In this document: positions 1 through 64,000 of the stretch, in pieces
Layout: every line of letters starts with the position of its first letter
How positions within the stretch are numbered: the stretch's first letter is position 1
Origin: a virus
Lineage: Duplodnaviria; Caudoviricetes
Virus record (IMG/VR): IMGVR_UViG_3300028833_000066
Direction: 5' to 3' (one strand)
Length of the DNA: 64,000 bases
The notes under the pieces: generated by a model
The model's database searches: none
What the model saw: the letters and a program-made list of their open reading frames with translations, nothing else
Told to the model about the DNA's origin: nothing
Made by a program: the position numbers and the translations under genes

Positions 1-810
1 AGTTGAAGCGCCAGGAAAAACACCAAGATATTCTTTATTTATATCATAATAAGCATGTCTTTTATTGCCAGAAATATCACCGGTTGTAGTTATAGTGTAA
101 GTTTGATTTGGGATTACTTCGATATAATCACTTACGCTCATGCCTGATTGAGCCGTTAATTCTCCGGAGCCATTAATGCGCCGATAATTAGTAACGGTGC
201 TTTTATCAAACTTATTCTTCCCCAATACTCCGAACTCGTAGTCTGTTGTGGAGCCGTGGTAGGGTTCGTAGGCAATCGGATTATCCGTGCCTTCTATAAG
301 CATCATCTTACGTTGAGTAACATATTCTGGTGTAATTGTTGTGCCGCCGTTTGAATTACTAATCTGGACAGCAATATACGCAGTAGAAGACCAAGTCGCA
401 TTGACTTTTACATATTGAACTTGATTGCCATGAGTTCTTCTAAGAAAGTTTCCATTTGCATCGTATTCAATAATACTCATACTATTAGGCCGCTCAGCCA
501 TTGCAATAAGCGTAAACGATGTGCTGTTTACTCTAATTTTCTCAGAAATGCAACCATATTTAGCACCAGTATCAACATTGCCACTACCATTAGTCCAGCA
601 AGAATATATTATAGAGTTTTCGTTGAACAAATTGCTTTGACTCTACTCAACTTCCACTCCATCCCATCCCACAATCTCTCTCACATTTTTCGGACTAGGG
701 TCGCCTTCGCCCAACTGCTTCGGGCTAAAATGAACTTTCAAGCTCCTAATCGTGGCTTCAGTCGGACAATGGAATGATGCCACAGGCCCGCTATATTTTA
801 CAGTGCCCAT
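1..810 (-). CDS. Tail fibre/baseplate-associated protein (3' end runs off window; 1 TAG read as Gln)
   Basis: Missed by the ORF track. ATG at 810 overlaps the upstream stop; MGTVKYSGPVASFHCPTEATIRSLKVHFSPKQLGEGDPSPKNVREIVGWDGVEVE-TAG(643-645)-SQSNLFN... is open to position 1. PSPxNVRxIxGW and YEPY motifs are typical of gut-phage tail proteins. Confidence 0.75.
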
Positions 811-3686
811 GACATCACCGCCCCATAAATACCATCAGTTACACAAATTTCATATATTTTGTTAGTTTCAAGTGAGGTTGGGTCAAACCACTCGGGGAAC
901 TTTACAGTTGAAGGTATAGTTAAAACAGTTACGGTGCTGCCGCTAGTAAAGCGAACAATTGAAATGCCACTAGCTGGCGGCGTGAAGTTCAACGAAGTAA
1001 CTTCGCCGCAAACGTAGCGTGTGTTCTCAACTGCCGTAATTGTTGGGGTTGTGCCACTAACATTGACGGTGCCGGTGGAACCATCTTGAATGCCGAGCAT
1101 GGATTTGATGGAGGCTTTGGCGGAGTCGGTATAAGTACCAACTGCGTTGGAGCTGCTTGTCATTGTCGTATCACCGGCTGCTTTAGCCAAACCATAAAAA
1201 ACTGCTTTATGCTGGTATCTTGGTGTTAAAGCGATATATTGGTTATCTCCGGCTTTAACTGTCGCATCATTGATTTGTGACAAAATAAGATACCCGCTAT
1301 CTCCATTTTGTGTTACGCCAAACGATTGGTTGACTCTACAAACGCCATAGTTTCCAGACCCTGATGCGCCTAATCTTGGAATCTCTGCTATGCCATCGCT
1401 AATTACAGATGTCCCATTCATCTGTACATCATGTGGGAATCCCTCTCCAACATTCGTTTCTTCACAATTCGCATTCGCCCCATCCGTAATAATCGCGGCA
1501 TCTTGTGCTATCGCGGCGGTTGCTTTATATAACTTACCATTTGCCGCGAACACTTCGCCAATTCCATAAGCCTGTGCCGCGGTCATGTTGGGGTTAGTAG
1601 GTGCAAGCATTTGGGATATGCCGAGCATGGATTGAATTGCTTCTTTTTGAGCATCGGGGTAGGTGCCAACTGTTGTGTTTGCAATGTCTTTCATGTCGGC
1701 TCCCGCGGCTTTGGCGAGGCCGTAGAAGGTGGCTTCGTGCTGATGTTTCGGCACTATTGGTTGCGAGCCGTTCGTTCCAGTTTTTACGCCATTAGAGTTC
1801 GATGCGTATATGCAGAGACTTCCGTCGGATGAAAAAATGTCAATACCATAAGAACGGTGCGGCTTAACTACTCCGACAGAGGACAGAGTGGCTTTCGGCA
1901 CATTCGCCACGCCGTTCTGCAACACGCTCACGCCGTTGACCTGCACATCCTGCACCGGAACTTCAGGTACTTCATTAACAGTAATAAAACCCGCATCATT
2001 AGTCAATTCCGCGGTTGTACTTGGAATATGTGTATCACTTGGTAATGCTCCAACTTCCACCGCAGTATAACTTGGCTTTGTGGCTGCTTTCGCCCATTGT
2101 GGAACTGTTGGATCTGTTTCTGTATAAGAAGTTAAGTAGCCACTATCATTATTTAATTCACTTACCTTAGTTGGTAATTCACTTTTAAGAGCATAATCAC
2201 TTAAATCAATCTGCGTATTACCAACCATTTCCCAGTTATTATTAATATATACATACTCATCATACACATCATTGGTTTCTCCAGTTTTAGGAACTAAATA
2301 AATAGTATGAGTATTAATATCCTATGTTGGAAGTGATTGAACAACTGCCATATCAAAAGAGTTGATATTACCAATTGCTGTGCTAATAGCACTAGTAACG
2401 GTTGCGTTTGATGGTACATCAAGCATTGTTTGGATGGCTTGTTTGGCTTCATTTGTATATGTGCCGACTGCGTTATCAGACGCAGATTGCGTTGAATCAC
2501 CAGCGGCTTTAGCTAGGCCATAGAAAGTCGCTTCATGTTCATTATAAGAAACAATTGGTCTATATTGTTCTGATCCATTCTTTATCTGTAAACTAGAAGC
2601 AGATTTTGTGGACAAAAACATATTGTTTATCATCTGTAAACCGCCATTACCGATAGTTACAACACCAAAACTAGATGAAGATGCGATCGGTATATTCGCT
2701 GTACCATCTTGCCCTAAAATACTTGTTCCATTGACCTGTACATCCTTCACAGGCACATCGTCATCAGTAATATAACCAGCATCATTTTCAAATTCACTTA
2801 CATTAGTAGGAATAGTTCTTACCAATGCATCCATCTAAATAACAGATGCCGCAGCACTATTAGCACTTGATGCCGCACTATTCGCTGATGAGCTGGCGGC
2901 CGAAGCACTATTTGAAGCCACAGTAGCGCTATCGCTAGCTGCCGCCGCACTTGCGGTCGCTTCAGCAGCCTTGTTAGTTGCCGTAGTTGCTGCCGCCTAA
3001 GCACCACTCAGCGCCGTCTACGCCGCTGTATTAGCCGCAATAGCGCTATTCATCGCACTAATTGCGCCAGCCTTAGCACTATCAGCAGCAGTCGCAGAAT
3101 CGCTGGCGGCAGAAGCACTTGTGCTGGCACTTGTTGCCGCGTCTTCTGCTCGACCCGCATCAGCATTAGCCGCAGTTGCCACTGCACTAGCACTTTGTGC
3201 CGATGCTTCAGCCGCGGTGGCACTATTTGCCGCATCTGCCTTAGCCGCATTAGTCTCGCTCATTGCCGCCAACACAATATTCAACTGCTCCGGCGCCATA
3301 GTAGAGGTAGGTGCATCATCCGCCGTCAATAACGCATCACCTGTCTATCTAATTTCACAAACAGGTAGTTTAAAAGCCGCATAATAAGAATCAATTTCTG
3401 TTCCATCTATTAATTTATCATCAACAATTACAGGGTCTTTATAAAACTTAATATCCCATACGTAATCACCGACTGGTAGATTAACTGTGTCAGCATGAGA
3501 GAACTCAATCTATAATGCCTCACCTTCAATAGTTACAATCTTTTCAAAAACTTTCTTCTATGTTTTCTAATCAAAGATTGTAAATACTGATACATCACCA
3601 GTCTAGGCCGTGGCTAGTAAAGGCACGGTAAAAGTTCCCGTATCACCGCGTGGAATAATTAAGCGTCGCTGTATCAGCCTTATCAT
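798..3686 (-). CDS. Tail fibre/receptor-binding protein, 962 aa, with Ala/Ser-rich linker and internal repeats (code 15)
   Basis: ORF pieces 3018-3329, 2322-2834 and 798-2267 share one frame with an ATG at 3686 and are separated only by TAG (about 9); LPT-TAG-DINTHTIYLVPK; three DVQ(V/M)NG...FYGLAKAAG repeat units. Confidence 0.85.
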
Positions 3687-3820
3687 AGCTATCACCCGAC
3701 CTTATTATTTATTATTAAAAAAATGGGGATGTACTATAAGCACATCCTCTAACATTTTCAGTCATCAGAGACCTCTAAATTGAAAGTGATAGCCATAACA
3801 AAAAGTTATGATATTTTCTT

Positions 3821-4240
3821 TCAAAACTTGTAATGAGGTTTCTCTTCGCCAAAGAATTTCCACCGCAGTAAATCATCAAGTAAAATACATACGGCAGATA
3901 ATACTAGCCACGCAAGGCTAAATGGAATACAGCATTGGTCAAAGAAGAAATGACCCCATGTATGGCTGTAATCCCATATATTCAATTGTAATATTTTATT
4001 TAATAGCACTCCCGCAAGTCCTTCTGCCATTGTTACCAAGCACATACCACAAATACACTATTTACGGAAAGACCATTCCCACGGAATAACTTCATTAAAG
4101 TTTCCAATGATTAGCCCAAGCGCGCCGCCGAGTACATACATTGTCCAATGAGTTGGATGGCCTTTCCAGATCCATTCAAGAAAAAAATAAATAGCGCCAA
4201 ATATTACAAAAATGGCGCTATTTTTTAAAAAATTCTTCAT
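3821..4240 (-). CDS. Membrane protein, putative ABC-transporter permease-like family (139 aa, code 15)
   Basis: 4058-4240 and 3821-4045 join in frame over the TAG at 4058-4060; four hydrophobic segments; WDYS motif. Confidence 0.7.
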
Positions 4241-4974
4241 TGCTGTAATGACTTCAAAACATCAGATTGATATTCTTCAGGTAGGGGCATACCATAGGTT
4301 ACTGCCGCTATCTCTTCAATCGTATCTAATGAATTGATATAATTTTTAAGTGCATTATAGTATGTAGTATGATAAATCTTAAATGCCGTAGCTTGCGTCA
4401 CTATTGCTTGCATTTCTGCGTTAGAATAGAAGCGGCAAATCTCGCCGTCGGCATGGTATGGAATTGCTTCCATACCATTTGCCGCCATTGAGGATAAGGA
4501 GATAAGATTTAGTTGGTCTTGAGTGGTAAGGGAGAAATGTTCTACCTTGCCGCCGAGTTCAATGTCAAAACCTGCTTCAATTACTTGATTGCAGGTGCGG
4601 GACATTTCGTTTATTTTTGAAGTGCGAACGAAGTCAATAGTCATTGCGGCGTCAGCATCAATATTTTCTACTGGCTAAACATCCGGCACATCTTCCTCTA
4701 CTACATAAACTTCATTAGTTTCTAGACTCTATTTCAATACATTATATTCTACTTCATCAATTTCACGAATATTAGCATTTATAAAAGTATAGCTATCTGT
4801 CATCAGAGGACGCATCCAACTATCTCTATATAAACTGCCATTAAGTTCTATATATTCACCAGTTTCTACATCCGCTGTAATTAATATATTATGTCTAGAA
4901 AAGAAGCGCGAGAAGTTAGAGTCAGTAGCGACTCCAACTATCTCATTATTTAATATAATTTTAAAATAACGCAT
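4237..4974 (-). CDS. Tail-fibre-associated protein (DUF4376-like C-terminus), code 15
   Basis: GGAGG RBS before ATG 4974; two in-frame TAGs join 4729-4992 to 4237-4644; HFSLTTQDQLNL...PYHADG...LKNYINSLDTIEEIAAVTYG. Confidence 0.7.
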
Positions 4975-4988
4975 AATCTCAACCTCCA

Positions 4989-7900
4989 TCATATAGCCAA
5001 GCTATATACGATACTGCTAGTAGCACTAGTACCACGATTAGTGCTATTAACGTTACCATTGGAGCTGACTTGAATAAATTTGAAACGTGTTTGCTGACTT
5101 CCGGATAGAATTGAACGAGTCCACCATCCAGTTGCGGCAACCCATCCACCAGTATTACCTGTCGGTAATTTCAACGCAGGATAATTTGTAGAAGTATCAG
5201 TTGCTAATGTGATACCAGTATTTACATCAGTACTATCTACATACATAAATGGATAAGACGCGCTGTCAGAATTAACGACAATCAAAATATCACCGCGGCG
5301 TAAAGCCTTGTTTTGACCCGCAAGTACTGAATAAGCATTTTCCGTAGTAGCGGTAAAATTCGCTACAATTTTCTAATTAAAGATTAATGGAATATGCGGG
5401 AAACGAATATTAGCATATTGCGCATTTCCAGTAATAGTCTCAAAAGTAGAGCTTGCGCCATCAAGAACTGTAAATGTAGAAGCTTTATACCATGGGAATG
5501 GACCATTTGCTTCTGAACCATAATTACTTGCTGTTTCAGAAGTCTCGCGTAATTCACGGAAAGTTGGCGCAAAGATAAAGTCCTAACTAGTTTTATCTTG
5601 CGTTGTGATATTAAAGCCAGTGGTCATATTTACATTCTAATATAATGCTTCACGATAGTGAACCGTCTTTAATGTCATTGCAGACTATAAAATAACCGGG
5701 AGACTATCAAAAATACGAGTATTATAGAATTTCCGCAATGTAGAATTTTCCCAACTAATAGTTGTAACATTTGGTGTAAAAGAAGATCTCATTGGTTCTG
5801 TAAACATACCTGCATCGGAAGCATTTAATGCTGTTAGCGCAATATTATCAATATTAGTACTGTGCGCCGTAGTATTTTCAGAATAGTCTGCTACTGCAAA
5901 AGTCATAGTCTCATGACACCAGTTGGCTAAGCGCTAGCATTCGCTACGGCCCAAATCTTTATCCCAATAAGAAGCCGCATAGATTGTACCATAAGCATTA
6001 ATATGCGTATTATCTGGATTAATTAAACCGCCTAATACTAATTCCGCGTCAGAGGTTAAATCGCCTGCTTGCCAATAAAGTGTGTTTACTGCGGCGTTCA
6101 TATCAACCTTAAATCCACTAGCGTCAGAACCGCTATATACATATAAGTTTTTACTGCCAGCCTCATGTCGTAATACAACAATATGCCGATATTCGGTATT
6201 ATTATTTATCACACAAATATTCATAGATGAACTAGTAGTAGAATCAGTATCACCAAAACCAACACGTGGTACACGTGATGTTCCTTCCTCACGAGGATCA
6301 TAATATAGCTTAAAGCCAACCGTTGTACCATTAATAGTGGCTAAACAGGAGGCCAATATGGCTTCAATTGCGCTTTCAGAGCTACGTGTTCCTAACTTAT
6401 AATCTAGCATTAATGTAAATCCTTTCTCTGAATCTGCGAAAGGCTTAATACCAGTACGATAAACTGCGGCTGTATTCGCATCAAATGTTCTCATGCTACT
6501 TAATGACCATGTTGCATCAGGGCCATTATAACCCATCTATAATGCAAATCTATCCATAAGACCAAATGCTTCAGACCCACGAATATCAGCTAAACGAGAT
6601 GCTAAAAATAGTTTTTCTTCAACTGGGAAATCATCATTAGCCATTTCATTCATGTAGTTAATATTAGAACGTTGTAGCCAATGGCCATAAATATCATATG
6701 TGCCGCCAATTTCTGTAGGCGCAATATTAGTTGGTGAAACCGTCCAGCCGTCAAAGATACGATAAGAACATGTTTTAGCTACAGTATTAGCGCTAAATCC
6801 ACGAACTGTCTCATATCCTGCGGTGCGCATTTCACGAATTGTTGGAGCTACAATATTTGCTCCACCGCCATAAGGCTGCGCCTATTCATCAGTAGTTTCA
6901 GCAACCGCATTCGCATCCTCTGGCTCCAAGAACCATCTAATTTTGTATAATTGAGGTTCGGTACTAAATGTCGCAATAACAGTTAATTCTTCGTCATTTA
7001 CTGGATAGTCATCACGAGAGGCTACCGCATTTTCTGCAGCAATAGAAGACGTATGACCTTCAATAGTCCAACCAGAGTTGCGTTGATAAGTGCCGCCAGA
7101 AAGTAAAGTACCAAAGATATATTTACTACGAATATTAGGTTCTTTAGTTGGCGCGGCTTCAATTAACTAATATTCTGGATCACTATTCCATGGATCAGGG
7201 AACGCAGTGCCGCTATTAATATAAGTCTCATAAATTTGCGCTCCTTTAGTAACAACATCACCAGTTTCATCATCTATTATATCAGCATATTTATATATAA
7301 TATGACTTTGATTAAAGATATTTGCATTAGAAGTATCCCAGTCAACGCCAGGCCAAGCATTACGATAATTCTTAATTTCTTGGCTACCTAAAGCACCATT
7401 GATTTTAATTTTACCAGTAATTTCAATATCTTTTCCATTATTACGCTTCTTAAGCAATTCTTGTAAAATAGTAGTAGAATTTAACTCCCAATTAATTCCA
7501 AGCAAAGAAGTAGCATTTAACGTATCTACAATATCTTCAACTATACTCTTAGAATCAATTCCATTTGTATTTTCACATACAAAACTACTGATATAATCAT
7601 TACCAGCAAGAGTTAAATTAGTTAAATCATATAAATTACGTAGACCCAAAGATGTTAATGTATTAGGCAAAATAGCTTCAATTAACTTACCATTGGTAGC
7701 AAAAGTAACACCACGTAATCCAGTATTTTCAGCATAAAGCTTTTGTAAATTAATACAAGAACTTAAATCAAGATTACTAGTTAATCCTGTACAATTACGA
7801 AGATTTAATTCTTCAAGTAATGGGTTATTTCCTAAACCAACACTTGCGATAACCGCATTTTCATATCCGGCAGTATTATTGCCAAGCACTAATTTGCGTA

Positions 7901-10900
7901 GTTTACGTGCTTTACTAAAGTTATTATCACGAATATAACATGCTGATAAATCGCTCAATTCTTGAATACGAGAAGCACCATAAATAACAATCTATAGTGT
8001 ACTTGGGTCATCAATAGTAGCAGGAGGCGTAATATCATACTCTTGTCCTGCTTTAACCCTTTGAGAAGTTGGTGCTACATTACCATACATAACACGTAAA
8101 TACATGTCAGAATATGGAACAATTTTTAGCGTATAATTTGCAGGAACAACCGCGGCCGAAGCTGCGCTAGGTACGCCCAAACGTAAGTCAATTGTGTCTT
8201 CCAAGACAGCCGCCTATAGATATTTAGTAGCCATATAAATTTCCATATCACGTTCAAACTGACGGCGTTGATAACGTTTGCGTCCATTAGCCATGTCTCG
8301 TAAGAATGTAACATTTTTTACGTATTCTTGAGTTGTAGGATTATAGCTACCATCACGATATGGTCTAATATATTTACGTTCAATATCTAGACGCCATAAT
8401 TCTTCTGGGAACTGATTTTGCCAAGTGTCAAACTCATCAATTAAATTTTGAGCATTCCATGCCTGAACACTAACAGTAGATGAATACATATTAGCTAATT
8501 GAGTGCCCATAAGTCCTCTAATGCGGCGCCAGAAAACACTGCGGCCGGCATTATAAAGTAAAGCACTTGATCCTTCAATAAAGTCAATATCTTCTTTACC
8601 ATATGTAATATTTAAAATACCAGAGTTATCAATACCCAATGCAGTATCATTATCATAATCCCATAAATCAAAACGATAGCCATTATTGATTGCGGCTGCC
8701 GCATTATTAATAGTATAATTTTCTGCATCAGCCCCCATCTCTTCTGCCTCAGCTTCAGTAATATATGTTTTACCAAAGTGCCAGAATGAGTTTTTCGCAC
8801 GATTATCAATCATACTATAACGTTCTGTAAAGACATACCAATACAATGGAGATTCAACAATAAACCAGTTACCTAATTCTGCGGCAAAACGATCGTCTGG
8901 ACAAGTTACAAACCATGTATACATCTCAATCCATTTTTCTTTGTTAAGACGTTGCTAAGCTTTAATTTCCGCCTTATCCATAGTTTCACCATCTTTTGTT
9001 CCCATGTCATATCGGAACTCAAAAGAAGAATCCCAATTGGTAATTACATCTTTCTCTTCACCGGTGTCTTTATCAATTTTAGTTCCTGACACGTATCCAT
9101 CAACGCTTAAAGATTTACGAGCAAGATTGTTCTCATTATTCCATTCATCAGCAGTAATAGGATACTTCATATACTCCATACCTAAGTTTTCATAAGTAGT
9201 GGTAGTATGCGTATCATCAGTCCAATATACACCAGTCTAGAACATAGAGTTTGGTAAATTATTATCAGAAATTTCCACAACAAACTCGTTCAAATCAGTT
9301 GGATCATTAACACGAGTATTGTCGGTCTTTTTAGAATCGCCAATATTACCAATACCATAGAAATGCCACTCATTGTCTAAGAACTCTCTGTGCGCAGACA
9401 TATCTTGGCTACTTTCCTTTATGAAAATAACACAATTCTAGAACTCCATGCTATTCTTTACACGCGAATCCCTACGCTGTGCGGGAGTTTTATATGGCAA
9501 ATAACGATTATAACGCTTCTATAAAAGTGCATTATTAGCATTTTCAGAAGAAGCAATATTAACTTTAATATTAAACCAACTATTTTCTACTGATGTATCA
9601 CTTAAATTAATTTTTGCGTCTGCTCCAGTAAGAATAGTACCGTCAGCAAATTCAACCCTTGAAACGTAACCTTGTACTGTATTTTCTGGTATTTTACTTA
9701 CAACTGTATGTGTACCATCAAAACCAAAAATAATATCAATATTACGGCCCGCAGCACCATAACGATTAGAACTAGTACCTTGTCCTACATGGAAACCATT
9801 TGTAAAAGTCCAGTTATCATGTGAACGTCCATTACCTTGACGACATGTTACAGTAGTATTCTTCACATAATCTGCCTTATCATTGGTAAAATAAGGAGCT
9901 TCAATACAAATTACTTTCAAATCTGGGCAAGCCGCGACTACCGATTCTGGAGTTAATTTACCTTCTGTGTCATAAATTTGATTACGATTATAACGATCAA
10001 GCATCTCTTCAGGAGTGACAGCATCAGCATAGAAATTCTTTAAAATATTAGCGTCAGTTAATGCCGCACGATACACCTTCAATCTATAAATTGCTACATC
10101 ACAATCATCAGAACCAATAGTGATTGGTACTGGTTCAGACTGTGTTAAAATATGATCGCTATTATAGAGTAATGGTCTGGCTCCAACGCCATCTTCATAT
10201 GTCATAATGATAGAATCGCCAGTGAGCGGACTAATATTATATTCAAATTCGATACGGTCGTCTTCACTGTATGGCTACATTAAACTATCAGCAGAAGTAT
10301 AAATTTTTGCTTCATGTGCCCGCATATCAATACCAATCGGAGTACCATTATTTTCTGAAATACAACTTAAAATCTAGGCATTAACATTACGGACTTGTGA
10401 TACTTTAAAAATACACTTAAAGTTTGCACCAGTATTCGCACTGTCTAAGCCGAATAAATTAAAGTTAACGGTTGCACGATTACCGGCTTTTACACAAAAG
10501 TAAGTATTGCCATCTGCGTCAATCTAGTAGCCGCCATTGTTTAAATCAAAACCCTTAGATAGTGTTATAGACGTAGTGCCCGATGTCCAAGCTACTACTG
10601 ATTCTCCCGCGGCAACATTAGTATTTATTTCTGTATTAGAACGCCCAGCCGGATTAAAATCAAAAGCTAAATTGTCAGTAATTGGAGCAATTTCTTCAGG
10701 CAATTCAGTAACATTAAGACTAATTGTTACTTTAGCACTTCCGCATTCAATAGATAATGTTTCTGTTCCTACAGTTGTCGCACGATAAGCCCAAATATTA
10801 TCCATTTTATCTACAGTAAATGTACTAATAACCTAATCATTGCGTTTTAATGTAATCGTTGGATATTTATTAACTGGATCATATACTGTATATGGAATAT

Positions 10901-13247
10901 TTAAAACGCCATACTATGTCACATTAATTTGACCATAACGATAAGAACACCCAAGTAATGGCGTAGTTGAATTCTCATCTACATACATAACATCTTTATA
11001 AATATGTGGAATTGGAGTTTCTAATTCCTTTCCACCAGCAGTAGCTGTTAAGTATGCTTCTAATAAATAAGTGCCATGTGGTTTTGCAGGTAATTGATAT
11101 GGAATATTAGTGCCAGCACTATCAGAAGTAACTGTGGGTAGAGCTGTACCATCTAAAATAACATGTACGGTTTTAGAAATACTGCCAGTAGTACTGTATA
11201 CAAAATTAACAGTGTCATTCGCAGTATAAGCATAACTTTCATTAAAGTTAGATGTCATACTAATATTAACACGTTGTATTGTCCAAGTACGAGTTACTAA
11301 TGTACCAGTCTCATCAGTAACACTTAATGTAGCACTACGCTAAGTACCAACTGGGCAATAATTAGTTAAATCAAATGTTTTAAGCCCGTTATAAATATTA
11401 CCAGTTTCTACGGTAGATCCTCCAATACGCCACGCATAAGTACCAGAATAGCTACTACCAGTATCTTCATCAGTAGAATTATATTCTACTGTAATCTCTA
11501 ATTTATCTTCACTTAGGGCAATTACTGGTGATTTTGTAATTGGTGTAACAGTCAAATTAGAAGTCGCACTTTGTCCGCCACCGCCGCCCATAATCTAAAA
11601 ACGACTAACAAGAATCGGGTTACTGTGGTCTGTATCAGTCTTATCAACTTCATATAAAGAGAACATATTTTCTTGTGTAACTTCTTCATTGTTAATTGTT
11701 TCGGTTACTTTTCCATAAGTAGCATAATATCTCTTATCATCTGCGCCAAGTCCAGCAACTGCAGTATCAATTAAATTATTAATTTGTGTATTAGAGTATC
11801 TATCGCCGCCAATTTTATAAAACTGACCACGTATATAGCGATAATGTTCATACGCCCCTATAGTAGAATTAAATAAATAATAATCCATTTCTTCTGAAGC
11901 GTCCGCAGCCTGCGGCAATACATTTACAATTTCAGCGCTATTATTACCAGTACCGCCGCCACCAGCACCGCTAATTAATTCCCAATTATTATTAATATAG
12001 CGCCAATAATAATATTTATCATCATCAGCTTGAATTAAATAATCAGCATTTGCAGATGGTGATTCAATATTTGGAATGTCATTAGTATAATTGCTACCAG
12101 TTGCTGGTTTATCAACTACAATAGTATCTTTACCTTCTAATGTAGTTACTCTTCCAGTTAAAGCAGTTAAATCTGCTGCCGCAGCCTTAGTTGCTAAAGC
12201 ACTATTAACAGTTTCAGCAACTGCTAAAGTGTCTAAACGAGCGTCTAGATTAGCACTTTCACCACGAGCAGTTACAACTTCTGTGGCAATATCTTCAAGA
12301 TCATTTAATCTATTATCAGCATCAATACCCTCTAATGCCGCAACACGGCCACTTAATGAATTACCTTCATTATCGCCAATAGAAGTTTCTAATGCATCAA
12401 TACGCTGTGTTAAACCGCCCTTATCATTTTCATCGTTTTCATCTTTTGTATGAGAAATAGCAGTTTCAAGTGTATCAATACGGCTAGAATCAAGCTGACC
12501 TACTTCTGCTTTTAAATCAGCAACATCTTGTTCTAAATCGCTTAAATAGTCTTCTAATGTCTCCCAAACATTATCTTCATCACTGTCTAATGCACTCTTT
12601 AAAGCGTTTTCTAAAACTGCAATACGAGCAGCTAGAGCAGTCAATGAACCACTATCAACATCACTACCAGTAATAGTCTCAATCGCGGCTTCAAGTGCAA
12701 TGAAACGATCATTTAAATTAATGCCATTAGAGTTATTATTTCTAGAACGTAAAACAGCTTCAATAGCATCAAATCTAGAATCTAATGAATCAACATAGTC
12801 ATTTGCTGGATTTACTAGTTCAGAACCAGTTCTGTGAGCGTTTTGTATTTCACTAGATAAACTAGAAATAGTAGCATCTGCGCCAATCGCTGTATTGATT
12901 TGTGTAGTCAATGATTGTGCAGTAGGAATACTACCTTCCATACTATTTAAACGTGCTAACATACTTTCATGACTACCTTTGGCAGTATCAAGCATGCTTT
13001 TAACATTTGTCATATCTTGAGTTAATCCAGTAATGTTAGGAACGTCTAAATCATCTATGGCTCGTGCTAATGTTTTTACTCCTTCAGTGGCATTAATGAT
13101 ACCGGTGTCTATATGATTTAATTTCTTTATCGTAAGTTTTTCACCAGGCACCCAAGTACCGCTTTCTTCATTCTGAAGGTCGCCTTCAGGATCGCCAGTA
13201 CCAGCCCTAGAATAACTTAAAACTTTTAATTCTTCAATCTCAGCCAT
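4989..13247 (-). CDS. Giant virion/tail protein, 2752 aa: N-terminal coiled coil, CotH-kinase-like domain, leucine-rich repeats, LamG-like region, C-terminal DUF6273-like domain (code 15)
   Basis: 14 ORF-track pieces are in the same frame, separated by about 21 TAGs with no TAA/TGA seen; motifs [10 protein letters not shown]...[27 protein letters not shown]; AAGGAGG RBS; ends at TGA 4989. Confidence 0.85.
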
Positions 13248-13357
13248 AAACCTTTACCTCCTTATAAAATCGCATCATAAGATGCGTACTCCCTTATGAG
13301 ATAGTATCTCATTTCATTGTATGTGTAATAGGTCCTATAACGACCTATACTTTTTTC

Positions 13358-13386
13358 TTGCCATCGCAGAAAATAATAATTATAAT
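13358..13386 (+). promoter_or_regulatory. sigma-A/70-type promoter of the endolysin
   Basis: TTGCCA-17bp-TATAAT, 38 bp upstream of ATG 13425. Confidence 0.6.
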
Positions 13387-13424
13387 TTGTATTTATGCCA
13401 CTCTTTTATAAGAGGTGAAGAAAT

Positions 13425-14933
13425 ATGCTAATTTAGGTAAAAATAACTAGAACGGAGAATGCTAATTTCTTCGGCTGTAACATTGATGATATTGTAGAAG
13501 TTGAATTTGAAGAATATGTCGCGGCAGTAGTGGCATCAGAGTTTGCTTCTGGCGGCCCAGAGGCACTAAAAGCCCAAGCAGTAGCCAGCCGCACATTCGC
13601 TATGGCGCGTGGAGTATTAGATGGTAAGCCAATTTCAGACGCCTCATCAAAGGCACAAGCTTATAGAGCCCCACGTTATAGTAATAAATATTAGAAATGC
13701 ATTGATGCGACTAAGGCAACGGCGGGCCAAGTACTATTTTATGGTGGCAAACCCGCTAATACAGTATTTTCCGCAAGTAATGGCGGCCATACTGTATCAA
13801 GCCAAGAACGTTGGGGCGGTGTAAGAGGTTATTTACTATCATATCCCGACCCTTGGGATGCGGCCGCAGGCACTGGAAAAACTGGACATGGTGTAGGTAT
13901 GAGCTAGCGGGGTGCTAAATATGCGGCCAGCCAAGGTTTTGATTATAGATAGATATTAGATTTTTATTATCCAAACACCACTCTTATGAGTGAATATGGA
14001 ACAACAGAGGTGAGGGTAATGAGTGAGAAAGCAAAGAAAGTTGTAGAACTTGCTAAAAGCTATCTAGGCTATCCATATGTATTCGGTGCGTGGGGTGAAG
14101 CTTGTACACCAGCTAATCGCAAACGCAGAGCAAGAAGTAATCATCCAACTATTATTAGTAAATGTTAGGTACTTAATGGTACAAAAGGTGGAGCATGCGA
14201 AAAATGTAAATGGAATGATACAAAAATATTTGATTGCCGCGGCTTTACATATGATTGTCTAAAAGAAGCTGGAGCCGTTACTTTAGCTGGCGGCGGATGC
14301 ACTTCGCAATATAATCATAATCCCAACTGGGTTTAGAAAGGCGAGATTAAAGATATGCCTAATGTTGTATGTTGTGTATTCCAATATAATAAATCAACTG
14401 GTAAAATGGCACATACTGGCTTACATATAGGCGATGGTGATATTATCCATTGTTCTGTAAATGTATAGACTGGTTCTGTATCTGATAAAGCTTGGACACA
14501 CTATGCTATTCCAGTTGGACTATATGATGATAAAGAAATTAAAAATGCCGGGGAGGTAAAAGTTATGAGAACAGTAAAGAAAGGTTCTAAGGGAACTGAT
14601 GTTCAGCAACTTCAAACTATGTTAAAAGCGTTAGGCTATGATTGCGGTTTAGCAGACGGTGCTTTTGGTACAAAAACTGACGCAGCCGTTCGTGCTTTCC
14701 AACAAAAGGAAGGCTTATTAGTAGATGGTATAGTCGGCAAGCAAACTTGGACTTTACTTGAAAGTAGAGTTAAGCCTGCGGATGAAAAGCCTGTAATTAT
14801 TGAAGAGCCTGACGATGATGACAATGACAATACATTGATTGAAGAAGAACTAAATAACATTAAAGTTTTATTAACAGAGCTAGCAAATAGAGTTGATAAA
14901 CTTGAAATGAAAATAAAAAATGAGGGAGCCTAA
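13425..14933 (+). CDS. Endolysin, 502 aa: SpoIID/LytB lytic transglycosylase + NlpC/P60 peptidase + peptidoglycan-binding domain (code 15)
   Basis: GAGGTG RBS; EEYVAAVVASE..EALKAQAVASRTFA; GHGVGMS-TAG-RGA..ILDFYYP; YVFGAWG..FDCRGF..HTGLHIG; GSKGTDVQQLQTML..DGIVGKQTW; 7 in-frame TAG. Confidence 0.9.
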
Positions 14934-14952
14934 TGGCTCCCTCTTTATTTTT
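14917..14952. terminator. Bidirectional intrinsic terminator between convergent genes
   Basis: GAGGGAGCC-TAAT-GGCTCCCTC flanked by A and T tracts. Confidence 0.75.
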
Positions 14953-15363
14953 TTACGCATTTAGATATGCTTCAATTTCCTTACCACGCCGATTCTGGTG
15001 ATATGCGGCCTTCTTATTGTAATGTAGTAATCGTTCTAGCACATCCTGCAGTCGGGTATCACACTGATTTACCAGATACATAACTCGTGTCATAAATGCA
15101 TGGTCATACTTACCCTTTGCACGATTAAAAGCTAGTAGACGGCCAATATGCTCGTCAAACATGTCATTAGGTGCACACTTAGCAATACCGACAAACTTAG
15201 TCGGCATCTTGCCATGTGTATATAGAACCCTACTCTGGCCAGGAGCAGAAATTACAATGTCGCTATTTTCAAGATAATCAAACGCATCCCACTCACTGCA
15301 CTCAATAGTGCAAACAACCGTCCGCTTTTCCCTATTCACATAATACTTAGCTTCGTACTTCAT
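14953..15363 (-). CDS. Hypothetical phage protein
   Basis: ORF track; GIAKCAPNDMFDEHIGRLLAFNRA motif common in phage proteins. Confidence 0.7.
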   Translation of the reverse strand: MKYEAKYYVNREKRTVVCTIECSEWDAFDYLENSDIVISAPGQSRVLYTHGKMPTKFVGIAKCAPNDMFDEHIGRLLAFNRAKGKYDHAFMTRVMYLVNQCDTRLQDVLERLLHYNKKAAYHQNRRGKEIEAYLNA

Positions 15364-15369
15364 TATTAA

Positions 15370-15681
15370 TTACTCCTTTTCAAGTTCCTTCTGCCAATAG
15401 GCAATATCTTCATTAAAATAATCATAAAGAATATTTACACGCTCTTCATGAGACAGCGACCAAAATTTATTAATGCTCGCCCTGTCATTAGTCTTGGCGT
15501 TATAAAAGAAATGATACTGCTCCATAGCTTCAACCACGGCCGCAGGATTAATGCGTGCGTAATGCTCACCACGCTCTTCAACAAGATTCCAAAAAGTAAA
15601 GGGCTCACCATCCCAGTTAATCGGTTTAGCATCATCGTCTCCGTAAGCAAAGATAGCATCTGCGCCCTCATTATAAAACAT
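15370..15681 (-). CDS. Hypothetical protein
   Basis: ORF with AAGGAG RBS, operon-packed. Confidence 0.65.
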   Translation of the reverse strand: MFYNEGADAIFAYGDDDAKPINWDGEPFTFWNLVEERGEHYARINPAAVVEAMEQYHFFYNAKTNDRASINKFWSLSHEERVNILYDYFNEDIAYWQKELEKE

Positions 15682-15698
15682 TTGTTAATTATCTCCTT

Positions 15699-16106
15699 TT
15701 AATCAATTACTTCGTCAGATTCAATTAGCTGACAGATTTTATCATAATTATCATCGAGTACTGCGGTAAAGTAGTGGTCACGATAGGTACAGTCAAATTC
15801 ATCATCCACAGAACAGATAAAAAGGTCCTTATGAGCTTCTTCCCATTCCTTGCCGCCGCAAGCAATGTAGTTGCTGTCTGGATCAGTTTCATCATAGCCA
15901 CCGCCGCACCGCGTATGAATATAAATTACATCGCGGCCGCAATAAGTTCTCCATAGTGCTGCCTGTGGCCCATCGCCTTCGCAACTTTCAGGCGTCTCAT
16001 AACGCATAAAACGCACACCACGAGGCCGAGGAATAGGGCCATAGTGCTCTTGAATATAATCATTTACACGTTCATTCTTGCTAAATGCATATGCGTAAAG
16101 ATCCAT
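15699..16106 (-). CDS. Hypothetical protein
   Basis: ORF with AAGGAG RBS; YIHTRCGGG..DDEFDCTY. Confidence 0.7.
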   Translation of the reverse strand: MDLYAYAFSKNERVNDYIQEHYGPIPRPRGVRFMRYETPESCEGDGPQAALWRTYCGRDVIYIHTRCGGGYDETDPDSNYIACGGKEWEEAHKDLFICSVDDEFDCTYRDHYFTAVLDDNYDKICQLIESDEVID

Positions 16107-16117
16107 ATTAGTTCTCC

Positions 16118-16537
16118 TTATACGAGTTTTAAATGATAATAACCATCAACATCGGTATAATGAATGTGTTTAATACCCATGTTTTTCAAATATTCCATAC
16201 AGGAAGGACAGGGTTTAGATGGCCCCAGTTTCCCATTCTTAAATTCACGATAAACATAAATATGAACTTTAGAAAAGTCCAAATCAAGAAATTTTAGCTT
16301 TTCTACGGTACGCAACTCACTATGTGATTTAGCGGGCAAGTATCGGTTGCCTACGTTCTTGTACCTGAAACGATTGTATCGCTCCTGCATAGGATGCGTT
16401 CTGTCACTGTTACATCCCTTAGCCAAAATAGTCCCTTTGTAAACGGCCACACACCCAATCTGAACGCCATTAGCTCCAGTGTAATCGGCATTCTTACTTG
16501 CTTTGCGTGCGGCCTTAAACAGGTGAGAGTCATTCAC
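16118..16537 (-). CDS. Cytidine/deoxycytidylate deaminase-family protein
   Basis: Zinc-binding HSE...PCPSC motifs; IGCVAVYKG..AKGCN. Confidence 0.8.
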   Translation of the reverse strand: MNDSHLFKAARKASKNADYTGANGVQIGCVAVYKGTILAKGCNSDRTHPMQERYNRFRYKNVGNRYLPAKSHSELRTVEKLKFLDLDFSKVHIYVYREFKNGKLGPSKPCPSCMEYLKNMGIKHIHYTDVDGYYHLKLV

Positions 16538-16693
16538 TTCTTCTTCTTCCTCTCTCTTTGTTCCTTATAAAACGAATGATGTCTACTCATATAGTTCTTG
16601 TATCTAGACTTCTTATATGACTTACGATACGGCACGAAAGTTCCCATTCCATCATTCCAAGCATATAAAATGATTCGACTCATAATTCCTCCA

Positions 16694-16954
16694 TCAGTCG
16701 TGATTTCTCTTATTATCCACCTTCGACCCTAGTACGTTTACGTTCTTCCCATACTCACTCTTTCCCTCACTTTCTGTATTTATTATACCAGAAATTTCAC
16801 CATAAGTCAAATCATTATATAATTCTAAAATTATATCTTCATAATTGGAGAATGGAGTAGAGCAAAAATAGCAAACCTCTGTAACAGAGGGTTGCCGCAT
16901 ACGACAATTAGAGCAAACATAGCCCGAATTATTTTTAATCAAGTAGCCATACAT
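16694..16954 (-). CDS. Zinc-ribbon protein
   Basis: CSNC...CYFC. Confidence 0.6.
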   Translation of the reverse strand: MYGYLIKNNSGYVCSNCRMRQPSVTEVCYFCSTPFSNYEDIILELYNDLTYGEISGIINTESEGKSEYGKNVNVLGSKVDNKRNHD

Positions 16955-17148
16955 ATTTTTTCATAATCCTTTTCGCCGCAAGTCGGGCAATTACACACAG
17001 CATAAACTTCATTATAAGCAGTTGACATCATATGGTATTCAGTTTCCTCGGCATTCCAAATACAGCCGCACCTATCACAGAAGAACTGAACAATGTGGCG
17101 TTCTTCACGATAAGCCGTACCACGGTCGCCCTCACGAATAATCTCCAT
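16939..17148 (-). CDS. Zinc-ribbon protein
   Basis: CDRC...CPTC; AGGAG RBS. Confidence 0.65.
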   Translation of the reverse strand: MEIIREGDRGTAYREERHIVQFFCDRCGCIWNAEETEYHMMSTAYNEVYAVCNCPTCGEKDYEKICMAT

Positions 17149-17159
17149 TTTTATTCTCC

Positions 17160-17495
17160 TTAATTATGGTCTACAAGACCGCTATCATAGCCAATGCTTC
17201 CAATTTCAGGATCAGCAACTAGTACAACATTAGCATAATGAGTAAGATAATACTTACCGCCGATTAGTACTTGAACGACATCGCTTTCATCATAATCACG
17301 CCACTGTGTAACATAGCCACTAGCAATTTCCTGCCCATCTAGTTTAATATAGGCATAGTTAAACGTTTGTACGTCTTTGCCATAAGTTACGCGATTACCA
17401 GTAGTATGCTCTTCGCATCCACATAGTAGAAATACAACGCCAACGCATATTGCCACAAATGATACAATAATAATTATTTTATCTCTGCGTTCCAT
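17160..17495 (-). CDS. Putative lipoprotein
   Basis: N-terminal hydrophobic stretch ending in an LLCGC lipobox-like motif. Confidence 0.65.
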   Translation of the reverse strand: MERRDKIIIIVSFVAICVGVVFLLCGCEEHTTGNRVTYGKDVQTFNYAYIKLDGQEIASGYVTQWRDYDESDVVQVLIGGKYYLTHYANVVLVADPEIGSIGYDSGLVDHN

Positions 17496-17692
17496 ATTAT
17501 CCTCCCTTAAAATGGAGCAGCCATAGTATGACTTTCAGCTTCAATAGTAATCCTTAAGTCACCGGCGGCCGCAGATTTACTAAAACGAGTCATAATAGAC
17601 TGAACAATTATACAAACGTAATATTCTGGTACATTCTTAGCCACAATTTCATGTTCACATTTAATAGTATAAGTATTTTCTTCCATATTAAT

Positions 17693-17911
17693 TTACCTCC
17701 AATCGCTATTATATGCCTCATATTTATCTAGCATGTCTTTGCAATTCACTTCATTAGTATATTTTGTCTCATCATCATCTTCAACCGAGGACCAATTGTA
17801 CTTAATACCATGGCCGCCGGTTGCCACTATTTCACAAGGACCGCATTTACTTACCGTCGGTGCCCATACGCGGCCGCACTGTGGACAAATCCAACCATAT
17901 CTATTATTCAT
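17693..17911 (-). CDS. Small Cys-rich hypothetical protein
   Basis: GWICPQCGRVWAP. Confidence 0.6.
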   Translation of the reverse strand: MNNRYGWICPQCGRVWAPTVSKCGPCEIVATGGHGIKYNWSSVEDDDETKYTNEVNCKDMLDKYEAYNSDWR

Positions 17912-18255
17912 TCTCCCATTTCCTCCATATAATATACGCCTTTACCATGCTCCTTAGCATACGCAATTTCCGATTTAGTTGACGCACCAATATAACCATC
18001 TTTGTTAATAACATAAATTGCATCCGCCATATCAATCTTTCTCTTATGAATGTCGTCGAGCATTTCTTTCTGCTCGTCTGTAAATACATCACCTGCGTGG
18101 CCAAAACATCCTACGCTAATTACAATACATCCTTTGAGTGTAAGAATGCGATTAGCTTCTTCAAAGTAAGGTTTGAAGCGGGTACTGCCGCATAAGGTAA
18201 TTACAGGGTATCCGTGTTCCCATTTTAAATCAACTGTGTGTTCAAGCATTGTCAT
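17908..18255 (-). CDS. Nucleoside deoxyribosyltransferase-like/DUF4406-like protein
   Basis: ITLCGSTRFK...HKRKIDMADAIYVINKDGYIGASTKSEIAYA. Confidence 0.65.
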   Translation of the reverse strand: MTMLEHTVDLKWEHGYPVITLCGSTRFKPYFEEANRILTLKGCIVISVGCFGHAGDVFTDEQKEMLDDIHKRKIDMADAIYVINKDGYIGASTKSEIAYAKEHGKGVYYMEEMGE

Positions 18256-18616
18256 ATAACGCCTCCCAATTTAATGCCGTGCCGCAAACATAACAATTTG
18301 ATGCGTGCCAGTTAACTTCAGTTTGACACACTGGGCAATAAAAAGTAGGGGTACACATAACTGTATTTTTTTCGCCATAATATCTAGAAATATCCATTTT
18401 GGGCCTTGCTGTACATCTAGCTTCTGGTATAGAATCTTCTTCAATTAAAGGGCAGTCAGACATACGACGATGTGCCGAATCAAAAGTGTATCCAGCAGAA
18501 TGGTGTGAAATCCGACAATAAGGATAGTCACCCATTTCATCACAAGCAAAACAATCATCGCAACACTGCGGTATTGGCTTATTAATTTTAATCATTACAG
18601 AACCCCCAACATTCAC
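18242..18616 (-). CDS. Cys-rich zinc-ribbon protein
   Basis: CCDDCFAC, CPVC, CYVC..ALNW. Confidence 0.6.
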   Translation of the reverse strand: MNVGGSVMIKINKPIPQCCDDCFACDEMGDYPYCRISHHSAGYTFDSAHRRMSDCPLIEEDSIPEARCTARPKMDISRYYGEKNTVMCTPTFYCPVCQTEVNWHASNCYVCGTALNWEALYDNA

Positions 18617-18827
18617 ATAATTTATCTAGTGTTCTAAAGTCACCGCACCAGTCTGAATCAGAATTGACGCAGACTTCGCCACTATACCATTTACAATTAG
18701 CACAAGATGCTCGTGGTGCATTTCTAATTGAATCTTCATAAGACTTCCAATGCTTTGGCGGCCGAAGCCATCCATCAGTTATACCCATAACTTCTATTAG
18801 TAATTCATCACGGTCAATCAGTTCCAT
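18588..18827 (-). CDS. Cys-rich hypothetical protein
   Basis: MELIDRDELL start; CANCKW. Confidence 0.55.
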   Translation of the reverse strand: MELIDRDELLIEVMGITDGWLRPPKHWKSYEDSIRNAPRASCANCKWYSGEVCVNSDSDWCGDFRTLDKLCECWGFCND

Positions 18828-19134
18828 TTTGTTTATCAATCTCCTGTAATAATACTTTAAGAGTGACTTCAAATCCTGCTTTTACAAGCCATTTATATTT
18901 TGATACCCACTGTTCATGTTCCATAATACTAGTAAAAAAATCTTCTAATTGTTTTTCTTCTTTATGTAATTCATTAAATAGTTTACATATAAGATGATAA
19001 TCTACAATTGTATTATTCTTTTTAAAATCATCAATCATTTGTAAAATTTTATCACAACGTTGCTGATAAGGAGTATAAGAATCAAAGTCTTCTAATTGTA
19101 CGACTTCATTATAAATTGCGTCTAAATCATTCAT
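18814..19134 (-). CDS. Hypothetical protein
   Basis: ORF track, operon-packed. Confidence 0.55.
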   Translation of the reverse strand: MNDLDAIYNEVVQLEDFDSYTPYQQRCDKILQMIDDFKKNNTIVDYHLICKLFNELHKEEKQLEDFFTSIMEHEQWVSKYKWLVKAGFEVTLKVLLQEIDKQNGTD

Positions 19135-19288
19135 TATTTTTCACCATTCTACAGTATTTTCTTTTTCCTTAAGATAAAGAATCGCAAGCCGCAAAATCTG
19201 TGTATCTACATTTGTAGTATCTAATCCATCTGGGCCTAATTCTGTATAGTTATTAATTTCATTTTCTAATATTTCGATAATTCTTTCT

Positions 19289-19489
19289 TTAGTTGGCATC
19301 TACATCAACATCCCACCCAAACTGTGCATTCATTTTTTCTTGAAAGAACAATGTATTTTCATCATCTGGCAGCGGCCTAAAATCATTATCTACATGAGAA
19401 CAGAATTTACCTAGCCACTTTATAATACGCTTACGCTCTTCATTTCGCTCTGTTAGCATAATAAACAGACAGTCCTTTGTATTATCCAT
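19289..19489 (-). CDS. Hypothetical protein
   Basis: ORF track with RBS. Confidence 0.55.
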   Translation of the reverse strand: MDNTKDCLFIMLTERNEERKRIIKWLGKFCSHVDNDFRPLPDDENTLFFQEKMNAQFGWDVDVDAN

Positions 19490-19500
19490 TTATTACTTCC

Positions 19501-19710
19501 TCAATCTAATCTTGCTTCCCAATCGGCATGTGCATAACCCACAAAGCCGCACGTGCACTCATATTGATACTGCGCGGGCCAAGAAGTTAGAACTATATCA
19601 GTTCTTTCAAATAATGGTTTGCCGCATTTAGGGCATTCAATATCTGTTCGTACCAAATTAGTAAAAGCAGATGTATTTGGATACATTTCTTTAAAATCTT
19701 CCCACTTCAT
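19501..19710 (-). CDS. Zinc-ribbon protein
   Basis: CPKCG...LTSWPAQYQYECTCG. Confidence 0.65.
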   Translation of the reverse strand: MKWEDFKEMYPNTSAFTNLVRTDIECPKCGKPLFERTDIVLTSWPAQYQYECTCGFVGYAHADWEARLD

Positions 19711-19966
19711 TCCAATTCAACCTCTGTCCACATGTATTACAAAAACGCTGACCATTCATAGCAAGAGCTTTACATTCCGGGCATAGAAATAGAAGAACCC
19801 CTTCACCCATATAAGCGTGGATTAGCGGCTTGGCGATACGCCGCCGAATAGATTCAATTGCTATCTTATATGCTTCAGTTACATTACTATAATCTATAAA
19901 CTCGTCCAGACAACGATTCTTTTCACTTTCCATAATTTTTTCCGCAACATTAAGTTCCATTTTCAT
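19691..19966 (-). CDS. Zinc-ribbon protein
   Basis: CPEC...FCNTCGQRLNW. Confidence 0.6.
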   Translation of the reverse strand: MKMELNVAEKIMESEKNRCLDEFIDYSNVTEAYKIAIESIRRRIAKPLIHAYMGEGVLLFLCPECKALAMNGQRFCNTCGQRLNWNEVGRF

Positions 19967-19974
19967 TCTCCTTA

Positions 19975-20520
19975 TTATTTCATTAACATAGAACGACACA
20001 CGCCGTGAAACTTCGCAAGCCCATCTGAACGAATTGTTTCAAGTAATTCAACAATCAGTTGCTCCGTCTCAGGGTGAAAGTGCCGTCCTTTTCTGACCTT
20101 ATTATAATAGTCCAGCGGCGCTTCTTGTGTCCACTTTTCGCCGCTGTATACCTTTCCGGCCCCAATCCAGTCACATACCATTTCAATTACATACTTGACT
20201 GGAATCTCATGCGGGAAGACTTCGCCTGTTTCATTATCATAATCACACCAATATTCCCAGTGGTGTTTGTTATGTGATTTGTGATGAAGCCAAGCATTAG
20301 AATACCCTACTGCTTCCTTTTCTGCTTCAATTGGGCTTCTGTCTCCTTGAAAATATCGCGCGGATGGTATAAATTCTGCTACACTAAATTTTGACAAATC
20401 ATGTACAACACCTTGCCACCAAATGCCGCACGCTTTACATTCCTGATAAACGACAGCCTTGTGCTTACAAATGGTCTTAAAATGTCTCCACGCCTTTCTG
20501 AAATCATTCATCCTTCTCAC
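19975..20520 (-). CDS. HD-domain-like protein (DUF5662-like)
   Basis: HK...HDLSKFS...AWLHHKSHNKHHWEYW...EMVCDWIGA. Confidence 0.75.
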   Translation of the reverse strand: MRRMNDFRKAWRHFKTICKHKAVVYQECKACGIWWQGVVHDLSKFSVAEFIPSARYFQGDRSPIEAEKEAVGYSNAWLHHKSHNKHHWEYWCDYDNETGEVFPHEIPVKYVIEMVCDWIGAGKVYSGEKWTQEAPLDYYNKVRKGRHFHPETEQLIVELLETIRSDGLAKFHGVCRSMLMK

Positions 20521-20812
20521 TCCTGTCTACAAAGTCTCCAATCTCCACGCTGTTATAATAGTCTTCCGTTACGTTCCACCATTCGCCGCCGTTTTCATTT
20601 TGAACATATATACGCCACATCTGCGGATGATGAATGTATCGGGGAATAATTCTTGTCTGTTTGTTCACAATCGTAATAAGCGGCGAATATACTTGCCGTG
20701 CCGGAGTATACTGCTTATCGGTAACTGTACCGTAATCAATACTACTTTTACATGCCGTTAAAAGTAATACGCAGATAGACAGGATAACGGCAATTATAAT
20801 CCTCTTCACCAT
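20504..20812 (-). CDS. Putative lipoprotein
   Basis: LLLTAC lipobox; similar to 21712-22056 (W.V....Y....IGD.V). Confidence 0.65.
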   Translation of the reverse strand: MVKRIIIAVILSICVLLLTACKSSIDYGTVTDKQYTPARQVYSPLITIVNKQTRIIPRYIHHPQMWRIYVQNENGGEWWNVTEDYYNSVEIGDFVDRSEKDE

Positions 20813-21102
20813 TTTATTTTCCTTCCACAAGTAGAGCAATATGTATCAAATCGACAAATCAAATCGCCGCAATTCCCACAAGTAGTTCCATTAACATTAT
20901 AATCTGGTTCCACAGGCTCTTTCAACTCACACACATCACACCAACGCTTTTGTGCCATACGAAGAATATCCTTGGCATCATACGACAACTTGCTCATCAT
21001 ACCTTGTGTGATCTCACATATCACAATCTGATACTGCGTTAAAGCATAATTAACGCCCTCTGGGGTCAGCCCATGATTCTCTGCAACTTCTTCAAGTGTC
21101 AT
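20806..21102 (-). CDS. Zinc-ribbon protein
   Basis: EPVEP...CGNCG..YCSTCGRKIKW. Confidence 0.6.
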   Translation of the reverse strand: MTLEEVAENHGLTPEGVNYALTQYQIVICEITQGMMSKLSYDAKDILRMAQKRWCDVCELKEPVEPDYNVNGTTCGNCGDLICRFDTYCSTCGRKIKW

Positions 21103-21382
21103 CCCACTTCACCTCCATCTTCGCACCGCAATATGGGCAGTACGGATATAGCGGAGCATCTTCATCCAGTTCATGCTCCGGTTGCCTTTTACATATGGAA
21201 CAATGACAATCATCATATGATGGATGTATCCAGAACGCTTTCTTCGGTATCACAGGCTCCTTCTCTTCCAGCAGTTCTTTTTTAAGACATCTCAATGCTA
21301 ATTCAGCTTTCCACTGCGGTTCTTCTTGTGCTTCCTTAATCATCTCGTCAATTAGTATTGAGATTTTTTCTTTATCAGTCAT
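21092..21382 (-). CDS. Zinc-ribbon protein
   Basis: CSIC...YCPYCGAKM. Confidence 0.6.
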   Translation of the reverse strand: MTDKEKISILIDEMIKEAQEEPQWKAELALRCLKKELLEEKEPVIPKKAFWIHPSYDDCHCSICKRQPEHELDEDAPLYPYCPYCGAKMEVKWDDT

Positions 21383-21388
21383 TCCACT

Positions 21389-21715
21389 TTACCACCTTTT
21401 CGCATCAGCACAGAACCAATCACCAGAAGTTTTCATCCCCTCTGATTCCAATTGGCAGTTAATTGGATCATGCCAGTATTTACAGTCCTTACACCGAACA
21501 ACAAGTTGTCTATCTTCAATAGCAATAGCGCAGTTTTCACAATTATCCCGCTCTTGGAGCAAAGTAAGGACATCATTAAATAAAAGCCGACTACATTGTT
21601 CATACGTCCAATAAGGACATAAATCGCCATTTATTATACAACCGTTCTTATGATGTATCATTCCTTTAATAACTCTTTCTCTATCGGGCATTCTGCTCAC
21701 CTTTCGTATCGTCAT
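21389..21715 (-). CDS. Cys-rich hypothetical protein
   Basis: VVRCKDCKYW...WFCADA. Confidence 0.6.
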   Translation of the reverse strand: MTIRKVSRMPDRERVIKGMIHHKNGCIINGDLCPYWTYEQCSRLLFNDVLTLLQERDNCENCAIAIEDRQLVVRCKDCKYWHDPINCQLESEGMKTSGDWFCADAKRW

Positions 21716-22056
21716 GGCTTAACTTCTTTTTTCTCCACCCAATCACCTATAGACATTGTTTCATATACAGTGTCTGACACATCCCATGTACCTACTATGC
21801 AGTCATTTGATTGAATCTTTATCCAACATGCGTATTGTCTCGCATAACGGCCCGGAGTATAGCGACCCATGTCAATAATCACGCCCTCCGTAATTAAGTC
21901 ACCGGATTCAGGCTCAGCCGCCCAAGAAATCAAGAGTATAAAGCCGCCAATTATAGCAATGAATACGATTGCCTCGCAGACTTTCTGCCAAAAATCGTTG
22001 TAATAGCACCATTCTTTGAACCGATACCATCGCGATGGTTTTTCATACTTCCACAT
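21712..22056 (-). CDS. Membrane-anchored hypothetical protein
   Basis: One TM segment (AIVFIAIIGGFILLISWAA). Confidence 0.6.
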   Translation of the reverse strand: MWKYEKPSRWYRFKEWCYYNDFWQKVCEAIVFIAIIGGFILLISWAAEPESGDLITEGVIIDMGRYTPGRYARQYACWIKIQSNDCIVGTWDVSDTVYETMSIGDWVEKKEVKP

Positions 22057-22378
22057 TCCATTTTACCGCCTTTCCGCAATTTGGGCAGTAATTGTACTGT
22101 CCATGGAACAGCACATTATCACCGAGCATTTCCTGATGTTCCAGACGGTAACCGCAGTTTCCGCACTTCCATGTGTCTATATCCATTACAGGCTCCACAG
22201 GTTCTTGCTCCCGGAAATAGTGTTCTACTGCCTGCTTTACTCTAAATGATGAGATTAATTTGCTCCCATTTGTATATACATAGTCACTATCTTCAAAACT
22301 ATAGTCATCAATGAAATCCATAATGTTATCAGGGAAACTCATACAATCAGACATCCTCGCGCACCTCATCACATCCAA
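22043..22378 (-). CDS. Zinc-ribbon protein
   Basis: EQEPVEP..CGNCG..YCPNCGKAVKW. Confidence 0.6.
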   Translation of the reverse strand: MDVMRCARMSDCMSFPDNIMDFIDDYSFEDSDYVYTNGSKLISSFRVKQAVEHYFREQEPVEPVMDIDTWKCGNCGYRLEHQEMLGDNVLFHGQYNYCPNCGKAVKWNVEV

Positions 22379-22628
22379 GCAACACCTTTAGAGAGCTCAT
22401 CAAATTTGAAATAGCATCTTGTTTTCTCTTTGGCATTACTTCCAAATATTTGTTTGTCAGTATGTATGGACACCACTTAGGAGGGTTTTTGTCCAAATCT
22501 ACTATGAACGATCTAATATCCAATTGCTTCCAGTCTTCTGGTATCGCCGGATTCGTGCATACCGGAACATCAAACACTCGTTTCGCATAAAAGCATTCTC
22601 CACAATTATTTGGAACCTTCAACCTCAT
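22347..22628 (-). CDS. Cys-rich hypothetical protein
   Basis: PNNCGECF..PKWCP. Confidence 0.55.
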   Translation of the reverse strand: MRLKVPNNCGECFYAKRVFDVPVCTNPAIPEDWKQLDIRSFIVDLDKNPPKWCPYILTNKYLEVMPKRKQDAISNLMSSLKVLLGCDEVREDV

Positions 22629-22763
22629 CCCACTTATCTCCTTCGGTTTTTCAAATGTCCCGCTCAGTTTTTAAACATCCACACAATCAATGCTACAATC
22701 GCCACTGCACAAGCCAACATTATAATCGTAAACATGATCGGGCCGACCCAATTATTGAACCAA

Positions 22764-23105
22764 TCAGGCATCGCCACTTACCTCCGTATCTTTCAACGTC
22801 CAGCAATTTACATGCTCAACTTCAATGCATTTTGTGTTCCATGGTCCCGCAGAATCATGAATGTACTCTTCCCATAGTTTATAAGCACAATCCGGCGAAC
22901 AGGCATCAAAGTGCTCGTAGCTATCCACGCTATCATTTCCCCAATCATTATGATGCGTTGTGACTTCATAATAGTCATAAATTGGCTCTCCACATTTGTG
23001 CGGATTGGTAGTCGGCAGAATCTCTTTTCCACAAACATCGCATTTCTTACCAACAATACATTCCCGCATAACAACAATCTTCTTGGCCTCAATTACGTCT
23101 GACAT
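22764..23105 (-). CDS. Hypothetical protein
   Basis: CDVCG...HHNDWGNDSVDS..CSPDC. Confidence 0.65.
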   Translation of the reverse strand: MSDVIEAKKIVVMRECIVGKKCDVCGKEILPTTNPHKCGEPIYDYYEVTTHHNDWGNDSVDSYEHFDACSPDCAYKLWEEYIHDSAGPWNTKCIEVEHVNCWTLKDTEVSGDA

Positions 23106-23108
23106 CGT

Positions 23109-23348
23109 TTAATCCTCCAGCTTATTCCACTTTACCGCCTGTCCACATTCATTACAGTAATGATAATAGCTTTTACATATAGCACCGCATTGTGGACAAC
23201 AGAGTTCTCCATTACATAGCCACATTTTCTGCGGCGTTGCAAAAAGAGTAATTTCATCATATAATGTTGAATAAGCAAAATGTGTTAATTCATCAATATT
23301 ATGAAGCGTATTTAATACATCAAAAATTGTCTCAATATTTGTGCCCAT
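23109..23348 (-). CDS. Zinc-ribbon protein
   Basis: CPQCG..YCNECGQAVKW. Confidence 0.6.
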   Translation of the reverse strand: MGTNIETIFDVLNTLHNIDELTHFAYSTLYDEITLFATPQKMWLCNGELCCPQCGAICKSYYHYCNECGQAVKWNKLED

Positions 23349-23637
23349 ATTAATACTCCCAATCATATTCTTTTTCAAAACGTATACCGCAAGTAGAGCA
23401 ACCAAAGCCTATGCGGTCGCAGTCTTCGCATTCTTCATGATTTTTGGCATTTACAATATTCATGAAGAAAGTATAAGAACCACATTTTTCAGGTGGATTA
23501 ATTTCACAAGCGACAGAAGAATATTTATCACATATTGCGGCCAAAGGACACAACATTTTTTATCACTCCGTTGTAATTTATAGTATAAGTAATGTCAGTT
23601 CGCTACCTCTATAAGTTTCACTTGCCTATGGCCGCAC

Positions 23638-23835
23638 TCAAATTTCATAGCCGCACTCCAATTGTTCAAAACACTCATAACAGACCCATCTTGCCCAATA
23701 GTGGTCTTTTTCAGGAAGAGTATAAATAAATAATTCTCTGGTAGGCTTGCCGCAAATGCTACAAAAAGGATACTTAATACGTAACTTTAATAGCTCATCG
23801 GTTGTTTTATTTATAAGCTCATACAATTCATTCAT
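23638..23835 (-). CDS. Zinc-ribbon protein
   Basis: CSIC...CYEC. Confidence 0.5.
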   Translation of the reverse strand: MNELYELINKTTDELLKLRIKYPFCSICGKPTRELFIYTLPEKDHYWARWVCYECFEQLECGYEI

Positions 23836-24020
23836 AAATTACCTTCGGCCGCAAGTCGCTTATCAACCATAAAAACTAGCCCATCCCAATACTTCATATT
23901 ATCTACTTCTTCTCTATATTCTTCATACTCATCAGAAAAATAATCATACCAAGGAACTTTGTACTCATCTGCTAGGTCAATCAGATACCACAGTATCTGA
24001 ATCATTCTTTGGTCTGTCAT
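23832..24020 (-). CDS. Hypothetical protein
   Basis: AAGGAG RBS before ATG 24020. Confidence 0.55.
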   Translation of the reverse strand: MTDQRMIQILWYLIDLADEYKVPWYDYFSDEYEEYREEVDNMKYWDGLVFMVDKRLAAEGNL

Positions 24021-24160
24021 CCCAATCAATCTCCTTGCCGCACTGAGGGCATTTAGTATCAAACACAGTTACATGGCGGCCGCAGTTGCCGCACATCCAC
24101 ATACCGGGGATAGTTTCAATCCACTTGCGCGGCTTTACTTTATCTTCCATTTTAAACTCC

Positions 24161-24409
24161 TTATGCTATCATAAAGAATAGCTTCCACAACCAAGGATGC
24201 TTCTTTACTTTATAATAAACGTCCTTCATAAGAGCATAATTTACAGTTTGAAAATTACCAGTATCAGTAATCCATCCATTTTTACTAATGAATAGTCCTT
24301 GAATAAAGCGGCTGAACTGTAAATACTCTTCATCAGTATTGTATCCATTTAGCTGTGTATAAGCCTTTTCAAACTTATCCATAGCATCATTAACACGTTC
24401 AGTATCCAT
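24161..24409 (-). CDS. Hypothetical protein
   Basis: ORF track, TGATG coupling. Confidence 0.6.
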   Translation of the reverse strand: MDTERVNDAMDKFEKAYTQLNGYNTDEEYLQFSRFIQGLFISKNGWITDTGNFQTVNYALMKDVYYKVKKHPWLWKLFFMIA

Positions 24410-24687
24410 CAGTCATCCTCCCAACTGATTTTCCATCCCTGACGTACAGGTTCGTGTGTTGCATCAACATACTTAGAAACGGCATAGCCACTGCCGCCAA
24501 GCATGGTGCGGACGCTGCGAGGAATATCATCCATTACAACGCACTGATATTCGCCTTCCTTAATAGCGGCTAAAATAGCATTTTTAACGATCTCAATGAT
24601 GGGATCAACTTTGGTAGACACAACTTCCTTAGTTTCTTCATGAGCCTGACTTGCTCTCATAAACATTTCCATTATACATTCCTCCAA
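24409..24687 (-). CDS. Hypothetical protein (similar to 24672-24932 and 30330-30596)
   Basis: I..AIKEGEY...GY.V...ISW pattern. Confidence 0.6.
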   Translation of the reverse strand: MEECIMEMFMRASQAHEETKEVVSTKVDPIIEIVKNAILAAIKEGEYQCVVMDDIPRSVRTMLGGSGYAVSKYVDATHEPVRQGWKISWEDD

Positions 24688-24932
24688 TTAATAACAGTAT
24701 ACCTGCCACGAGCCATACTAAATTCTTGTGTTACGCTATAACCAAGTTTTTTAAGTTCAGCTTCGTTTTCAGGATATATAACTCCAGCAATATAAGAAAA
24801 TTCACCCTGTTTGGCATGTGCTTCAATTTGCCTTAGAATAAAGTTAAGCCGCCGCTCACATAATTTATCATACGTGGGTTTAGTAATGTTGTAAGCTTCC
24901 TTAGCATTTAGCATACGGATTGCTCCTTTCAT
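24672..24932 (-). CDS. Hypothetical protein
   Basis: IEAHAKQGEF..LKKLGYSV..INW; sigma-A promoter at about 24945-24972. Confidence 0.6.
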   Translation of the reverse strand: MKGAIRMLNAKEAYNITKPTYDKLCERRLNFILRQIEAHAKQGEFSYIAGVIYPENEAELKKLGYSVTQEFSMARGRYTVINWRNV

Positions 24933-24995
24933 TCTTATACTTATATTATACTCTAATTTTAAGAAAAGTCAAATATTTCGCGGCGGAGCCGCCAT

Positions 24996-25214
24996 ATTTT
25001 TATTTTTTATTTTTATTTTATATTTATTATATACATATATTTATATATATTTATTACTCTTACCAAAATGGCGGATGAAACTACCAAAATGGTGGTTTGA
25101 AAAATGAAACCACCAAAATGGTGGCTGAAACTACCATTTTGGCTGGTTCAAAACGCCAATTTGAATGCAATGGAAACCACCATTTTGGTGCCTTCATTCA
25201 AACCTCCAATTTGG
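24996..25214. repeat. Iteron-like repeat array with adjacent AT-rich tract (putative origin)
   Basis: CCA(W)3TGG units at 25062, 25083, 25112, 25133, 25179 and 25206, most preceded by GAAAC(T/C)A; nearly pure A/T at 24996-25056. Confidence 0.65.
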
Positions 25215-25575
25215 CGGTTTCAGTAACTGCCTTGGTGGCAATAGGAGTAAAATTATATACATTCTTTTTATCTTCTACTTTATTTAAATACCCACATTCT
25301 TCTAATTCAGTAAAAGCTCTTCTGGCACTAGTTTCACTAACTCCAAAACTTTCATATATATCTACTGGTGAGAACTCAACTTGCCCTTTGCCATCCCACT
25401 TTAAAAAATATAACCATACTTTAAAAGCAGTATGTGATAATATTTTACTAGCAGCCATAATATATTTCCAACTAGTAGAATATAAAAACTGTTCTCCTTT
25501 ATTTTGCGGTTCATCACTATGTATTTGTTTTACATTTGTAATATAAACTAATTTCTGATTAGCGTAATTCGCCAT
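25198..25575 (-). CDS. Winged-HTH replication-initiator-like protein
   Basis: LSHTAFKVWLYFL...GVSETSARRAFTELEECGYL. Confidence 0.65.
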   Translation of the reverse strand: MANYANQKLVYITNVKQIHSDEPQNKGEQFLYSTSWKYIMAASKILSHTAFKVWLYFLKWDGKGQVEFSPVDIYESFGVSETSARRAFTELEECGYLNKVEDKKNVYNFTPIATKAVTETAKLEV

Positions 25576-25609
25576 AATATCAACCCCTGTATTTCATTGG
25601 AATAAAAGA

Positions 25610-25783
25610 TTAGTGTTTTTCACTAATAAATTCGCGTGCCTTTTCACGCAATTCAACTGTCTCTTCAAAATAATAAACATTTAATTCAGGATGTTTATAA
25701 TTTTTCTCAATCTTTACAACCTTAAAGCCTGCCTTTTCTAACTTATAGGCGATACGGCGAGAAAAAATTGGATATAGTTTCAT
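25610..25783 (-). CDS. Small protein, DUF5659-like (57 aa)
   Basis: Below the ORF-track cutoff; MKLYPIFSRRIAYKLEKAGFKVVKIEKNYKHPELNVYYFEET; AAGGAG RBS. Confidence 0.6.
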   Translation of the reverse strand: MKLYPIFSRRIAYKLEKAGFKVVKIEKNYKHPELNVYYFEETVELREKAREFISEKH

Positions 25784-25797
25784 TGGTATCAGTCTCC

Positions 25798-26013
25798 TTA
25801 GAATTGAATAATGTTGTTTATCATTTCTTTATATTGTTTAAGTCCTTCGCGCAAGTTAAGTAATTTACTACCTGAAGGCATTGATACGTCATTAATATAA
25901 TTAAAAATACTTCCAACAGAACAATGACACATTTCTGCTAGAACATTTAACTGAACATGGCCTTCATTTACTAGCCGTTTTAAAATTTCTAATTCTTGAA
26001 ACATATTCATCAC
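25798..26013 (-). CDS. XRE/Cro-like HTH protein
   Basis: LNVLAEMCHCSVGSIFNYINDVSMPS. Confidence 0.65.
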   Translation of the reverse strand: MMNMFQELEILKRLVNEGHVQLNVLAEMCHCSVGSIFNYINDVSMPSGSKLLNLREGLKQYKEMINNIIQF

Positions 26014-26165
26014 CTCATATATTTAGTTGCGGCCTTACCATTACTCTATACTATTTTCTACAAAATTATAGAAAAATTTTTCAATTCATAAGACAAATTG
26101 TCCAAACATTGGACTTTTTTGTCTTTTCTCTATCACTTTTTGCTAGTTAAAAATAAAAGGGCAGA

Positions 26166-26647
26166 TCATCCCTGCCCCATTAAAATTTTATATCCTTCCT
26201 CAATATCCACGTCTCTCAATCCTTCACTATACAGCGGCACCACCAAATGTGCCGTTACTTTGGTCTCGGGCGGGTAATCACGAATATCATTATCATCGTC
26301 AAAAATAACAAAATTATCGCAATTTTCATGGTTATGTACCCATTCCATAATCTGCTGGCCGCGGCCCATTCTTGCGTTATCATTAGTCGTACCATAAATA
26401 TATAGCCCATACAGAGCAAGTTGCTGTTCAAGCCAAGCTATATTTGAACAACCAGTACGCCAAGATGAGCACAACACAATACGTGCTCCAGTCTGTTTTA
26501 CAAGACGTTTCAGCCGCATAATACAATCCTGGTCAAGTAGCCCATAGGTCCACCATTCCTTGAAACCATTGTTAGTACAATACTCATTAAAGTTAGTTGA
26601 GTTTAGGACGCCATCAACTAAACGTCCAAGAAGATAAACTTGGACAT
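26166..26647 (-). CDS. HAD-family phosphatase (HAD_SAK-like) interrupted by a 5-nt insert inside the DxD motif
   Basis: MSKFIFLDV | TAGTT | DGVLN...IVLCSSWR...RGQQI..W..FVIFDDD; the downstream part is in frame with ORF 26166-26519. Confidence 0.7.
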
Positions 26648-26652
26648 TTATA

Positions 26653-26979
26653 TCACTCTCCTTTATCTTCTTTTACCTTAAAGGTATAAATATCGCCTTC
26701 AACGTCAATCAGTTCATAATTCTCATATACTTCCTTAAACGGCATTGTGTCACTAACTGTGGCACGAACAATCGGATAACGATGGGATGTAAAGGTGGCT
26801 AATGCACCAGCAGTTGCTACGATGATTCCGACAAAACATAGAACTGCGGCTACTGCCTCACTATCCTTTAAAGCTAAAAGAAATAAACCTAAACATACTA
26901 CACCAAAAACGCACAAGACTACACCTAGAAAAATACTAGGTTCGTCTCCTTTAAACCCTTCATACAAAATAGTCATCAT
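26653..26979 (-). CDS. Membrane protein (2 TM)
   Basis: Two hydrophobic segments. Confidence 0.6.
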   Translation of the reverse strand: MMTILYEGFKGDEPSIFLGVVLCVFGVVCLGLFLLALKDSEAVAAVLCFVGIIVATAGALATFTSHRYPIVRATVSDTMPFKEVYENYELIDVEGDIYTFKVKEDKGE

Positions 26980-26980
26980 A

Positions 26981-27196
26981 TCACCCCTTACAAACTTTAA
27001 CTTCATCTTCACGCTGTCGAATGTAGAAATCAGCACCGCAATTAAGACATAGGCAATATGTTGTATGCCAATTAGGATCTTTGCTTACGATTTCCCCATT
27101 CTTGTAAACAACAGGACTATACAGAGCGGTACTAACAGTATAGCGTTCCTGATAATAACTAGCACCGCAAGTAGGACACTTAATTTCCATCCTCAT
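26981..27196 (-). CDS. Zinc-ribbon protein
   Basis: CPTC...CLNC. Confidence 0.6.
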   Translation of the reverse strand: MRMEIKCPTCGASYYQERYTVSTALYSPVVYKNGEIVSKDPNWHTTYCLCLNCGADFYIRQREDEVKVCKG

Positions 27197-27464
27197 TTAC
27201 TTCCTCATAAGTTTTCTCAAAAATGTCAGGGCGGCAGCCATAAATCTCTCCATCAACGCCCTTGACAATGTAATAACCCTTATTAACGTGCATCTCGCCT
27301 TCAAGGGTATTCAGCACCAGCACCACATTAGGCAGGTCCGGAGCAATCCCATTATACTGATAATGAATCAGTGCATTGGGACCTGCGAACTCCTTGACTT
27401 CCTTAATATTCTCACCAGTCCAACGAATAGCCTCAATAGTTACCGGAATCTTACGATACTTCAT
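27180..27464 (-). CDS. Conserved phage protein (PGDYG-like family)
   Basis: MKYRKIPVTIEAIRW...TLEG.M...YIVKG..GE.Y.C.PDIFEKTYE. Confidence 0.75.
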   Translation of the reverse strand: MKYRKIPVTIEAIRWTGENIKEVKEFAGPNALIHYQYNGIAPDLPNVVLVLNTLEGEMHVNKGYYIVKGVDGEIYGCRPDIFEKTYEEVNEDGN

Positions 27465-27527
27465 ACCTAGTATCTCCTTTCTTCTTTCTATATATATTAT
27501 AACATAATTTTAATAGAAGTCAAATAA

Positions 27528-27863
27528 TTAGCCAAAATGAATCCAGTTATCAAGGTTTAGAAATTCAATAGACTCAGCACCATCATACTCATGAATACGC
27601 CAATAAGCACCTGCACTGACCCACTCCAATTGTAAAGTACGCCAATTAGTCTCTGAAACATAAGTGTGCGGATAACCATTTGCCGCCAGCCACTCCTTAA
27701 CCTCATCAAGATGGCTATACTTATGTTCAAGCCAATACTCAATTACCTTGCGGTCGTAAGCCAGAGCTTCATCACTCCATGAGCTCCATCCTGCACCAAA
27801 GCCTGCGGAAACAAGCACGCCATAACGCTTATGAGTGTCATCTTCCCAATACAAATCAACCAT
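27528..27863 (-). CDS. Conserved phage hypothetical protein
   Basis: VLVSAGFGAGWSSW...IHEYDGAESI. Confidence 0.7.
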   Translation of the reverse strand: MVDLYWEDDTHKRYGVLVSAGFGAGWSSWSDEALAYDRKVIEYWLEHKYSHLDEVKEWLAANGYPHTYVSETNWRTLQLEWVSAGAYWRIHEYDGAESIEFLNLDNWIHFG

Positions 27864-27876
27864 TTGCGTTCACTCC

Positions 27877-28068
27877 TTACATCATAAAGCAATCCATATA
27901 ATCAGGTTCAAGCCCGAGCACATCTGCAATGATGTCCGCAATATCATCATACGACGCATTATCAGCCATTGCCTCAGAAATCTCGTTCTGGCACTCTTCC
28001 ACAATATTTGCGGCTTCAAGCCAACTAATTCCGTCACGCCGCATAAGAATCTCAATAATCTCTCTCAT
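27877..28068 (-). CDS. Small helical protein (tandem paralog 1)
   Basis: IIEILMRRDG...LGLEPDY. Confidence 0.65.
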   Translation of the reverse strand: MREIIEILMRRDGISWLEAANIVEECQNEISEAMADNASYDDIADIIADVLGLEPDYMDCFMM

Positions 28069-28079
28069 ATTATTCTCCT

Positions 28080-28283
28080 TTACCACTGAAAAAACGCATC
28101 TAAATATTCAGGTCCTAACTTCAAATTGCGCCTAATAACGTCTTCGGCTTCCTCAACCATAGGTATAAGGCCGCTAGTATAATCATCTACTTCTTCTTGC
28201 GTCCGCTTAATAAGATCCCAAGCATCATCAAGTGTCATATGGTCACGCTTCATTAGAATCTTAACAATATCATGTTTCTACAT
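28080..28283 (-). CDS. Small helical protein (tandem paralog 2; TAG right after the start)
   Basis: ATG TAG KHDIVKILMKRDHMTLDDAW...LKLGPEYLDAFFQW TAA. Confidence 0.6.
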
Positions 28284-28455
28284 ACTCATCATCCACCCTT
28301 AAATTAAGACCAAGCATATCGTGAAGATACATCAGTTCAAGCACAGGTTCTTTCTTAATCTGTGCCAAGCACTTATCTACCTTAATTGCCGCTTCCTCTT
28401 CACTCATACCCTTTATCTTCATAATCTCAATTAGTTCCTCTCTACTCCAAATCAA
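28270..28455 (-). CDS. Small helical protein (tandem paralog 3)
   Basis: LIEIMKIKGMSEEEA...MLGL. Confidence 0.5.
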   Translation of the reverse strand: MIWSREELIEIMKIKGMSEEEAAIKVDKCLAQIKKEPVLELMYLHDMLGLNLRVDDEYVET

Positions 28456-28879
28456 CGTCTGTCTCCTTATCTAGCGGCTACGCCCAGCATCGCCACGTCT
28501 TACCATACATCTTCAAACTATACCAATGTAATCGCGAATTATTATCACGCAAATATACCTCATTAATAAATGGGGGATATATTTTTGATAAGACCCAGCC
28601 GCAAGCCAGCGGCGAATTATCTAGCGGCTCAAACCATAATGGTGCTCCTTTTAGTGCCTTTTCACGCACTTCATCTTTACTTAATAAATGCTAACTAGTA
28701 GCCTCTAAATACTAATATACATCATTAAACAGCCGCAAATCATCGCATACATACGACGGCTCATTAGAGCCATCATCAATTGGTATAGCATAACCAAAAG
28801 GGCAATTGGCACAATAGTTGCGAGAATTACGCCAAGAGTTGAGAAAGCATTTAAGTGCCAGTAGTAGTTTGCTTTTCAT
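28427..28879 (-). CDS. Hypothetical protein (code 15, 4 TAG)
   Basis: ATG 28879 is in frame with ORF 28478-28669 through TAGs; CANCPFGY; YGKTWRCWA. Confidence 0.55.
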
Positions 28880-29054
28880 TTTTAATCACCCCATCATAAT
28901 TTAATTCAAATAATACATGCTCCTTACTTTTACAGATGGGGCAATAAATAAAGTGGTCTTCATATATGTCGTTAGTTTGATAGGTAAGTAATGCGTTACA
29001 GTTAGAGCAAGTCCATAAGAAAGCTGGTCTATTTTTTAATATAACCTGTACCAT
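28851..29054 (-). CDS. Zinc-ribbon protein
   Basis: CSNC...CPIC. Confidence 0.55.
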   Translation of the reverse strand: MVQVILKNRPAFLWTCSNCNALLTYQTNDIYEDHFIYCPICKSKEHVLFELNYDGVIKNEKQTTTGT

Positions 29055-29058
29055 TTTC

Positions 29059-29553
29059 TTAATCCCATAAAGCAGAAAAATATTGGCTCAGCTCACTCAT
29101 CACAGCTTCAAAATTTTTCTGGGCTTCGGCCGCAATCTTCTGTGCCTCATTATAATAATTTTCAAAAGCCTGTGATGATCCCTTATAGCCGCCAACCTGC
29201 CAGTTATCAAGCTCATCCCTATATAGCGGCCAATATTTATTAACTTTGTCCTGCTCTTCCTCATTCATCATCTTAATAGCGGCCGCAGCCTTATTCAGCC
29301 ACGCAGTCCATTCTTCTGGCGTTTTAAACAAACTATCCGGCCAGCCGCTATGATGATCTGCTAAATGTTTAAGTGCTTCAGACATTACATCAGAAAACCA
29401 ATTATCCAAATTCCATACATCACAGTCAGCATATCCTCTAACAACACGCTGCCTAGCCCACTTCAAACATTTCCACTTATCCCCAATCCATTCAAATGGA
29501 TGCCGCAAGTAATAGCGGGGTCTATGACCAAAATACTTCATCACATTACTCAT
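29059..29553 (-). CDS. Conserved phage hypothetical protein
   Basis: QRVVRGYADCDVWNLD...YFSALWD. Confidence 0.7.
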   Translation of the reverse strand: MSNVMKYFGHRPRYYLRHPFEWIGDKWKCLKWARQRVVRGYADCDVWNLDNWFSDVMSEALKHLADHHSGWPDSLFKTPEEWTAWLNKAAAAIKMMNEEEQDKVNKYWPLYRDELDNWQVGGYKGSSQAFENYYNEAQKIAAEAQKNFEAVMSELSQYFSALWD

Positions 29554-29584
29554 CTACATTCATCCTTTATATTCTAAAATGAAA

Positions 29585-30346
29585 TTACGCATGGTAGCCA
29601 GCATAGTCAATCAGCACAAGCCTACCACCAATCCAGCCCACGTTGTTGCAATGTAAATCATTGACGCACCATTCATTTAAAAAGCTACTAAGCTCCGCAT
29701 ACACAACTTCACCATACTCATGAACAAAGCTAGCGGCAACTTCTTCCGCACGTTCCATAAGGGGGCTATCATACGATTTCGCAATTTCACCCTCTTCATC
29801 TTCATACTCATCACAAGTCCAACCAACATTGTTGGCTTTCTCATAAGCATACAGCGGCAACTTAATAGTAACTTCCCGCATATCCTCTTCATTTAAACCC
29901 ATTTCATTTACCATGCGGCAAAAGCTACTTTCACTCATATCGTAGCAAGCATCTTCATCATCATTCTCATAAATAAGAGAGGTAGGATAAGCCTTAATAG
30001 TCTTCACATAAGTGCCTAAATAATACGGCTTAACAAAACACTTGCTAAGGTTAGCCGCAATAGCCGCTTCATAAATGCTAACTTCAGCCGCACAAGGACT
30101 TACCTCATCCTCATACCCATCCAAATCAAACTTAACAACTTCATCCCATTCCGAATCCGCAATTACACCACGGGTAGCACCGCAATGCATCGAAATATTG
30201 CGGGGTGCGTTATACCCATAACTCAACGAGTCCTCATCCTCCAAAGAGAAGGGGCTCTGAAAATAAAATGCGAAAAACTTATTATCCTCAATCATCTGAT
30301 CCAAAATGGAAATGAAATGCTGAAAAGTCTTATTCAAGGTACTCAT
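29585..30346 (-). CDS. Protein-kinase-like protein
   Basis: GATRGV..VVKFD..E..IY...DLHCNNVG...VLIDYAG. Confidence 0.7.
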   Translation of the reverse strand: MSTLNKTFQHFISILDQMIEDNKFFAFYFQSPFSLEDEDSLSYGYNAPRNISMHCGATRGVIADSEWDEVVKFDLDGYEDEVSPCAAEVSIYEAAIAANLSKCFVKPYYLGTYVKTIKAYPTSLIYENDDEDACYDMSESSFCRMVNEMGLNEEDMREVTIKLPLYAYEKANNVGWTCDEYEDEEGEIAKSYDSPLMERAEEVAASFVHEYGEVVYAELSSFLNEWCVNDLHCNNVGWIGGRLVLIDYAGYHA

Positions 30347-30596
30347 AGCTCCTTCCCCAGCTCACATCATAACCAACATCGTCATTGCCAAGCACCATAA
30401 AGTGCTCTTCTCTCAACCACTCAACATTAGCTTGCCACAATGCATCAATATGAACAGCGTAATTGCCATCTGCGGCTTCAAGTTCTATTAGCCGCCGCAC
30501 ATAAGTGCGTTCCCACATTATTAGTCCATGAATACTCACGCCATGAAGTTGAGTTCTTGCTTGTTTCGTAATGCACCGAACTTGATCTTTCCACAT
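30330..30596 (-). CDS. Hypothetical protein
   Basis: AAAGGAG RBS; promoter TTGACT..TATAAT-like at 30628-30655. Confidence 0.6.
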   Translation of the reverse strand: MWKDQVRCITKQARTQLHGVSIHGLIMWERTYVRRLIELEAADGNYAVHIDALWQANVEWLREEHFMVLGNDDVGYDVSWGRSYEYLE

Positions 30597-30923
30597 AGAA
30601 GGAACTCCTTTCTTTCTTTCTAAAAATATTATACTACAATTTTTGAAAAAGTCAAATAATTTAGTTAAGTGAGAAACCTCTAATGTACAAAAAAGATACG
30701 AAAGGTAAGAGAAAATAGCCATCGTATTGAGGTAGGGCGGAACCTTTGCGAATTTAAAGTAGGTGGCAAAAATTGGGTGTGGTCATTTTCGATTAGATAG
30801 TGGTTGATTTTGGGGTAGTGCCTCAAATTTTGACTTTTGTCAAATATTTTTCTGTGAAATTTGGTGCCAAAATTTACCATTTTTGACAAATTTATCCAGC
30901 TCTCCGCACAACTGGCTAGGGAG

Positions 30924-31072
30924 CCGCTTCGCGGCACGGCGTAGTAAATTTTACTTTCCGTAATCCCGCTTCGCGGGATTACTCCAAGTAAAATTTACTA
31001 CTTATATATATAATAGAAAATTTATTGCTTTTTTTTGACCACCTTATACAGGGGGAGGGGGGTGGTCAAAAA
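30924..31072. other. Long inverted repeats in a divergent intergenic region (origin or packaging candidate)
   Basis: GTAGTAAATTTTACTT..GTAATCCCGC-TTC-GCGGGATTAC..AAGTAAAATTTACTAC (30941-31001); TTTTTGACCACC-17-GGTGGTCAAAAA (31032-31072). Confidence 0.6.
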
Positions 31073-31172
31073 TCGACAAGAATTTATTTGCTACAAATCA
31101 ATTTATATTGTAATGAAAAATGACAATACATGCTTGTTATTTTTCACTCAACTTTGCGCGAAAATCAACTAC

Positions 31173-31201
31173 TTGACTTTTTCTAAAATTTGTGTTATAA
31201 T
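31173..31201 (+). promoter_or_regulatory. sigma-A promoter with extended -10
   Basis: TTGACT-17-TATAAT with TGn. Confidence 0.75.
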
Positions 31202-31225
31202 ATAACCAAAGAAGGAGGGAGGCGT

Positions 31226-32581
31226 ATGAGTGATTTAATAACTTAGACAGTCAGCGATTTATAGGATTAGAATAAATTATTTTTTCGCCGCGGCTACTAT
31301 AATATACTCGACTGCGGCGTCCGCACCGGTAAAACCTATTGGGCCGTTAATAACTTAACTCAATTTACACGCGATGGTTAGTTAAATCGTATTTTGTTTC
31401 TTACAGATACTACAGCTCTTAAAGATTAGATTATTTAGGAGTATGATAATTGTGCTGATGTTGATGTGTTTTGGGAAAATAAAAGTGGTTGGGGCGAGTA
31501 GAAAAATAAGATTGGAGTAATGTGCTACTAGGGCCTTGGCTAGCGGGCTATGCGCGAAAACCTAGCTTTTCTTGAAGACATTGATGTTATATGTTGGGAC
31601 GAATGTGATAGTATATTTAACTTTGCGACGCAAGCGTTTGCCAAAGCTAGGAATACAGACTTCGCCCGCAAAACTATGAGTAATGCGGAAGTGCTTGCGG
31701 CAATACAAAGCTTCTCAACCAAGCGTGAGTATATGCCACTGGTTCTTCTCGGTGAATGGGAACAGATTATACTTGAAGGCCGCATTATGTGTATTGGCCT
31801 CTCCGCTACTCCGGAGCGAGCTAAAGCTTTTTACTATTCATTAGTAAGTGCTAGTTATGAAGGTAAGTTAGAGATGGGCTATCGTATGGCCAATGACATT
31901 TACTTCTATAACTTGGCTGACCATGTGCGAAAGCTTAGTCCAGCTCCTGATCGCGGATATTGGTGTTATTCACCGTATATTGAACCTAACCAGGGCATCG
32001 TAGCTATTGCGAAAGCCAATGGCTTCAACGCAATTGAGCTACATTCGCTTAACAATAGAGATAAGCCAATGACAGACGAATAGATGCGGGTATATAACAC
32101 TATCGTCACTACGGGGATGGTGCCTTTGGAATACAATTTTATTGTCGTTAATAAAGCTATGGAACGCGGCATAACTATAATAGATAAACGCTTTGATAAT
32201 GTAATCATTGATAGCTATGACGCGGCTGAACGTGAACAAGCAGCTCGTTAGACTTTTACTTATTAGCGGCATTTAAAAGCTTTTGCTCCTGAGGTCCCGT
32301 CAGAATTTCTTGGCGTGTGGCTACCTGTAGATAAGTGTAGAGAATTAGCTGAGTATATGGCGGTGCCTGAATTAGATAAGACTAATAAAAACAGCAATCG
32401 TATCATGACTTGGAATAAGTTAAAAGATTGTCTGCCTATGATTGGCTATACGGTTGAAGGTAAGCGAAAAAGTTTAAATGGTAAGGTATAGCAATGCTAT
32501 TTTATAACTGGTGAATGGCATGATGTTGAATTAAAAGATAATAATTTCCTCGCACTTGTAGATGCATAGATGAATAAATAA
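31226..32581 (+). CDS. SF2 (DExD-box) helicase-like protein, 451 aa (code 15, 14 TAG)
   Basis: AAGGAGG RBS; Walker A CGVRTGKT; motif Ia TTALKD-TAG; MCY-TAG; Walker B ICWDECD; motif III GLSATP. Confidence 0.85.
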
Positions 32582-32638
32582 AAAGTATAGATTTTTGATT
32601 TTTTAAGGAGGTAGTCAAAAATCTATACTTCTTTTTTT
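32579..32638 (+). terminator. Hairpin/terminator after the helicase gene
   Basis: AAGTATAGATTTTTGA...TCAAAAATCTATACTT followed by a T run. Confidence 0.55.
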
Positions 32639-32714
32639 TAAAAAAAATACTTTCCCATTATATTATAAAATAAATTTAATTATTTGTCAATAATTAAATA
32701 AATGGAAAAATTTT

Positions 32715-32835
32715 CCAGCTTCTCCACCTTTGCATCCCAGCTCCTCCACGTTGGTAAAATTTTCCAGCTCCACCCAGCTCCCATAAGCCCAGCTCCCAGC
32801 TTCTGACCCAGCTCCTGCGGGCTGGCTCCGCCTGG
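32715..32835. repeat. CCAGCT short-repeat cluster at the left edge of the promoter island
   Basis: 7 copies of CCAGCT plus 3 CTCCAC in 120 bp. Confidence 0.65.
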
Positions 32836-33076
32836 AAAATTTTTATAAATTTGTAAAAATTTGGCTGCCGGCAAATATTTGACTTGTGTCAAACACTTGA
32901 CAAAAATAGTTAGTTAGTCATAACTAACTCCTAAAAAATTTTTTTATTTGGGGCTTGACAACTTGACACGAATGTGATATAATGGTAGAGGTGGGAGAGT
33001 ATCTGGCGGCGCCGGCAGAATTTTGTGCCGGCATGATTTTTATGTCGGCAAAGAAAAAAAGGGTAGTTTCCTACCC

Positions 33077-33316
33077 TTATTCGCGATAGTCATCATAGAT
33101 TTCAATACTGTAAGGAATAGCCACAACTTCATGTGCGTCTACATCATGAGCACAACATCCTTGAGTAATTTCAATGTCTTCATTGAAAGCAAAGTTTCTT
33201 CCAATAATCAAGGGATGCTTTTGCTTGTGCATAAAATTTACCAATTCTTCAACGGTAGAGAAATTCTTTATTCCCATGTAGTAATCAGAAGAGGTGCGAG
33301 TGAGAACAAATTTCAT
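33077..33316 (-). CDS. Hypothetical early protein
   Basis: Own promoter, RBS and terminator; IEIYDDYRE C-terminus. Confidence 0.7.
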   Translation of the reverse strand: MKFVLTRTSSDYYMGIKNFSTVEELVNFMHKQKHPLIIGRNFAFNEDIEITQGCCAHDVDAHEVVAIPYSIEIYDDYRE

Positions 33317-33478
33317 AATGAATCCTTTCTGGTTTTAAGGACTGTCCTTGTCCTCTTTCATCTTTTATTATATTCATTTTATTTTATTTGTCAATACCTT
33401 TTTGAAAAAATTTTATGCCGGCACGAAAAAAGGGTAGTTTCCTACCCTTATGGTTCAACTTCAATATCATAGGCACTA

Positions 33479-33733
33479 TTAACAAATCTCTTTTTCATTT
33501 TTATACCATTTGTTTGTATCTGCGTAAGAAGGAAGTTTGTCAATATGGGTTATACGATTACAGGCGAGAGGAGGACATTCCATCATTTCATGAGCACGCC
33601 ATTCTGTGATTCGTGTGCCTTGAATGATAGGAGTATCATTTTTGAAATAGATAGTACCTACGCCTGTAACGGTTACGCGAACATAAGAGGGATGTTTTTC
33701 GTAGGCTTCAATTTGCTTGCGGATTTTATTCAT
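33479..33733 (-). CDS. Hypothetical early protein
   Basis: Own promoter and RBS. Confidence 0.6.
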   Translation of the reverse strand: MNKIRKQIEAYEKHPSYVRVTVTGVGTIYFKNDTPIIQGTRITEWRAHEMMECPPLACNRITHIDKLPSYADTNKWYKNEKEIC

Positions 33734-33857
33734 ATGATTGCTCCTTTCGGTTTGTGAGGTTTCCTTCCTCTTTCATCTTCTATTATACTCACTTTATTTT
33801 ATTTGTCAATACCTTTTTTGAAATTTTTGCCGGCGTAAAAAGGGCAGTTTTCTACCC

Positions 33858-34010
33858 TTACAGAATCACCATTTCACCATTCTGGTCTTTAACGCACTGG
33901 ATAAAGGCACCCGCCATGATGAGTTCATTCTGACGCTTGCGTGCTTCTTCAATGGTTGCGGCACGAGCAAAGTCCATGCGGTTATTGAGAATATAATAGA
34001 TTGTGTACAT
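33858..34010 (-). CDS. Small early protein (50 aa)
   Basis: AAGGAG RBS; MYTIYYILNNRMDF... Confidence 0.55.
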   Translation of the reverse strand: MYTIYYILNNRMDFARAATIEEARKRQNELIMAGAFIQCVKDQNGEMVIL

Positions 34011-34037
34011 TTTTTATTTCTCCTTTCTAACAACTGA

Positions 34038-34247
34038 TTAGAAACCTAAGATAAATGAAAGTTTTAAGGGAAAAGAAGTATTACAATCTGGACACTTGAT
34101 ATAATAATCAATATGATTGCGTGTATCTTTTTTCCAATGAATTTGCGGATCATCTGCGGTAAATTCAAAGACACACCCACACGCACATTTGATTGTGCAA
34201 ATTTTGACAAGATTATTTTGTTTTTTACCATGCTGAAGGATTTTCAT
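34038..34247 (-). CDS. Zinc-ribbon protein
   Basis: CACGC..CPDC. Confidence 0.65.
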   Translation of the reverse strand: MKILQHGKKQNNLVKICTIKCACGCVFEFTADDPQIHWKKDTRNHIDYYIKCPDCNTSFPLKLSFILGF

Positions 34248-34270
34248 TTTATTTCTCCTTTCTGATTAGG

Positions 34271-34489
34271 TTAATCGCCAACGATTGCTTCTGTCAAATC
34301 CATCCAATCATCATAACGTTCAAGAATCTTAACGTCTGTGGGTTCAAATACGCCTCCGCAACAACCACAAATTACGTTCGTGATAGTTTCACCATCGCCA
34401 CCAATGATAGCAATGCCACCGAAGATGTTGGTTTCACCTTCATTGATGAAGTCAGGATTGATGACTTCAAATTTTACTTGCTGATACAT
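34271..34489 (-). CDS. Hypothetical early protein
   Basis: VICGCCGGVFE; own promoter. Confidence 0.7.
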   Translation of the reverse strand: MYQQVKFEVINPDFINEGETNIFGGIAIIGGDGETITNVICGCCGGVFEPTDVKILERYDDWMDLTEAIVGD

Positions 34490-34622
34490 ATGTACATTCC
34501 TTTCTGGTTTAGAGTTTTCCTTCTCTTGATTACAATTAGATTATACCATAAATTTTAAGAATGTCAAGTGTTTTTTTGAAAAATGTGCCGGCCAAAGAGT
34601 TAGATAAATCTAACTCTTTTTA

Positions 34623-34904
34623 TTATAGCAATGCGGCAATAGCATTATCTACCGCTTCTTTATATCTTTCACCCAGACGAGCCGCTACAGCCTTGATAAG
34701 TTTGAGCGAAGTTGCGGGGTCGCTGAGAAAAGTTTCAATGGCATAGTCATCGCTATAATATACATGAAGATCTTCATGAAGATTACGCAAGAATTTACTG
34801 TCCCACGGGTTATAAATATCATTCTGTTCAAGCAAGTTCTCAACAATAGTGTCAATGTCGTCAGGCGTGATGGTCAGGGTGACAGTCTTGGTGATATTTT
34901 CCAT
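34623..34904 (-). CDS. Hypothetical early protein
   Basis: Own promoter and RBS. Confidence 0.65.
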   Translation of the reverse strand: MENITKTVTLTITPDDIDTIVENLLEQNDIYNPWDSKFLRNLHEDLHVYYSDDYAIETFLSDPATSLKLIKAVAARLGERYKEAVDNAIAALL

Positions 34905-35077
34905 TGTTTTGTCCTTTCTGGTGTTAAGGATTTTCCTTTCCTTTTTACAAGTAAATTATACCACAGATTAGAAAAAAGTCAAGAGTTTTTTGAGTTAGCG
35001 GCAACTAAATTTTATGCCGGCCAAGTTAGTCATAACTAACTTGCGGCAAAAAGAAAAGAGGGCCGAAGCCCTCTGCC

Positions 35078-35413
35078 TCACGCGAGGCGGTAGGTGTTGG
35101 GCTTGCCCTCAATCTTGACGATGCGATCAGCCCAGTTGTGGGTCAGACCGTACTGGATCTTACCCTTGGTGAAACCCTCAGGCAGATTAGCCTCAACCTG
35201 CTCGAAGATCTCCGCCACGGTCAGCGGGGCAGTCGTGAGGGCGAAGACACCGCGGACGATGTCCCACGCGGTCTCATAGCCCGCGTCCTTCTCGGCCTTG
35301 GCGACTGCACCCTTATTCAGTTCGGCTTCGAGTTCGGTCTTGATTTCGTCAATATTGGTCACGGTCTCACCATTGAGGAAGGAAACGAGAGACTTGATGG
35401 TGGCAATACGCAT
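35078..35413 (-). CDS. Winged-HTH-like early protein, paralog A1
   Basis: LTVAEIFE..FTKGKIQYGLTHNWADRIVKIEGKPNTY. Confidence 0.75.
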   Translation of the reverse strand: MRIATIKSLVSFLNGETVTNIDEIKTELEAELNKGAVAKAEKDAGYETAWDIVRGVFALTTAPLTVAEIFEQVEANLPEGFTKGKIQYGLTHNWADRIVKIEGKPNTYRLA

Positions 35414-35620
35414 AGTAGATACCCTTTCTGGTTTTTGAGACTGTCCTTGTCTTTTCATTTATATTCTACCACATTTCGTGGAGAATGTCAAGCATTTTTT
35501 AGGAAGTTGCGGAAGGTTTAACAGTCCCAATTACGCATTACCGCCCAACTAATGCCACCGCTTACATCCTTATTATAGCACAGGATTTGCTGTTTGTCAA
35601 GGGCTTTTTGAAGATTTTTT

Positions 35621-35775
35621 GTTTCAAGGTTTGCTACTTGTGGGCTCGAACTACTCTTACGCCATTTCCAATTACCAACCGAAGGAGTAGCAGAGAGAGG
35701 AGAACCAAGTTGAACGGTATTGTAGGTTTGACTGGGCGTCACCATCACCAGATGGAGCACTCTCTCCCTTGGAAC
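35621..35775 (-). ncRNA. Candidate small RNA with paired ends
   Basis: Promoter 35782-35809; 5' GUUCCAAGG pairs with 3' CCUUGAAAC; no convincing ORF. Confidence 0.4.
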
Positions 35776-35884
35776 AATTATATTATATCATAATTTGCCA
35801 GAAAGTCAATTACAAAAGTGTTAAGATTTTATTACAATTATATTAACAGGCCGGCTCAGTTAGATACAACTAACATAAGAGCAA

Positions 35885-35991
35885 AGAGAAGGGGAGGAAT
35901 CGAACCTCCCTTGGTTTACCACAACCTACGGCGAATCGAACGCCCTACGACACCTTTCGGGTATCTGCTGTTACCAGTGAGCCACTTCTCT
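35885..35991 (-). ncRNA. tRNA-like RNA with acceptor stem, D-like arm and two T-loops, but no canonical anticodon arm
   Basis: AGAGAAG/CTTCTCT stem; TGGCTCACTGGTAACAGC; GGCG-TTCGATT-CGCC; GGGAGG-TTCGATT-CCTCCC; promoter at 36150-36177. Confidence 0.65.
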
Positions 35992-36238
35992 TTTAATTGT
36001 GAAGAATTTTGGCTGTCCCTCGGGTGCCTTGTATCATTCTTCACAGTTCCGTATAGGGACTTGCAAGTGAGGTTGTCTGTGAGGATGCCTTACCCCGAAT
36101 GACTTATCAGGGGCCTCGTTCCGTTTTCCTCTCCCCTTGGAACAATTACATTATACCGCAATTTTGAGAATTGTCAAGTGGTTTTGAAAAAAAAGATTGC
36201 TAAGTTTTTAACAACCCGTGACCGGCAAAAAAGTTAGA

Positions 36239-36454
36239 TTACTCTAACTCTTCTTCTTCCTCTTTATAATATTTTTGATTGTCCTCAAAGCACTCTTTTG
36301 CGAAAAAGCAAATACCATGATGGTTGAGATAACAATGGGCACAATGATGATTATTTTGGATACATTTAGCAAGGTATTCATTTAATACTTTTATTGTTAA
36401 TTCCTCTTTATATATGGCTTCGATTTGTCGCTGTAACTGTTTTTCATTCATCAT
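36239..36454 (-). CDS. Small Cys/His-rich protein
   Basis: CAHCYLNHHGICFFAKEC. Confidence 0.55.
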   Translation of the reverse strand: MMNEKQLQRQIEAIYKEELTIKVLNEYLAKCIQNNHHCAHCYLNHHGICFFAKECFEDNQKYYKEEEEELE

Positions 36455-36728
36455 CACTATTATCCTCCATCGTATCTTCATATCCGTATACATCGCCTGC
36501 CCACCGAATTTCATCTTCTGCAAAATCCGTAGGGGCATCGGGGTCAACATCATCTGCGGCGAGCCAATCTTCCCAACTCTCCCAGAATGCACCCCAGTCA
36601 TCGCAATCTTCCATCGGGTCATCAATGTGACAAATACCCATCTGGTCGCAGTAGGGGCAATCGCCATAGGCATTCACGGGGCAGTAGGTATAGTCGCCAT
36701 TGTAGGTTCCCTTTTTCACATCACGCAT
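36444..36728 (-). CDS. Acidic Cys-rich protein
   Basis: CPVNAYGDCPYCD..CHIDDPMEDCDD; GGAGG RBS. Confidence 0.65.
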   Translation of the reverse strand: MRDVKKGTYNGDYTYCPVNAYGDCPYCDQMGICHIDDPMEDCDDWGAFWESWEDWLAADDVDPDAPTDFAEDEIRWAGDVYGYEDTMEDNSDDE

Positions 36729-36903
36729 TTTTCTTTTCCTCCATTTTCATTTTATGATTTCTCCAAATTTTAGCATAGAAGACTACTTTTTCAGGATATT
36801 GTATTTTTGAAAAACCTTCACAAACCTGATAGAAAGTATCAACATAGATAGCATGGCAATGCTTACAGAGAAACTTGATGATCGTATTTATAATGGTGGT
36901 CAT
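36721..36903 (-). CDS. Hypothetical early protein
   Basis: AAGGAGG RBS; promoter 36926-36954. Confidence 0.55.
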   Translation of the reverse strand: MTTIINTIIKFLCKHCHAIYVDTFYQVCEGFSKIQYPEKVVFYAKIWRNHKMKMEEKKNA

Positions 36904-37094
36904 TGTTCTTCCTCCTTTACGCTCTCATTATAGCATTGTTTATACCATTTGTCAAGAGTTTTTCTTGCGGTTTTACGAAGTTTTTTCTTTAAGCGACGAC
37001 GTGCGGGAGTGCTTTGATCTATCCATTGACGACACCCTGTATTCAAATCCCAAGCTGCAAGTTCATCATGATATTTATGCTCGTTCTTACGCAT
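36900..37094 (-). CDS. Basic hypothetical protein
   Basis: AAGGAGG RBS; promoter 37117-37146. Confidence 0.55.
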   Translation of the reverse strand: MRKNEHKYHDELAAWDLNTGCRQWIDQSTPARRRLKKKLRKTARKTLDKWYKQCYNESVKEEEQ

Positions 37095-37168
37095 TTATTA
37101 TCCCTCCTTACATGCCTATTATAGCATACATAGGAAAGTTAGTCAAGCCTAATTTTTTCGCCGGCACC

Positions 37169-37444
37169 TTAACGGCTATAATTAAGGATGTCACGACCTT
37201 CCTTAAAGTCATAGATAGAAATCATAGTGCAGTCTTTGTCATATAGATAGATAGCGGCGGCTTGAAGTAAAGCAATAATATCGTCACCGCATTCACTCTT
37301 ACCGTTCTGGCCGTATACCGTAATCATTTGATACCGATGCTTCTTATCACGAAGCTGCTGACGCAAAGAATCATTTTCAAGACGTAACTGGTCAAGTTCC
37401 TCTTCCAATTCGCTAATACGCAGGCTCATTTCAAATTCATCCAT
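37169..37444 (-). CDS. Coiled-coil early protein
   Basis: Own promoter and RBS. Confidence 0.65.
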   Translation of the reverse strand: MDEFEMSLRISELEEELDQLRLENDSLRQQLRDKKHRYQMITVYGQNGKSECGDDIIALLQAAAIYLYDKDCTMISIYDFKEGRDILNYSR

Positions 37445-37542
37445 CGTGATTCCTCCTTAGTTATTTCTTCTTACAGTTTGATTATATCATAAAGTAGACA
37501 GTTAGTCAAGACTAATTTTCTTGCCGGCGGCAAATGGGAACA

Positions 37543-37746
37543 TTAGTTCCCATTCGCACGACTGACAGAAAGGTCTACCAGTTCATAAGAACGCTCAATA
37601 TCAAACCGACAGCCGCATTTATCACAACGACATGACCACCACTGTGCGGCACCATCCAGTCCGCTAAAATCATCACCGTAATCTTCAATGGTATAATCTT
37701 CCGAACCACACACGGGGCAAGCCTCTTTGTCAAAATTTTTACGCAT
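37543..37746 (-). CDS. Zinc-ribbon protein
   Basis: CPVC...CDKC. Confidence 0.65.
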   Translation of the reverse strand: MRKNFDKEACPVCGSEDYTIEDYGDDFSGLDGAAQWWSCRCDKCGCRFDIERSYELVDLSVSRANGN

Positions 37747-38131
37747 TTTCCTGTGCCTCCTTTTCCTTTTCCTTGGCTTCACGCTTAGCCTTGTCGCGGG
37801 CGATCTTCTCTTCCTTTGCCTTGACCTTTTCGGCTTTCTCAGCCTGCTTGGTGTTGTAAGCATTGATTTCGTTCTGCATCAGTTCGCGGGCAGTCATGTC
37901 TTCGCGTTCCTCTGCTACGATGACGCCTACGCGGCAATAGCGTTCGACGCCATTTTTATCGGTCAGAATGCAACCCCACTGTCTATCATTGATTCTGCGA
38001 TACTCTGCATTATCTGTCCAAAAGGCATTGGGTTTAACACCATTAACAGAAGCAGAGTCCAGGTCAAAAATTTCAGTGAAGATACGGTCACGGAGGTCAG
38101 CATCAACAACAGTCTTCGCAATCTTCGCCAT
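37739..38131 (-). CDS. Early protein with Lys/Ala/Glu-rich tail, paralog B1
   Basis: KAEKVKAKEEKIARDKAKR; similar to 44245-44619. Confidence 0.7.
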   Translation of the reverse strand: MAKIAKTVVDADLRDRIFTEIFDLDSASVNGVKPNAFWTDNAEYRRINDRQWGCILTDKNGVERYCRVGVIVAEEREDMTARELMQNEINAYNTKQAEKAEKVKAKEEKIARDKAKREAKEKEKEAQENA

Positions 38132-38435
38132 AGAGATTCTCCTTTCGGTTTGTAGGGTGTCCTTCCCTTGATTACAGTTAGATTATATCACACATTTTGA
38201 TTATTGTCAAGAGATTTTTCAGAAGTTTCTGAAAATTTTTGTGTCCTCTCCGCATAAGCCAACCCTCTGGGGTGCTTATGCACGTGCGTTTCTTTACCGC
38301 CCCACCGAAGATTTCTTCGGGATGGTCGTCACATCCTCTTGACATTATTGATTATACCTGATGCCAAGACTTTTGTCAAGTAGTTTGTGCGATTTTCTTT
38401 TGTTAAGTTTTTCACAAGCGGGGCCGGCATAATAG

Positions 38436-38888
38436 TTAGTTATGACTAAACAACTGTGCTTCAAAGTCACGGGCAAGTTTGCGGTGTTCATAGGTGGCAA
38501 GCCAATTAATAGCCCATTCAGTGGCTATATATTCAGAAGGAATGTCAAAGTATACACTGAAAGCCGCGTCACGCTTAATCTCGTCATCCTCAATCCAATC
38601 AATTTCTTTGCGGGTTGCCCAATGTCCTAACTCGTGGAGGATAGCAAGAGTAATGTCAGAGAAATTATTTGCGAGAGGACAACGATTGACAAAATCTTCA
38701 CGAAATGCAACGTCCTCTTCTTCGGGTATGTAATTAATAACAGAGGGCACAAGCAAACGCGGGTTTGGCTTGTTATTAATATCCATTCCCCAATTATTGC
38801 TCATTCGCTTGCGTGCGATTGTTACGCGGTCGCCAATGGCCTTGCTTGCAAACTCGCGGATTAATTGAATCTGCATCATCTTTATCAC
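38436..38888 (-). CDS. HExxH metallopeptidase-like protein
   Basis: ILHELGHW...E..A..WA. Confidence 0.65.
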   Translation of the reverse strand: MIKMMQIQLIREFASKAIGDRVTIARKRMSNNWGMDINNKPNPRLLVPSVINYIPEEEDVAFREDFVNRCPLANNFSDITLAILHELGHWATRKEIDWIEDDEIKRDAAFSVYFDIPSEYIATEWAINWLATYEHRKLARDFEAQLFSHN

Positions 38889-38953
38889 TCCTTACACCCG
38901 TATTATATCACGCACAATAGAGTTAGTCAAGTATAACTTTGCCGGCGGCTGTC

Positions 38954-39205
38954 TCAACCCGCATAGAGTTGAGACAGAAAGTAGAGGTTGAGGACAATGC
39001 TGGAAAAATGAAGCAAGAAGTCATTTACATGGCGGTTCTGGTTAGTAAAGTCCTTAAAGATACCAATAAGAGCAATGCCAAGGCCGAACCAAGCAGAGCC
39101 GAAACCGCAAGTGATGATGAGAACAACATTGAGAACCATGCCCGCAGCACGCAAGTCCTGCCATTCAAGTTTATAAGGGGCATAAAGATTAAAGAACTTA
39201 CGCAT
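38954..39205 (-). CDS. Small membrane protein
   Basis: Hydrophobic segments; own promoter. Confidence 0.6.
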   Translation of the reverse strand: MRKFFNLYAPYKLEWQDLRAAGMVLNVVLIITCGFGSAWFGLGIALIGIFKDFTNQNRHVNDFLLHFSSIVLNLYFLSQLYAG

Positions 39206-39519
39206 CTGGATTTCCCCTTCCCTTTTGTTCATCTATATTATATACTAATTTTTGATTTTTGTCAAGAGTCAATTTTGAAGTCCGCCACTCAATCGGGGCT
39301 ACCCGCTCATCCTCTTGCAGTGGGGTTCTCTTCCTCTTGACATCTTGATTATAGCATATAATGTGAGGTTAGTCAAGCCTAATTTTTATGCCGGCGACAG
39401 TTAGTTATGACTAAATAACTATTATGATAAAAAAAGAAAACCACCCCGAAGGGTGGCAAGGATGGGTTATTTCTCACCAATTACGCGACGCCAGAGATAG
39501 TGGCAACCTTGCGGGAGGC

Positions 39520-39852
39520 TTACGCCTTCCGATAGGCGTTGACCTTACCCTCAACCTTGACGACCTCGCCCGCCCACTGGTGGGTCAGAGCGTAGGACAG
39601 CTTGGACTTGGTGAAGTCCTCGGGAACCTCACCCTCGATGGCTTCCCACAGTTCAGCCACAGTCAGCGGAGCCTCAGTCAGCCCAAACTGAGCGAACACG
39701 ATGGGCTTAGCGGCTTCGTAGATTGCGGCCTTAGCAACCTTTACCGCATCGCCGCGATGAATTTCGCGGTTCAGTTCGTCCATAACCTCGGCGTTGTCGT
39801 AGTTGTAGTTGGTCAGAGCAGTGTAGATGGCATTCAGAGTAGCATTCTTCAT
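39520..39852 (-). CDS. Winged-HTH-like early protein, paralog A2
   Basis: LTVAELWE..FTKSKLSYALTHQWAGEVVKVEGKVNAY. Confidence 0.75.
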   Translation of the reverse strand: MKNATLNAIYTALTNYNYDNAEVMDELNREIHRGDAVKVAKAAIYEAAKPIVFAQFGLTEAPLTVAELWEAIEGEVPEDFTKSKLSYALTHQWAGEVVKVEGKVNAYRKA

Positions 39853-40334
39853 AGGGCAATTTCCTTTCTGGTTTTTAAGTGTTTTCCTTCACTTGATGTC
39901 TTTATTATATCATGGATTTGGGAGTTTGTCAAGGGGTTTCGCAAACTTTTTTCGCCCATTATGTTTGCTGGTGGCCAAATGTTTCTGTTTCCATGCGTTT
40001 TGTCTCTGTTGACTTTCGGCAACCACCTTGACTTGTCAGTGTGACTCCCTCACCTGACAATATTAATTATACTCTAATTTTGATTTTTGTCAAGCATTTT
40101 TTGAAAATTTCTTTGATAAATTTTTGACAATTGATGGTTATGTAGTCATAACTAACCGCCGCGCCGGCACGAAAAAAGGGTAATTAGATACCCTTCTTTA
40201 CAGAATCCTACACCAGAAAGCCGCGAGAAGAAGCCCCAAAAAGTAGTGAAGAATTATAGGTTTATCATCTTTGCGGCAAGCATTAGCGGTATATACTATC
40301 CAGACAAGAGTAAGCACGATGGCAATTGCAATTT

Positions 40335-40778
40335 TCATTTTATTACTCCTTTCAGTACGCGGATGATTTCGTTAGGGGTGAAAGCGCCATCGCCCCATGC
40401 CTTGCGGTTCGGTTCCTCATCATCGAATAGGATGCCACCACCGCAAGCGGTGCGCTTGTCAGTACCATAGCGGACAATCTTGATTTCGTCCCATTCCACA
40501 GAAGGCAGATGCTTATGAAGCCATACCATTTTAGCAAGGGCAATCTCGCCATTGTAGAGATCAGAGCCACCACGGGAAGTCCACGAGATGATACCGATTT
40601 CATAACCATTCGCCTGTACCCTGTGAAGAAGCCGAGCGAGATATGCCATATTCACAAGGGGCTTCGCGATGTCGTAGGGACGAGTATCTTCATTGATAAG
40701 ATTTTCAAGCCACCCTTCCACGCCGTAGAGGTCAGCAATCGTTCCGTCCATGTCGAACCAAATAGTCATTTCTGACAC
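40335..40778 (-). CDS. HAD-superfamily 5'(3')-nucleotidase-like protein, paralog C1
   Basis: IWFDMDGTIADLY...ILFDDE. Confidence 0.8.
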   Translation of the reverse strand: MSEMTIWFDMDGTIADLYGVEGWLENLINEDTRPYDIAKPLVNMAYLARLLHRVQANGYEIGIISWTSRGGSDLYNGEIALAKMVWLHKHLPSVEWDEIKIVRYGTDKRTACGGGILFDDEEPNRKAWGDGAFTPNEIIRVLKGVIK

Positions 40779-41059
40779 CTTCCTTTCTTGGTGTAATTAT
40801 ATTATACTCTATTTTTAGATTTTGTCAAGGGGTTTTAAGAAAGAATTTTGATTACGCATCTTTCTTCTTTCCGAACGTGGGCAATTTGATAAAGCCAAAT
40901 GCGAATAATTTGACTCAATTTCAGTTCGCGGATTGTCTGCTGTCCTTTGCAATTACGGAGATAAACTTTCATTCTTGGCACCTTCCTTTCATCCTTATTA
41001 TATCATATTGGTAGTAGTTAGTCAAGCCTAACTTTTCTGCCGGCGCCGAGGCGGCAGGC

Positions 41060-41776
41060 TCAAAGAGCCCACCGCTGTTCGATGTCATCGGGTTCAAGTT
41101 CTGCTTCGCGTTCCATTGCCTTGTGCATCCGCACGCACGCCGCGAAAATTTGTGCTTCAATCTGTACATCTTCAAGACCAGTGTGTGATTCAGTGAAGTT
41201 ATTGTCGCCAGTGAGGAATCGCCACAGAATTTCGGCGGTCTTGCGAACCTGCGGGACCTTATGCTTGGTCATATAACCATTTTCCTTGCAGAAAGCCACA
41301 TAATCAGCACGCTTGCAAATGGTATCCGTGGCCATCTTCATAGTGTCCCACACAGGCAAACCATAGGGGAAGAAGTACCGCCGCTTGCTCTTGGTCTGAT
41401 ACCGCATAGTGGTGTTCATTGTCCGCACATCAAACCGTGCATTGTGGGCAAGGATAGCCTTAACTTTGTAGTCTTCACAATCTTGCCGAAGCTGACGCCA
41501 AATGCCCCAAGTGTTGCGGACAATACGCTTGCCCTCGCGGATGTCCTGCTTGTACTGCGGGATTTTATCAGCAAAGAATGCTTCATTCATAGCCTGCGGC
41601 ATTTCGTAGAACACATCGCTATTCACGAACGAACGTTCGCAATATACCTTTCCTTCATTATCTACGATAGCCCAACCGCTATCATACACTTGACCGCTCG
41701 TGAGGTCAAGCTGACCCTTCTCATCCTTGGGAGTGTTGCAAGTCTCGCCATCAAACACAAGATACAGTTCCTTCAT
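41060..41776 (-). CDS. DEDDh 3'-5' exonuclease, paralog D1
   Basis: FDGET; AHNARFD; HTGLED. Confidence 0.8.
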   Translation of the reverse strand: MKELYLVFDGETCNTPKDEKGQLDLTSGQVYDSGWAIVDNEGKVYCERSFVNSDVFYEMPQAMNEAFFADKIPQYKQDIREGKRIVRNTWGIWRQLRQDCEDYKVKAILAHNARFDVRTMNTTMRYQTKSKRRYFFPYGLPVWDTMKMATDTICKRADYVAFCKENGYMTKHKVPQVRKTAEILWRFLTGDNNFTESHTGLEDVQIEAQIFAACVRMHKAMEREAELEPDDIEQRWAL

Positions 41777-41887
41777 TTCGTCTTACCCCTTTCATTCGGT
41801 ACAGTCTTATTATACATTAGGGGAGGGGCTTTGTCAAGAGTTTTTTCAAACTTTTTTCAAATTTTCGGCCGGCGAAAAATGCGAAAA

Positions 41888-42412
41888 TTACATTTCCGCA
41901 TCCCACCCGTAGTCAATCACTACGGGCTTGCCCTTGTAATAGCCCACATTGAACTCGTGGAGGTCGCAAATGTTCTCCGTGAGCCAGTCATATTCTTCAT
42001 CGGTCACATAATCGCCCCAATACCGCCATTCGTCACCAACGCCATTGATACGCGGCATAATGGACACGATGCGGCCACCGATCGCCATCACGGTAGTTTT
42101 GGCGAGCAGATAGGCATAACCCGCATCAACCGCACGGGCATAGACTTCCTGCTCGGTAGAGTTATCACCCGCACGGCAACCACCGAAATCATCAAGCCAA
42201 TCTTCCGCGGGAGTAAGGTCAAACTTGATGACATAATCTGCACGCATAATGGCAATACGGGACACGCCGTGAGCATAGTTAAGCGGACGACTATGGGTAG
42301 AATTGTAATCTTTAATAGCTTCTTCAAAATCAGCAAGGGTAGAGCATGCAGAGAACAGGCGGACGAGCAGAGCGGCGAATTTAGCGGCACGAACTTCGTA
42401 AGTGTTCTTCAT
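41888..42412 (-). CDS. Protein-kinase-like protein
   Basis: HGVSRIA..VIKFD..EQEVY...DLHEFNVG..VVIDYG. Confidence 0.7.
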   Translation of the reverse strand: MKNTYEVRAAKFAALLVRLFSACSTLADFEEAIKDYNSTHSRPLNYAHGVSRIAIMRADYVIKFDLTPAEDWLDDFGGCRAGDNSTEQEVYARAVDAGYAYLLAKTTVMAIGGRIVSIMPRINGVGDEWRYWGDYVTDEEYDWLTENICDLHEFNVGYYKGKPVVIDYGWDAEM

Positions 42413-42608
42413 CTTGATGTCCCCTTTCATTCGGTACATCTTGATTATACAATAACGGGGTACAAATGTCAAGGGGTTTTTGAAAAAAAGAGCAAGAAAT
42501 TTTCGTGCCGGCACGATTTTAAAATGCCGGCAGGTTAGTCATAACTAACTAACTATTATGAAAACAAAATAAAATGCCACCCGATAGGGGTGGCATTTCA
42601 GGTGAGCC

Positions 42609-42947
42609 TTACACCTTGAGGGTGTAGGTGTTCACCTTGCCAGTGGTCTTAATCACGCGGTCAGCCCACTGGTGACCGAGGGCATAGGTCAGCTTGCCCT
42701 TGGTGAAGTCAGAACCGACCTTGCCATCAAGGCTGTCAAAGATTTCGGCAACGGTGGCGCCTTCGGTCGCAGTAGCGAGAACCTCACGAACCGCGTTCCA
42801 GTTGTCCGCGTAAACCTGAGCCTTCGCGGCCTTTGCGGCATCACCGCGATGGAGTTCGGCGTTAACCTCAGCGAGAATGGCATCCTTGTTTTCGAAGTCA
42901 ACAGTGGACAGGACAGAAGCGATGGTGGACAGAGTGATGTTCTTCAT
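42609..42947 (-). CDS. Winged-HTH-like early protein, paralog A3
   Basis: ATVAEIFD..FTKGKLTYALGHQWADRVIK. Confidence 0.75.
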   Translation of the reverse strand: MKNITLSTIASVLSTVDFENKDAILAEVNAELHRGDAAKAAKAQVYADNWNAVREVLATATEGATVAEIFDSLDGKVGSDFTKGKLTYALGHQWADRVIKTTGKVNTYTLKV

Positions 42948-43206
42948 ATAGAACCTTCCTTTCTCGTTTGTTTACGCGGTGTCGTTCCGCAATCTTTTTT
43001 TTGTGTTCCTCTTGGAACATCTTTATTGTATCACACCTTGCGGTGTTTGTCAAGAGGTTTTTCAAACTTTTTTTGGGGTGGGCATCCTGCCCTCGGCTTG
43101 CTTTCCCCTCCTGACATATTCTATTATACTCAGATTTTAAATTGTGTCAAGCATTTAAGAGCAAAAAGATTGACAACTTTTTAACAAGCCGCCGGCATAA
43201 TTGGCG

Positions 43207-43359
43207 TCAGTCATCATACTGACGCCCTTTGTGCTTTGGGGGCTTCCGCCGTTTATCGGGGATAATTTTAGTCACAGGGGAAATGGAACCCCAGTCACCG
43301 CGGATAGAGCGGACAATTTCAAATTGGGATTTAACCTGAGCCTTACGCTTCATTTTCAT
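43207..43359 (-). CDS. Small basic protein (50 aa)
   Basis: AAGGAGG RBS; IRGDWGSISPVTKIIPDKRRK. Confidence 0.6.
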   Translation of the reverse strand: MKMKRKAQVKSQFEIVRSIRGDWGSISPVTKIIPDKRRKPPKHKGRQYDD

Positions 43360-43450
43360 TGCCTCCTTCTTGGTACATTTTGATTATATCATAGTCAAAG
43401 CATTTTGTCAAGAGGAAATTTTCGGCTGGCCAAAAAGGATGCGTAATTTT

Positions 43451-44104
43451 TTACGCATCCCAGTTGAGACAAGTGGCATAAATGCGGGCTTCAATTTCAG
43501 TATCGCCAACGCCAGTATGCTCCTCCTCAAAATCAGTATTTTGAGTAAGGAATCTCCAAATTGCTTCCGCTGTTGCTCGCGGTCTCGGGATGGCGTGGTT
43601 GGTCATCAAACCATTTTCTTTACAAAAGGTTATATATTCATCAGTTTTACAAATGGTATTTCGTGCCAGTTTCATGGTATCAATTACAGGCATATTGTAC
43701 GGGATGAAATAACGTTTTTTGCTTTTAGTTTGATAACGCATAGTAGCATTGAGTACTCGAATATCGAAAGACGCATTGTGAGCGATGATAGCTTCAACAT
43801 GCCACTTGTCGCACAAGTCTCGGAAAATCTTATACATTCCCCAACTATCCGTGACTGTATATTTTTTGTCCCAAATGTCCCGCCAATACTGCGGAATCTT
43901 ATCCGCAAAATAAGCATCTTTCATCGTCTCGGGCATAGAGATGAAAACATCACGATTGATCACGGGCACAACTTCAAGGGTCTTGCCCTCGTCATTAATG
44001 ACGCGGAAGCAAGCGTCATAAACCTGCCCATCATCTGAAAATAGTTTACCATTAATTTTATAAGTGTTTGCGGTTTCAGTGTCCACGACCATTTTATTGC
44101 CCAT
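43451..44104 (-). CDS. DEDDh 3'-5' exonuclease, paralog D2
   Basis: VDTET; AHNASFD; HTGVGD; shares TMRYQTKSK.RYF with D1. Confidence 0.8.
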   Translation of the reverse strand: MGNKMVVDTETANTYKINGKLFSDDGQVYDACFRVINDEGKTLEVVPVINRDVFISMPETMKDAYFADKIPQYWRDIWDKKYTVTDSWGMYKIFRDLCDKWHVEAIIAHNASFDIRVLNATMRYQTKSKKRYFIPYNMPVIDTMKLARNTICKTDEYITFCKENGLMTNHAIPRPRATAEAIWRFLTQNTDFEEEHTGVGDTEIEARIYATCLNWDA

Positions 44105-44244
44105 TTTAGAAAGCCTTTCTGGTTTGGGAGGTGTCCTTCCTCTTTTCAATGATGATTGTATCATATTTGTGCGAGTTTGTCAAGCCTAACTTTTTGGCCG
44201 GCGAGGTTAGTTATGACTAACTATTATATATAAAAAAATGGGGA

Positions 44245-44619
44245 TTACTCCCCATCCTTTTCGGCCTTCTTCGCGGCCTTTTCGGCACGCCGCTTGGCGT
44301 CAGCCGCGATCTTCGCGGCTTTCTTTTCCTCGGCGACCTTGTGCTTCTCGGCCTTTTCGGCACATTCGCGAGCGTAGCCATCCGCGGCGGCGTAGCCATC
44401 GTAGGCATTGTAGCCACCTTTACCGTTTCGAGTACCGCGAGGAGTAGAAACTTTTACCACAATCCACGCATCATCGCCCTCAGCGTCAACGCAAGGCAGG
44501 GCAATTTCATTGGAACTCACGCGGAGGACTTCTTCATCAGACAGAAGCCCGATGAACTTGTCAAGGAAGGAAGCACGGAGAGCGGATTCGATAGCAGTCT
44601 TAGTCATAGCCATAAGCAT
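44245..44619 (-). CDS. Early protein with Lys/Ala/Glu-rich tail, paralog B2
   Basis: KAEKHKVAEEKKAAKIAADAKRR. Confidence 0.7.
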   Translation of the reverse strand: MLMAMTKTAIESALRASFLDKFIGLLSDEEVLRVSSNEIALPCVDAEGDDAWIVVKVSTPRGTRNGKGGYNAYDGYAAADGYARECAEKAEKHKVAEEKKAAKIAADAKRRAEKAAKKAEKDGE

Positions 44620-44894
44620 TTCCTTTCTGGTTTTTAAGAGTTTCCTTCTCTTATGTCTTGATTATACTACAGAGTGGAGGTTTTGTCAAGAGGAATTTTT
44701 TATCATCGTGAGGAGGTGTCCCTCATCCTCTTGACAATTATTATTATACTCAAAATTTGATTTTTGTCAAGTATTTTTTTCTATGAATATTTATAAATTT
44801 TTTGTATAATTATGCACTGCCGGCACGAAAGTTAGTAATGACTAAATAACTATTGTATGCGTCAAAAGAAAAAAGACCCCGAAGGGTCTTTTAC

Positions 44895-45227
44895 TCACCG
44901 CAGGCGATACACATTACCGCCCTTGGTCTGCTCAACGCTCACAGCATCGTTCCAGTAGTGCAGGAGAGCATACTGTACCTTACCCTTGGTCATGCCATTG
45001 GGCAGAGTATCGCCACAGCTCTCCATCAGCTCCGACAGCGTAGCTCCATCAGTAGCCAGCTTCAGCTGTCCAAGCACCAGCTCGCGGGCCGATTCATACA
45101 GCTCCCGATTCGCAGCAGCCTTCTCGGCATTGCGATTCAGCTCCCGCATCAGCTCCGCACGGGCATCCGCCATCTCAGGCACGTTCTCAAGGAAGGAAAC
45201 AAGGGACTGCATAGTGGTCTTCTTCAT
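44895..45227 (-). CDS. Winged-HTH-like early protein, paralog A4
   Basis: ATLSELME..MTKGKVQYALLHYWND. Confidence 0.75.
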   Translation of the reverse strand: MKKTTMQSLVSFLENVPEMADARAELMRELNRNAEKAAANRELYESARELVLGQLKLATDGATLSELMESCGDTLPNGMTKGKVQYALLHYWNDAVSVEQTKGGNVYRLR

Positions 45228-45620
45228 AGTGATATCCTTTCTGGTTTTTAGGACTTTTCCTTGTCCTCTTTACATCTTGATTATACCACAGTTTTGAGGT
45301 CTTGTCAAGTGTTTTTTGAAACTTTTTTTTCGTTTGCGGCAAGATTTCCGTGGCCTTTGGAATCTTGGGAGAGCAGTCCATCTTGCCGCATTCTTTCGGG
45401 TGGTGCCCCTCTGTCCTCCCGACACTTTATATTATACTCGGATTTAGGTTTCTGTCAAGTGTTTTTCGCAAAAAGTTTTGTAAAGTTTTTAACAATGTTG
45501 TTAGTTAGTTATAGCTAACTCGGCCGCCGGCAAAAGAGTTAGTTTCAGCTAACTCTCGTAATTATGCCGGCAGAAAAGTTAGTCGCAGCTAACTTTGCCG
45601 ATAAAAAAACTGACAGCGGC

Positions 45621-46070
45621 TTACGCCACCGCCAGCCCCGCCAGCGTCTTTTCGTTGGTCAGTTCAGCTCCGTCAAACTTGATTTGGAGCTCCCGCCCGT
45701 TCAGGCTCAGGTCTCCGGCCACCCAGAAGGGAACGCTATCCTTGACCCAGTGCTGACCAGCCAGCTCGGTGATGATCCGCTCAAAGTTCTCGCCCTTGTT
45801 GTGGTGGGTGTCAGCTTCCAGATCCTCGGCCTTGCCGATGATCTTGGCCAGCCCCTTGGCAATCAGGGCCAGCTTGTCAGCTTTCGCGACGCGGATGCGA
45901 ATCTTGGCCATGCCGCCCCGCTTGCTGGAAGCGTGGTCCAGCTTCAGCACGGCGTCAGGCAGCTCGGGCAGCTCGGCGGCGAACAGTTCGCCGTGGTGGA
46001 CAAAGCCGAGGACATAAGCATCAGCGGCAGAATGGGCTTCGTAGGTGTTCAGCATCTCTTCGCGGGTCAT
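45621..46070 (-). CDS. Early protein, paralog E1 (possible PD-(D/E)XK-like fold)
   Basis: NKGENFE..PFWVAGDL..QIKFDGA; AGGGAGG RBS. Confidence 0.7.
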   Translation of the reverse strand: MTREEMLNTYEAHSAADAYVLGFVHHGELFAAELPELPDAVLKLDHASSKRGGMAKIRIRVAKADKLALIAKGLAKIIGKAEDLEADTHHNKGENFERIITELAGQHWVKDSVPFWVAGDLSLNGRELQIKFDGAELTNEKTLAGLAVA

Positions 46071-46595
46071 CGTGGTGGCCTCCCTTGCTTTCATCTTACA
46101 AGTAGATTATACAGTGCCGGACCGATTTTGTCAAGAGGTTTTTTGAAAAAAGTTATTACATTTCTGTTAAGATTTTATAGACTTTTCGTAATACTTTTGT
46201 AATAGTTTCGTGCTTTAACGTGTTAAAGCGGAGATACCTCGGCAGGTGAGGTATCCCACGGTGGAGGTACTTCGGCAGGTGAGGTATTGCCGGCAAAGTA
46301 GTTAGTGACAACTAATCTGGTTAGTCATAACTAACTCTTATAATACTTATTTAGTCATAACTAACTCCGCGAAAATAGTTAGTTAGTTATAACTAACTTA
46401 AAAAATCGCACCCTCGCCGTGGGTCCGACCGGTTCTCCGCTCCTCTGGTTATAGTATAGCACACTATGGAAAAATGTCAAGAGGTTTTCAAAAATTTTTT
46501 GAAAAAATTTTGCCGGCAAGATTTTGAAAAAAGTGCTTGACAAGTCCGGACAAGTATGTTATAATCAAGATGTAAAGAGAAGCAAGGAGGAAGAA

Positions 46596-46760
46596 ATGAT
46601 GAAGAGTTTCGAGGTTGAAATTAGCTGGGTAGAGGCTCATGGTTTCCGTTATGTGGTGAAGGATGGCAAGCTGTATTGGCAGACCGCGATTCAGACCGCG
46701 GAGATGGACGAGGATGGTCATATTGTATGGCATGAAAAAGAATATTTTAATCTTCTGTAA
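46596..46760 (+). CDS. Small early protein
   Basis: Promoter 46537-46565; AAGGAGG RBS. Confidence 0.65.
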   Translation: MMKSFEVEISWVEAHGFRYVVKDGKLYWQTAIQTAEMDEDGHIVWHEKEYFNLL

Positions 46761-46832
46761 AACCTCTTGACAAAACATTGACCGTCTGTTATAATCAAGA
46801 TGTACCAAAGAGATAGAAAGGAAGTAGGAACA

Positions 46833-47048
46833 ATGTACAAAACTACTTGGATTATCAGTGATGAAAGTGACGAGGGTATCTATCAGACAGAATTGACCTT
46901 GTATCATTTCGGAAAAACTCCCAAATTTCCCAGTTGGTACATGGAAGAAAATCACTCTTACGTGATTGAAATGGTTTGGAATTTCAAATTGATTGTTCGT
47001 CCTTCAATCTTCTTTAAGTGCCTGACCCATCAATACATTATCAAGTAA
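46833..47048 (+). CDS. Small early protein
   Basis: Promoter 46768-46795; RBS. Confidence 0.55.
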   Translation: MYKTTWIISDESDEGIYQTELTLYHFGKTPKFPSWYMEENHSYVIEMVWNFKLIVRPSIFFKCLTHQYIIK

Positions 47049-47124
47049 AAAAGTACTTGACAAATCCGGCAACCTGTGCTATACTTAGATCGTACCAAGG
47101 GAAGAACAAAAGGAGGATCACAAA

Positions 47125-47433
47125 ATGATCACCATGCGTCATCTGCTGACCCTGAAAGAAAACGACGGCATGACCCTGAAAAACGGCGAGATGATCACTT
47201 ATAAAAGCGGCTGGCAAGTAGCCACCGAAGGCGTGGAATGTGTAAGTCCGAAGGATGCCATGCGTGCGATTAAGCAGTATAACGGCACTTGCGGCGTGTG
47301 GTACGCTGGCGGTATCTACTACATTGACAAAAGCCACCGCGTGAGCACGAAACGTGAGGCCATGGAGATCGGCCGCAAGTGCAAGCAGATTTCCGTCCTG
47401 CGCTGGCATGATATGGGACTTGTCTACTGCTGA
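47125..47433 (+). CDS. Hypothetical early protein
   Basis: AAGGAGG RBS; own promoter. Confidence 0.75.
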   Translation: MITMRHLLTLKENDGMTLKNGEMITYKSGWQVATEGVECVSPKDAMRAIKQYNGTCGVWYAGGIYYIDKSHRVSTKREAMEIGRKCKQISVLRWHDMGLVYC

Positions 47434-47551
47434 GCAGTAGGCCGGAAAAATTTCTTTGAAAAAGTTTTGAAAAAGTGCTTGACAAATAATCGGGAATATG
47501 TTAATATATAGTCACCGGGAGGGACCCCGGAAGATAAAGGAGGAAACGAAA

Positions 47552-47719
47552 ATGACTCACATCAACAACCTGCCCCACACCTTCCGCGCTTGGATTGTCG
47601 CCCGTGAGGTTGATGGCGAGCTGTGGTTCTGGGGGTCTTGGGACTCCCGCGAGGCCGCGCAGGCCGCGGCGTGGGATATCGGCGGCGTGGTCGTGTCCCG
47701 CGACTGGGTGGAGGCCTGA
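47552..47719 (+). CDS. Small early protein, paralog F1
   Basis: WIVAREVDGELWFWGSW. Confidence 0.7.
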   Translation: MTHINNLPHTFRAWIVAREVDGELWFWGSWDSREAAQAAAWDIGGVVVSRDWVEA

Positions 47720-47913
47720 GCCTCCACCCCGGCACCGGATCCACCGGCGCCGTTTTTTATGCCGGCACAAAAGTTAGTTATGACTAACTGATTCGGATCG
47801 GCGGTTAGTTATAACTAACCGGAGTATGTTGCCCTGGCGCTCGGCTGAAAAAAGTTTTTAAAAAACTTTCAAAAACCTCTTGACAAACCCGCGAAAGTGT
47901 GGTAAGATTAAGA

Positions 47914-48022
47914 TGTACCAAGGGAAGAGAGAAGAAGAAAACAACCTCTCCCAAGCGCATAACTTGGTGAAGTAAAATCAAAACTCTCTACCAAACAGAC
48001 GAAACTTTCTTCCCTTGGTACA
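47914..48022 (+). ncRNA. Candidate sRNA closed by a perfect 15-bp terminal stem
   Basis: Promoter 47880-47908; TGTACCAAGGGAAGA...TCTTCCCTTGGTACA; no ORF. Confidence 0.55.
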
Positions 48023-48094
48023 CAAAAACCTCTTGACAAACCGGCCGCAATGCGCTATAATAAGACTGTAAAGAGAAGCAAGGAGGAAACACAA

Positions 48095-48271
48095 ATGCTG
48101 AACACCGAAGAAATCCGCAACGTCCCGACCTACGCCTACGGCCATCCCTATTGGGTGGTGCGCGAGGCGGACGGCGAGTACTGGTTCTATGGCGCGTATG
48201 ACACGCTCGCCCGCGCTCGCGAGGTGGCCGCGATGGTGGACGGCCTCCCCGTGGAGAACCCCGCGGCCTGA
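48095..48271 (+). CDS. Small early protein, paralog F2
   Basis: WVVREADGEYWFYGAY. Confidence 0.7.
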   Translation: MLNTEEIRNVPTYAYGHPYWVVREADGEYWFYGAYDTLARAREVAAMVDGLPVENPAA

Positions 48272-48529
48272 CCCGCCGCGGGTCTTTTTTTGCCCGGATC
48301 GCCGGCATGAAAAAAGTTTGGAAAAATTGCAAAAAGGGCTTGACAGACTTGACATATCATGCTATAATAAGGATGGTGGAGGAGGGCCCAACTATATAAG
48401 TTAGTCATAACTAACTAAATTGCCGGCGAAAAAGTTTGCGGAAAATGAAAAAACCTCTTGACAATTCCGGCAAGATATGCTAATATATAGTCACAGGGAG
48501 GAACCCTGGAAGATAAGGAGGAACGCAAG

Positions 48530-48691
48530 ATGCTGACTGAAAATTCTGGAAAGTACGAAATCCTTGGTTATCTCGTGGAAAATGGCTTTGACCTCGGTGA
48601 CATGACAATGGATGAATGGGCTACGGCCTACACCATGGAGGAACTGTGGGGCATCGTCCAGTATATGCTCGGGCAGGTGGAGGACTGGTAA
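48530..48691 (+). CDS. Small acidic early protein (53 aa)
   Basis: AAGGAGG RBS; promoter 48458-48485. Confidence 0.6.
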   Translation: MLTENSGKYEILGYLVENGFDLGDMTMDEWATAYTMEELWGIVQYMLGQVEDW

Positions 48692-48764
48692 GTCCTTCGC
48701 AATCTCGAAAAAAAGTACTTGACAAAATACACCTTATCCTGTATAATTAAGATGTAGAAAGGAA

Positions 48765-49202
48765 GTGCTCACAATGACGATCTGGTTCGACATGGATGGC
48801 ACAATCGCTGACCTGTATGGTGTGAACAACTGGCTTGACTATCTGCTTGCCCACGATGCTACACCTTACAAGGTTGCAAAGCCTCTTGTCAATATGAACG
48901 TGCTTGCTCGCAAGCTGAACGCTTTACGTAAGCAAGGTTACAAGGTTGGTATCATCTCTTGGCTGAGCAAAAACAGCACTGCCGAATATGACAACGCCGT
49001 GACCTTGGCAAAGCGTGCTTGGCTGGCTGAGCACTTGGCAAGCGTGGCCTTTGATGAGATCCGCATCGTCTCCTATGGTGTGAATAAATGGCAAGCCTGC
49101 GGTGAAGGAATCTTATTCGACGATGAAGAGAAAAACCGCAAGGATTGGAAAAACGACGCCTTTGAACCTTGCCACATTATGGAAGTCTTGAAGAGCCTGT
49201 GA
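48765..49202 (+). CDS. HAD-superfamily nucleotidase-like protein, paralog C2
   Basis: IWFDMDGTIADLYGV...ILFDDE. Confidence 0.8.
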   Translation: MLTMTIWFDMDGTIADLYGVNNWLDYLLAHDATPYKVAKPLVNMNVLARKLNALRKQGYKVGIISWLSKNSTAEYDNAVTLAKRAWLAEHLASVAFDEIRIVSYGVNKWQACGEGILFDDEEKNRKDWKNDAFEPCHIMEVLKSL

Positions 49203-49791
49203 CAAGGTTCTTTTTTTATAATAGTACGGTTAGTCATAACTAACTCGCTTGCCGGCATTAAAAAAGAGTAACCACTACATGGTTACTCTTTTGCCTTGTC
49301 ATTGGCAAGGGCAAGGGCAAACGCCTGCATGATGAAGCCGATCACAACACCTATAAGCCACCAATCACACCGAGACAGATAGCACATAAGCCCGCAAATA
49401 GTGCTGAGGAAGACGCCGAGATAGCCCATCATTTTAGCCCCTTCTTTCCTTTGGTTTCACCTATATTATATCAGAAATTTTGTAAAAGTCAAGTAATAAT
49501 TTTGTAATAGGTGGAGGATTCTGCTCCGAAAAGTCTACCGGCAAATAATAAGAAAAAAGGGCTTGACAAAATCGCCGGCATAATGTATAATAAAGATGCA
49601 CCGGAACGGAGAGACAGGGGAGAGTGAAGACATGAGTTAGTTATAACTAATTACCTTTTCGGCACTGGTGGAGGCTCAAAAAAAATTTTTGAAAAATGAA
49701 AAAGTGCTTGACAAGTCCGGCATTGTGTGCTATACTTTAATCACGGTGGAGGGAGACCGAAGCCGAATAGAAAGAAAAGGGGACTTCAAAA

Positions 49792-50010
49792 ATGACTATC
49801 CGCGAATACTTCGACACTATCTATGCCACCGAGGATTTTGAGGACGCCGCCGACTATGAGCGGACTATCTACCACTGCATGGAAGAGGACTTCGACGACT
49901 TCACTATGTGGGCAGTGGAAAACGGCATTGACCTGACCGCCACCACTGAAATCATGGGCGAAACCGTGCCCGTGTTGCTCGCGTGGGCGTGGGATATGTG
50001 CGAAGAGTGA
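49792..50010 (+). CDS. Highly acidic small early protein (possible DNA mimic)
   Basis: D/E-rich 72 aa; own promoter. Confidence 0.65.
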   Translation: MTIREYFDTIYATEDFEDAADYERTIYHCMEEDFDDFTMWAVENGIDLTATTEIMGETVPVLLAWAWDMCEE

Positions 50011-50256
50011 AAACCCTTCGCCTTTTCTTTTTTTGTAAAAAGTGCTTGACAAGTCTGCCGGTCTGTGCTATACTATCATCAGAGGAAGGGAAAACGCTTC
50101 GGACCAACGGCGGACCTGCCCATTTTTATTTTTGACTATCTTTGATCTTTGTGGACTATGGGCAAAAACTTTTTTCGTAAAAATGCAAAAAAGGGCTTGA
50201 CAAGTTTACCGGCAAGGTGTATAATCAGGGTGAAGATAAGGAAAGGGGACATCACC

Positions 50257-50709
50257 ATGATGAACACTCTGCTGACCGCCTACAACAAGCTGACTGCCGC
50301 CACCATCTACTTTATCGGCTTCGTCCTCTCCGGCACCGTCTACGGTGGCTATTTCACCGAAATTCCCACCGCCGCCCTGAAACTTGACCACGAAAGCACC
50401 GCCCGCGGCGGCGCGGCGAAAATCCGCATTCGCTTTAATAAGGACTTAAAGCTTGCCCTCAAGGCACAAGGCAAAGTCAAAGCCCTTGCCACCATCGAAG
50501 CACTTGCCGCCGACCCCCGTTATAACAAAGGCGACAACTTTGAGAAGCTGATTGCTGAACTGAACGGCATTCAGTGGGCGAAAAACTCTGACCCCTTTTG
50601 GGTCGCTGGAGACCTTGAAATCAACGGCGAACAGGTACAAGTCAAGTTTGACGGTGCGGAACTGGTGAATGAAAAATCCCTCCGCAAAGCCCTGACGGTT
50701 GCCGCCTGA
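50257..50709 (+). CDS. Early protein, paralog E2
   Basis: NKGDNFE..PFWVAGDL..QVKFDGA. Confidence 0.7.
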   Translation: MMNTLLTAYNKLTAATIYFIGFVLSGTVYGGYFTEIPTAALKLDHESTARGGAAKIRIRFNKDLKLALKAQGKVKALATIEALAADPRYNKGDNFEKLIAELNGIQWAKNSDPFWVAGDLEINGEQVQVKFDGAELVNEKSLRKALTVAA

Positions 50710-50843
50710 GTGGCAACCTTCTTTTTTTATTTTTTCATAATAGTTACTTAGTTATCACTAACTCGCTCGACTTTAATGCTTTAATGCAATGAAGTGGAGG
50801 AAAACTATTCGCGTCAATTTACACGCTTTAATGCGTTAAAGAG

Positions 50844-50976
50844 TTGTTAAATTTTTAACAATCGCCCCACCCTCATGTTTTCTTCAATACTTTAATGCAT
50901 TAAAGTGGGTCTGCGGCAGAATACTTATTTAGTTATAACTAACTCGCTCGATGCTATATTGTTAAATTTTTAACAA
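50844..50976. promoter_or_regulatory. Two perfect Rex-like operators (TTGTTAA-N4-TTAACAA)
   Basis: 50844-50861 and 50959-50976; degenerate copies at 36197, 38400, 40113, 43170 and 45478. Confidence 0.6.
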
Positions 50977-51463
50977 GCGGCCCACCTTTATGGTTTAGCA
51001 CTTTAATGTGTTAAAGTGGAGGCACCTGTAACACTTTTGTAACAAATTAAAATCCTGCTTAGTCGGCCGGTATCGTTATAAATCCATAATATTTGAAAGG
51101 TGGAGGGTGGTTCTTGTTCGCGTTTTATTTTTCAAAATAAGCATACCCCCGCCCGCGGAAAAGGATTTATAATTGTTACACCCCACAGTGAAATTTTGTA
51201 ACATTTTTGTAACAAATTCGGACCTACCCTAGCTTCCAGGTGCTAGCTTCCAGCATTTTCCAGACCCCGGGGGCTAGCTTTCGGGATTTTTTGAAAAGTT
51301 AGTCTAGACTAACTAGGGGCGTGCCCAAATTCCACCAACTTTTTTAAAAAATAACTTAAACCACCAACTTTTAAAAATAACCTTCAAAACTAATACTCAA
51401 ACACTTGACAATGCCAAGCCCGATATGTTATAATTTAATCAAGGCAAAGAGGTGTTGAAACAA

Positions 51464-52792
51464 ATGAAAAAAGCTTATTCCCTTGATTATTCAATAGAAC
51501 GCGATACAGACCGTACCGCCGCTATCTATGATATACTTGATCGTTTGGACAAAGTGCCAAGTAATACAGAACTTGAACAAATGGCCAACTACATACTTTA
51601 TGGTAAAGATGAAAATGATTAGAATACGGTACAAAGAAAAGAAATAACTGACTCCAACAAGAGATACGGCTCCTTTAAAACTATGGATGACAAACTTCTT
51701 TCATTGGATGAAATATTAGATAATCCAATGGCAGATCATCAAATTTTGGAGCAAAGATATAAACCCTCAGTTTACAAAAAGCCAAAGCCGCATATTGATA
51801 TGCCGAAATATGATAAAAAGACGGGGGCCCTAATAGACCCTGGCGATTCCGACATTCCGTACATGAAAGAACTATGGGACTCTATTAATAGAATGGAACA
51901 TACCGTTGCGGTAAATGAGGGGAAAATTGCGGCCGACGATACTACTCCCATTCTTAAAGATGATTATCGCCTTTATTAGTTAAAGCATTGGCTAATTGAC
52001 TTACGGCGCCACCAATATTATTTGAAGGATGTATATAAACCTGAATTACACTTTTTAGGTATGGATCATCCAAAGCCCCAATTTTACGATTGGACCTCTG
52101 ATGCATTTTACTGGATTTCACGTGACGAGTGGCAAAAAAAGGTTGACAATTCATTAGTACATTATATTTCCAAAAACATTGATGACTATGAGAAACGCAT
52201 TAATCCTTATACTGGAAAAGAAGAAATTAAGTGGGTTGTACGCGAACACCATTTTGATTGGGAAAACCCCGCACATGTAAAGGCTTTAATAAATTGGTAT
52301 GAACCATTGTATGATTAGCTATATGAAAAATTAGATACTTATGGCCGCACCTTAATATGGGACTTTGAACGCTATCGTAAAATGGCCAATTTTTCAGAAG
52401 TAAGAAATTTTATTTTAGAACTAAAAATTCATCGCACTCCTTATAGTGAAATAGTTGAGTTATTACAAAAAACTTATGGACTAAAATATACTGAAAATTA
52501 TTTATGCACAATTTTATCAAAAGAAATACCAGAAAAAATAGCACAAACAGCATAGAAATGGCGCCTTATTGTTGAGACACCCGAAGACGAGTTAAAAGAA
52601 TGTTATACGTGCGGCCGCAAGCTACCACGACACAAACTCTTCTTTGTGTGTAATAAAAACAGAAAGGATGGTTTCTCATCTAATTGTAAAGAATGTGAGA
52701 AATTACATCGTATTGAAAGAGGAGGTCAAAGTGTAGATGACTAGCGAAATAAAGAAACGCAAGTGCTTAAAATGCAAATAGGAAAAACCTGA
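51464..52792 (+). CDS. Hypothetical protein with C-terminal zinc finger, 442 aa (code 15)
   Basis: GAGGTG RBS; pieces 51683-51979 and 52022-52318 join via TAG; CYTC...CKEC. Confidence 0.75.
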
Positions 52793-53669
52793 ACATGCGT
52801 TTTAGCCTACTAAATCTCCATTCTTTCCGGGCCATCGTTCTCTTATTTGTACAAGCTGTTTGGAAACGTTAATACATTAGGATAATTTAAATGAAGTTGA
52901 TGCGCTTTGCCGCTATTTAGACTTGCCGCTGGATCTTAATAAATGGACTTAGCTGTATGATATACATAAAGATCATACATTATCAGCTTATTTTAATACA
53001 TTGCTTGATGATAGGTATGCGGCCATAAGCTGGGCCGATGAAAATGAGCGCTGGCGGCTAGCCCGTGAAGAAGGCACTATAGATGATGAAATAGATAAAA
53101 TTTCTGAATCTAAGTTGAAGAGACTAAAAAAAGATTGGTCTCCATCATATACTAAAGATGAACTATTATTTTTAGAAGATTATTATAATTAGATTATTGC
53201 CACTTAGAATGTTTCAACTCCAATCTTAAAATCACGTGCCCGTGATCTTTGTGAATTAACATTGCGTGCGAAAAAAGCTATGCGCGAAGGCTTAGATGTA
53301 AAAAAGGATATGGACGCTATCGCGGCTATAATTAAGGATTGTAAGTTTGAGGCTAATAATGCTAAAAATGCGGCCGACTTTGAATCCGTTGGAGAACTTA
53401 TGGTTTATTATGGAAAAAAGGGCTGGCATCCAAAATGGCACACAGAACCGCAAGATTCAATGGATTTTATGATGTAGAATATTTAGAACTACTTAAAGCG
53501 GCTAGTTATAAATGAAGGTAATTTTGCTGAACAAGTAGAAGATAAAAAAGCTCGTTATAATATGACTGAGCGTCTAGAAGAAATTGAAAATGAAGCAGTT
53601 GAATTTGATGATACTGCTGATATAGAATATGAGGGCGAAGATGAACTCGTCGGTGATTTAAATGAATGA
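52737..53669 (+). CDS. Zinc-finger protein upstream of the terminase (possible small terminase), 310 aa (code 15)
   Basis: GGAGG RBS; CLKC..CTSC; in-frame TAG joins; position in the gene order. Confidence 0.7.
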
Positions 53670-55449
53670 GAATACTGATGTTTGTTATAGAGATGGTATT
53701 CCAATTGAGAAAGGCGTAGTTCTTACTCGTGAATTTTTAGACGCTAATTAGGAACTTTTTACTAATTATCTAAATTATTGGTTACTTTATCCAGATTTAT
53801 TTTTAGATGCTATATAGGATTCAGATGATGCTAAACACTTTCATTTACTGCCTTTTTAGCGTATTTCACTTCGTGCTTCAATGCGTTATCGTTATCATTT
53901 CTGGACCGCGACACGTGCTACTTCTAAATCTTTTACAGCATATTTAAGTGCGGTTGTGCGCGCAGTGTTATTACCTAATTCAACTATAATGATTGCTTCT
54001 GATGTAAAAGGAACAGTTATTAAAATTGCTTAGGCTAAGTTTGAAGAAATATTCAAACATTGGCCTTTATTGCGTAAAGAATTAACTGTTAGAGCTGAGG
54101 ATGGTAAAACAGGTCAAAAGGCTAGCGGCAACTACTATGAATTGTGGTTTAAGAATGGTTCAATGATTTCTGTTGTATCCAAAGACACTTCTCGTGGTTT
54201 AAGAGCTACTGCTGCGATTCTTGAAGAAGCCGCTCTTATTGAAGAAGTCCCATATAATGAAGTTCTACTACCGCAAATGAATATTAAAAGAAGAGAAGTT
54301 GATGGCACTTTAAATCCAGAAGAACCATCTGCGGCTCAAATATTTATTACTACTAGTGCCGAACGTACAGTATTTATGTATTAGAAACTTATAGAAATAA
54401 CCATTAATGCTGTCTTGCGGCCAGATGAGTATTTTTCTTGGGGCCTATCATATGAGGTCCCCTTACATTATGGGCTTTTAGATAAAGCAACCTTATTAGA
54501 CCAGCGTTATTCTTCTACGGTGAGTGAAGAATCATTTTCTCGTGAAAATTTATCAATTTGGACTGGTAATAATAAAGATGCGTGGTTGGATTCTCGCAGA
54601 CTTAATAAGCGTCGTACTTTATTAAAATGTGAACGTAAAGCATAGGAGAATCCGCCTAACCCCAATACTTTTTATATAATAGGGGTTGACGTAGCTAGAT
54701 ATTCCGCGAATACGGCTATTATGGTTTTTAAAGTTTTGCCGCAATCTGAAGGCTTTAAGAAAAACTTAATTTATACCGAAGTAATACACGGCGCTAACTA
54801 TATAACTGATTAGGCACCCCGTCTTAAAAAATTAATTTCTCTATTTTAGCCAAGAGAAATTGTTATCGACGGTAATGGCCCTGGTATTGGTTTATTAGAT
54901 GCTATGGTTGTTCCGTCATTTGATGCTAAAACAGGAGAACAATTCCCCGCATATTATGTTTTTAATAACGATCATCATTTGCCACCAGAAATGAAAGTAG
55001 AATCAGAAGAACCCAAACCAGAGTATAGAGCCATTATTTATGACATTAAGGCTGGTTCATCTAATGATGACTTAATTCATTCTAATTTCTTTTCACAAAT
55101 TAATAATGGTACAGTATCATTATTAGCAAATGAACGTATTGTAAAAGATAAATTAGTCTAGACTAAAAAAGGCTAGCGTATGTCATTGTATGATAGACGA
55201 GTTTATTTAATGCCATATGAAATGACTTCGCGGCTAGTAGATGAATGTAATAATTTGCGGTTGAAGCCTACTGGTATTTAGAATCAATTTAAAGTAGAAC
55301 GCATTTCTAAGTCTATTGAAAAGGACCGTTTTTCCGCGATGGAGTATGGACTTTACAGAATAAAGTATTATGAAGATAAAGCGGCAAAGCGAAAAATGCG
55401 GAAACATATATCAGATTTTACTTTCTTTACTTCACATAAGAGGGGGTGA
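53662..55449 (+). CDS. terL: Terminase large subunit, 595 aa (code 15)
   Basis: Q-motif LLPF-TAG-R (53857); Walker A TRATSKS; Walker B AILEEA; nuclease GVDVAR, IDGNG, KDRFSA. Confidence 0.9.
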
Positions 55450-56996
55450 GTAATTTGGGCGATGAAAAAAGGAACTTTAAGTCCTATAAAAAATTAATAG
55501 CAGAAAGAGCGCCATTAAATGAGCGTTCGTATTCTAGAGGTTGGTATAAAAATGCAGAATCAGTATCAAGAGACTTCAATATTGAAGAAATTGAAGAAAT
55601 TATTTGTTCAGGTGATACGATACATTTGCGTGAGCTCTCTCGTTTTTATTATAGAACTAATAGTAGTTATAGAAATAACATTGATTTCCTAGCTCATTTA
55701 CCATTATATGATACTGCCGTAATTCCAGTATATTAGCCTGGCAAGGGCTCTGAAACATAGATGATGAAGGCATTCTATAATGCTTGCGAATTTGTAGAAA
55801 ATTTAGATTTACCTAATGCTCTTTCTCATATTACTACTGAATGGTTAATTAATGGCGTATATTATGGGATATTAAGAACTTCAAAAGATAAAGTAACAAT
55901 TTAGGATTTACCGCTACAATATTGCCGCACTCGGTTTAAGGATTTCAATAATTTAAATATACTAGAATTTAATTTAAATTATTTTATGAAATTTACCGAT
56001 GAGAAAACCAGAAATGAAGTAGTTTCTACTTTCCCAGAGGTCGTTTAGACAGCTTGGAAACAATGGAATCGCGGAAAGAAACAAACCGATCCTTGGGTAA
56101 TGATAGAAGCTGGCGGCGGAGGGGTATGTTTCAGTTTTACAACAGATGGCGTGCCTCCTTTAATTGGTAGTATTCCAGAACTAAAAAAACTTGCCGATGC
56201 TATTAAACGCGAAGAAAAGCGTGATGAAAATGAATTACATAAATTATTAATTCAAGAAATGCCAATTGATAGTAATGGTCAATTAGTATTTGAATTAGAA
56301 GAAGTAGCAGATATACATTCATCTGTTGCTTCTATGTTAGAGGATTTAGATACTGTTGATGTATTAACTACATTTGGAGAAGCAAAACTTGAAAGTGTCC
56401 AAGACAGTTCGGCTGCTACATAGTCTGCGGATAGAATTGAAAAATATAAAAATAATGCTTGGGATGCTCTTGGTCGTAGTCATATTTTATTTAATCCAGA
56501 TGGCAGTGCTGCATTAGATTATGCTATTAAAAAAGATGAGAGTCTTATGAATGGATATTTAAATTAGTATGAAACTTGGATTAAATTTCATATTAATGAT
56601 AAATTTGCACGTACCAATCTTACGTTTGACTTTGAAATTTTACCAATTACAGTATTTAATCGAGAAGAAATGCAAGGTGTATATTTCCGTGGAGCCCAAT
56701 ATGGCTATTCAAAGATGCTTGCGGGTGTAGCTATGGGTGTAAAGCAGCGTGATCAATTAAGCTTAATGCACTTTGAGAATGATATTCTTGAAATGTCTAT
56801 TAAAATGATTCCTTTACAATCTTCTTACACTACATCTGGTATTCCTGGTCAATAGACAGGAAATTCTTCTTCATCAGCACAAAATACTATAACATAGAAG
56901 TCAAGTGACAACACTAATAATACAGGTGGTCGCCCTGAACTTCCTGACGATAAAAAATCAGAAAAAACTCAGGCAAATATTGCGGCCGCTGGATAA
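55446..56996 (+). CDS. Portal protein, about 515 aa (code 15)
   Basis: Follows terL; pieces join via TAG; C-terminal PLQSSYT...GGRP. Confidence 0.8.
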
Positions 56997-57007
56997 GAGG
57001 GATAATT

Positions 57008-58291
57008 ATGGATAGAAAAATACCAGTTTATTTTGATGTCTAGGTTATGAACTCACCAATAACCGCGATTTCCAGTACTGAACCTAATTTAGGGCGATTG
57101 AAGGTTGCTGTGTTCACTAAATACGCTAACCGCAATGGATCATATATTACTGATGCTGTTGCTGAATAGCTTATTGCGAGTGCCACTCGCGGCAACACTC
57201 CTGTTGTAGGTTTCTTTGATCCAGAAACACAAAGTTGGGCTAGTCATACTGGTCCTACTTTAGCTAATGGATATGGTTATGTTGAAGAGTTTCTTGGGTG
57301 GGAACCTTTAACAGATACCGATGGTGTAACTCGTGATTATGCAATCTTTTCTGTAGTTTTATTTACAGAATATTTTGCAGAGGCACAAAAAATTTTGGGA
57401 CAACATCAATCAATGGAACTTGATCCTAATAGTATTACTGGAGATTGGGGAGAAATATCCGGTGAATATTATTATATATATAAAACCGCCAAGATGTTAG
57501 GTTTTTGTATAATTGGTGAGCACGAACCTTGTTTTTCTGTATCTTCATTCTTTTCTAAAAATGATGAAGCATACGCGAATCAATTTGATAAGTTTTCTTC
57601 ACTTTTGTCATCTTTAAAGGAACGAGTTGAAGAGGCTGATAATAATGCAAAAGGAGGAGAACAAATTATGGATCCAACTTTAGAAAATCAAGAAGTTGAA
57701 GTTGAAGTTGTAGAAGAAAATGTTGAAACTCCTGCGGAAGAACCCGTAGTTGAATTTGAAAACAATGAAGAAGAAGTTGTTGAGCCCGTGGAAGAGCCCG
57801 TTGCAGAGGTTGAGGAAACTCCCGCTGAAGACGAAGAAGAGCCTGCGGCTGAGCCTACTGAATTTGAAGCACTACAATCTCAATTTAATCAGCTTCAAGA
57901 GCAATTTAATGAGTTAAATACCAATTATGAAGCCGCACAAAATCGGGTAACAGAATTAGAAACTGCGCATGCGGCCGAAATTGAAACTTTAAATAACACT
58001 ATCGCGAATTTACAGGCATCTTTATCTAACTATCAAGCACAGGCAATTGCCTCTGAAAATGCTCGTAAAAATGCTTTAGTAGAAAAATATGAAAAAATTA
58101 TCGGAGAGGAAGAAATTAGTGAAATTAAGAACAAGACTAATGACTTCTCCTATGATGAATTGGAAAGTAAGTTGGCAATTACATTTGCTAACAAACAGCT
58201 CAATAGTGTGGAAGAAAGCCCGGTGGTTCCACTCTTAGAGCCAGAAGAATCTCAATTCGCCTTACTTATGAAGAAATATCGTAAAAATTAA
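57008..58291 (+). CDS. Prohead protease/scaffold fusion, 427 aa (code 15; internal start at 57668)
   Basis: NRNGSYI, QSMEL, GFCIIG..EPCF; acidic coiled-coil C-terminus; internal AAGGAGG-ATG. Confidence 0.8.
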
Positions 58292-58305
58292 GGAGGGAAT
58301 AAGTT

Positions 58306-58887
58306 ATGGCTGATTACAATAGATTTCCTGTTGAACAGTATGCCACTCTTGAGCTAAATCAGGTAGCTTTCCCAAAGACTGGCATGGTAGTTTCTCAGAC
58401 TCCACTTGGCACTGCTTTCACCAAGGATGCTCCTTGCGAGAATGGTATGTGGGTTGTAGCTGACAAGGCTGCTGGTGCTATTAATGCTCCTGCCGCTGCT
58501 ACTGACAAGCCAATTGGTATTGTATATACTGCTGAGAAAGAATATGACATTTTCCATTATGGTCTAAAGACCTTCGGCCGCAAGATTGCTGGCGATTATC
58601 CTCGTGTAGGTATTTTAGGTATTGGTGATACTGTAACTACTAATTGCTTACAATATAGTACTTCTGTATTTGCTGATGATGCTGCTCTAGATACATATCT
58701 AAAGGGCGATTTAACTACTGCTCCTGCTTATGTAATTATTGATGTTACAACTGGTGCAAAAGCTGCTGTTCCTACACTTGTAAAGGCTCTACCACAGAAT
58801 TATGCTGGTGCTTATGGCAGAGTCGTAAAATATTACACTGTACCTAACGGCGAAAAGGGCGTTAAGTATCAGATGGTAAGAGTATAA
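58306..58887 (+). CDS. Capsid decoration/head protein
   Basis: Lies between scaffold and MCP; ELNQVAF..CENGM; TAG-free. Confidence 0.7.
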   Translation: MADYNRFPVEQYATLELNQVAFPKTGMVVSQTPLGTAFTKDAPCENGMWVVADKAAGAINAPAAATDKPIGIVYTAEKEYDIFHYGLKTFGRKIAGDYPRVGILGIGDTVTTNCLQYSTSVFADDAALDTYLKGDLTTAPAYVIIDVTTGAKAAVPTLVKALPQNYAGAYGRVVKYYTVPNGEKGVKYQMVRV

Positions 58888-58902
58888 TGGGAGGTGCGAA
58901 CT

Positions 58903-60021
58903 ATGAATAATCTACAAATTTTAATGAATGGTGTATTCGGCCGCAAGGTTCCTGCTGAGTTCGCTGCCGCCGACTATGATTATGAAGCTGCTCTACATGA
59001 TGAGCTAGTAAAGCTTCTTTGTGACGATAAGGGCAAGTTTAGCCGTTCTAAGTATCGTCGTAATAAGGTTGAACTATTTGAACTTCTAGAACAGAATCTA
59101 GAAGAAGTACTCCCACGCAGCGTTGGTTCTGCCCTAGATATGTTCTGCGAGATTATTCACGTAGGACAGGGCGATCGTCTTGAGTTCCGTGTAACCAAGG
59201 GCAAGCAGCGTGGTCGCCAGTTCGTAACTCGTGCTACCGAGTCTGGCAACTATGAGACTTTCCGTCTTGATCGTGATCGTTTCGACATCTGGACCCAGGC
59301 TATTGGTGGTGCCGGATATGTTGATTTCGAGCGTTATCTTGATGGCGTTGAAAATATGTCTGATATTTATGAAGTAATTCAACAGGGTATTGTTGACCGT
59401 ATCTTTGAAATGGTTCAGGAAGCTCTACTACAGACTTGGAATCTAGCTGGCCGTCCTGCCGCTAACAAGGTTGTTGCTACTAACTTTGACCCAGCCGCTA
59501 TGGTAAAGCTTTGCAATACCGTTGCTGCTTATGGTGCTCCAGTTATCTATTGCACTCCTGAGTTCGCTGCTGAAATGACCAATGCTATCGTATATGCTAG
59601 CTCCAATCCTTCTGCTGTTGGCGTAAAGATTTCTGATGTCGATATGCAGGAAGTTCGTGATCGCGGCTACATCGGCAAGTTCCGTGGCGTACCAGTAGTT
59701 GTACTACCACAGTCCTTCACTGATGAATTTAATACCAAGACTGTTATGAATCCTTCTTTCGCTTATGTTATGCCTACTGGCCAAAACAATAAGATAGTAA
59801 AGCTAGGTTTTGAAGGTTCTCCTTACTTCCGTGAATGGGATGACCATGAAGGCGACAATAGCATTGACCTACAGGGTTATGTAAAGTGCGGCGTTGCTGT
59901 AGTTGGTACTCCTAACTATTGGGGAATTTATTACAATGCTGCTATTGATGCTGGTGAGTGGGAAGCTTATAATATGAGCCTACTTTCTGCCGCTGAAAAG
60001 ACTGCTGCTGGTAAGAACTAA
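58903..60021 (+). CDS. Major capsid protein
   Basis: About 372 aa, highly biased codons, position in gene order, GYIGKFRGVPVVVLP; followed by a terminator. Confidence 0.85.
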   Translation: MNNLQILMNGVFGRKVPAEFAAADYDYEAALHDELVKLLCDDKGKFSRSKYRRNKVELFELLEQNLEEVLPRSVGSALDMFCEIIHVGQGDRLEFRVTKGKQRGRQFVTRATESGNYETFRLDRDRFDIWTQAIGGAGYVDFERYLDGVENMSDIYEVIQQGIVDRIFEMVQEALLQTWNLAGRPAANKVVATNFDPAAMVKLCNTVAAYGAPVIYCTPEFAAEMTNAIVYASSNPSAVGVKISDVDMQEVRDRGYIGKFRGVPVVVLPQSFTDEFNTKTVMNPSFAYVMPTGQNNKIVKLGFEGSPYFREWDDHEGDNSIDLQGYVKCGVAVVGTPNYWGIYYNAAIDAGEWEAYNMSLLSAAEKTAAGKN

Positions 60022-60036
60022 TAATAATTATATAAT

Positions 60037-60066
60037 CGGGCGGGATTAATTCCCGCCCGAGCTTTG
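60037..60066 (+). terminator. Hairpin after the major capsid gene
   Basis: TCGGGCGGGA-TTAAT-TCCCGCCCGA. Confidence 0.65.
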
Positions 60067-60088
60067 AGTTAAAAGGAGGAATATTATT

Positions 60089-60532
60089 ATGGATAAAATT
60101 ACACTTAAGAACGTAAGTTCTGCAACAGTAGTTGTGAGCTTACCTGATATTCGTTTTAATCGCACTTTAGCACCCGGGCGCATCGTAACGGTAGAAAAAG
60201 ACATTTATGAAGAAATGATGTTTGATACCGGTATTCAAAATTTACTTCATGCTGGATATATCCGTTTTGATGGTGTTCCAGAAGATGAAGAAACTGTAGT
60301 TGTTGACGACGTGCTAGAGTATAAAGAAATTGAAAAAATGATTGATGATCGTGATATTACAGCATTTGCTAAGTTTATTCCTAATGCTACAATGGCAGAA
60401 AAAGAAACTGTAGTAAAGTATGCTGTAGATAGTAATGTAACTGATAATGCTTTTACCGCTCTAATTAAGAAATATTGCGGCGTAGATGTTATCAACGCAA
60501 TTGCGATTAAGCATCAAGCTGAAGAGAAGTAA
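60089..60532 (+). CDS. Hypothetical head-associated protein
   Basis: AAGGAGG RBS. Confidence 0.75.
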   Translation: MDKITLKNVSSATVVVSLPDIRFNRTLAPGRIVTVEKDIYEEMMFDTGIQNLLHAGYIRFDGVPEDEETVVVDDVLEYKEIEKMIDDRDITAFAKFIPNATMAEKETVVKYAVDSNVTDNAFTALIKKYCGVDVINAIAIKHQAEEK

Positions 60533-60535
60533 TAA

Positions 60536-61018
60536 ATGGCTACTCCCTTTTTGAAAATATATGATGCCTTTTTGGCTAGTATTACAGCTGATGAATGGAC
60601 ACTGGAAGAGGAGTTAGCAATTGTAGAGCGGGATTGGCAAGAGCTCCTAAATAAGGCAGTGTTCCGTTTTAAATATCCTCGTGTTGATTTAACAATTGAA
60701 GAAGTTGGAGAATCTACAGAGGAAGGATTACCACCACCCAAGCAATTTAAAGGCGATTTAGGCAATGATGAAATTCAACTTTTAGCTTTATATATGAAGC
60801 ATGAGTGGGTTAAGCGTTGTGTCGCTAGTTGGGAAAATATTCGTCAGTTATATGCCGATAAAGATTTTTCACAAGCAAATCATTTAGATAAATTAAATAA
60901 ATTAGAAGCAGCCATTGCGTTAGAGATTCATAAAGCCGAAGGTATTTATGACCGCTCTCGTAATAAACGGCCAGCTGATTTATTTAAGAAGTTGGCGGGT
61001 AAAAAGAATGTCGTATGA
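60536..61018 (+). CDS. Putative head-tail adaptor
   Basis: ATPFLKIYDAFL..EIQLLA.YM..EW..DFSQANHL; position in gene order. Confidence 0.65.
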   Translation: MATPFLKIYDAFLASITADEWTLEEELAIVERDWQELLNKAVFRFKYPRVDLTIEEVGESTEEGLPPPKQFKGDLGNDEIQLLALYMKHEWVKRCVASWENIRQLYADKDFSQANHLDKLNKLEAAIALEIHKAEGIYDRSRNKRPADLFKKLAGKKNVV

Positions 61019-61289
61019 TGTAACATTTCAGGGCTATAAGGATAAACTTAAAGGAAGACTTTATGGATTGCTTTGTGAAAAAGAAAAAGATGGAGAGTGG
61101 GAAAAATTTCTTGATTCAATTATTATTGAACTAGAAGGGCTTGGCCCAAATTCCATCAATTATTGGGCTTTAATCGGCAAGTTAAATTCATTACATCATT
61201 TATCTTATGATTACTTTCGTAAGACTATATTTGAATGTATGAATTTAATTGGCGGGCTTGAGCAGACAAGGAATCTTGAAGATGAGTAA
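61008..61289 (+). CDS. Hypothetical protein
   Basis: Overlapping start ATG 61008. Confidence 0.65.
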   Translation: MSYDVTFQGYKDKLKGRLYGLLCEKEKDGEWEKFLDSIIIELEGLGPNSINYWALIGKLNSLHHLSYDYFRKTIFECMNLIGGLEQTRNLEDE

Positions 61290-62508
61290 TTATTATAGCG
61301 TTTATTAGTCTAGAATAAATCATCTTGGAGAATCTACTGCTGAACGAATACGTAATGGTGGTATTAGATCATTTAATAAATGGATGGCGGAATCTCCACA
61401 TACAGTAAGGAACTTATCAGTTGAACGCGGCATTTATTTTGACGGTATTATTTTAACTAATAAGGATAAAGAATACGAAAAAATAATGTTCTTAAATGTA
61501 GCTAATGATATTCCACTCAAAGTTGGAGATATTATGAACTGGACTCTTGATGACAAGTCTATTGAAAAATGGATTATTGTACAAGAGGAGAAAAAAGTAA
61601 ATGGAACGTATAGAACGTTCTGGATAATTAGATGCAATTATCTATTAAAATGGATTGATAATAGTGGTCATTTATTACAATCTTGGGCTTATGTTGTAAG
61701 TTCTGTTGATAGTAAAATTAAAGGTAATTATAGAACTTGGAATGCTATGATAACACCATAGCCAAATAAGTATGCGGAAATTTTAATGCCTTATTATCCA
61801 ATAGACCGTGCTACTAATTTTATAGTATAGGATGAGTCTTGGCATACTATTGAATGTGATTTTACAAGTGTTCCAGGAACTATTTATATATCATTGACTG
61901 AAAACAAAGTCAATTTAATTTATGATGATTTGGATAATGATATTGCTGATGTTGATAAGCGTGCAGTATATCAAGTCGTAACGCCGCCAATTGTAGAAAA
62001 GTTTGCTATTGGTAGCCCAATTAATCCTACCTTGACCATTATAAAAAATGGTCAGCCGCTGGTATTAGATAATCTTAATTATGAATTAAGAAGCAAAAAT
62101 AATGCAGTTGCTAAAGTGATTAATGGAACATTAATGGCGATAAGCGAAGGTGAAGCAGAAATTTATATTTATTTCCCTGACTTGCCTGAAACTGAAGAAT
62201 AGAAAAATTCTTTAACTTTTACAATTGAGGTATCCGCTGAAGAGGAAGTTGTTTCGTATTATATTGAAGGCCCAGATAAAATTAGACTTAATCGTAAGGC
62301 TACATATATATTGAAGTCTTCAAGTGAAAGTGAAGCAACAAATGTAATATTTTCACTTAATAATGATTTAGCTGAAATTATTTCTAGCACTGCTAATGAA
62401 TGTATTATTGAAGCAAATGAAAGAAATGTTTTAGGTGAGTGTATACTAACAGCTAATATTAATGAATAGCAATATACAAAATCAATTCAAATCATTCCAA
62501 TATGGTAA
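61282..62508 (+). CDS. Putative head-closure/neck protein with Ig-like C-terminus, 408 aa (code 15)
   Basis: 61384-61761 and 61894-62202 join via TAGs; RCNYLLKW. Confidence 0.7.
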
Positions 62509-62518
62509 GGTGATATAT

Positions 62519-63046
62519 ATGGCTGAACCTTATGTTGCTGGATAGCGTCGTTTCGCTGTAATGGGGCTTAATACTTTTAAGATTGCTAATAAATTAATGA
62601 CTAATTAGCGTATTTGTCGTCTTTTAAAATATCAAACACGCAATCCATTTGTTGATATAGATCCTGTTACAAAAAAGCCGCAACCAGATGTAGACGGTGC
62701 GGACTTAATTAATAGACAATTATTAATTGTTCCTAAAATATATGATGATAGTGTAGAAAAAATGTCGTATATTGTTTCTGTATTTGATGACTTTGTAGTT
62801 AATCAATTAAATCCAGAATTTAAAACTTCAACTGTTCGTTTTGATATTGCTTGTCCATATGATGAATGGATGTTAGATGATAAGTCTTTGCGTCCATATT
62901 TAATTATGCAAGAAATTGATATTTTATTTAATGAACAGCAATTAGCGGGAATAGGCACTCTTCAATTTTGGAGAGCTGATACTTTAACATTATCACCTTG
63001 GATTGGTGGTTATTCAATGAGGTATAAAATTAATGAATTTAACTGA
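62519..63046 (+). CDS. Putative tail terminator/neck protein (code 15)
   Basis: ATG 62519 is in frame with 62762 via TAGs; RPYLIMQEID..GIGTLQF. Confidence 0.65.
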
Positions 63047-63806
63047 TAATGAAATCTTAAAGTTTCAACGCGGAACTCCTATATTTCTTGAAGATATATG
63101 TGCTATTTATCCTGCTAAACTTGGAGAAATAATAGATATTGGATATGATGAATTTTAGAAATATTTAGGAATAATAATTGCAGAAAAGCCTACTGCGAAA
63201 GGTGATAATCAAGAAATGGCTTCTTTATTAGAAAATATTACAGATTTTTAGTATTTACTTTTAATGTCATCTTTAGACAAAACAACAAATACTTTATTAA
63301 AGTCAGCTTTTAGATTTTTTACTCATGAAGAAGCAACTTTTATATTAGACCCGCCGCAAATCATAGTAGGACCAATAGAAGAAAAACACATATTAACTGA
63401 AGAAAAATTTTCTGATTTTTAGCGTATTATTAGGAGAATGTACTTCATAGAACAAGAAGGCGAAGAGATTATTATTAATCAAAACGATTCTCCCGCTACT
63501 AAAAAATTAAAGATGTAGATGCGTGCTAATAGAGAAAAAGTACGTCAGGCCAAGGCACGTAAAGCTGCACGAGAAAAATCAGATTTAAAATTTTCAGATT
63601 TACTTGGTAGTGTAACTATCAATAATTGCGGCTTAAATATGGATAATATTTGGAATATTACCTATTATGCTTTTCACGATCAACTTAAACGAATGGGTTG
63701 GCGTGATTAGTTTGATATTAATAATAGAGCCGCAATGGCCGGCGCCAAAATTAAAAAGGAGCAATTGAAGCACTGGATGCGTTCAATTGCATCAAATGAT
63801 AAATAA
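63033..63806 (+). CDS. Hypothetical structural-module protein, 257 aa (code 15)
   Basis: In frame through TAGs to TAA 63806. Confidence 0.7.
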
Positions 63807-63826
63807 TTATAAAGGGGGTAACTCAT

Positions 63827-64000
63827 ATGGCTGTAAATATTTTTGATAAGTATGGCATAAAAGAAGTTGCTAACGTATATTTTGAAGCTCTAGACGACGA
63901 TCCTGCCGCTGGCGTATATGCTGGTGATATCGTTCTATTCCTAGACACTTTAAAGGTTTCTACCATTGAGACAACCGCTGAGACCACTGATGCTACTGGT
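63827..64000 (+). CDS. Probable major tail (tube) protein, partial
   Basis: YGIKEVANV..LFLDTLKVSTIETTAE; highly expressed codon style. Confidence 0.6.
   Translation, partial: MAVNIFDKYGIKEVANVYFEALDDDPAAGVYAGDIVLFLDTLKVSTIETTAETTDATG

What the first reader, a model, noticed from the sequence alone, without database searches (positions are those of the whole stretch)
35883..36145. tRNA-like non-coding RNA with two T-loops and no anticodon arm
Seen on the minus strand: a 7-9-bp acceptor-like stem AGAGAAG/CTTCTCT, a D-arm-like TGGCTCACTGGTAACAGC and a terminal GGGAGG-TTCGATT-CCTCCC T-arm. In place of the anticodon and variable arms are three hairpins: GATACC-CGAAA-GGTGTC, GGCG-TTCGATT-CGCC (a second T-loop) and GGTT-GTGGTA-AACC. 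It ends an ORF-less transcript of about 260 nt from promoter 36150-36177, and no CCA is encoded. Inference: a tRNA mimic processed by RNase P/Z, such as a decoy for anticodon nucleases, T-boxes or synthetases, a Y-RNA/tmRNA-like molecule, or a component of the TAG code switch.
Basis: partly seen in the sequence, partly recalled or inferred. Interest (0 to 1): 0.83.

Follow-up and report, generated by a model that had tools for sequence, protein, structure and literature searches.

The report
Phage tRNA-Phe look-alike with second elbow
A rumen phage makes, from its own strong promoter, a 108-base RNA that is a phenylalanine-type tRNA carrying an extra tRNA "elbow" in its variable region. This is a new layout of the little-understood two-elbow tRNA mimics of phages, and its function is still unknown.

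Summary
The element is real. On the minus strand, 35884-35991 folds into a closing stem, a D arm, three hairpins and a terminal T arm, with two perfect TTCGATT loops.

One part of the first description is wrong. The first hairpin is an anticodon arm in the canonical place: a 5-bp stem and the loop CCGAAAG. When the 33-38 nt T-arm plus GG-hairpin module is deleted in silico, ARAGORN calls tRNA-Phe(GAA) in 42 of the 48 deletion variants tried. So this is a tRNA-Phe-type body with a second "elbow" (T arm + D-like hairpin) inserted in the variable region. It has C33 instead of U33, a possible C32:G38 pair and discriminator U.

Two metagenome contigs carry the same 113-nt block at 99-100% identity. 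Their leaders (36-63%) and downstream DNA (34-37%) are mosaic, and a close relative lacks the cassette.

The same six-helix layout recurs in uncultured phages, and T5 RNA2 is an annotated two-T-arm relative in kind. This scan has noted two-elbow phage RNAs before, on other DNA.

My best reading is a processed, non-decoding tRNA mimic made early in infection. Its target is unknown. Nothing ties it to the TAG switch: an intron-split tRNA, probably CUA, elsewhere in the genome is the likelier suppressor. No Ro, tmRNA or Rfam match was found.

The parts
36150..36177 (-). Sigma-70 promoter: TTGACA, 16 nt, TATAAT. The inferred transcription start is near 36143.
   Evidence: 12/12 consensus match. 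The promoter is kept in orthologues L143 and L144.
35996..36143 (-). ORF-less leader of about 150 nt. It begins with TTGTTCCAAGGGGAGAGG, a leader shared with the next transcription unit. It ends in a 10-bp hairpin (GUGAAGAAUG...AUUCUUCAC). It holds a conserved palindromic block, CAACCTCACTTGCAAGTC, at 36058-36075.
   Evidence: The leader is mosaic among orthologues, 36-63% identical with 41-43-nt indels.
35883..35995 (-). The sharply bounded conserved block TAAAAGAGAAG...CTTCTCTTT, which is the tRNA-like RNA gene.
   Evidence: 112-113 of 113 positions are identical in the window, L143 and L144. The only change is U29 to C, which turns a G.U pair into G-C in the anticodon-type stem.
35985..35991 (-). 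5' strand of the 7-bp acceptor-type stem (AGAGAAG), followed by U8 and G9.
35967..35982 (-). D arm 1: GCUC-ACUGGUAA-CAGC, with A14, G18G19 and A21.
   Evidence: Sequence; ARAGORN drawing.
35949..35965 (-). Anticodon-type arm: GAUAC/GUGUC stem and loop C32 C33 G34 A35 A36 A37 G38 (GAA = Phe). C33 replaces the near-universal U33. C32:G38 can pair and shrink the loop to 5 nt.
35929..35945 (-). Extra T arm (T1): GGCG-UUCGAUU-CGCC, flanked by a direct GUAG repeat. It lies in the variable region.
35913..35926 (-). Extra D-like hairpin (D2): GGUU-GUGGUA-AACC. Its loop holds UGGUAA, as does the loop of D arm 1.
35892..35910 (-). Terminal T arm (T2): GGGAGG-UUCGAUU-CCUCCC. The scan also flags it as terminator-like, because a U-rich strand follows.
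35884..35891 (-). 3' strand of the acceptor-type stem (CUUCUCU) plus discriminator U. No CCA is encoded.
35850..35876 (-). AGTTAG...CTAACT hairpin plus GCCGGC. This inter-unit motif recurs between transcription units of this region. It may act in termination or regulation.
   Evidence: Repeat families D6, D7 and D14.

Best explanation
This is a real gene for a tRNA-derived RNA of about 108-113 nt. Its body is a phenylalanine-type tRNA: acceptor stem, D arm, anticodon-type arm reading GAA, and T arm, with the usual tertiary-contact bases.

A 36-nt module is inserted in the variable region. The module is a second T arm with a perfect TTCGATT loop, followed by a D-like hairpin with GG in its loop. 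In other words it is a second tRNA 'elbow'.

The gene is transcribed as the 3' part of an ORF-less RNA of about 260 nt. The promoter is a consensus sigma-70 promoter in a block of small, individually promoted genes that I infer to be early genes.

Inferred steps, none shown: RNase P and RNase Z (or termination at the U-rich 3' strand) release the tRNA-shaped piece. Because of C33, a closable C32:G38 pair and discriminator U73, it is a poor or null decoder and a poor PheRS substrate. It then works as a stable tRNA mimic that occupies a host factor recognising tRNA shape. Candidates are an immune tRNase, RNase P, a T-box leader, a modification enzyme or the ribosome, with the second elbow adding a second docking surface.
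For: Shown:
- The fold is stable and specific: z = -3.2, 0 of 200 shuffles as stable.
- RF00005 aligns end to end, at 18.2 bits.
- Deleting the insert gives tRNA-Phe(GAA) by ARAGORN in 42 of the 48 deletion variants tried.
- The five best ordinary-tRNA matches of a model built from the element are all tRNA-Phe.
- The 113-nt block is 99-100% identical in three contigs, against 36-63% for the leader and 34-37% for downstream DNA. Its one change keeps a pair.
- The cassette sits next to different genes in L143 and L144 and is absent from relative G001. It therefore behaves as an independent module.
- The promoter matches 12 of 12 consensus positions.
- The same acceptor-D-hairpin-T-D-T layout recurs in IMG/VR. 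L084 shows it by MFE, and so does L042, except that its second GG segment is unpaired. Of 114 double-T-loop sites, 30 are closed by a 7-bp stem, against 3.4 expected after shuffling.
- T5 RNA2, a stable tRNA-like RNA, also has two T arms.

Weak:
- Sheep-gut metatranscriptome contigs cover the element exactly.
Against: - There is no covariation. The three orthologues are near-identical, so the fold rests on energy, the tRNA consensus and conservation alone.
- No transcript ends, CCA addition or charging state are known. The RNA-library contigs could come from contaminating DNA.
- The non-decoding claim is an inference. The loop can still open to 7 nt with GAA, many PheRS determinants are kept, and the phage's own tRNA set lacks tRNA-Phe.
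- No binding partner was identified.
- The identity of the three copies could reflect recent exchange rather than long purifying selection.
Confidence: 0.4

Rival explanations
1. It is a working, decoding tRNA-Phe(GAA) with an oversized, class-II-like variable region. The altered loop (C33, G38) and the extra domain would make it resistant to host anticodon nucleases, or specific for phage needs.
For: - It has a canonical cloverleaf skeleton and reads as tRNA-Phe once the insert is removed.
- The body carries G10, U20, A26, G34-A36, G44, U45, U59 and U60 (sequence). From memory, Peterson & Uhlenbeck 1992 list these as E. coli PheRS determinants.
- The phage's 22-25 tRNAs include no tRNA-Phe.
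- Phage tRNAs are known to carry anticodon-loop changes that evade tRNases (PMC10264068).
Against: - U33 is replaced by C.
- C32:G38 can close the loop to 5 nt.
- The discriminator is U, not A73.
- The acceptor and T stack is 13 bp (7+6), or else has a bulged C.
- All other RNAs with the same layout have 4-nt hairpin loops that cannot decode.
- The gene lies 64 kb from the phage tRNA array, under an early-type promoter.
Confidence: 0.2
2. It is a cis-acting punctuation element. The tRNA shape would recruit RNase P/Z, or the T2 hairpin plus U-rich strand would terminate transcription. Either way it would define or stabilise the 3' end of the leader RNA or separate early transcripts, as plant-mitochondrial t-elements and MALAT1-mascRNA do.
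For: - It lies at the 3' end of an ORF-less transcript, between two promoters.
- T2 followed by CUUCUCUUU is flagged as terminator-like.
- The conserved block ends exactly at the UUU.
Against: - The leader it would serve is the least conserved part, at 36-63% identity with large indels.
- A processing signal needs neither a second T arm, nor a D-like hairpin, nor an anticodon-type arm, yet all are 100% conserved.
- The neighbouring transcription units do without such an element.
Confidence: 0.15
3. It is a functionless relic: a pseudo-tRNA, or a recombination scar between two tRNA genes.
For: - It scores below the tRNA thresholds.
- A GUAG direct repeat flanks T1.
- The nearest relative lacks it.
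Against: - The block is 99-100% identical amid mosaic flanks.
- Every helix and both T-loops are intact.
- It has its own consensus promoter.
- The same layout recurs in unrelated phages.
Confidence: 0.05
4. It takes part in the TAG recoding switch (as suppressor or helper), or it is a Y-RNA or tmRNA analogue.
For: The phage's late genes are TAG-recoded, and ARAGORN finds no plain CUA tRNA.
Against: - There is no CUA in any loop.
- A group-I-intron-split tRNA at genome 101727-102108 can be joined to a CUCUAAA loop.
- ARAGORN in tRNA+tmRNA mode found no tmRNA on the whole genome.
- Neither Rfam search gave a Y-RNA match.
- The phage has no TROVE/Ro gene.
Confidence: 0.03

Closest known systems
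Bacteriophage T5 RNA2 (gene rna2, AY543070 32959-33083), annotated 'tRNA-like stable RNA with unknown functions'
   Same: - Phage-encoded, with a tRNA-type closing stem, a D arm and a terminal T arm.
- It has a second internal T arm with a TTCGATT loop, followed by a GG-containing segment.
- It is non-coding and its function is unknown.
   Different: - In T5 the second T arm is nested inside the anticodon-arm position, so no anticodon loop is left. Here the anticodon-type arm is kept and the extra elbow sits in the variable region.
- T5 RNA2 lies in the tRNA gene region. This one is solitary in a block of small promoter-driven genes.
- There is no useful sequence similarity: the model built from this element scores RNA2 at 14.7 bits.
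Unannotated double-T-arm tRNA-like elements of uncultured phages (for example loci L084, L045 = IMGVR_UViG_3300042311_001063, and L042 = IMGVR_UViG_3300047548_001427 with its relatives)
   Same: - The order of parts is the same: acceptor stem, D-like hairpin, short hairpin, T arm, GG-bearing segment or hairpin, T arm.
- L084 reproduces all six helices by MFE.
- None of them is matched by a named Rfam family at these elements.
   Different: - Their middle hairpins have 4-nt loops (GACG, GGCA) that cannot be anticodon loops.
- L042, L033, L017 and L026 sit in tRNA gene arrays, and one element lies in the intervening sequence of a permuted tmRNA gene (L121).
- The sequences are unrelated outside the T-loops, which were the search pattern. 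Common descent is therefore not shown.
Canonical bacterial or phage tRNA-Phe(GAA)
   Same: - Acceptor 7 bp; U8; D arm with A14, G18G19 and A21; A26.
- 5-bp anticodon stem with G34 A35 A36 A37.
- G44, U45, and a T arm with TTCGATT.
- The best ordinary-tRNA matches of the element's model are tRNA-Phe.
   Different: - A 36-nt T-arm plus D-hairpin insert in the variable region.
- C33, G38 and U73.
- A 6-bp T stem.
- Below the RF00005 cut-off, and missed by ARAGORN.
Bacteriophage T4 species 1 RNA (rnaC)
   Same: A stable phage RNA of unknown function with a tRNA-like 3' T arm and closing stem.
   Different: rnaC has a single T arm, lies in the tRNA cluster and has a different body. T4's other small RNA, rnaD, has no T-loop.
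YrlA-type bacterial and phage Y RNAs (tRNA-like module bound to Ro/Rsr)
   Same: A non-decoding RNA that mimics the D/T elbow and acceptor of a tRNA (from general knowledge; Chen et al. 2014, PMC4201824, as cited in earlier scan notes).
   Different: - I saw no long Ro-binding helix, though I ran no dedicated test for one.
- Neither Rfam search gave a Y-RNA match.
- The phage has no TROVE gene.
- This element has two T arms, not one.
Class II tRNAs and tRNA-Sec (long variable arm)
   Same: Extra structure emerges from the variable region. There is a partial tRNA-Sec model match at 20.4 bits, and possibly a 13-bp acceptor/T stack.
   Different: The variable region here holds two hairpins, one of them a full T arm. 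The anticodon is GAA, not UCA. The score is far below the tRNA-Sec cut-off of 47.

Membership tests
Canonical tRNA (Rfam RF00005 / ARAGORN) | Score at or above the family threshold; detected by tRNA finders | tested here: not met
   RF00005 gives 18.2 bits against a cut-off of 29. ARAGORN finds nothing at default settings. It is detected as tRNA-Phe only after in-silico removal of the insert.
Canonical tRNA (Rfam RF00005 / ARAGORN) | Cloverleaf with acceptor, D, anticodon and T arms and the tertiary-contact bases (U8, A14, G18G19, T54, C56, A58) | tested here: met
   All are present in the sequence and in the ARAGORN drawing. The RF00005 alignment spans model positions 1-71.
Canonical tRNA (Rfam RF00005 / ARAGORN) | 7-nt anticodon loop with U33 and an unpaired 32/38 | tested here: not met
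   The loop is CCGAAAG, with C33. C32 and G38 can form a Watson-Crick pair, and the MFE fold gives a 5-nt loop.
Canonical tRNA (Rfam RF00005 / ARAGORN) | Aminoacylation and decoding | not testable with these tools
   This needs charging assays. The discriminator U73 differs from the A73 of the five tRNA-Phe genes compared.
Two-elbow (double-T-arm) phage tRNA-like RNAs, e.g. T5 RNA2 | tRNA-type closing stem enclosing two T arms with consensus T-loops, each accompanied by a GG-bearing D-like loop | tested here: met
   T1 at 35929-45 with D2 at 35913-26, and T2 at 35892-910 with D1 at 35967-82. T5 RNA2 was checked directly.
Two-elbow (double-T-arm) phage tRNA-like RNAs, e.g. T5 RNA2 | Second elbow replaces the anticodon loop (T5 RNA2 topology) | tested here: not met
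   Here the second elbow is 3' of an intact anticodon-type arm, in the variable region.
Two-elbow (double-T-arm) phage tRNA-like RNAs, e.g. T5 RNA2 | Sequence or profile homology to a described member | tested here: not met
   The element's model scores T5 RNA2 at 14.7 bits, E = 0.03. blastn against 50,697 phage records finds nothing.
Two-elbow (double-T-arm) phage tRNA-like RNAs, e.g. T5 RNA2 | Accumulates as a stable small RNA | not testable with these tools
   Only contigs from RNA libraries were available, not reads.
tmRNA | tRNA-like domain with G3:U70, plus a tag reading frame and pseudoknots | tested here: not met
   ARAGORN in tRNA+tmRNA mode finds no tmRNA in the whole genome. Acceptor pair 3:70 is A-U. 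The Rfam searches gave no tmRNA match.
Y RNA / YrlA | Match to a Y-RNA model; Ro (TROVE) partner gene | tested here: not met
   Neither Rfam search gave a Y-RNA match, even at E up to 10. The phage has no TROVE match. A host Ro protein cannot be excluded.
Amber suppressor tRNA (TAG recoding) | CUA anticodon in a 7-nt loop | tested here: not met
   No CTA occurs anywhere in the element. A better candidate exists at genome 101727-102108.
tRNA-Sec | 8/5 or 9/4 acceptor/T geometry, UCA anticodon, score at or above 47 bits | tested here: not met
   20.4 bits in a partial alignment; the anticodon is GAA.

The most novel reading that the evidence does not exclude
Two-elbow tRNA look-alikes would form a widespread class of phage host-takeover or anti-defence RNAs. 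The class would include this early-expressed tRNA-Phe-type version, T5 RNA2 and the many unannotated double-T-arm genes in phage tRNA arrays. They would work as bivalent decoys for factors that recognise the tRNA elbow, such as immune tRNases, RNase P, T-box leaders or the ribosome. Here the mimic would be uncharged and non-decoding, and deployed at the very start of infection.
Probability: 0.25. Interest if true: 0.8.

Novelty: new variant of a known kind. Interest (0 to 1): 0.55.

Why it matters
Phages have been known for some 50 years to make stable tRNA-like RNAs (T4 species 1 RNA, T5 RNA1 and RNA2) whose function is still unknown. In recent years tRNA has also emerged as a main battleground of phage defence: PrrC, PARIS, retron PtuAB, bacterial Schlafens, OLD and Cas12a3 (PMC13056530, PMC12445682, PMC12851939, PMC11555353).

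This element is useful for two reasons:
- It shows a new way to build a two-elbow mimic: a recognisable tRNA-Phe body with the extra elbow in the variable region.
- It places the mimic under its own early-type promoter as a self-contained cassette of about 300 bp. That makes it an easy construct to express and test against defence systems and tRNA-binding enzymes.

It also shows that standard tRNA finders and Rfam miss this class.

Tried and rejected
**Searches that found no homologue**
- blastn of the 600-nt locus against 50,697 phage records gave no match.
- The exact 17-mer of the anticodon-type hairpin in IMG/VR hit only two unrelated coding sites.
- Pattern TGGTAA...CCGAAAGG...TTCGANTC in IMG/VR found a different tRNA-like family, not homologues.
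- The element-specific pattern found nothing in 185,579 species-representative genomes.
- The general double-T pattern in those genomes gave mostly tRNA genes with duplicated 3' ends (att-type repeats) and only a few true look-alikes.

**Models and alignments**
- A covariance model built from the element alone did not separate double-T elements from ordinary tRNAs: both score about 20-34 bits. I dropped it as a membership test and used it only to see which tRNAs resemble the body.
- A MAFFT alignment of diverse double-T elements was structurally incoherent in the 5' half. No class-wide covariation statistics were computed.
- RNAalifold on the three orthologues found 0 compensatory pairs.

**Expression and relatives**
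- Contigs of runs X4, X5, X8 and X9 give no transcript ends or strand. Runs X8 and X9, and the joints across 35455-36129, only show that relatives lack the cassette.
- Relative G001/L123 has the homologous promoter and leader but no tRNA-like element.

**Partner genes and literature**
- The phage has no TROVE, CCA-adding enzyme or RtcB gene.
- T4 rnaC and rnaD were checked: neither has two T arms.
- I tried to verify the earlier notes on a 108-nt two-T-arm RNA in T4-like phages through phage VR20. It is not present there, so those notes remain untested by me.
- Literature searches for two T arms or a double T-loop in tRNA-like phage RNAs found only the interdigitated T-loop motif of RNase P, T-box leaders and the L1 stalk.

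**Dismissed as chance**
- A second pair of T-loop-like words at window 5075/5116 is coincidental coding sequence.

Full report
**Setting**

The window is the reverse strand of the first 63,975 bp of a 179,585-bp IMG/VR virus record. The DNA occurs in sheep-gut metagenomes.

Long ORFs at both ends of the window open only if TAG is read as a sense codon. One example is 4989-13247, 2,752 aa with 21 in-frame TAG. So the late genes are TAG-recoded.

Between 33,000 and 39,000 the minus strand carries at least 14 near-consensus sigma-70 promoters: 38 promoter-like sites, against 13.4 expected. Each precedes a small gene readable in the standard code. I infer that this is an early, host-polymerase-read region.

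The phage's 22 ordinary tRNA genes lie far away, at genome 92-107 kb.

**The observation**

On the minus strand, 35884-35991 reads AGAGAAG-UG-GCUC ACUGGUAA CAGC-A-GAUACC CGAAA GGUGUC-GUAG-GGCG UUCGAUU CGCC-GUA-GGUU GUGGUA AACC-AAG-GGAGG UUCGAUU CCUCC-C-CUUCUCU-U.

- The MFE structure contains exactly these helices. It is more stable than all 200 dinucleotide shuffles (-43.4 kcal/mol, z = -3.2).
- A 12/12 consensus promoter lies at 36150-36177.
- No ORF of 50 aa or more lies on that strand between promoter and element.
- ARAGORN and Rfam at gathering thresholds report nothing.
- The general tRNA model matches end to end, but at only 18.2 bits. tRNA-Sec matches partially, at 20.4 bits.

The first of the 'three hairpins' sits exactly where an anticodon arm belongs. 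It comes after A26, with a 5-bp stem GAUAC/GUGUC and a 7-nt loop C32-C33-G34-A35-A36-A37-G38.

I deleted in silico every combination of start 44-49 and end 76-83. That removes the second T arm and the GG hairpin. ARAGORN called the remainder a canonical 72-83-nt tRNA-Phe(GAA) in 42 of the 48 variants.

I also built a covariance model from the element alone. Its five best ordinary-tRNA matches among about 945 kb of phage loci were all tRNA-Phe(GAA).

The element is therefore a tRNA-Phe-type body with a 36-nt insert in the variable region. The insert consists of:
- a T arm with a perfect G53-TTCGATT-C61 loop;
- a 3-nt linker;
- a 4-bp hairpin whose loop, GUGGUA, carries the same UGGUAA as D loop 1.

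Topologically, the insert is the top corner of a tRNA (T arm joined to D arm) without an acceptor stem. That makes it a second 'elbow'.

The resemblance to tRNA-Phe is not proof of descent. CGAAA and GAAA loops also occur in the equivalent hairpin of unrelated double-T elements (L145, L088, L064). I therefore call it tRNA-Phe-type rather than tRNA-Phe.

Departures from a working tRNA:
- C33 in place of U33;
- a C32:G38 pair that closes the loop to 5 nt in the MFE fold;
- discriminator U, whereas all five compared tRNA-Phe genes have A73;
- a 6-bp T stem (or a bulged C), which makes the acceptor/T stack 13 bp.

**Conservation**

One metagenome scan found two orthologues, L143 (Ga0247610_10040516) and L144 (Ga0310691_10208379).

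| Segment | Pairwise identity among window, L143, L144 |
|---|---|
| Block TAAAAGAGAAG...CTTCTCTTT (window 35883-35995) | 112-113 of 113 |
| Leader | 36-63%, with 41- and 43-nt indels |
| DNA after the block, window vs L143 or L144 | 34-37% (L143 vs L144: 96%) |

The single change is U29 to C, which converts a G.U pair of the anticodon-type stem into G-C. The downstream genes differ from those in the window.

The closest IMG/VR relative, G001, has an 84%-identical neighbouring protein. It keeps the promoter and the first leader bases but lacks the element. Contigs in further runs show the same absence.

So the element is a sharply bounded, conserved core of a portable cassette. That argues against a decayed tRNA. 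With three near-identical copies there is no compensatory covariation.

**Expression**

Two sheep-gut metatranscriptome runs from different studies hold exact contigs across 35561/35574-36085. Their word depth is higher than that of the adjoining contig: 69 against 21, and 28 against 11. These are assembled contigs and DNA carry-over is possible. They give no ends or strand. I treat this as a weak hint only.

**A recurrent architecture**

The pattern 'two consensus T-loops 15-45 nt apart' hit more than 119 IMG/VR loci. Of 114 sites with both T stems intact, 30 are enclosed by a 7-bp stem. After shuffling the upstream sequence the expectation is 3.4, with a maximum of 7.

- Several have the same order of parts as this element. 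L084 folds by MFE into the identical six helices. L042 and its roughly ten relatives do so too, with an unpaired UUGG segment in place of D2. Within that group the middle hairpin shows compensatory changes: GAUAC/GUAUC, AGCAC/GUGUU and GGCGC/GCGUC around a constant GACG loop.
- L042, L033, L017 and L026 sit in phage tRNA arrays, and no named Rfam family matches these elements.
- One lies inside the intervening sequence of a permuted tmRNA gene.
- In these relatives-in-kind the middle hairpin has a 4-nt loop, so they cannot decode. That is my main reason to think the present RNA does not decode either.

Among described RNAs, phage T5 RNA2 is annotated 'tRNA-like stable RNA with unknown functions'. 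It also has an internal TTCGATT arm plus a terminal T arm, but the internal arm is nested in the anticodon-arm position. T4 species 1 RNA has only one T arm.

Earlier notes of this scan describe two-elbow RNAs in T5-like, T4-like, N4-like and jumbo phages. I verified only the T5 case.

- TAG switch: there is no CUA triplet in the element. Outside the window, a class-II-like tRNA at genome 101727-102108 is split by a group I intron (RF00028, 46 bits, E = 1e-11). Its exons can be joined to the loop CUCUAAA, which is my inference from the sequence. That is the likelier amber decoder.
- tmRNA: ARAGORN in tRNA+tmRNA mode found none in the genome.
- Y RNA: neither Rfam search gave a Y-RNA match, and there is no Ro/TROVE gene.
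- Partner enzymes: the phage encodes no CCA-adding enzyme or RtcB.

**Mechanism**

Shown:
- a conserved, promoter-equipped, tRNA-shaped gene with a second T-arm/D-hairpin module.

Inferred from what is established about tRNA maturation:
- RNase P cuts 5' of the acceptor stem;
- RNase Z cuts after the discriminator of this CCA-less precursor, or transcription stops at the U-rich 3' strand;
- the host enzyme adds CCA.

Inferred with low confidence:
- the RNA neither decodes nor is well charged;
- it acts as a mimic that occupies a host factor reading tRNA shape, with the extra elbow as a second docking surface.

Candidate targets include the growing list of anti-phage tRNases (PMC13056530, PMC12445682, PMC12851939, PMC11555353, PMC10264068). 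They also include the elbow-docking double T-loop platforms of RNase P, T-box leaders and the L1 stalk (PMC3664808).

The main rival is a nuclease-resistant decoding tRNA-Phe. It is not excluded, because the phage lacks any other tRNA-Phe.

**Verdict**

This is a genuine and unusual RNA gene. It is a new variant of a known but unexplained kind. The evidence for the structure and for selection is solid. There is no evidence yet for function.

Noticed in passing
outside the window: G000:C1:101727-102108 (+): A class-II-like tRNA is split in its anticodon loop by a group I intron (RF00028, 46 bits, E = 1e-11). Joining ...CCGGU-CUCU to AAAACCGU... would give the loop CUCUAAA, anticodon CUA. This is probably the amber suppressor of this TAG-recoded phage. 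The splice site was not proven.
   Followed up: partly
outside the window: G000:C1:104630-105040 and 100955-101143: There is a second group-I-intron match (44 bits) inside a low-stringency ARAGORN tRNA-Leu(UAA) call. A further tRNA (RF00005, 50 bits) carries an insert of about 117 nt in its anticodon loop, with no group I match.
   Followed up: no
window 33000-39000, minus strand: A dense array of consensus sigma-70 promoters, eight of them 12/12 matches, each drives a small gene. Recurrent inter-unit motifs are GCCGGC and AGTTAG...CTAACT hairpins.
   Followed up: partly
window 35766-35780 and 36134-36148: An identical 15-nt leader start, TAATTGTTCCAAGGG, follows two promoters. In the downstream unit it supplies the Shine-Dalgarno sequence for an 80-aa GTG ORF (35518-35760). 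In the tRNA-like unit no start codon follows it.
   Followed up: partly
window 36058-36075, minus strand: The leader block CAACCTCACTTGCAAGTC, with the palindrome ACTTGCAAGT, is invariant in all three orthologous cassettes although the rest of the leader is mosaic.
   Followed up: no
L121:1246-1332 (+): A double-T-arm tRNA-like element fills the intervening sequence of a permuted (two-piece) tmRNA gene, between the ...CCUCCACCA end and the GGGGGCGA start (RF04321, 96.6 bits).
   Followed up: partly
L064, L088, L092, L132, L134, L137, L138 (IMG/VR): A recurrent larger RNA-like element is built of alternating T arms and UGG-loop hairpins: a GAAA-loop hairpin, T arm, CUCGNUGGNCGAG, T arm, then another UGG hairpin. 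It is often right after a tRNA and has no obvious closing acceptor stem.
   Followed up: no
L147-L154 (IMG/VR): Another tRNA-like family: ...UGGUAAGAAAAUC...CCGAAAGG... followed by a T arm and GCACCA. It has GAAA-type loops where an anticodon loop would be.
   Followed up: no
window 36005-36138: In metatranscriptome run X4 the summed contig depth over the leader is 250-300, against about 69 over the tRNA-like part. Related leaders from other phages may be abundant in that RNA library.
   Followed up: no
outside the window: G000:C1:93456-93526: An odd 71-nt tRNA-like sequence with a good T arm lies directly after tRNA-Met. Only low-stringency ARAGORN calls it.
   Followed up: no

Follow-up and report, generated by a model that had tools for sequence, protein, structure and literature searches.

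A gene-free hub of putative protein-binding sites between the standard-code early genes and the TAG-recoded late genes of an uncultured 180-kb phage

A large virulent phage has to silence its dozens of very strong early promoters and then turn to its late genes, and for uncultured recoded phages nothing is known, to our knowledge, of how this early/late switching is made beyond the code switch itself. In the phage considered here, a region of about 700 bp at the joint between early and late genes is crowded with short palindromes and direct repeats, and the question is what such a region is for. The initial annotation had taken it for an array of operators of host regulators, working as a decoy or as a sensor.

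The window (the whole stretch of DNA analysed, 64,000 nt) corresponds to the first 63,975 bases, on the reverse strand, of a 179,585-bp virus contig from IMG/VR. The ends of this contig overlap by 128 bp, which indicates a circular genome of 179.6 kb; a DNA similarity search against deposited phages gave no match. When TAG was read as an amino acid, long frames were obtained on the minus strand at 1-14.9 kb (including one for a 2,752-aa protein) and on the plus strand at 51.45-64 kb. The region from 32.9 to 50.7 kb has a higher G+C content and its ORFs do not need any recoding. TAA recoding was also suspected at 14-29 kb, and this was dropped, since that region merely consists of small genes.

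We refer to the standard-code region as the early island. It is about 18.5 kb long and is made of small genes, each with its own near-consensus TTGACA-17-TATAAT promoter, with abundant paralogous cassettes and a point of transcription divergence at about 46.1-46.5 kb. The first late gene (51464..52792, plus strand) encodes a sigma-like protein (PHROG 5767) and has five in-frame TAG codons; no match was found for the protein among solved structures. It is followed by the gene of a PHROG 3314 protein and then by the genes of the large terminase, TerL (53662-55449), and of the portal (55446-56996).

On the left side, the region between the two gene sets begins at an intrinsic terminator with a 9-bp stem and a T run (50697..50728, plus strand), which closes the last rightward early cassette, that of the gene P0001. 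On the right side, it ends at a consensus sigma-A promoter, TTGACA-18-TATAAT with a TG extension (51405..51434, plus strand), the predicted driver of the recoded sigma-like/terminase/portal operon. We therefore considered as the hub the non-coding gap between these two signals, which separates the standard-code early cassettes from the TAG-recoded late genes. That the region is free of genes, as initially annotated, was borne out: no tRNA, tmRNA or Rfam family was found in the hub, and the sole ORF of at least 40 aa (51076-51204, minus strand, 42 aa) is not conserved and lies in a part that is rich in indels in the relative L005. A test for a structured RNA in the conserved leader described below returned a weak consensus fold of -3.9 kcal/mol, with compensatory changes in only 2 of the 14 predicted pairs; by this test and the Rfam search, the hub is not a structured RNA.

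The crowding of sites in the hub is far above what is expected by chance. Precisely, short palindromes number 22, where dinucleotide shuffles give 2.5 +/- 2.0, and 55 positions fall in repeated 10-mers, where the shuffles give 2.0 +/- 2.7. Within the 64 kb, repeats are densest at three spots, namely the hub, the divergence region (46.0-46.9 kb) and the left border of the island (32.2-33.5 kb).

The hub can be divided into two layers, a fast-evolving array on the left (about 470 bp, 50730-51220) and a conserved leader on the right (about 270 bp, 51181-51450). The array starts with an island-type palindrome, PAL-1 (ACTTAGTTATCACTAACT, 50746..50763), which carries the usual CATAATAGTT prefix, with GCTCGA in place of the usual GCCGGC. 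After it comes a triple of contiguous 8-bp CTT units, CTTTAATG / CTTTAATG / CAATGAAG (direct, direct, inverted), followed by GTGGAGG (50771..50794). A CTT box (CTTTAATGCGTTAAAG, 50826..50841) precedes the first copy of a candidate Rex-type palindrome (TTGTTAAATTTTTAACAA, 50844..50861), the latter within a 38-nt repeat. A second CTT box (CTTTAATGCATTAAAG, 50890..50905) is a perfect 16-bp palindrome and is followed by PAL-2 (ATTTAGTTATAACTAACT, 50927..50944), in the second copy of a 35-nt repeat that also holds PAL-1, by the second Rex-type copy (50959..50976) and by a third CTT box (CTTTAATGTGTTAAAG, 51001..51022), again with GTGGAGG after it.

Further to the right, two candidate WalR-type direct repeats, TGTAAC-N5-TGTAAC, stand within 22-nt repeats (51027..51048 and 51197..51218, plus strand); the second is conserved in L005. 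Between them lies a poorly conserved middle part (51049..51196) with 19-nt inverted repeats at its borders (51038-51056 / 51162-51180). It has 35% identity to L005, gaps included, and contains GGTGGAGG (51099-51106) as well as a GC hairpin (51146-51161). Altogether, copies of (G)GTGGAGG are found in the hub at 50794, 51016 and 51099.

The leader comprises two copies of CTAGCTTCCAG followed by a conserved box A, CCCCGGGGGCTAGCTTTCGGGA (51229..51286, plus strand, with box A at 51265-51286), and then PAL-3 (AGTTAGTCTAGACTAACT, 51297..51314), which is perfect, has its centre 102 bp upstream of the -35 centre and is conserved in L005, L017 and L029. Next to it are a conserved box B (CCCAAATTCCACCAACTTTT, 51324..51343, plus strand) and two copies, 29 bp apart, of an A/T-rich repeat, CCACCAACTTTT(TT)AAAAA(A)TAAC (51332..51380, plus strand), which is present in one to three copies in relatives. 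A hairpin at 51266-51295 was considered as a terminator and rejected: its T run, 3' of box A, is not conserved in L005 or L010, so that box A is not a terminator.

All the motifs listed in the initial annotation were thus recovered in the hub, at the places indicated there and far in excess of the shuffles. The CTTTAA-N4-TTAAAG motif occurs with perfect arms three times (50826, 50890 and 51001), in addition to the degenerate triple at 50771-50794; its matches amount to 14 against 1.9 expected. The whole genome has only four CTT boxes, of which one lies in the divergence region and the other three in the hub, and they are thus nearly hub-specific. The palindromes of the AGTTAG family in the hub are also three (50746, 50927 and 51297).

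It had also been noted that a similar mix of motifs occurs at the divergence point, and this is real. The same motif classes are found in the sister control region at 46140..46400, with CGTAAT-N5-TGTAAT at 46187, CTTTAACGTGTTAAAG at 46213, GGTGGAGG and GCCGGC, and four or five palindromes crowd 46300-46398. On the plus strand, GGTGGAGG occurs eight times, always within 46.3-51.1 kb, and the opposite strand has a single copy genome-wide.

As for the claim that these sites are not placed as operators of an adjacent gene, it holds for most of them and fails for a few. Most sites are 180-650 bp from the promoter at 51405-51434, and the bulk, at 50740-51220, is therefore too distant for classical operators of the late promoter. 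This promoter does adjoin the hub, however, and the nearest sites are 40-100 bp upstream of it. Taken with the counts and the comparisons that follow, this supports a view of the hub as non-coding DNA with a predicted content of binding sites for several sequence-specific proteins, kept by selection and not a simple operator.

To follow the two layers in related phages, we gathered more than 20 viral contigs through the sigma-like protein, P0001 and box B. In L005 the leader has 74-80% identity, and three blocks of it are kept where the proteins are only about 50% identical: CCCGGGGG..TTTCGGGA; CCCAMATTCCACC with one to three A/T-rich repeats; and TCAAAYAYTTGACAA..TGnTATAAT. Each of the six diverged relatives has a recognisable box A, and the late promoter is invariant in six relatives. 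The terminator after the P0001-homologous gene is present as well in L005, L009, L010, L015 and L017. In four contigs (L007, L008, L034 and L037) there is only the conserved leader, without any array.

Box B deserves a separate description. Its core, ATTCCACC, occurs once in the 179.6-kb genome, and for this reason we rejected box B as the promoter of a phage sigma factor. The extended form, CCCAAATTCCACCAAC, likewise occurs only once in the genome, and 15 viral contigs were found to carry it. Downstream of box B there is the start of the sigma-like gene in every sequence read and, in most contigs examined, a TTGACA..TATAAT match at 33-81 nt. When L015 was compared with L031, identity was 93-99% to the right of box B and lower than 60% to the left. 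From this pattern, box B is a sharp mosaic joint, and the drop of identity at this point indicates that the arrays travel with the early module.

The array layer behaves in a different way from the leader. Against L005 it retains only 35% identity counting gaps, with 340 nt of indels, and all motif classes are retained while the spacers diverge. Selection thus appears to act on the sites of the array and not on its sequence. At least 10 contigs have an array in this position, and the copies of a site range from 1 to 15. In L005 and L017 there are about ten CTT triples, with the direct-direct-inverted layout of octamers seen at 50771-50794; in L016 there are fifteen PAL at a spacing of 45-49 bp, together with a 7+7 variant of the CTT box; L009 and L010 add GGTTCGGTACCGAACC and CTTTGACTTTGACTGACTTTGACC. 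We also considered whether a hub requires a co-oriented early arm ahead of the late operon, and L031 and L036 contradict this. The ends of contigs that fall inside hubs (L018, L020 and L030) were judged ordinary assembly breaks in repeats.

The commonest motifs of the hub are the phage's own, and PAL is the clearest case. PAL (AGTTAGT-N4-ACTAACT) is present at about 30 sites (33 counted), which all fall within 32.9-51.3 kb; when up to one mismatch is allowed, the genome has 22 sites, and 21 of these are inside the island. As AGTTAGGCTTGACTAACT, it lies on the -35 box of seven leftward promoters, the two centres being 2 bp apart, and its other offsets are about 31-34 bp further upstream, or -53 to -72; GCCGGC usually adjoins it. 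Such fixed offsets from promoters are the signature of a putative global operator. In the complete 181-kb relative G001 there are no copies of PAL, and the early region has instead 26 copies of a different palindrome, TTTAGGTGT..ACACCTAAA. This replacement suggests that the protein binding PAL would be encoded by the phage. A search for HTH or RHH Pfam domains among 39 island proteins found none.

A gene family that flanks the PAL and CTT clusters in this genome is that of P0001. The P0001 gene (50257-50709, plus strand; 150 aa), in the last rightward early cassette, adjoins the hub, and a paralogue (45621-46070) adjoins the divergence region; each of four PAL-bearing relatives has 2-3 copies, and G001 has none. 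The model of P0001 is confident (pLDDT 94). Compared with solved folds, it had no Foldseek match with E <=0.001 and a best VIA-align Z of 2.7, and we discarded on these grounds a known DNA-binding or nuclease fold for P0001. Its charge is not informative, given a pI of 9.1 for P0001 and of 5.8 for the paralogue.

From the motifs, their excess over chance, their conservation, their modular turnover and their positions relative to promoters, we infer protein binding, possible binders and an effect on transcription. The reading that we prefer, at a probability of roughly 45%, is that the hub may be a modular, two-layer nucleoprotein platform controlling the early/late boundary. The first layer would be the family-wide leader of the late operon, with box A, one PAL, box B, the A/T repeats and the extended -10 sigma-A promoter. 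The second would be a lineage-variable array for dimeric or oligomeric DNA-binding proteins, written in the vocabulary of the island: PAL, triples of CTT octamers, and TGTWAM half-sites either inverted (Rex-like) or direct (WalR-like).

The arrays would be occupied cooperatively by proteins of early infection, chiefly by a phage-encoded protein that binds PAL and that would also cover the -35 boxes at leftward early promoters; a CTT-binding protein would load on the arrays as well, and host factors may join the PAL-binding protein there. Bound in this way, the proteins would form a nucleoprotein block that reinforces the terminator at 50697-50728 and insulates the late promoter from the 13 strong early promoters of the same orientation, and block and leader together would help to set when early transcription stops and when the late promoter fires. 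Against such a platform is the fact that a consensus promoter needs no activator; moreover, TAG recoding alone could delay the late proteins. In addition, hubs of the L031 type have a divergent upstream gene, so that insulation from co-oriented early transcription could not be the sole role. The distance of most sites from the promoter, the exact matches to host consensus sequences and the DnaA arrays of sister hubs, both described below, also count against it.

Regions with some of these features are known in other phages. In the Bacillus phage phi29, the sites of p4 and p6 lie between the promoters A2c, A2b and A3, in a central region for early/late control. A multi-site nucleoprotein complex forms there and turns early transcription off and late transcription on; the region is about 220 bp long, has divergent promoters and involves one regulator and a histone-like protein. 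The hub is alike in being a short non-coding early/late region with multiple sites, and differs in its length (700 bp), in having at least four site classes and in the co-orientation of early and late units.

A second likeness is with the stoperators of cluster A mycobacteriophages (PMC9283540). PAL, like a stoperator, is one short site repeated about 30 times in intergenic gaps and on promoters; it is present in tens of copies and confined to the phage. This distribution fits a single phage protein that would silence many transcription units. Unlike the asymmetric stoperators, PAL is symmetric; it is restricted to the early island of a 180-kb phage that is apparently virulent, and in the hub it is accompanied by at least three more classes of site.

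The hub is, then, a variant of known phage control DNA (the T5 repeat regions discussed below, stoperators and the switch region of phi29) in an uncultured recoded family. Its unusual feature is the swapping of modules at one fixed position, including arrays of perfect host-factor sites. Together, the hub, the sister region at 46.1-46.4 kb and the island palindrome offer a testable cis-regulatory grammar, made of one putative global operator, octamer arrays specific to the hub and, where early and late genes meet, a conserved box that is unique in the genome.

Other explanations were weighed against the platform. The main one, which we consider doubtful, is that the hub is an end-related docking pad similar to that of phage T5. 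In this case the island would enter the cell first (as a terminal repeat or last-packaged end), box B would be a packaging or end site, and the hub would bind proteins already in the cell, which would anchor or protect the entering DNA. The pre-early block of T5 consists of small genes with strong promoters, among them a 5'-deoxyribonucleotidase gene, dmp (bioRxiv 10.1101/866236), and the T5 untranslated regions hold many repeats, inverted repeats, palindromes and DnaA boxes and are not the replication origin of T5 (Davison, bioRxiv 10.1101/866236).

The parallels are close. Our island holds 49 of the 58 promoter-like matches of the window (those in 32.9-51.45 kb) and encodes two NT5C-like nucleotidase paralogues. 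The repeat regions of T5, with its 'injection stop signal', and the hub are both gene-free, 0.2-1.2 kb long and crowded with different direct and inverted repeats and palindromes. Each is found within, or on the border of, a set of small, strongly promoted early genes, one of them for a deoxyribonucleotidase, and in each the layout is better conserved than are the ORFs nearby. The genome-unique box B, with its mosaic joint 2.3 kb before TerL, and the confinement of all eight plus-strand copies of GGTGGAGG would also agree with a genome end.

DnaA boxes bear on this explanation in both directions. In the hubs of L031, L035 and L036, no more than 175 bp from box B, there are ten perfect DnaA boxes and three near ones, and L005 has four perfect ones 2 kb upstream of its hub. 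In T5 these boxes are in the region itself; here they are in the hubs of sister phages only, and this hub contains no DnaA box (TTATCCACA) with at most one mismatch, the single perfect box of the genome being elsewhere. In addition, the contig closes on itself through the 128-bp overlap, and the nearest relatives of TerL, which are large Firmicute phages, are just 32-36% identical and give no guide to packaging. Further differences from T5 are the Firmicute host and the late/terminase promoter adjoining the hub, and a terminal repeat or two-step injection would be hypothetical in this phage. The function of the T5 repeat regions is itself unproven. The exchange of arrays, DnaA boxes included, between near-identical phages ties the family to these unexplained regions, and the natural swap variants could be used to test host-protein docking by such regions.

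A more general form of docking, which we also judge unlikely, would see upstream of box B and the late promoter a pad that is swappable among recoded Firmicute phages of about 180 kb. Each lineage would plug in DnaA boxes (10-13), CtsR-type, WalR-type (up to about 27 phased copies) or Rex-type sites, and the pad would dock conserved host DNA-binding proteins, either to read or reprogram the state of the host or to hold or protect the end of the DNA that enters first, at a stage when no phage protein has yet been made.

The host-factor sensor or sponge of the initial annotation comes after these, and we hold it improbable for the hub as a whole: Rex, WalR and other host factors would bind the hub, and would either couple late expression to the state of the host or be titrated there, with derepression of their regulons. 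It is the match to host consensus sequences that speaks for it. The two Rex-type boxes, TTGTTAA-N4-TTAACAA, match exactly the clostridial Rex consensus TTGTTAANNNNTTAACAA (PMC5367854), and these two perfect boxes, both in the hub (50844-50861 and 50959-50976), are the only ones in the 179.6-kb genome; with at most two mismatches there are seven matches in the window against 0.89 expected. The two TGTAAC-N5-TGTAAC repeats (against 0.02 expected) fit exactly the WalR (YycF) consensus TGTWAH-N5-TGTWAH (PMC9210968).

In relatives, WalR-type repeats number five in L023 and reach about 27 phased 11-bp units in L021, with related repeats in L005 and L029, and several lineages have TGTTAC-N5-TGTTAM repeats. 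The CtsR consensus, RGTCAAA-NAN-RGTCAAA (PMC12634643), is matched perfectly by GGTCAAAGATAGTCAAA in L021 and L029 and by a one-off variant in L005, L009, L010 and L017. No CtsR-type box was found in this hub; 560 bp to the left of it, one with a single mismatch is present on the minus strand (50131-50147), at 50-66 nt from the P0001 promoter on its upstream side. On account of the DnaA or CtsR-type boxes of sister hubs, docking of host proteins may still take place. The lack of any recognisable DNA-binding domain among the island proteins also agrees with host binders.

Nevertheless, the Rex-type and the WalR-type boxes are each one sequence duplicated once, and hence count as one independent sequence of each type. 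Neither type occurs in the hub of L017, a relative with a P0001-like protein of 81% identity, or in more distant hubs. The intergenic DNA of the island holds five near-copies of the Rex-type palindrome, and one of them, at 45478, is about 20-40 nt upstream of the -35 box of a leftward phage promoter, so that the near-copies may simply belong to promoter cassettes. Around the two hub boxes we found no promoter within 400 bp downstream and no redox or fermentation gene nearby. The operators of Rex, WalR and CtsR in hosts overlap promoter cores, and the host-like sites of the hub do not.

The part of the initial proposal that goes beyond single sites is the one that is not supported. PAL and CTT make up most of the hub sites and match no verified host operator, and PAL, island-wide at its promoter offsets, is replaced by another palindrome in G001, which argues against the hub as a whole being a sponge for host factors. 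Recruitment of several of them keeps the support of the Rex and WalR matches and of the boxes of the sister phages.

Somewhat less probable is that the hub is a by-product of cassette shuffling, made of promoter-less remnants of the heads and spacers of early cassettes, without any function. The hub does repeat the order of a cassette (terminator, CATAATAGTT-PAL, A/T palindrome), it is hypervariable with large indels, and the island is full of paralogous cassettes. Remnants of this kind, however, are hardly expected to be maintained in one position by 10 or more lineages and to expand to 10-15 copies, nor to keep their motifs where the spacers have diverged; and CTT boxes are nearly confined to the hub and the divergence region, with 3 of the 4 copies of the genome in the hub. 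We also looked for a long sequence common to both borders of the island, and only the PAL motif aligned (score 37, with a shuffle maximum of 38); ATTTTCCAG and CCAGCTYC are short local repeats.

The hub is unlikely to be a replication origin, with initiator arrays beside an A/T-rich unwinding element fired by the adjacent promoter, and we give this hardly any weight: repeated sites of the binding type and the A/T-rich repeats at 51332-51380 are present, DnaA-box arrays occupy the same place in sister phages and the core in G001 is at a strand-switch point, but the hub has no adjacent initiator gene and no DnaA box, the minimum of the cumulative GC skew is at 45.9 kb, at the divergence point and away from the hub, and a far better candidate is found elsewhere in the contig. 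In fact, an origin of the textbook iteron type is recognisable at 126,230-126,450 of the contig, directly 3' of a gene, with five or six CCACGAAAATCGTG repeats at a spacing of 21-22 bp followed by a 65-bp tract of pure A/T.

A motif-rich non-coding region adjoins each of the two paralogues of the P0001 family in the window, a family of 150-aa proteins encoded at 50257-50709 on the plus strand, immediately left of the gene-free hub, and at 45621-46070 on the minus strand. The family has no match in Pfam, PHROG or solved folds, though its structural model is confident (pLDDT 94). Its copy number is 2-3 in the relatives that carry the operator-like palindrome AGTTAGT-N4-ACTAACT and 0 in G001, the complete relative lacking that palindrome. 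In G001 the palindrome is replaced in the early region by TTTAGGTGT-N-ACACCTAAA, present in about 26 copies, and this set is located in L022 and L007 (50-75 kb of the G001 contig).

Arrays of host-type sites were also found in related viral contigs. DnaA boxes of host type (TTATCCACA) are present as 10 perfect and 3 near copies, at most 175 bp upstream of box B (the conserved element that precedes the late-operon promoter), in L031, L035 and L036, three contigs each obtained from a different sample; four further perfect boxes lie in an early-arm spacer of L005 (5004-5055). In L021, the consensus promoter that serves a P0001-family gene has immediately on its 5′ side (200-500) about 27 tandem 11-bp units (TGTTACAnAAA / TATTACAnAAA), and upstream of these come two perfect CtsR-type boxes GGTCAAAGATAGTCAAA. 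The array of 11-bp units could be either phased curved DNA or a long binding array on one face of the helix. Box B marks a sharp mosaic joint between L015 and L031, which are 93-99% identical downstream of it and < 60% identical upstream.

Within the early island, the repeat GGTGGAGG occurs in 8 plus-strand copies (46267-51106), found only in the hub or the island's rightward arm, with a single copy on the opposite strand in the whole genome; L005 carries 15 copies across the homologous 8 kb. Possible roles are a leader element, a ribosome-binding look-alike or a Chi-like signal. The left border of the island (32590-32900) is gene-free and dense in repeats, with seven copies of CCAGCTYC, two of ATTTTCCAGC and long A/T palindromes, and it is here that the palindrome count of the window peaks.

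We considered as candidate early small RNAs, on the basis of sequence, four consensus-promoter cassettes without an ORF (47880-48030, 48339-48450, 49562-49700 and 50046-50190); for the first of these the predicted transcript is about 100 nt long, with a long hairpin GTACCAAGGGAAGA...TCTTCCCTTGGTAC. The island also contains two paralogous genes for NT5C-like 5′-deoxyribonucleotidases (40335-40769, minus strand; 48774-49202, plus strand), a pair that recalls the pre-early dmp gene of T5.

Outside the window, a candidate textbook iteron origin lies directly 3′ of a gene at 126,230-126,450 of the phage contig C1, and consists of 5 or 6 CCACGAAAATCGTG repeats spaced by 21-22 bp, together with a GC palindrome and 65 bp of pure A/T. 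In its source record C1 is listed as linear, but the 128 bases at its end are the same as the 128 at its start, so that the assembly forms a closed circle.
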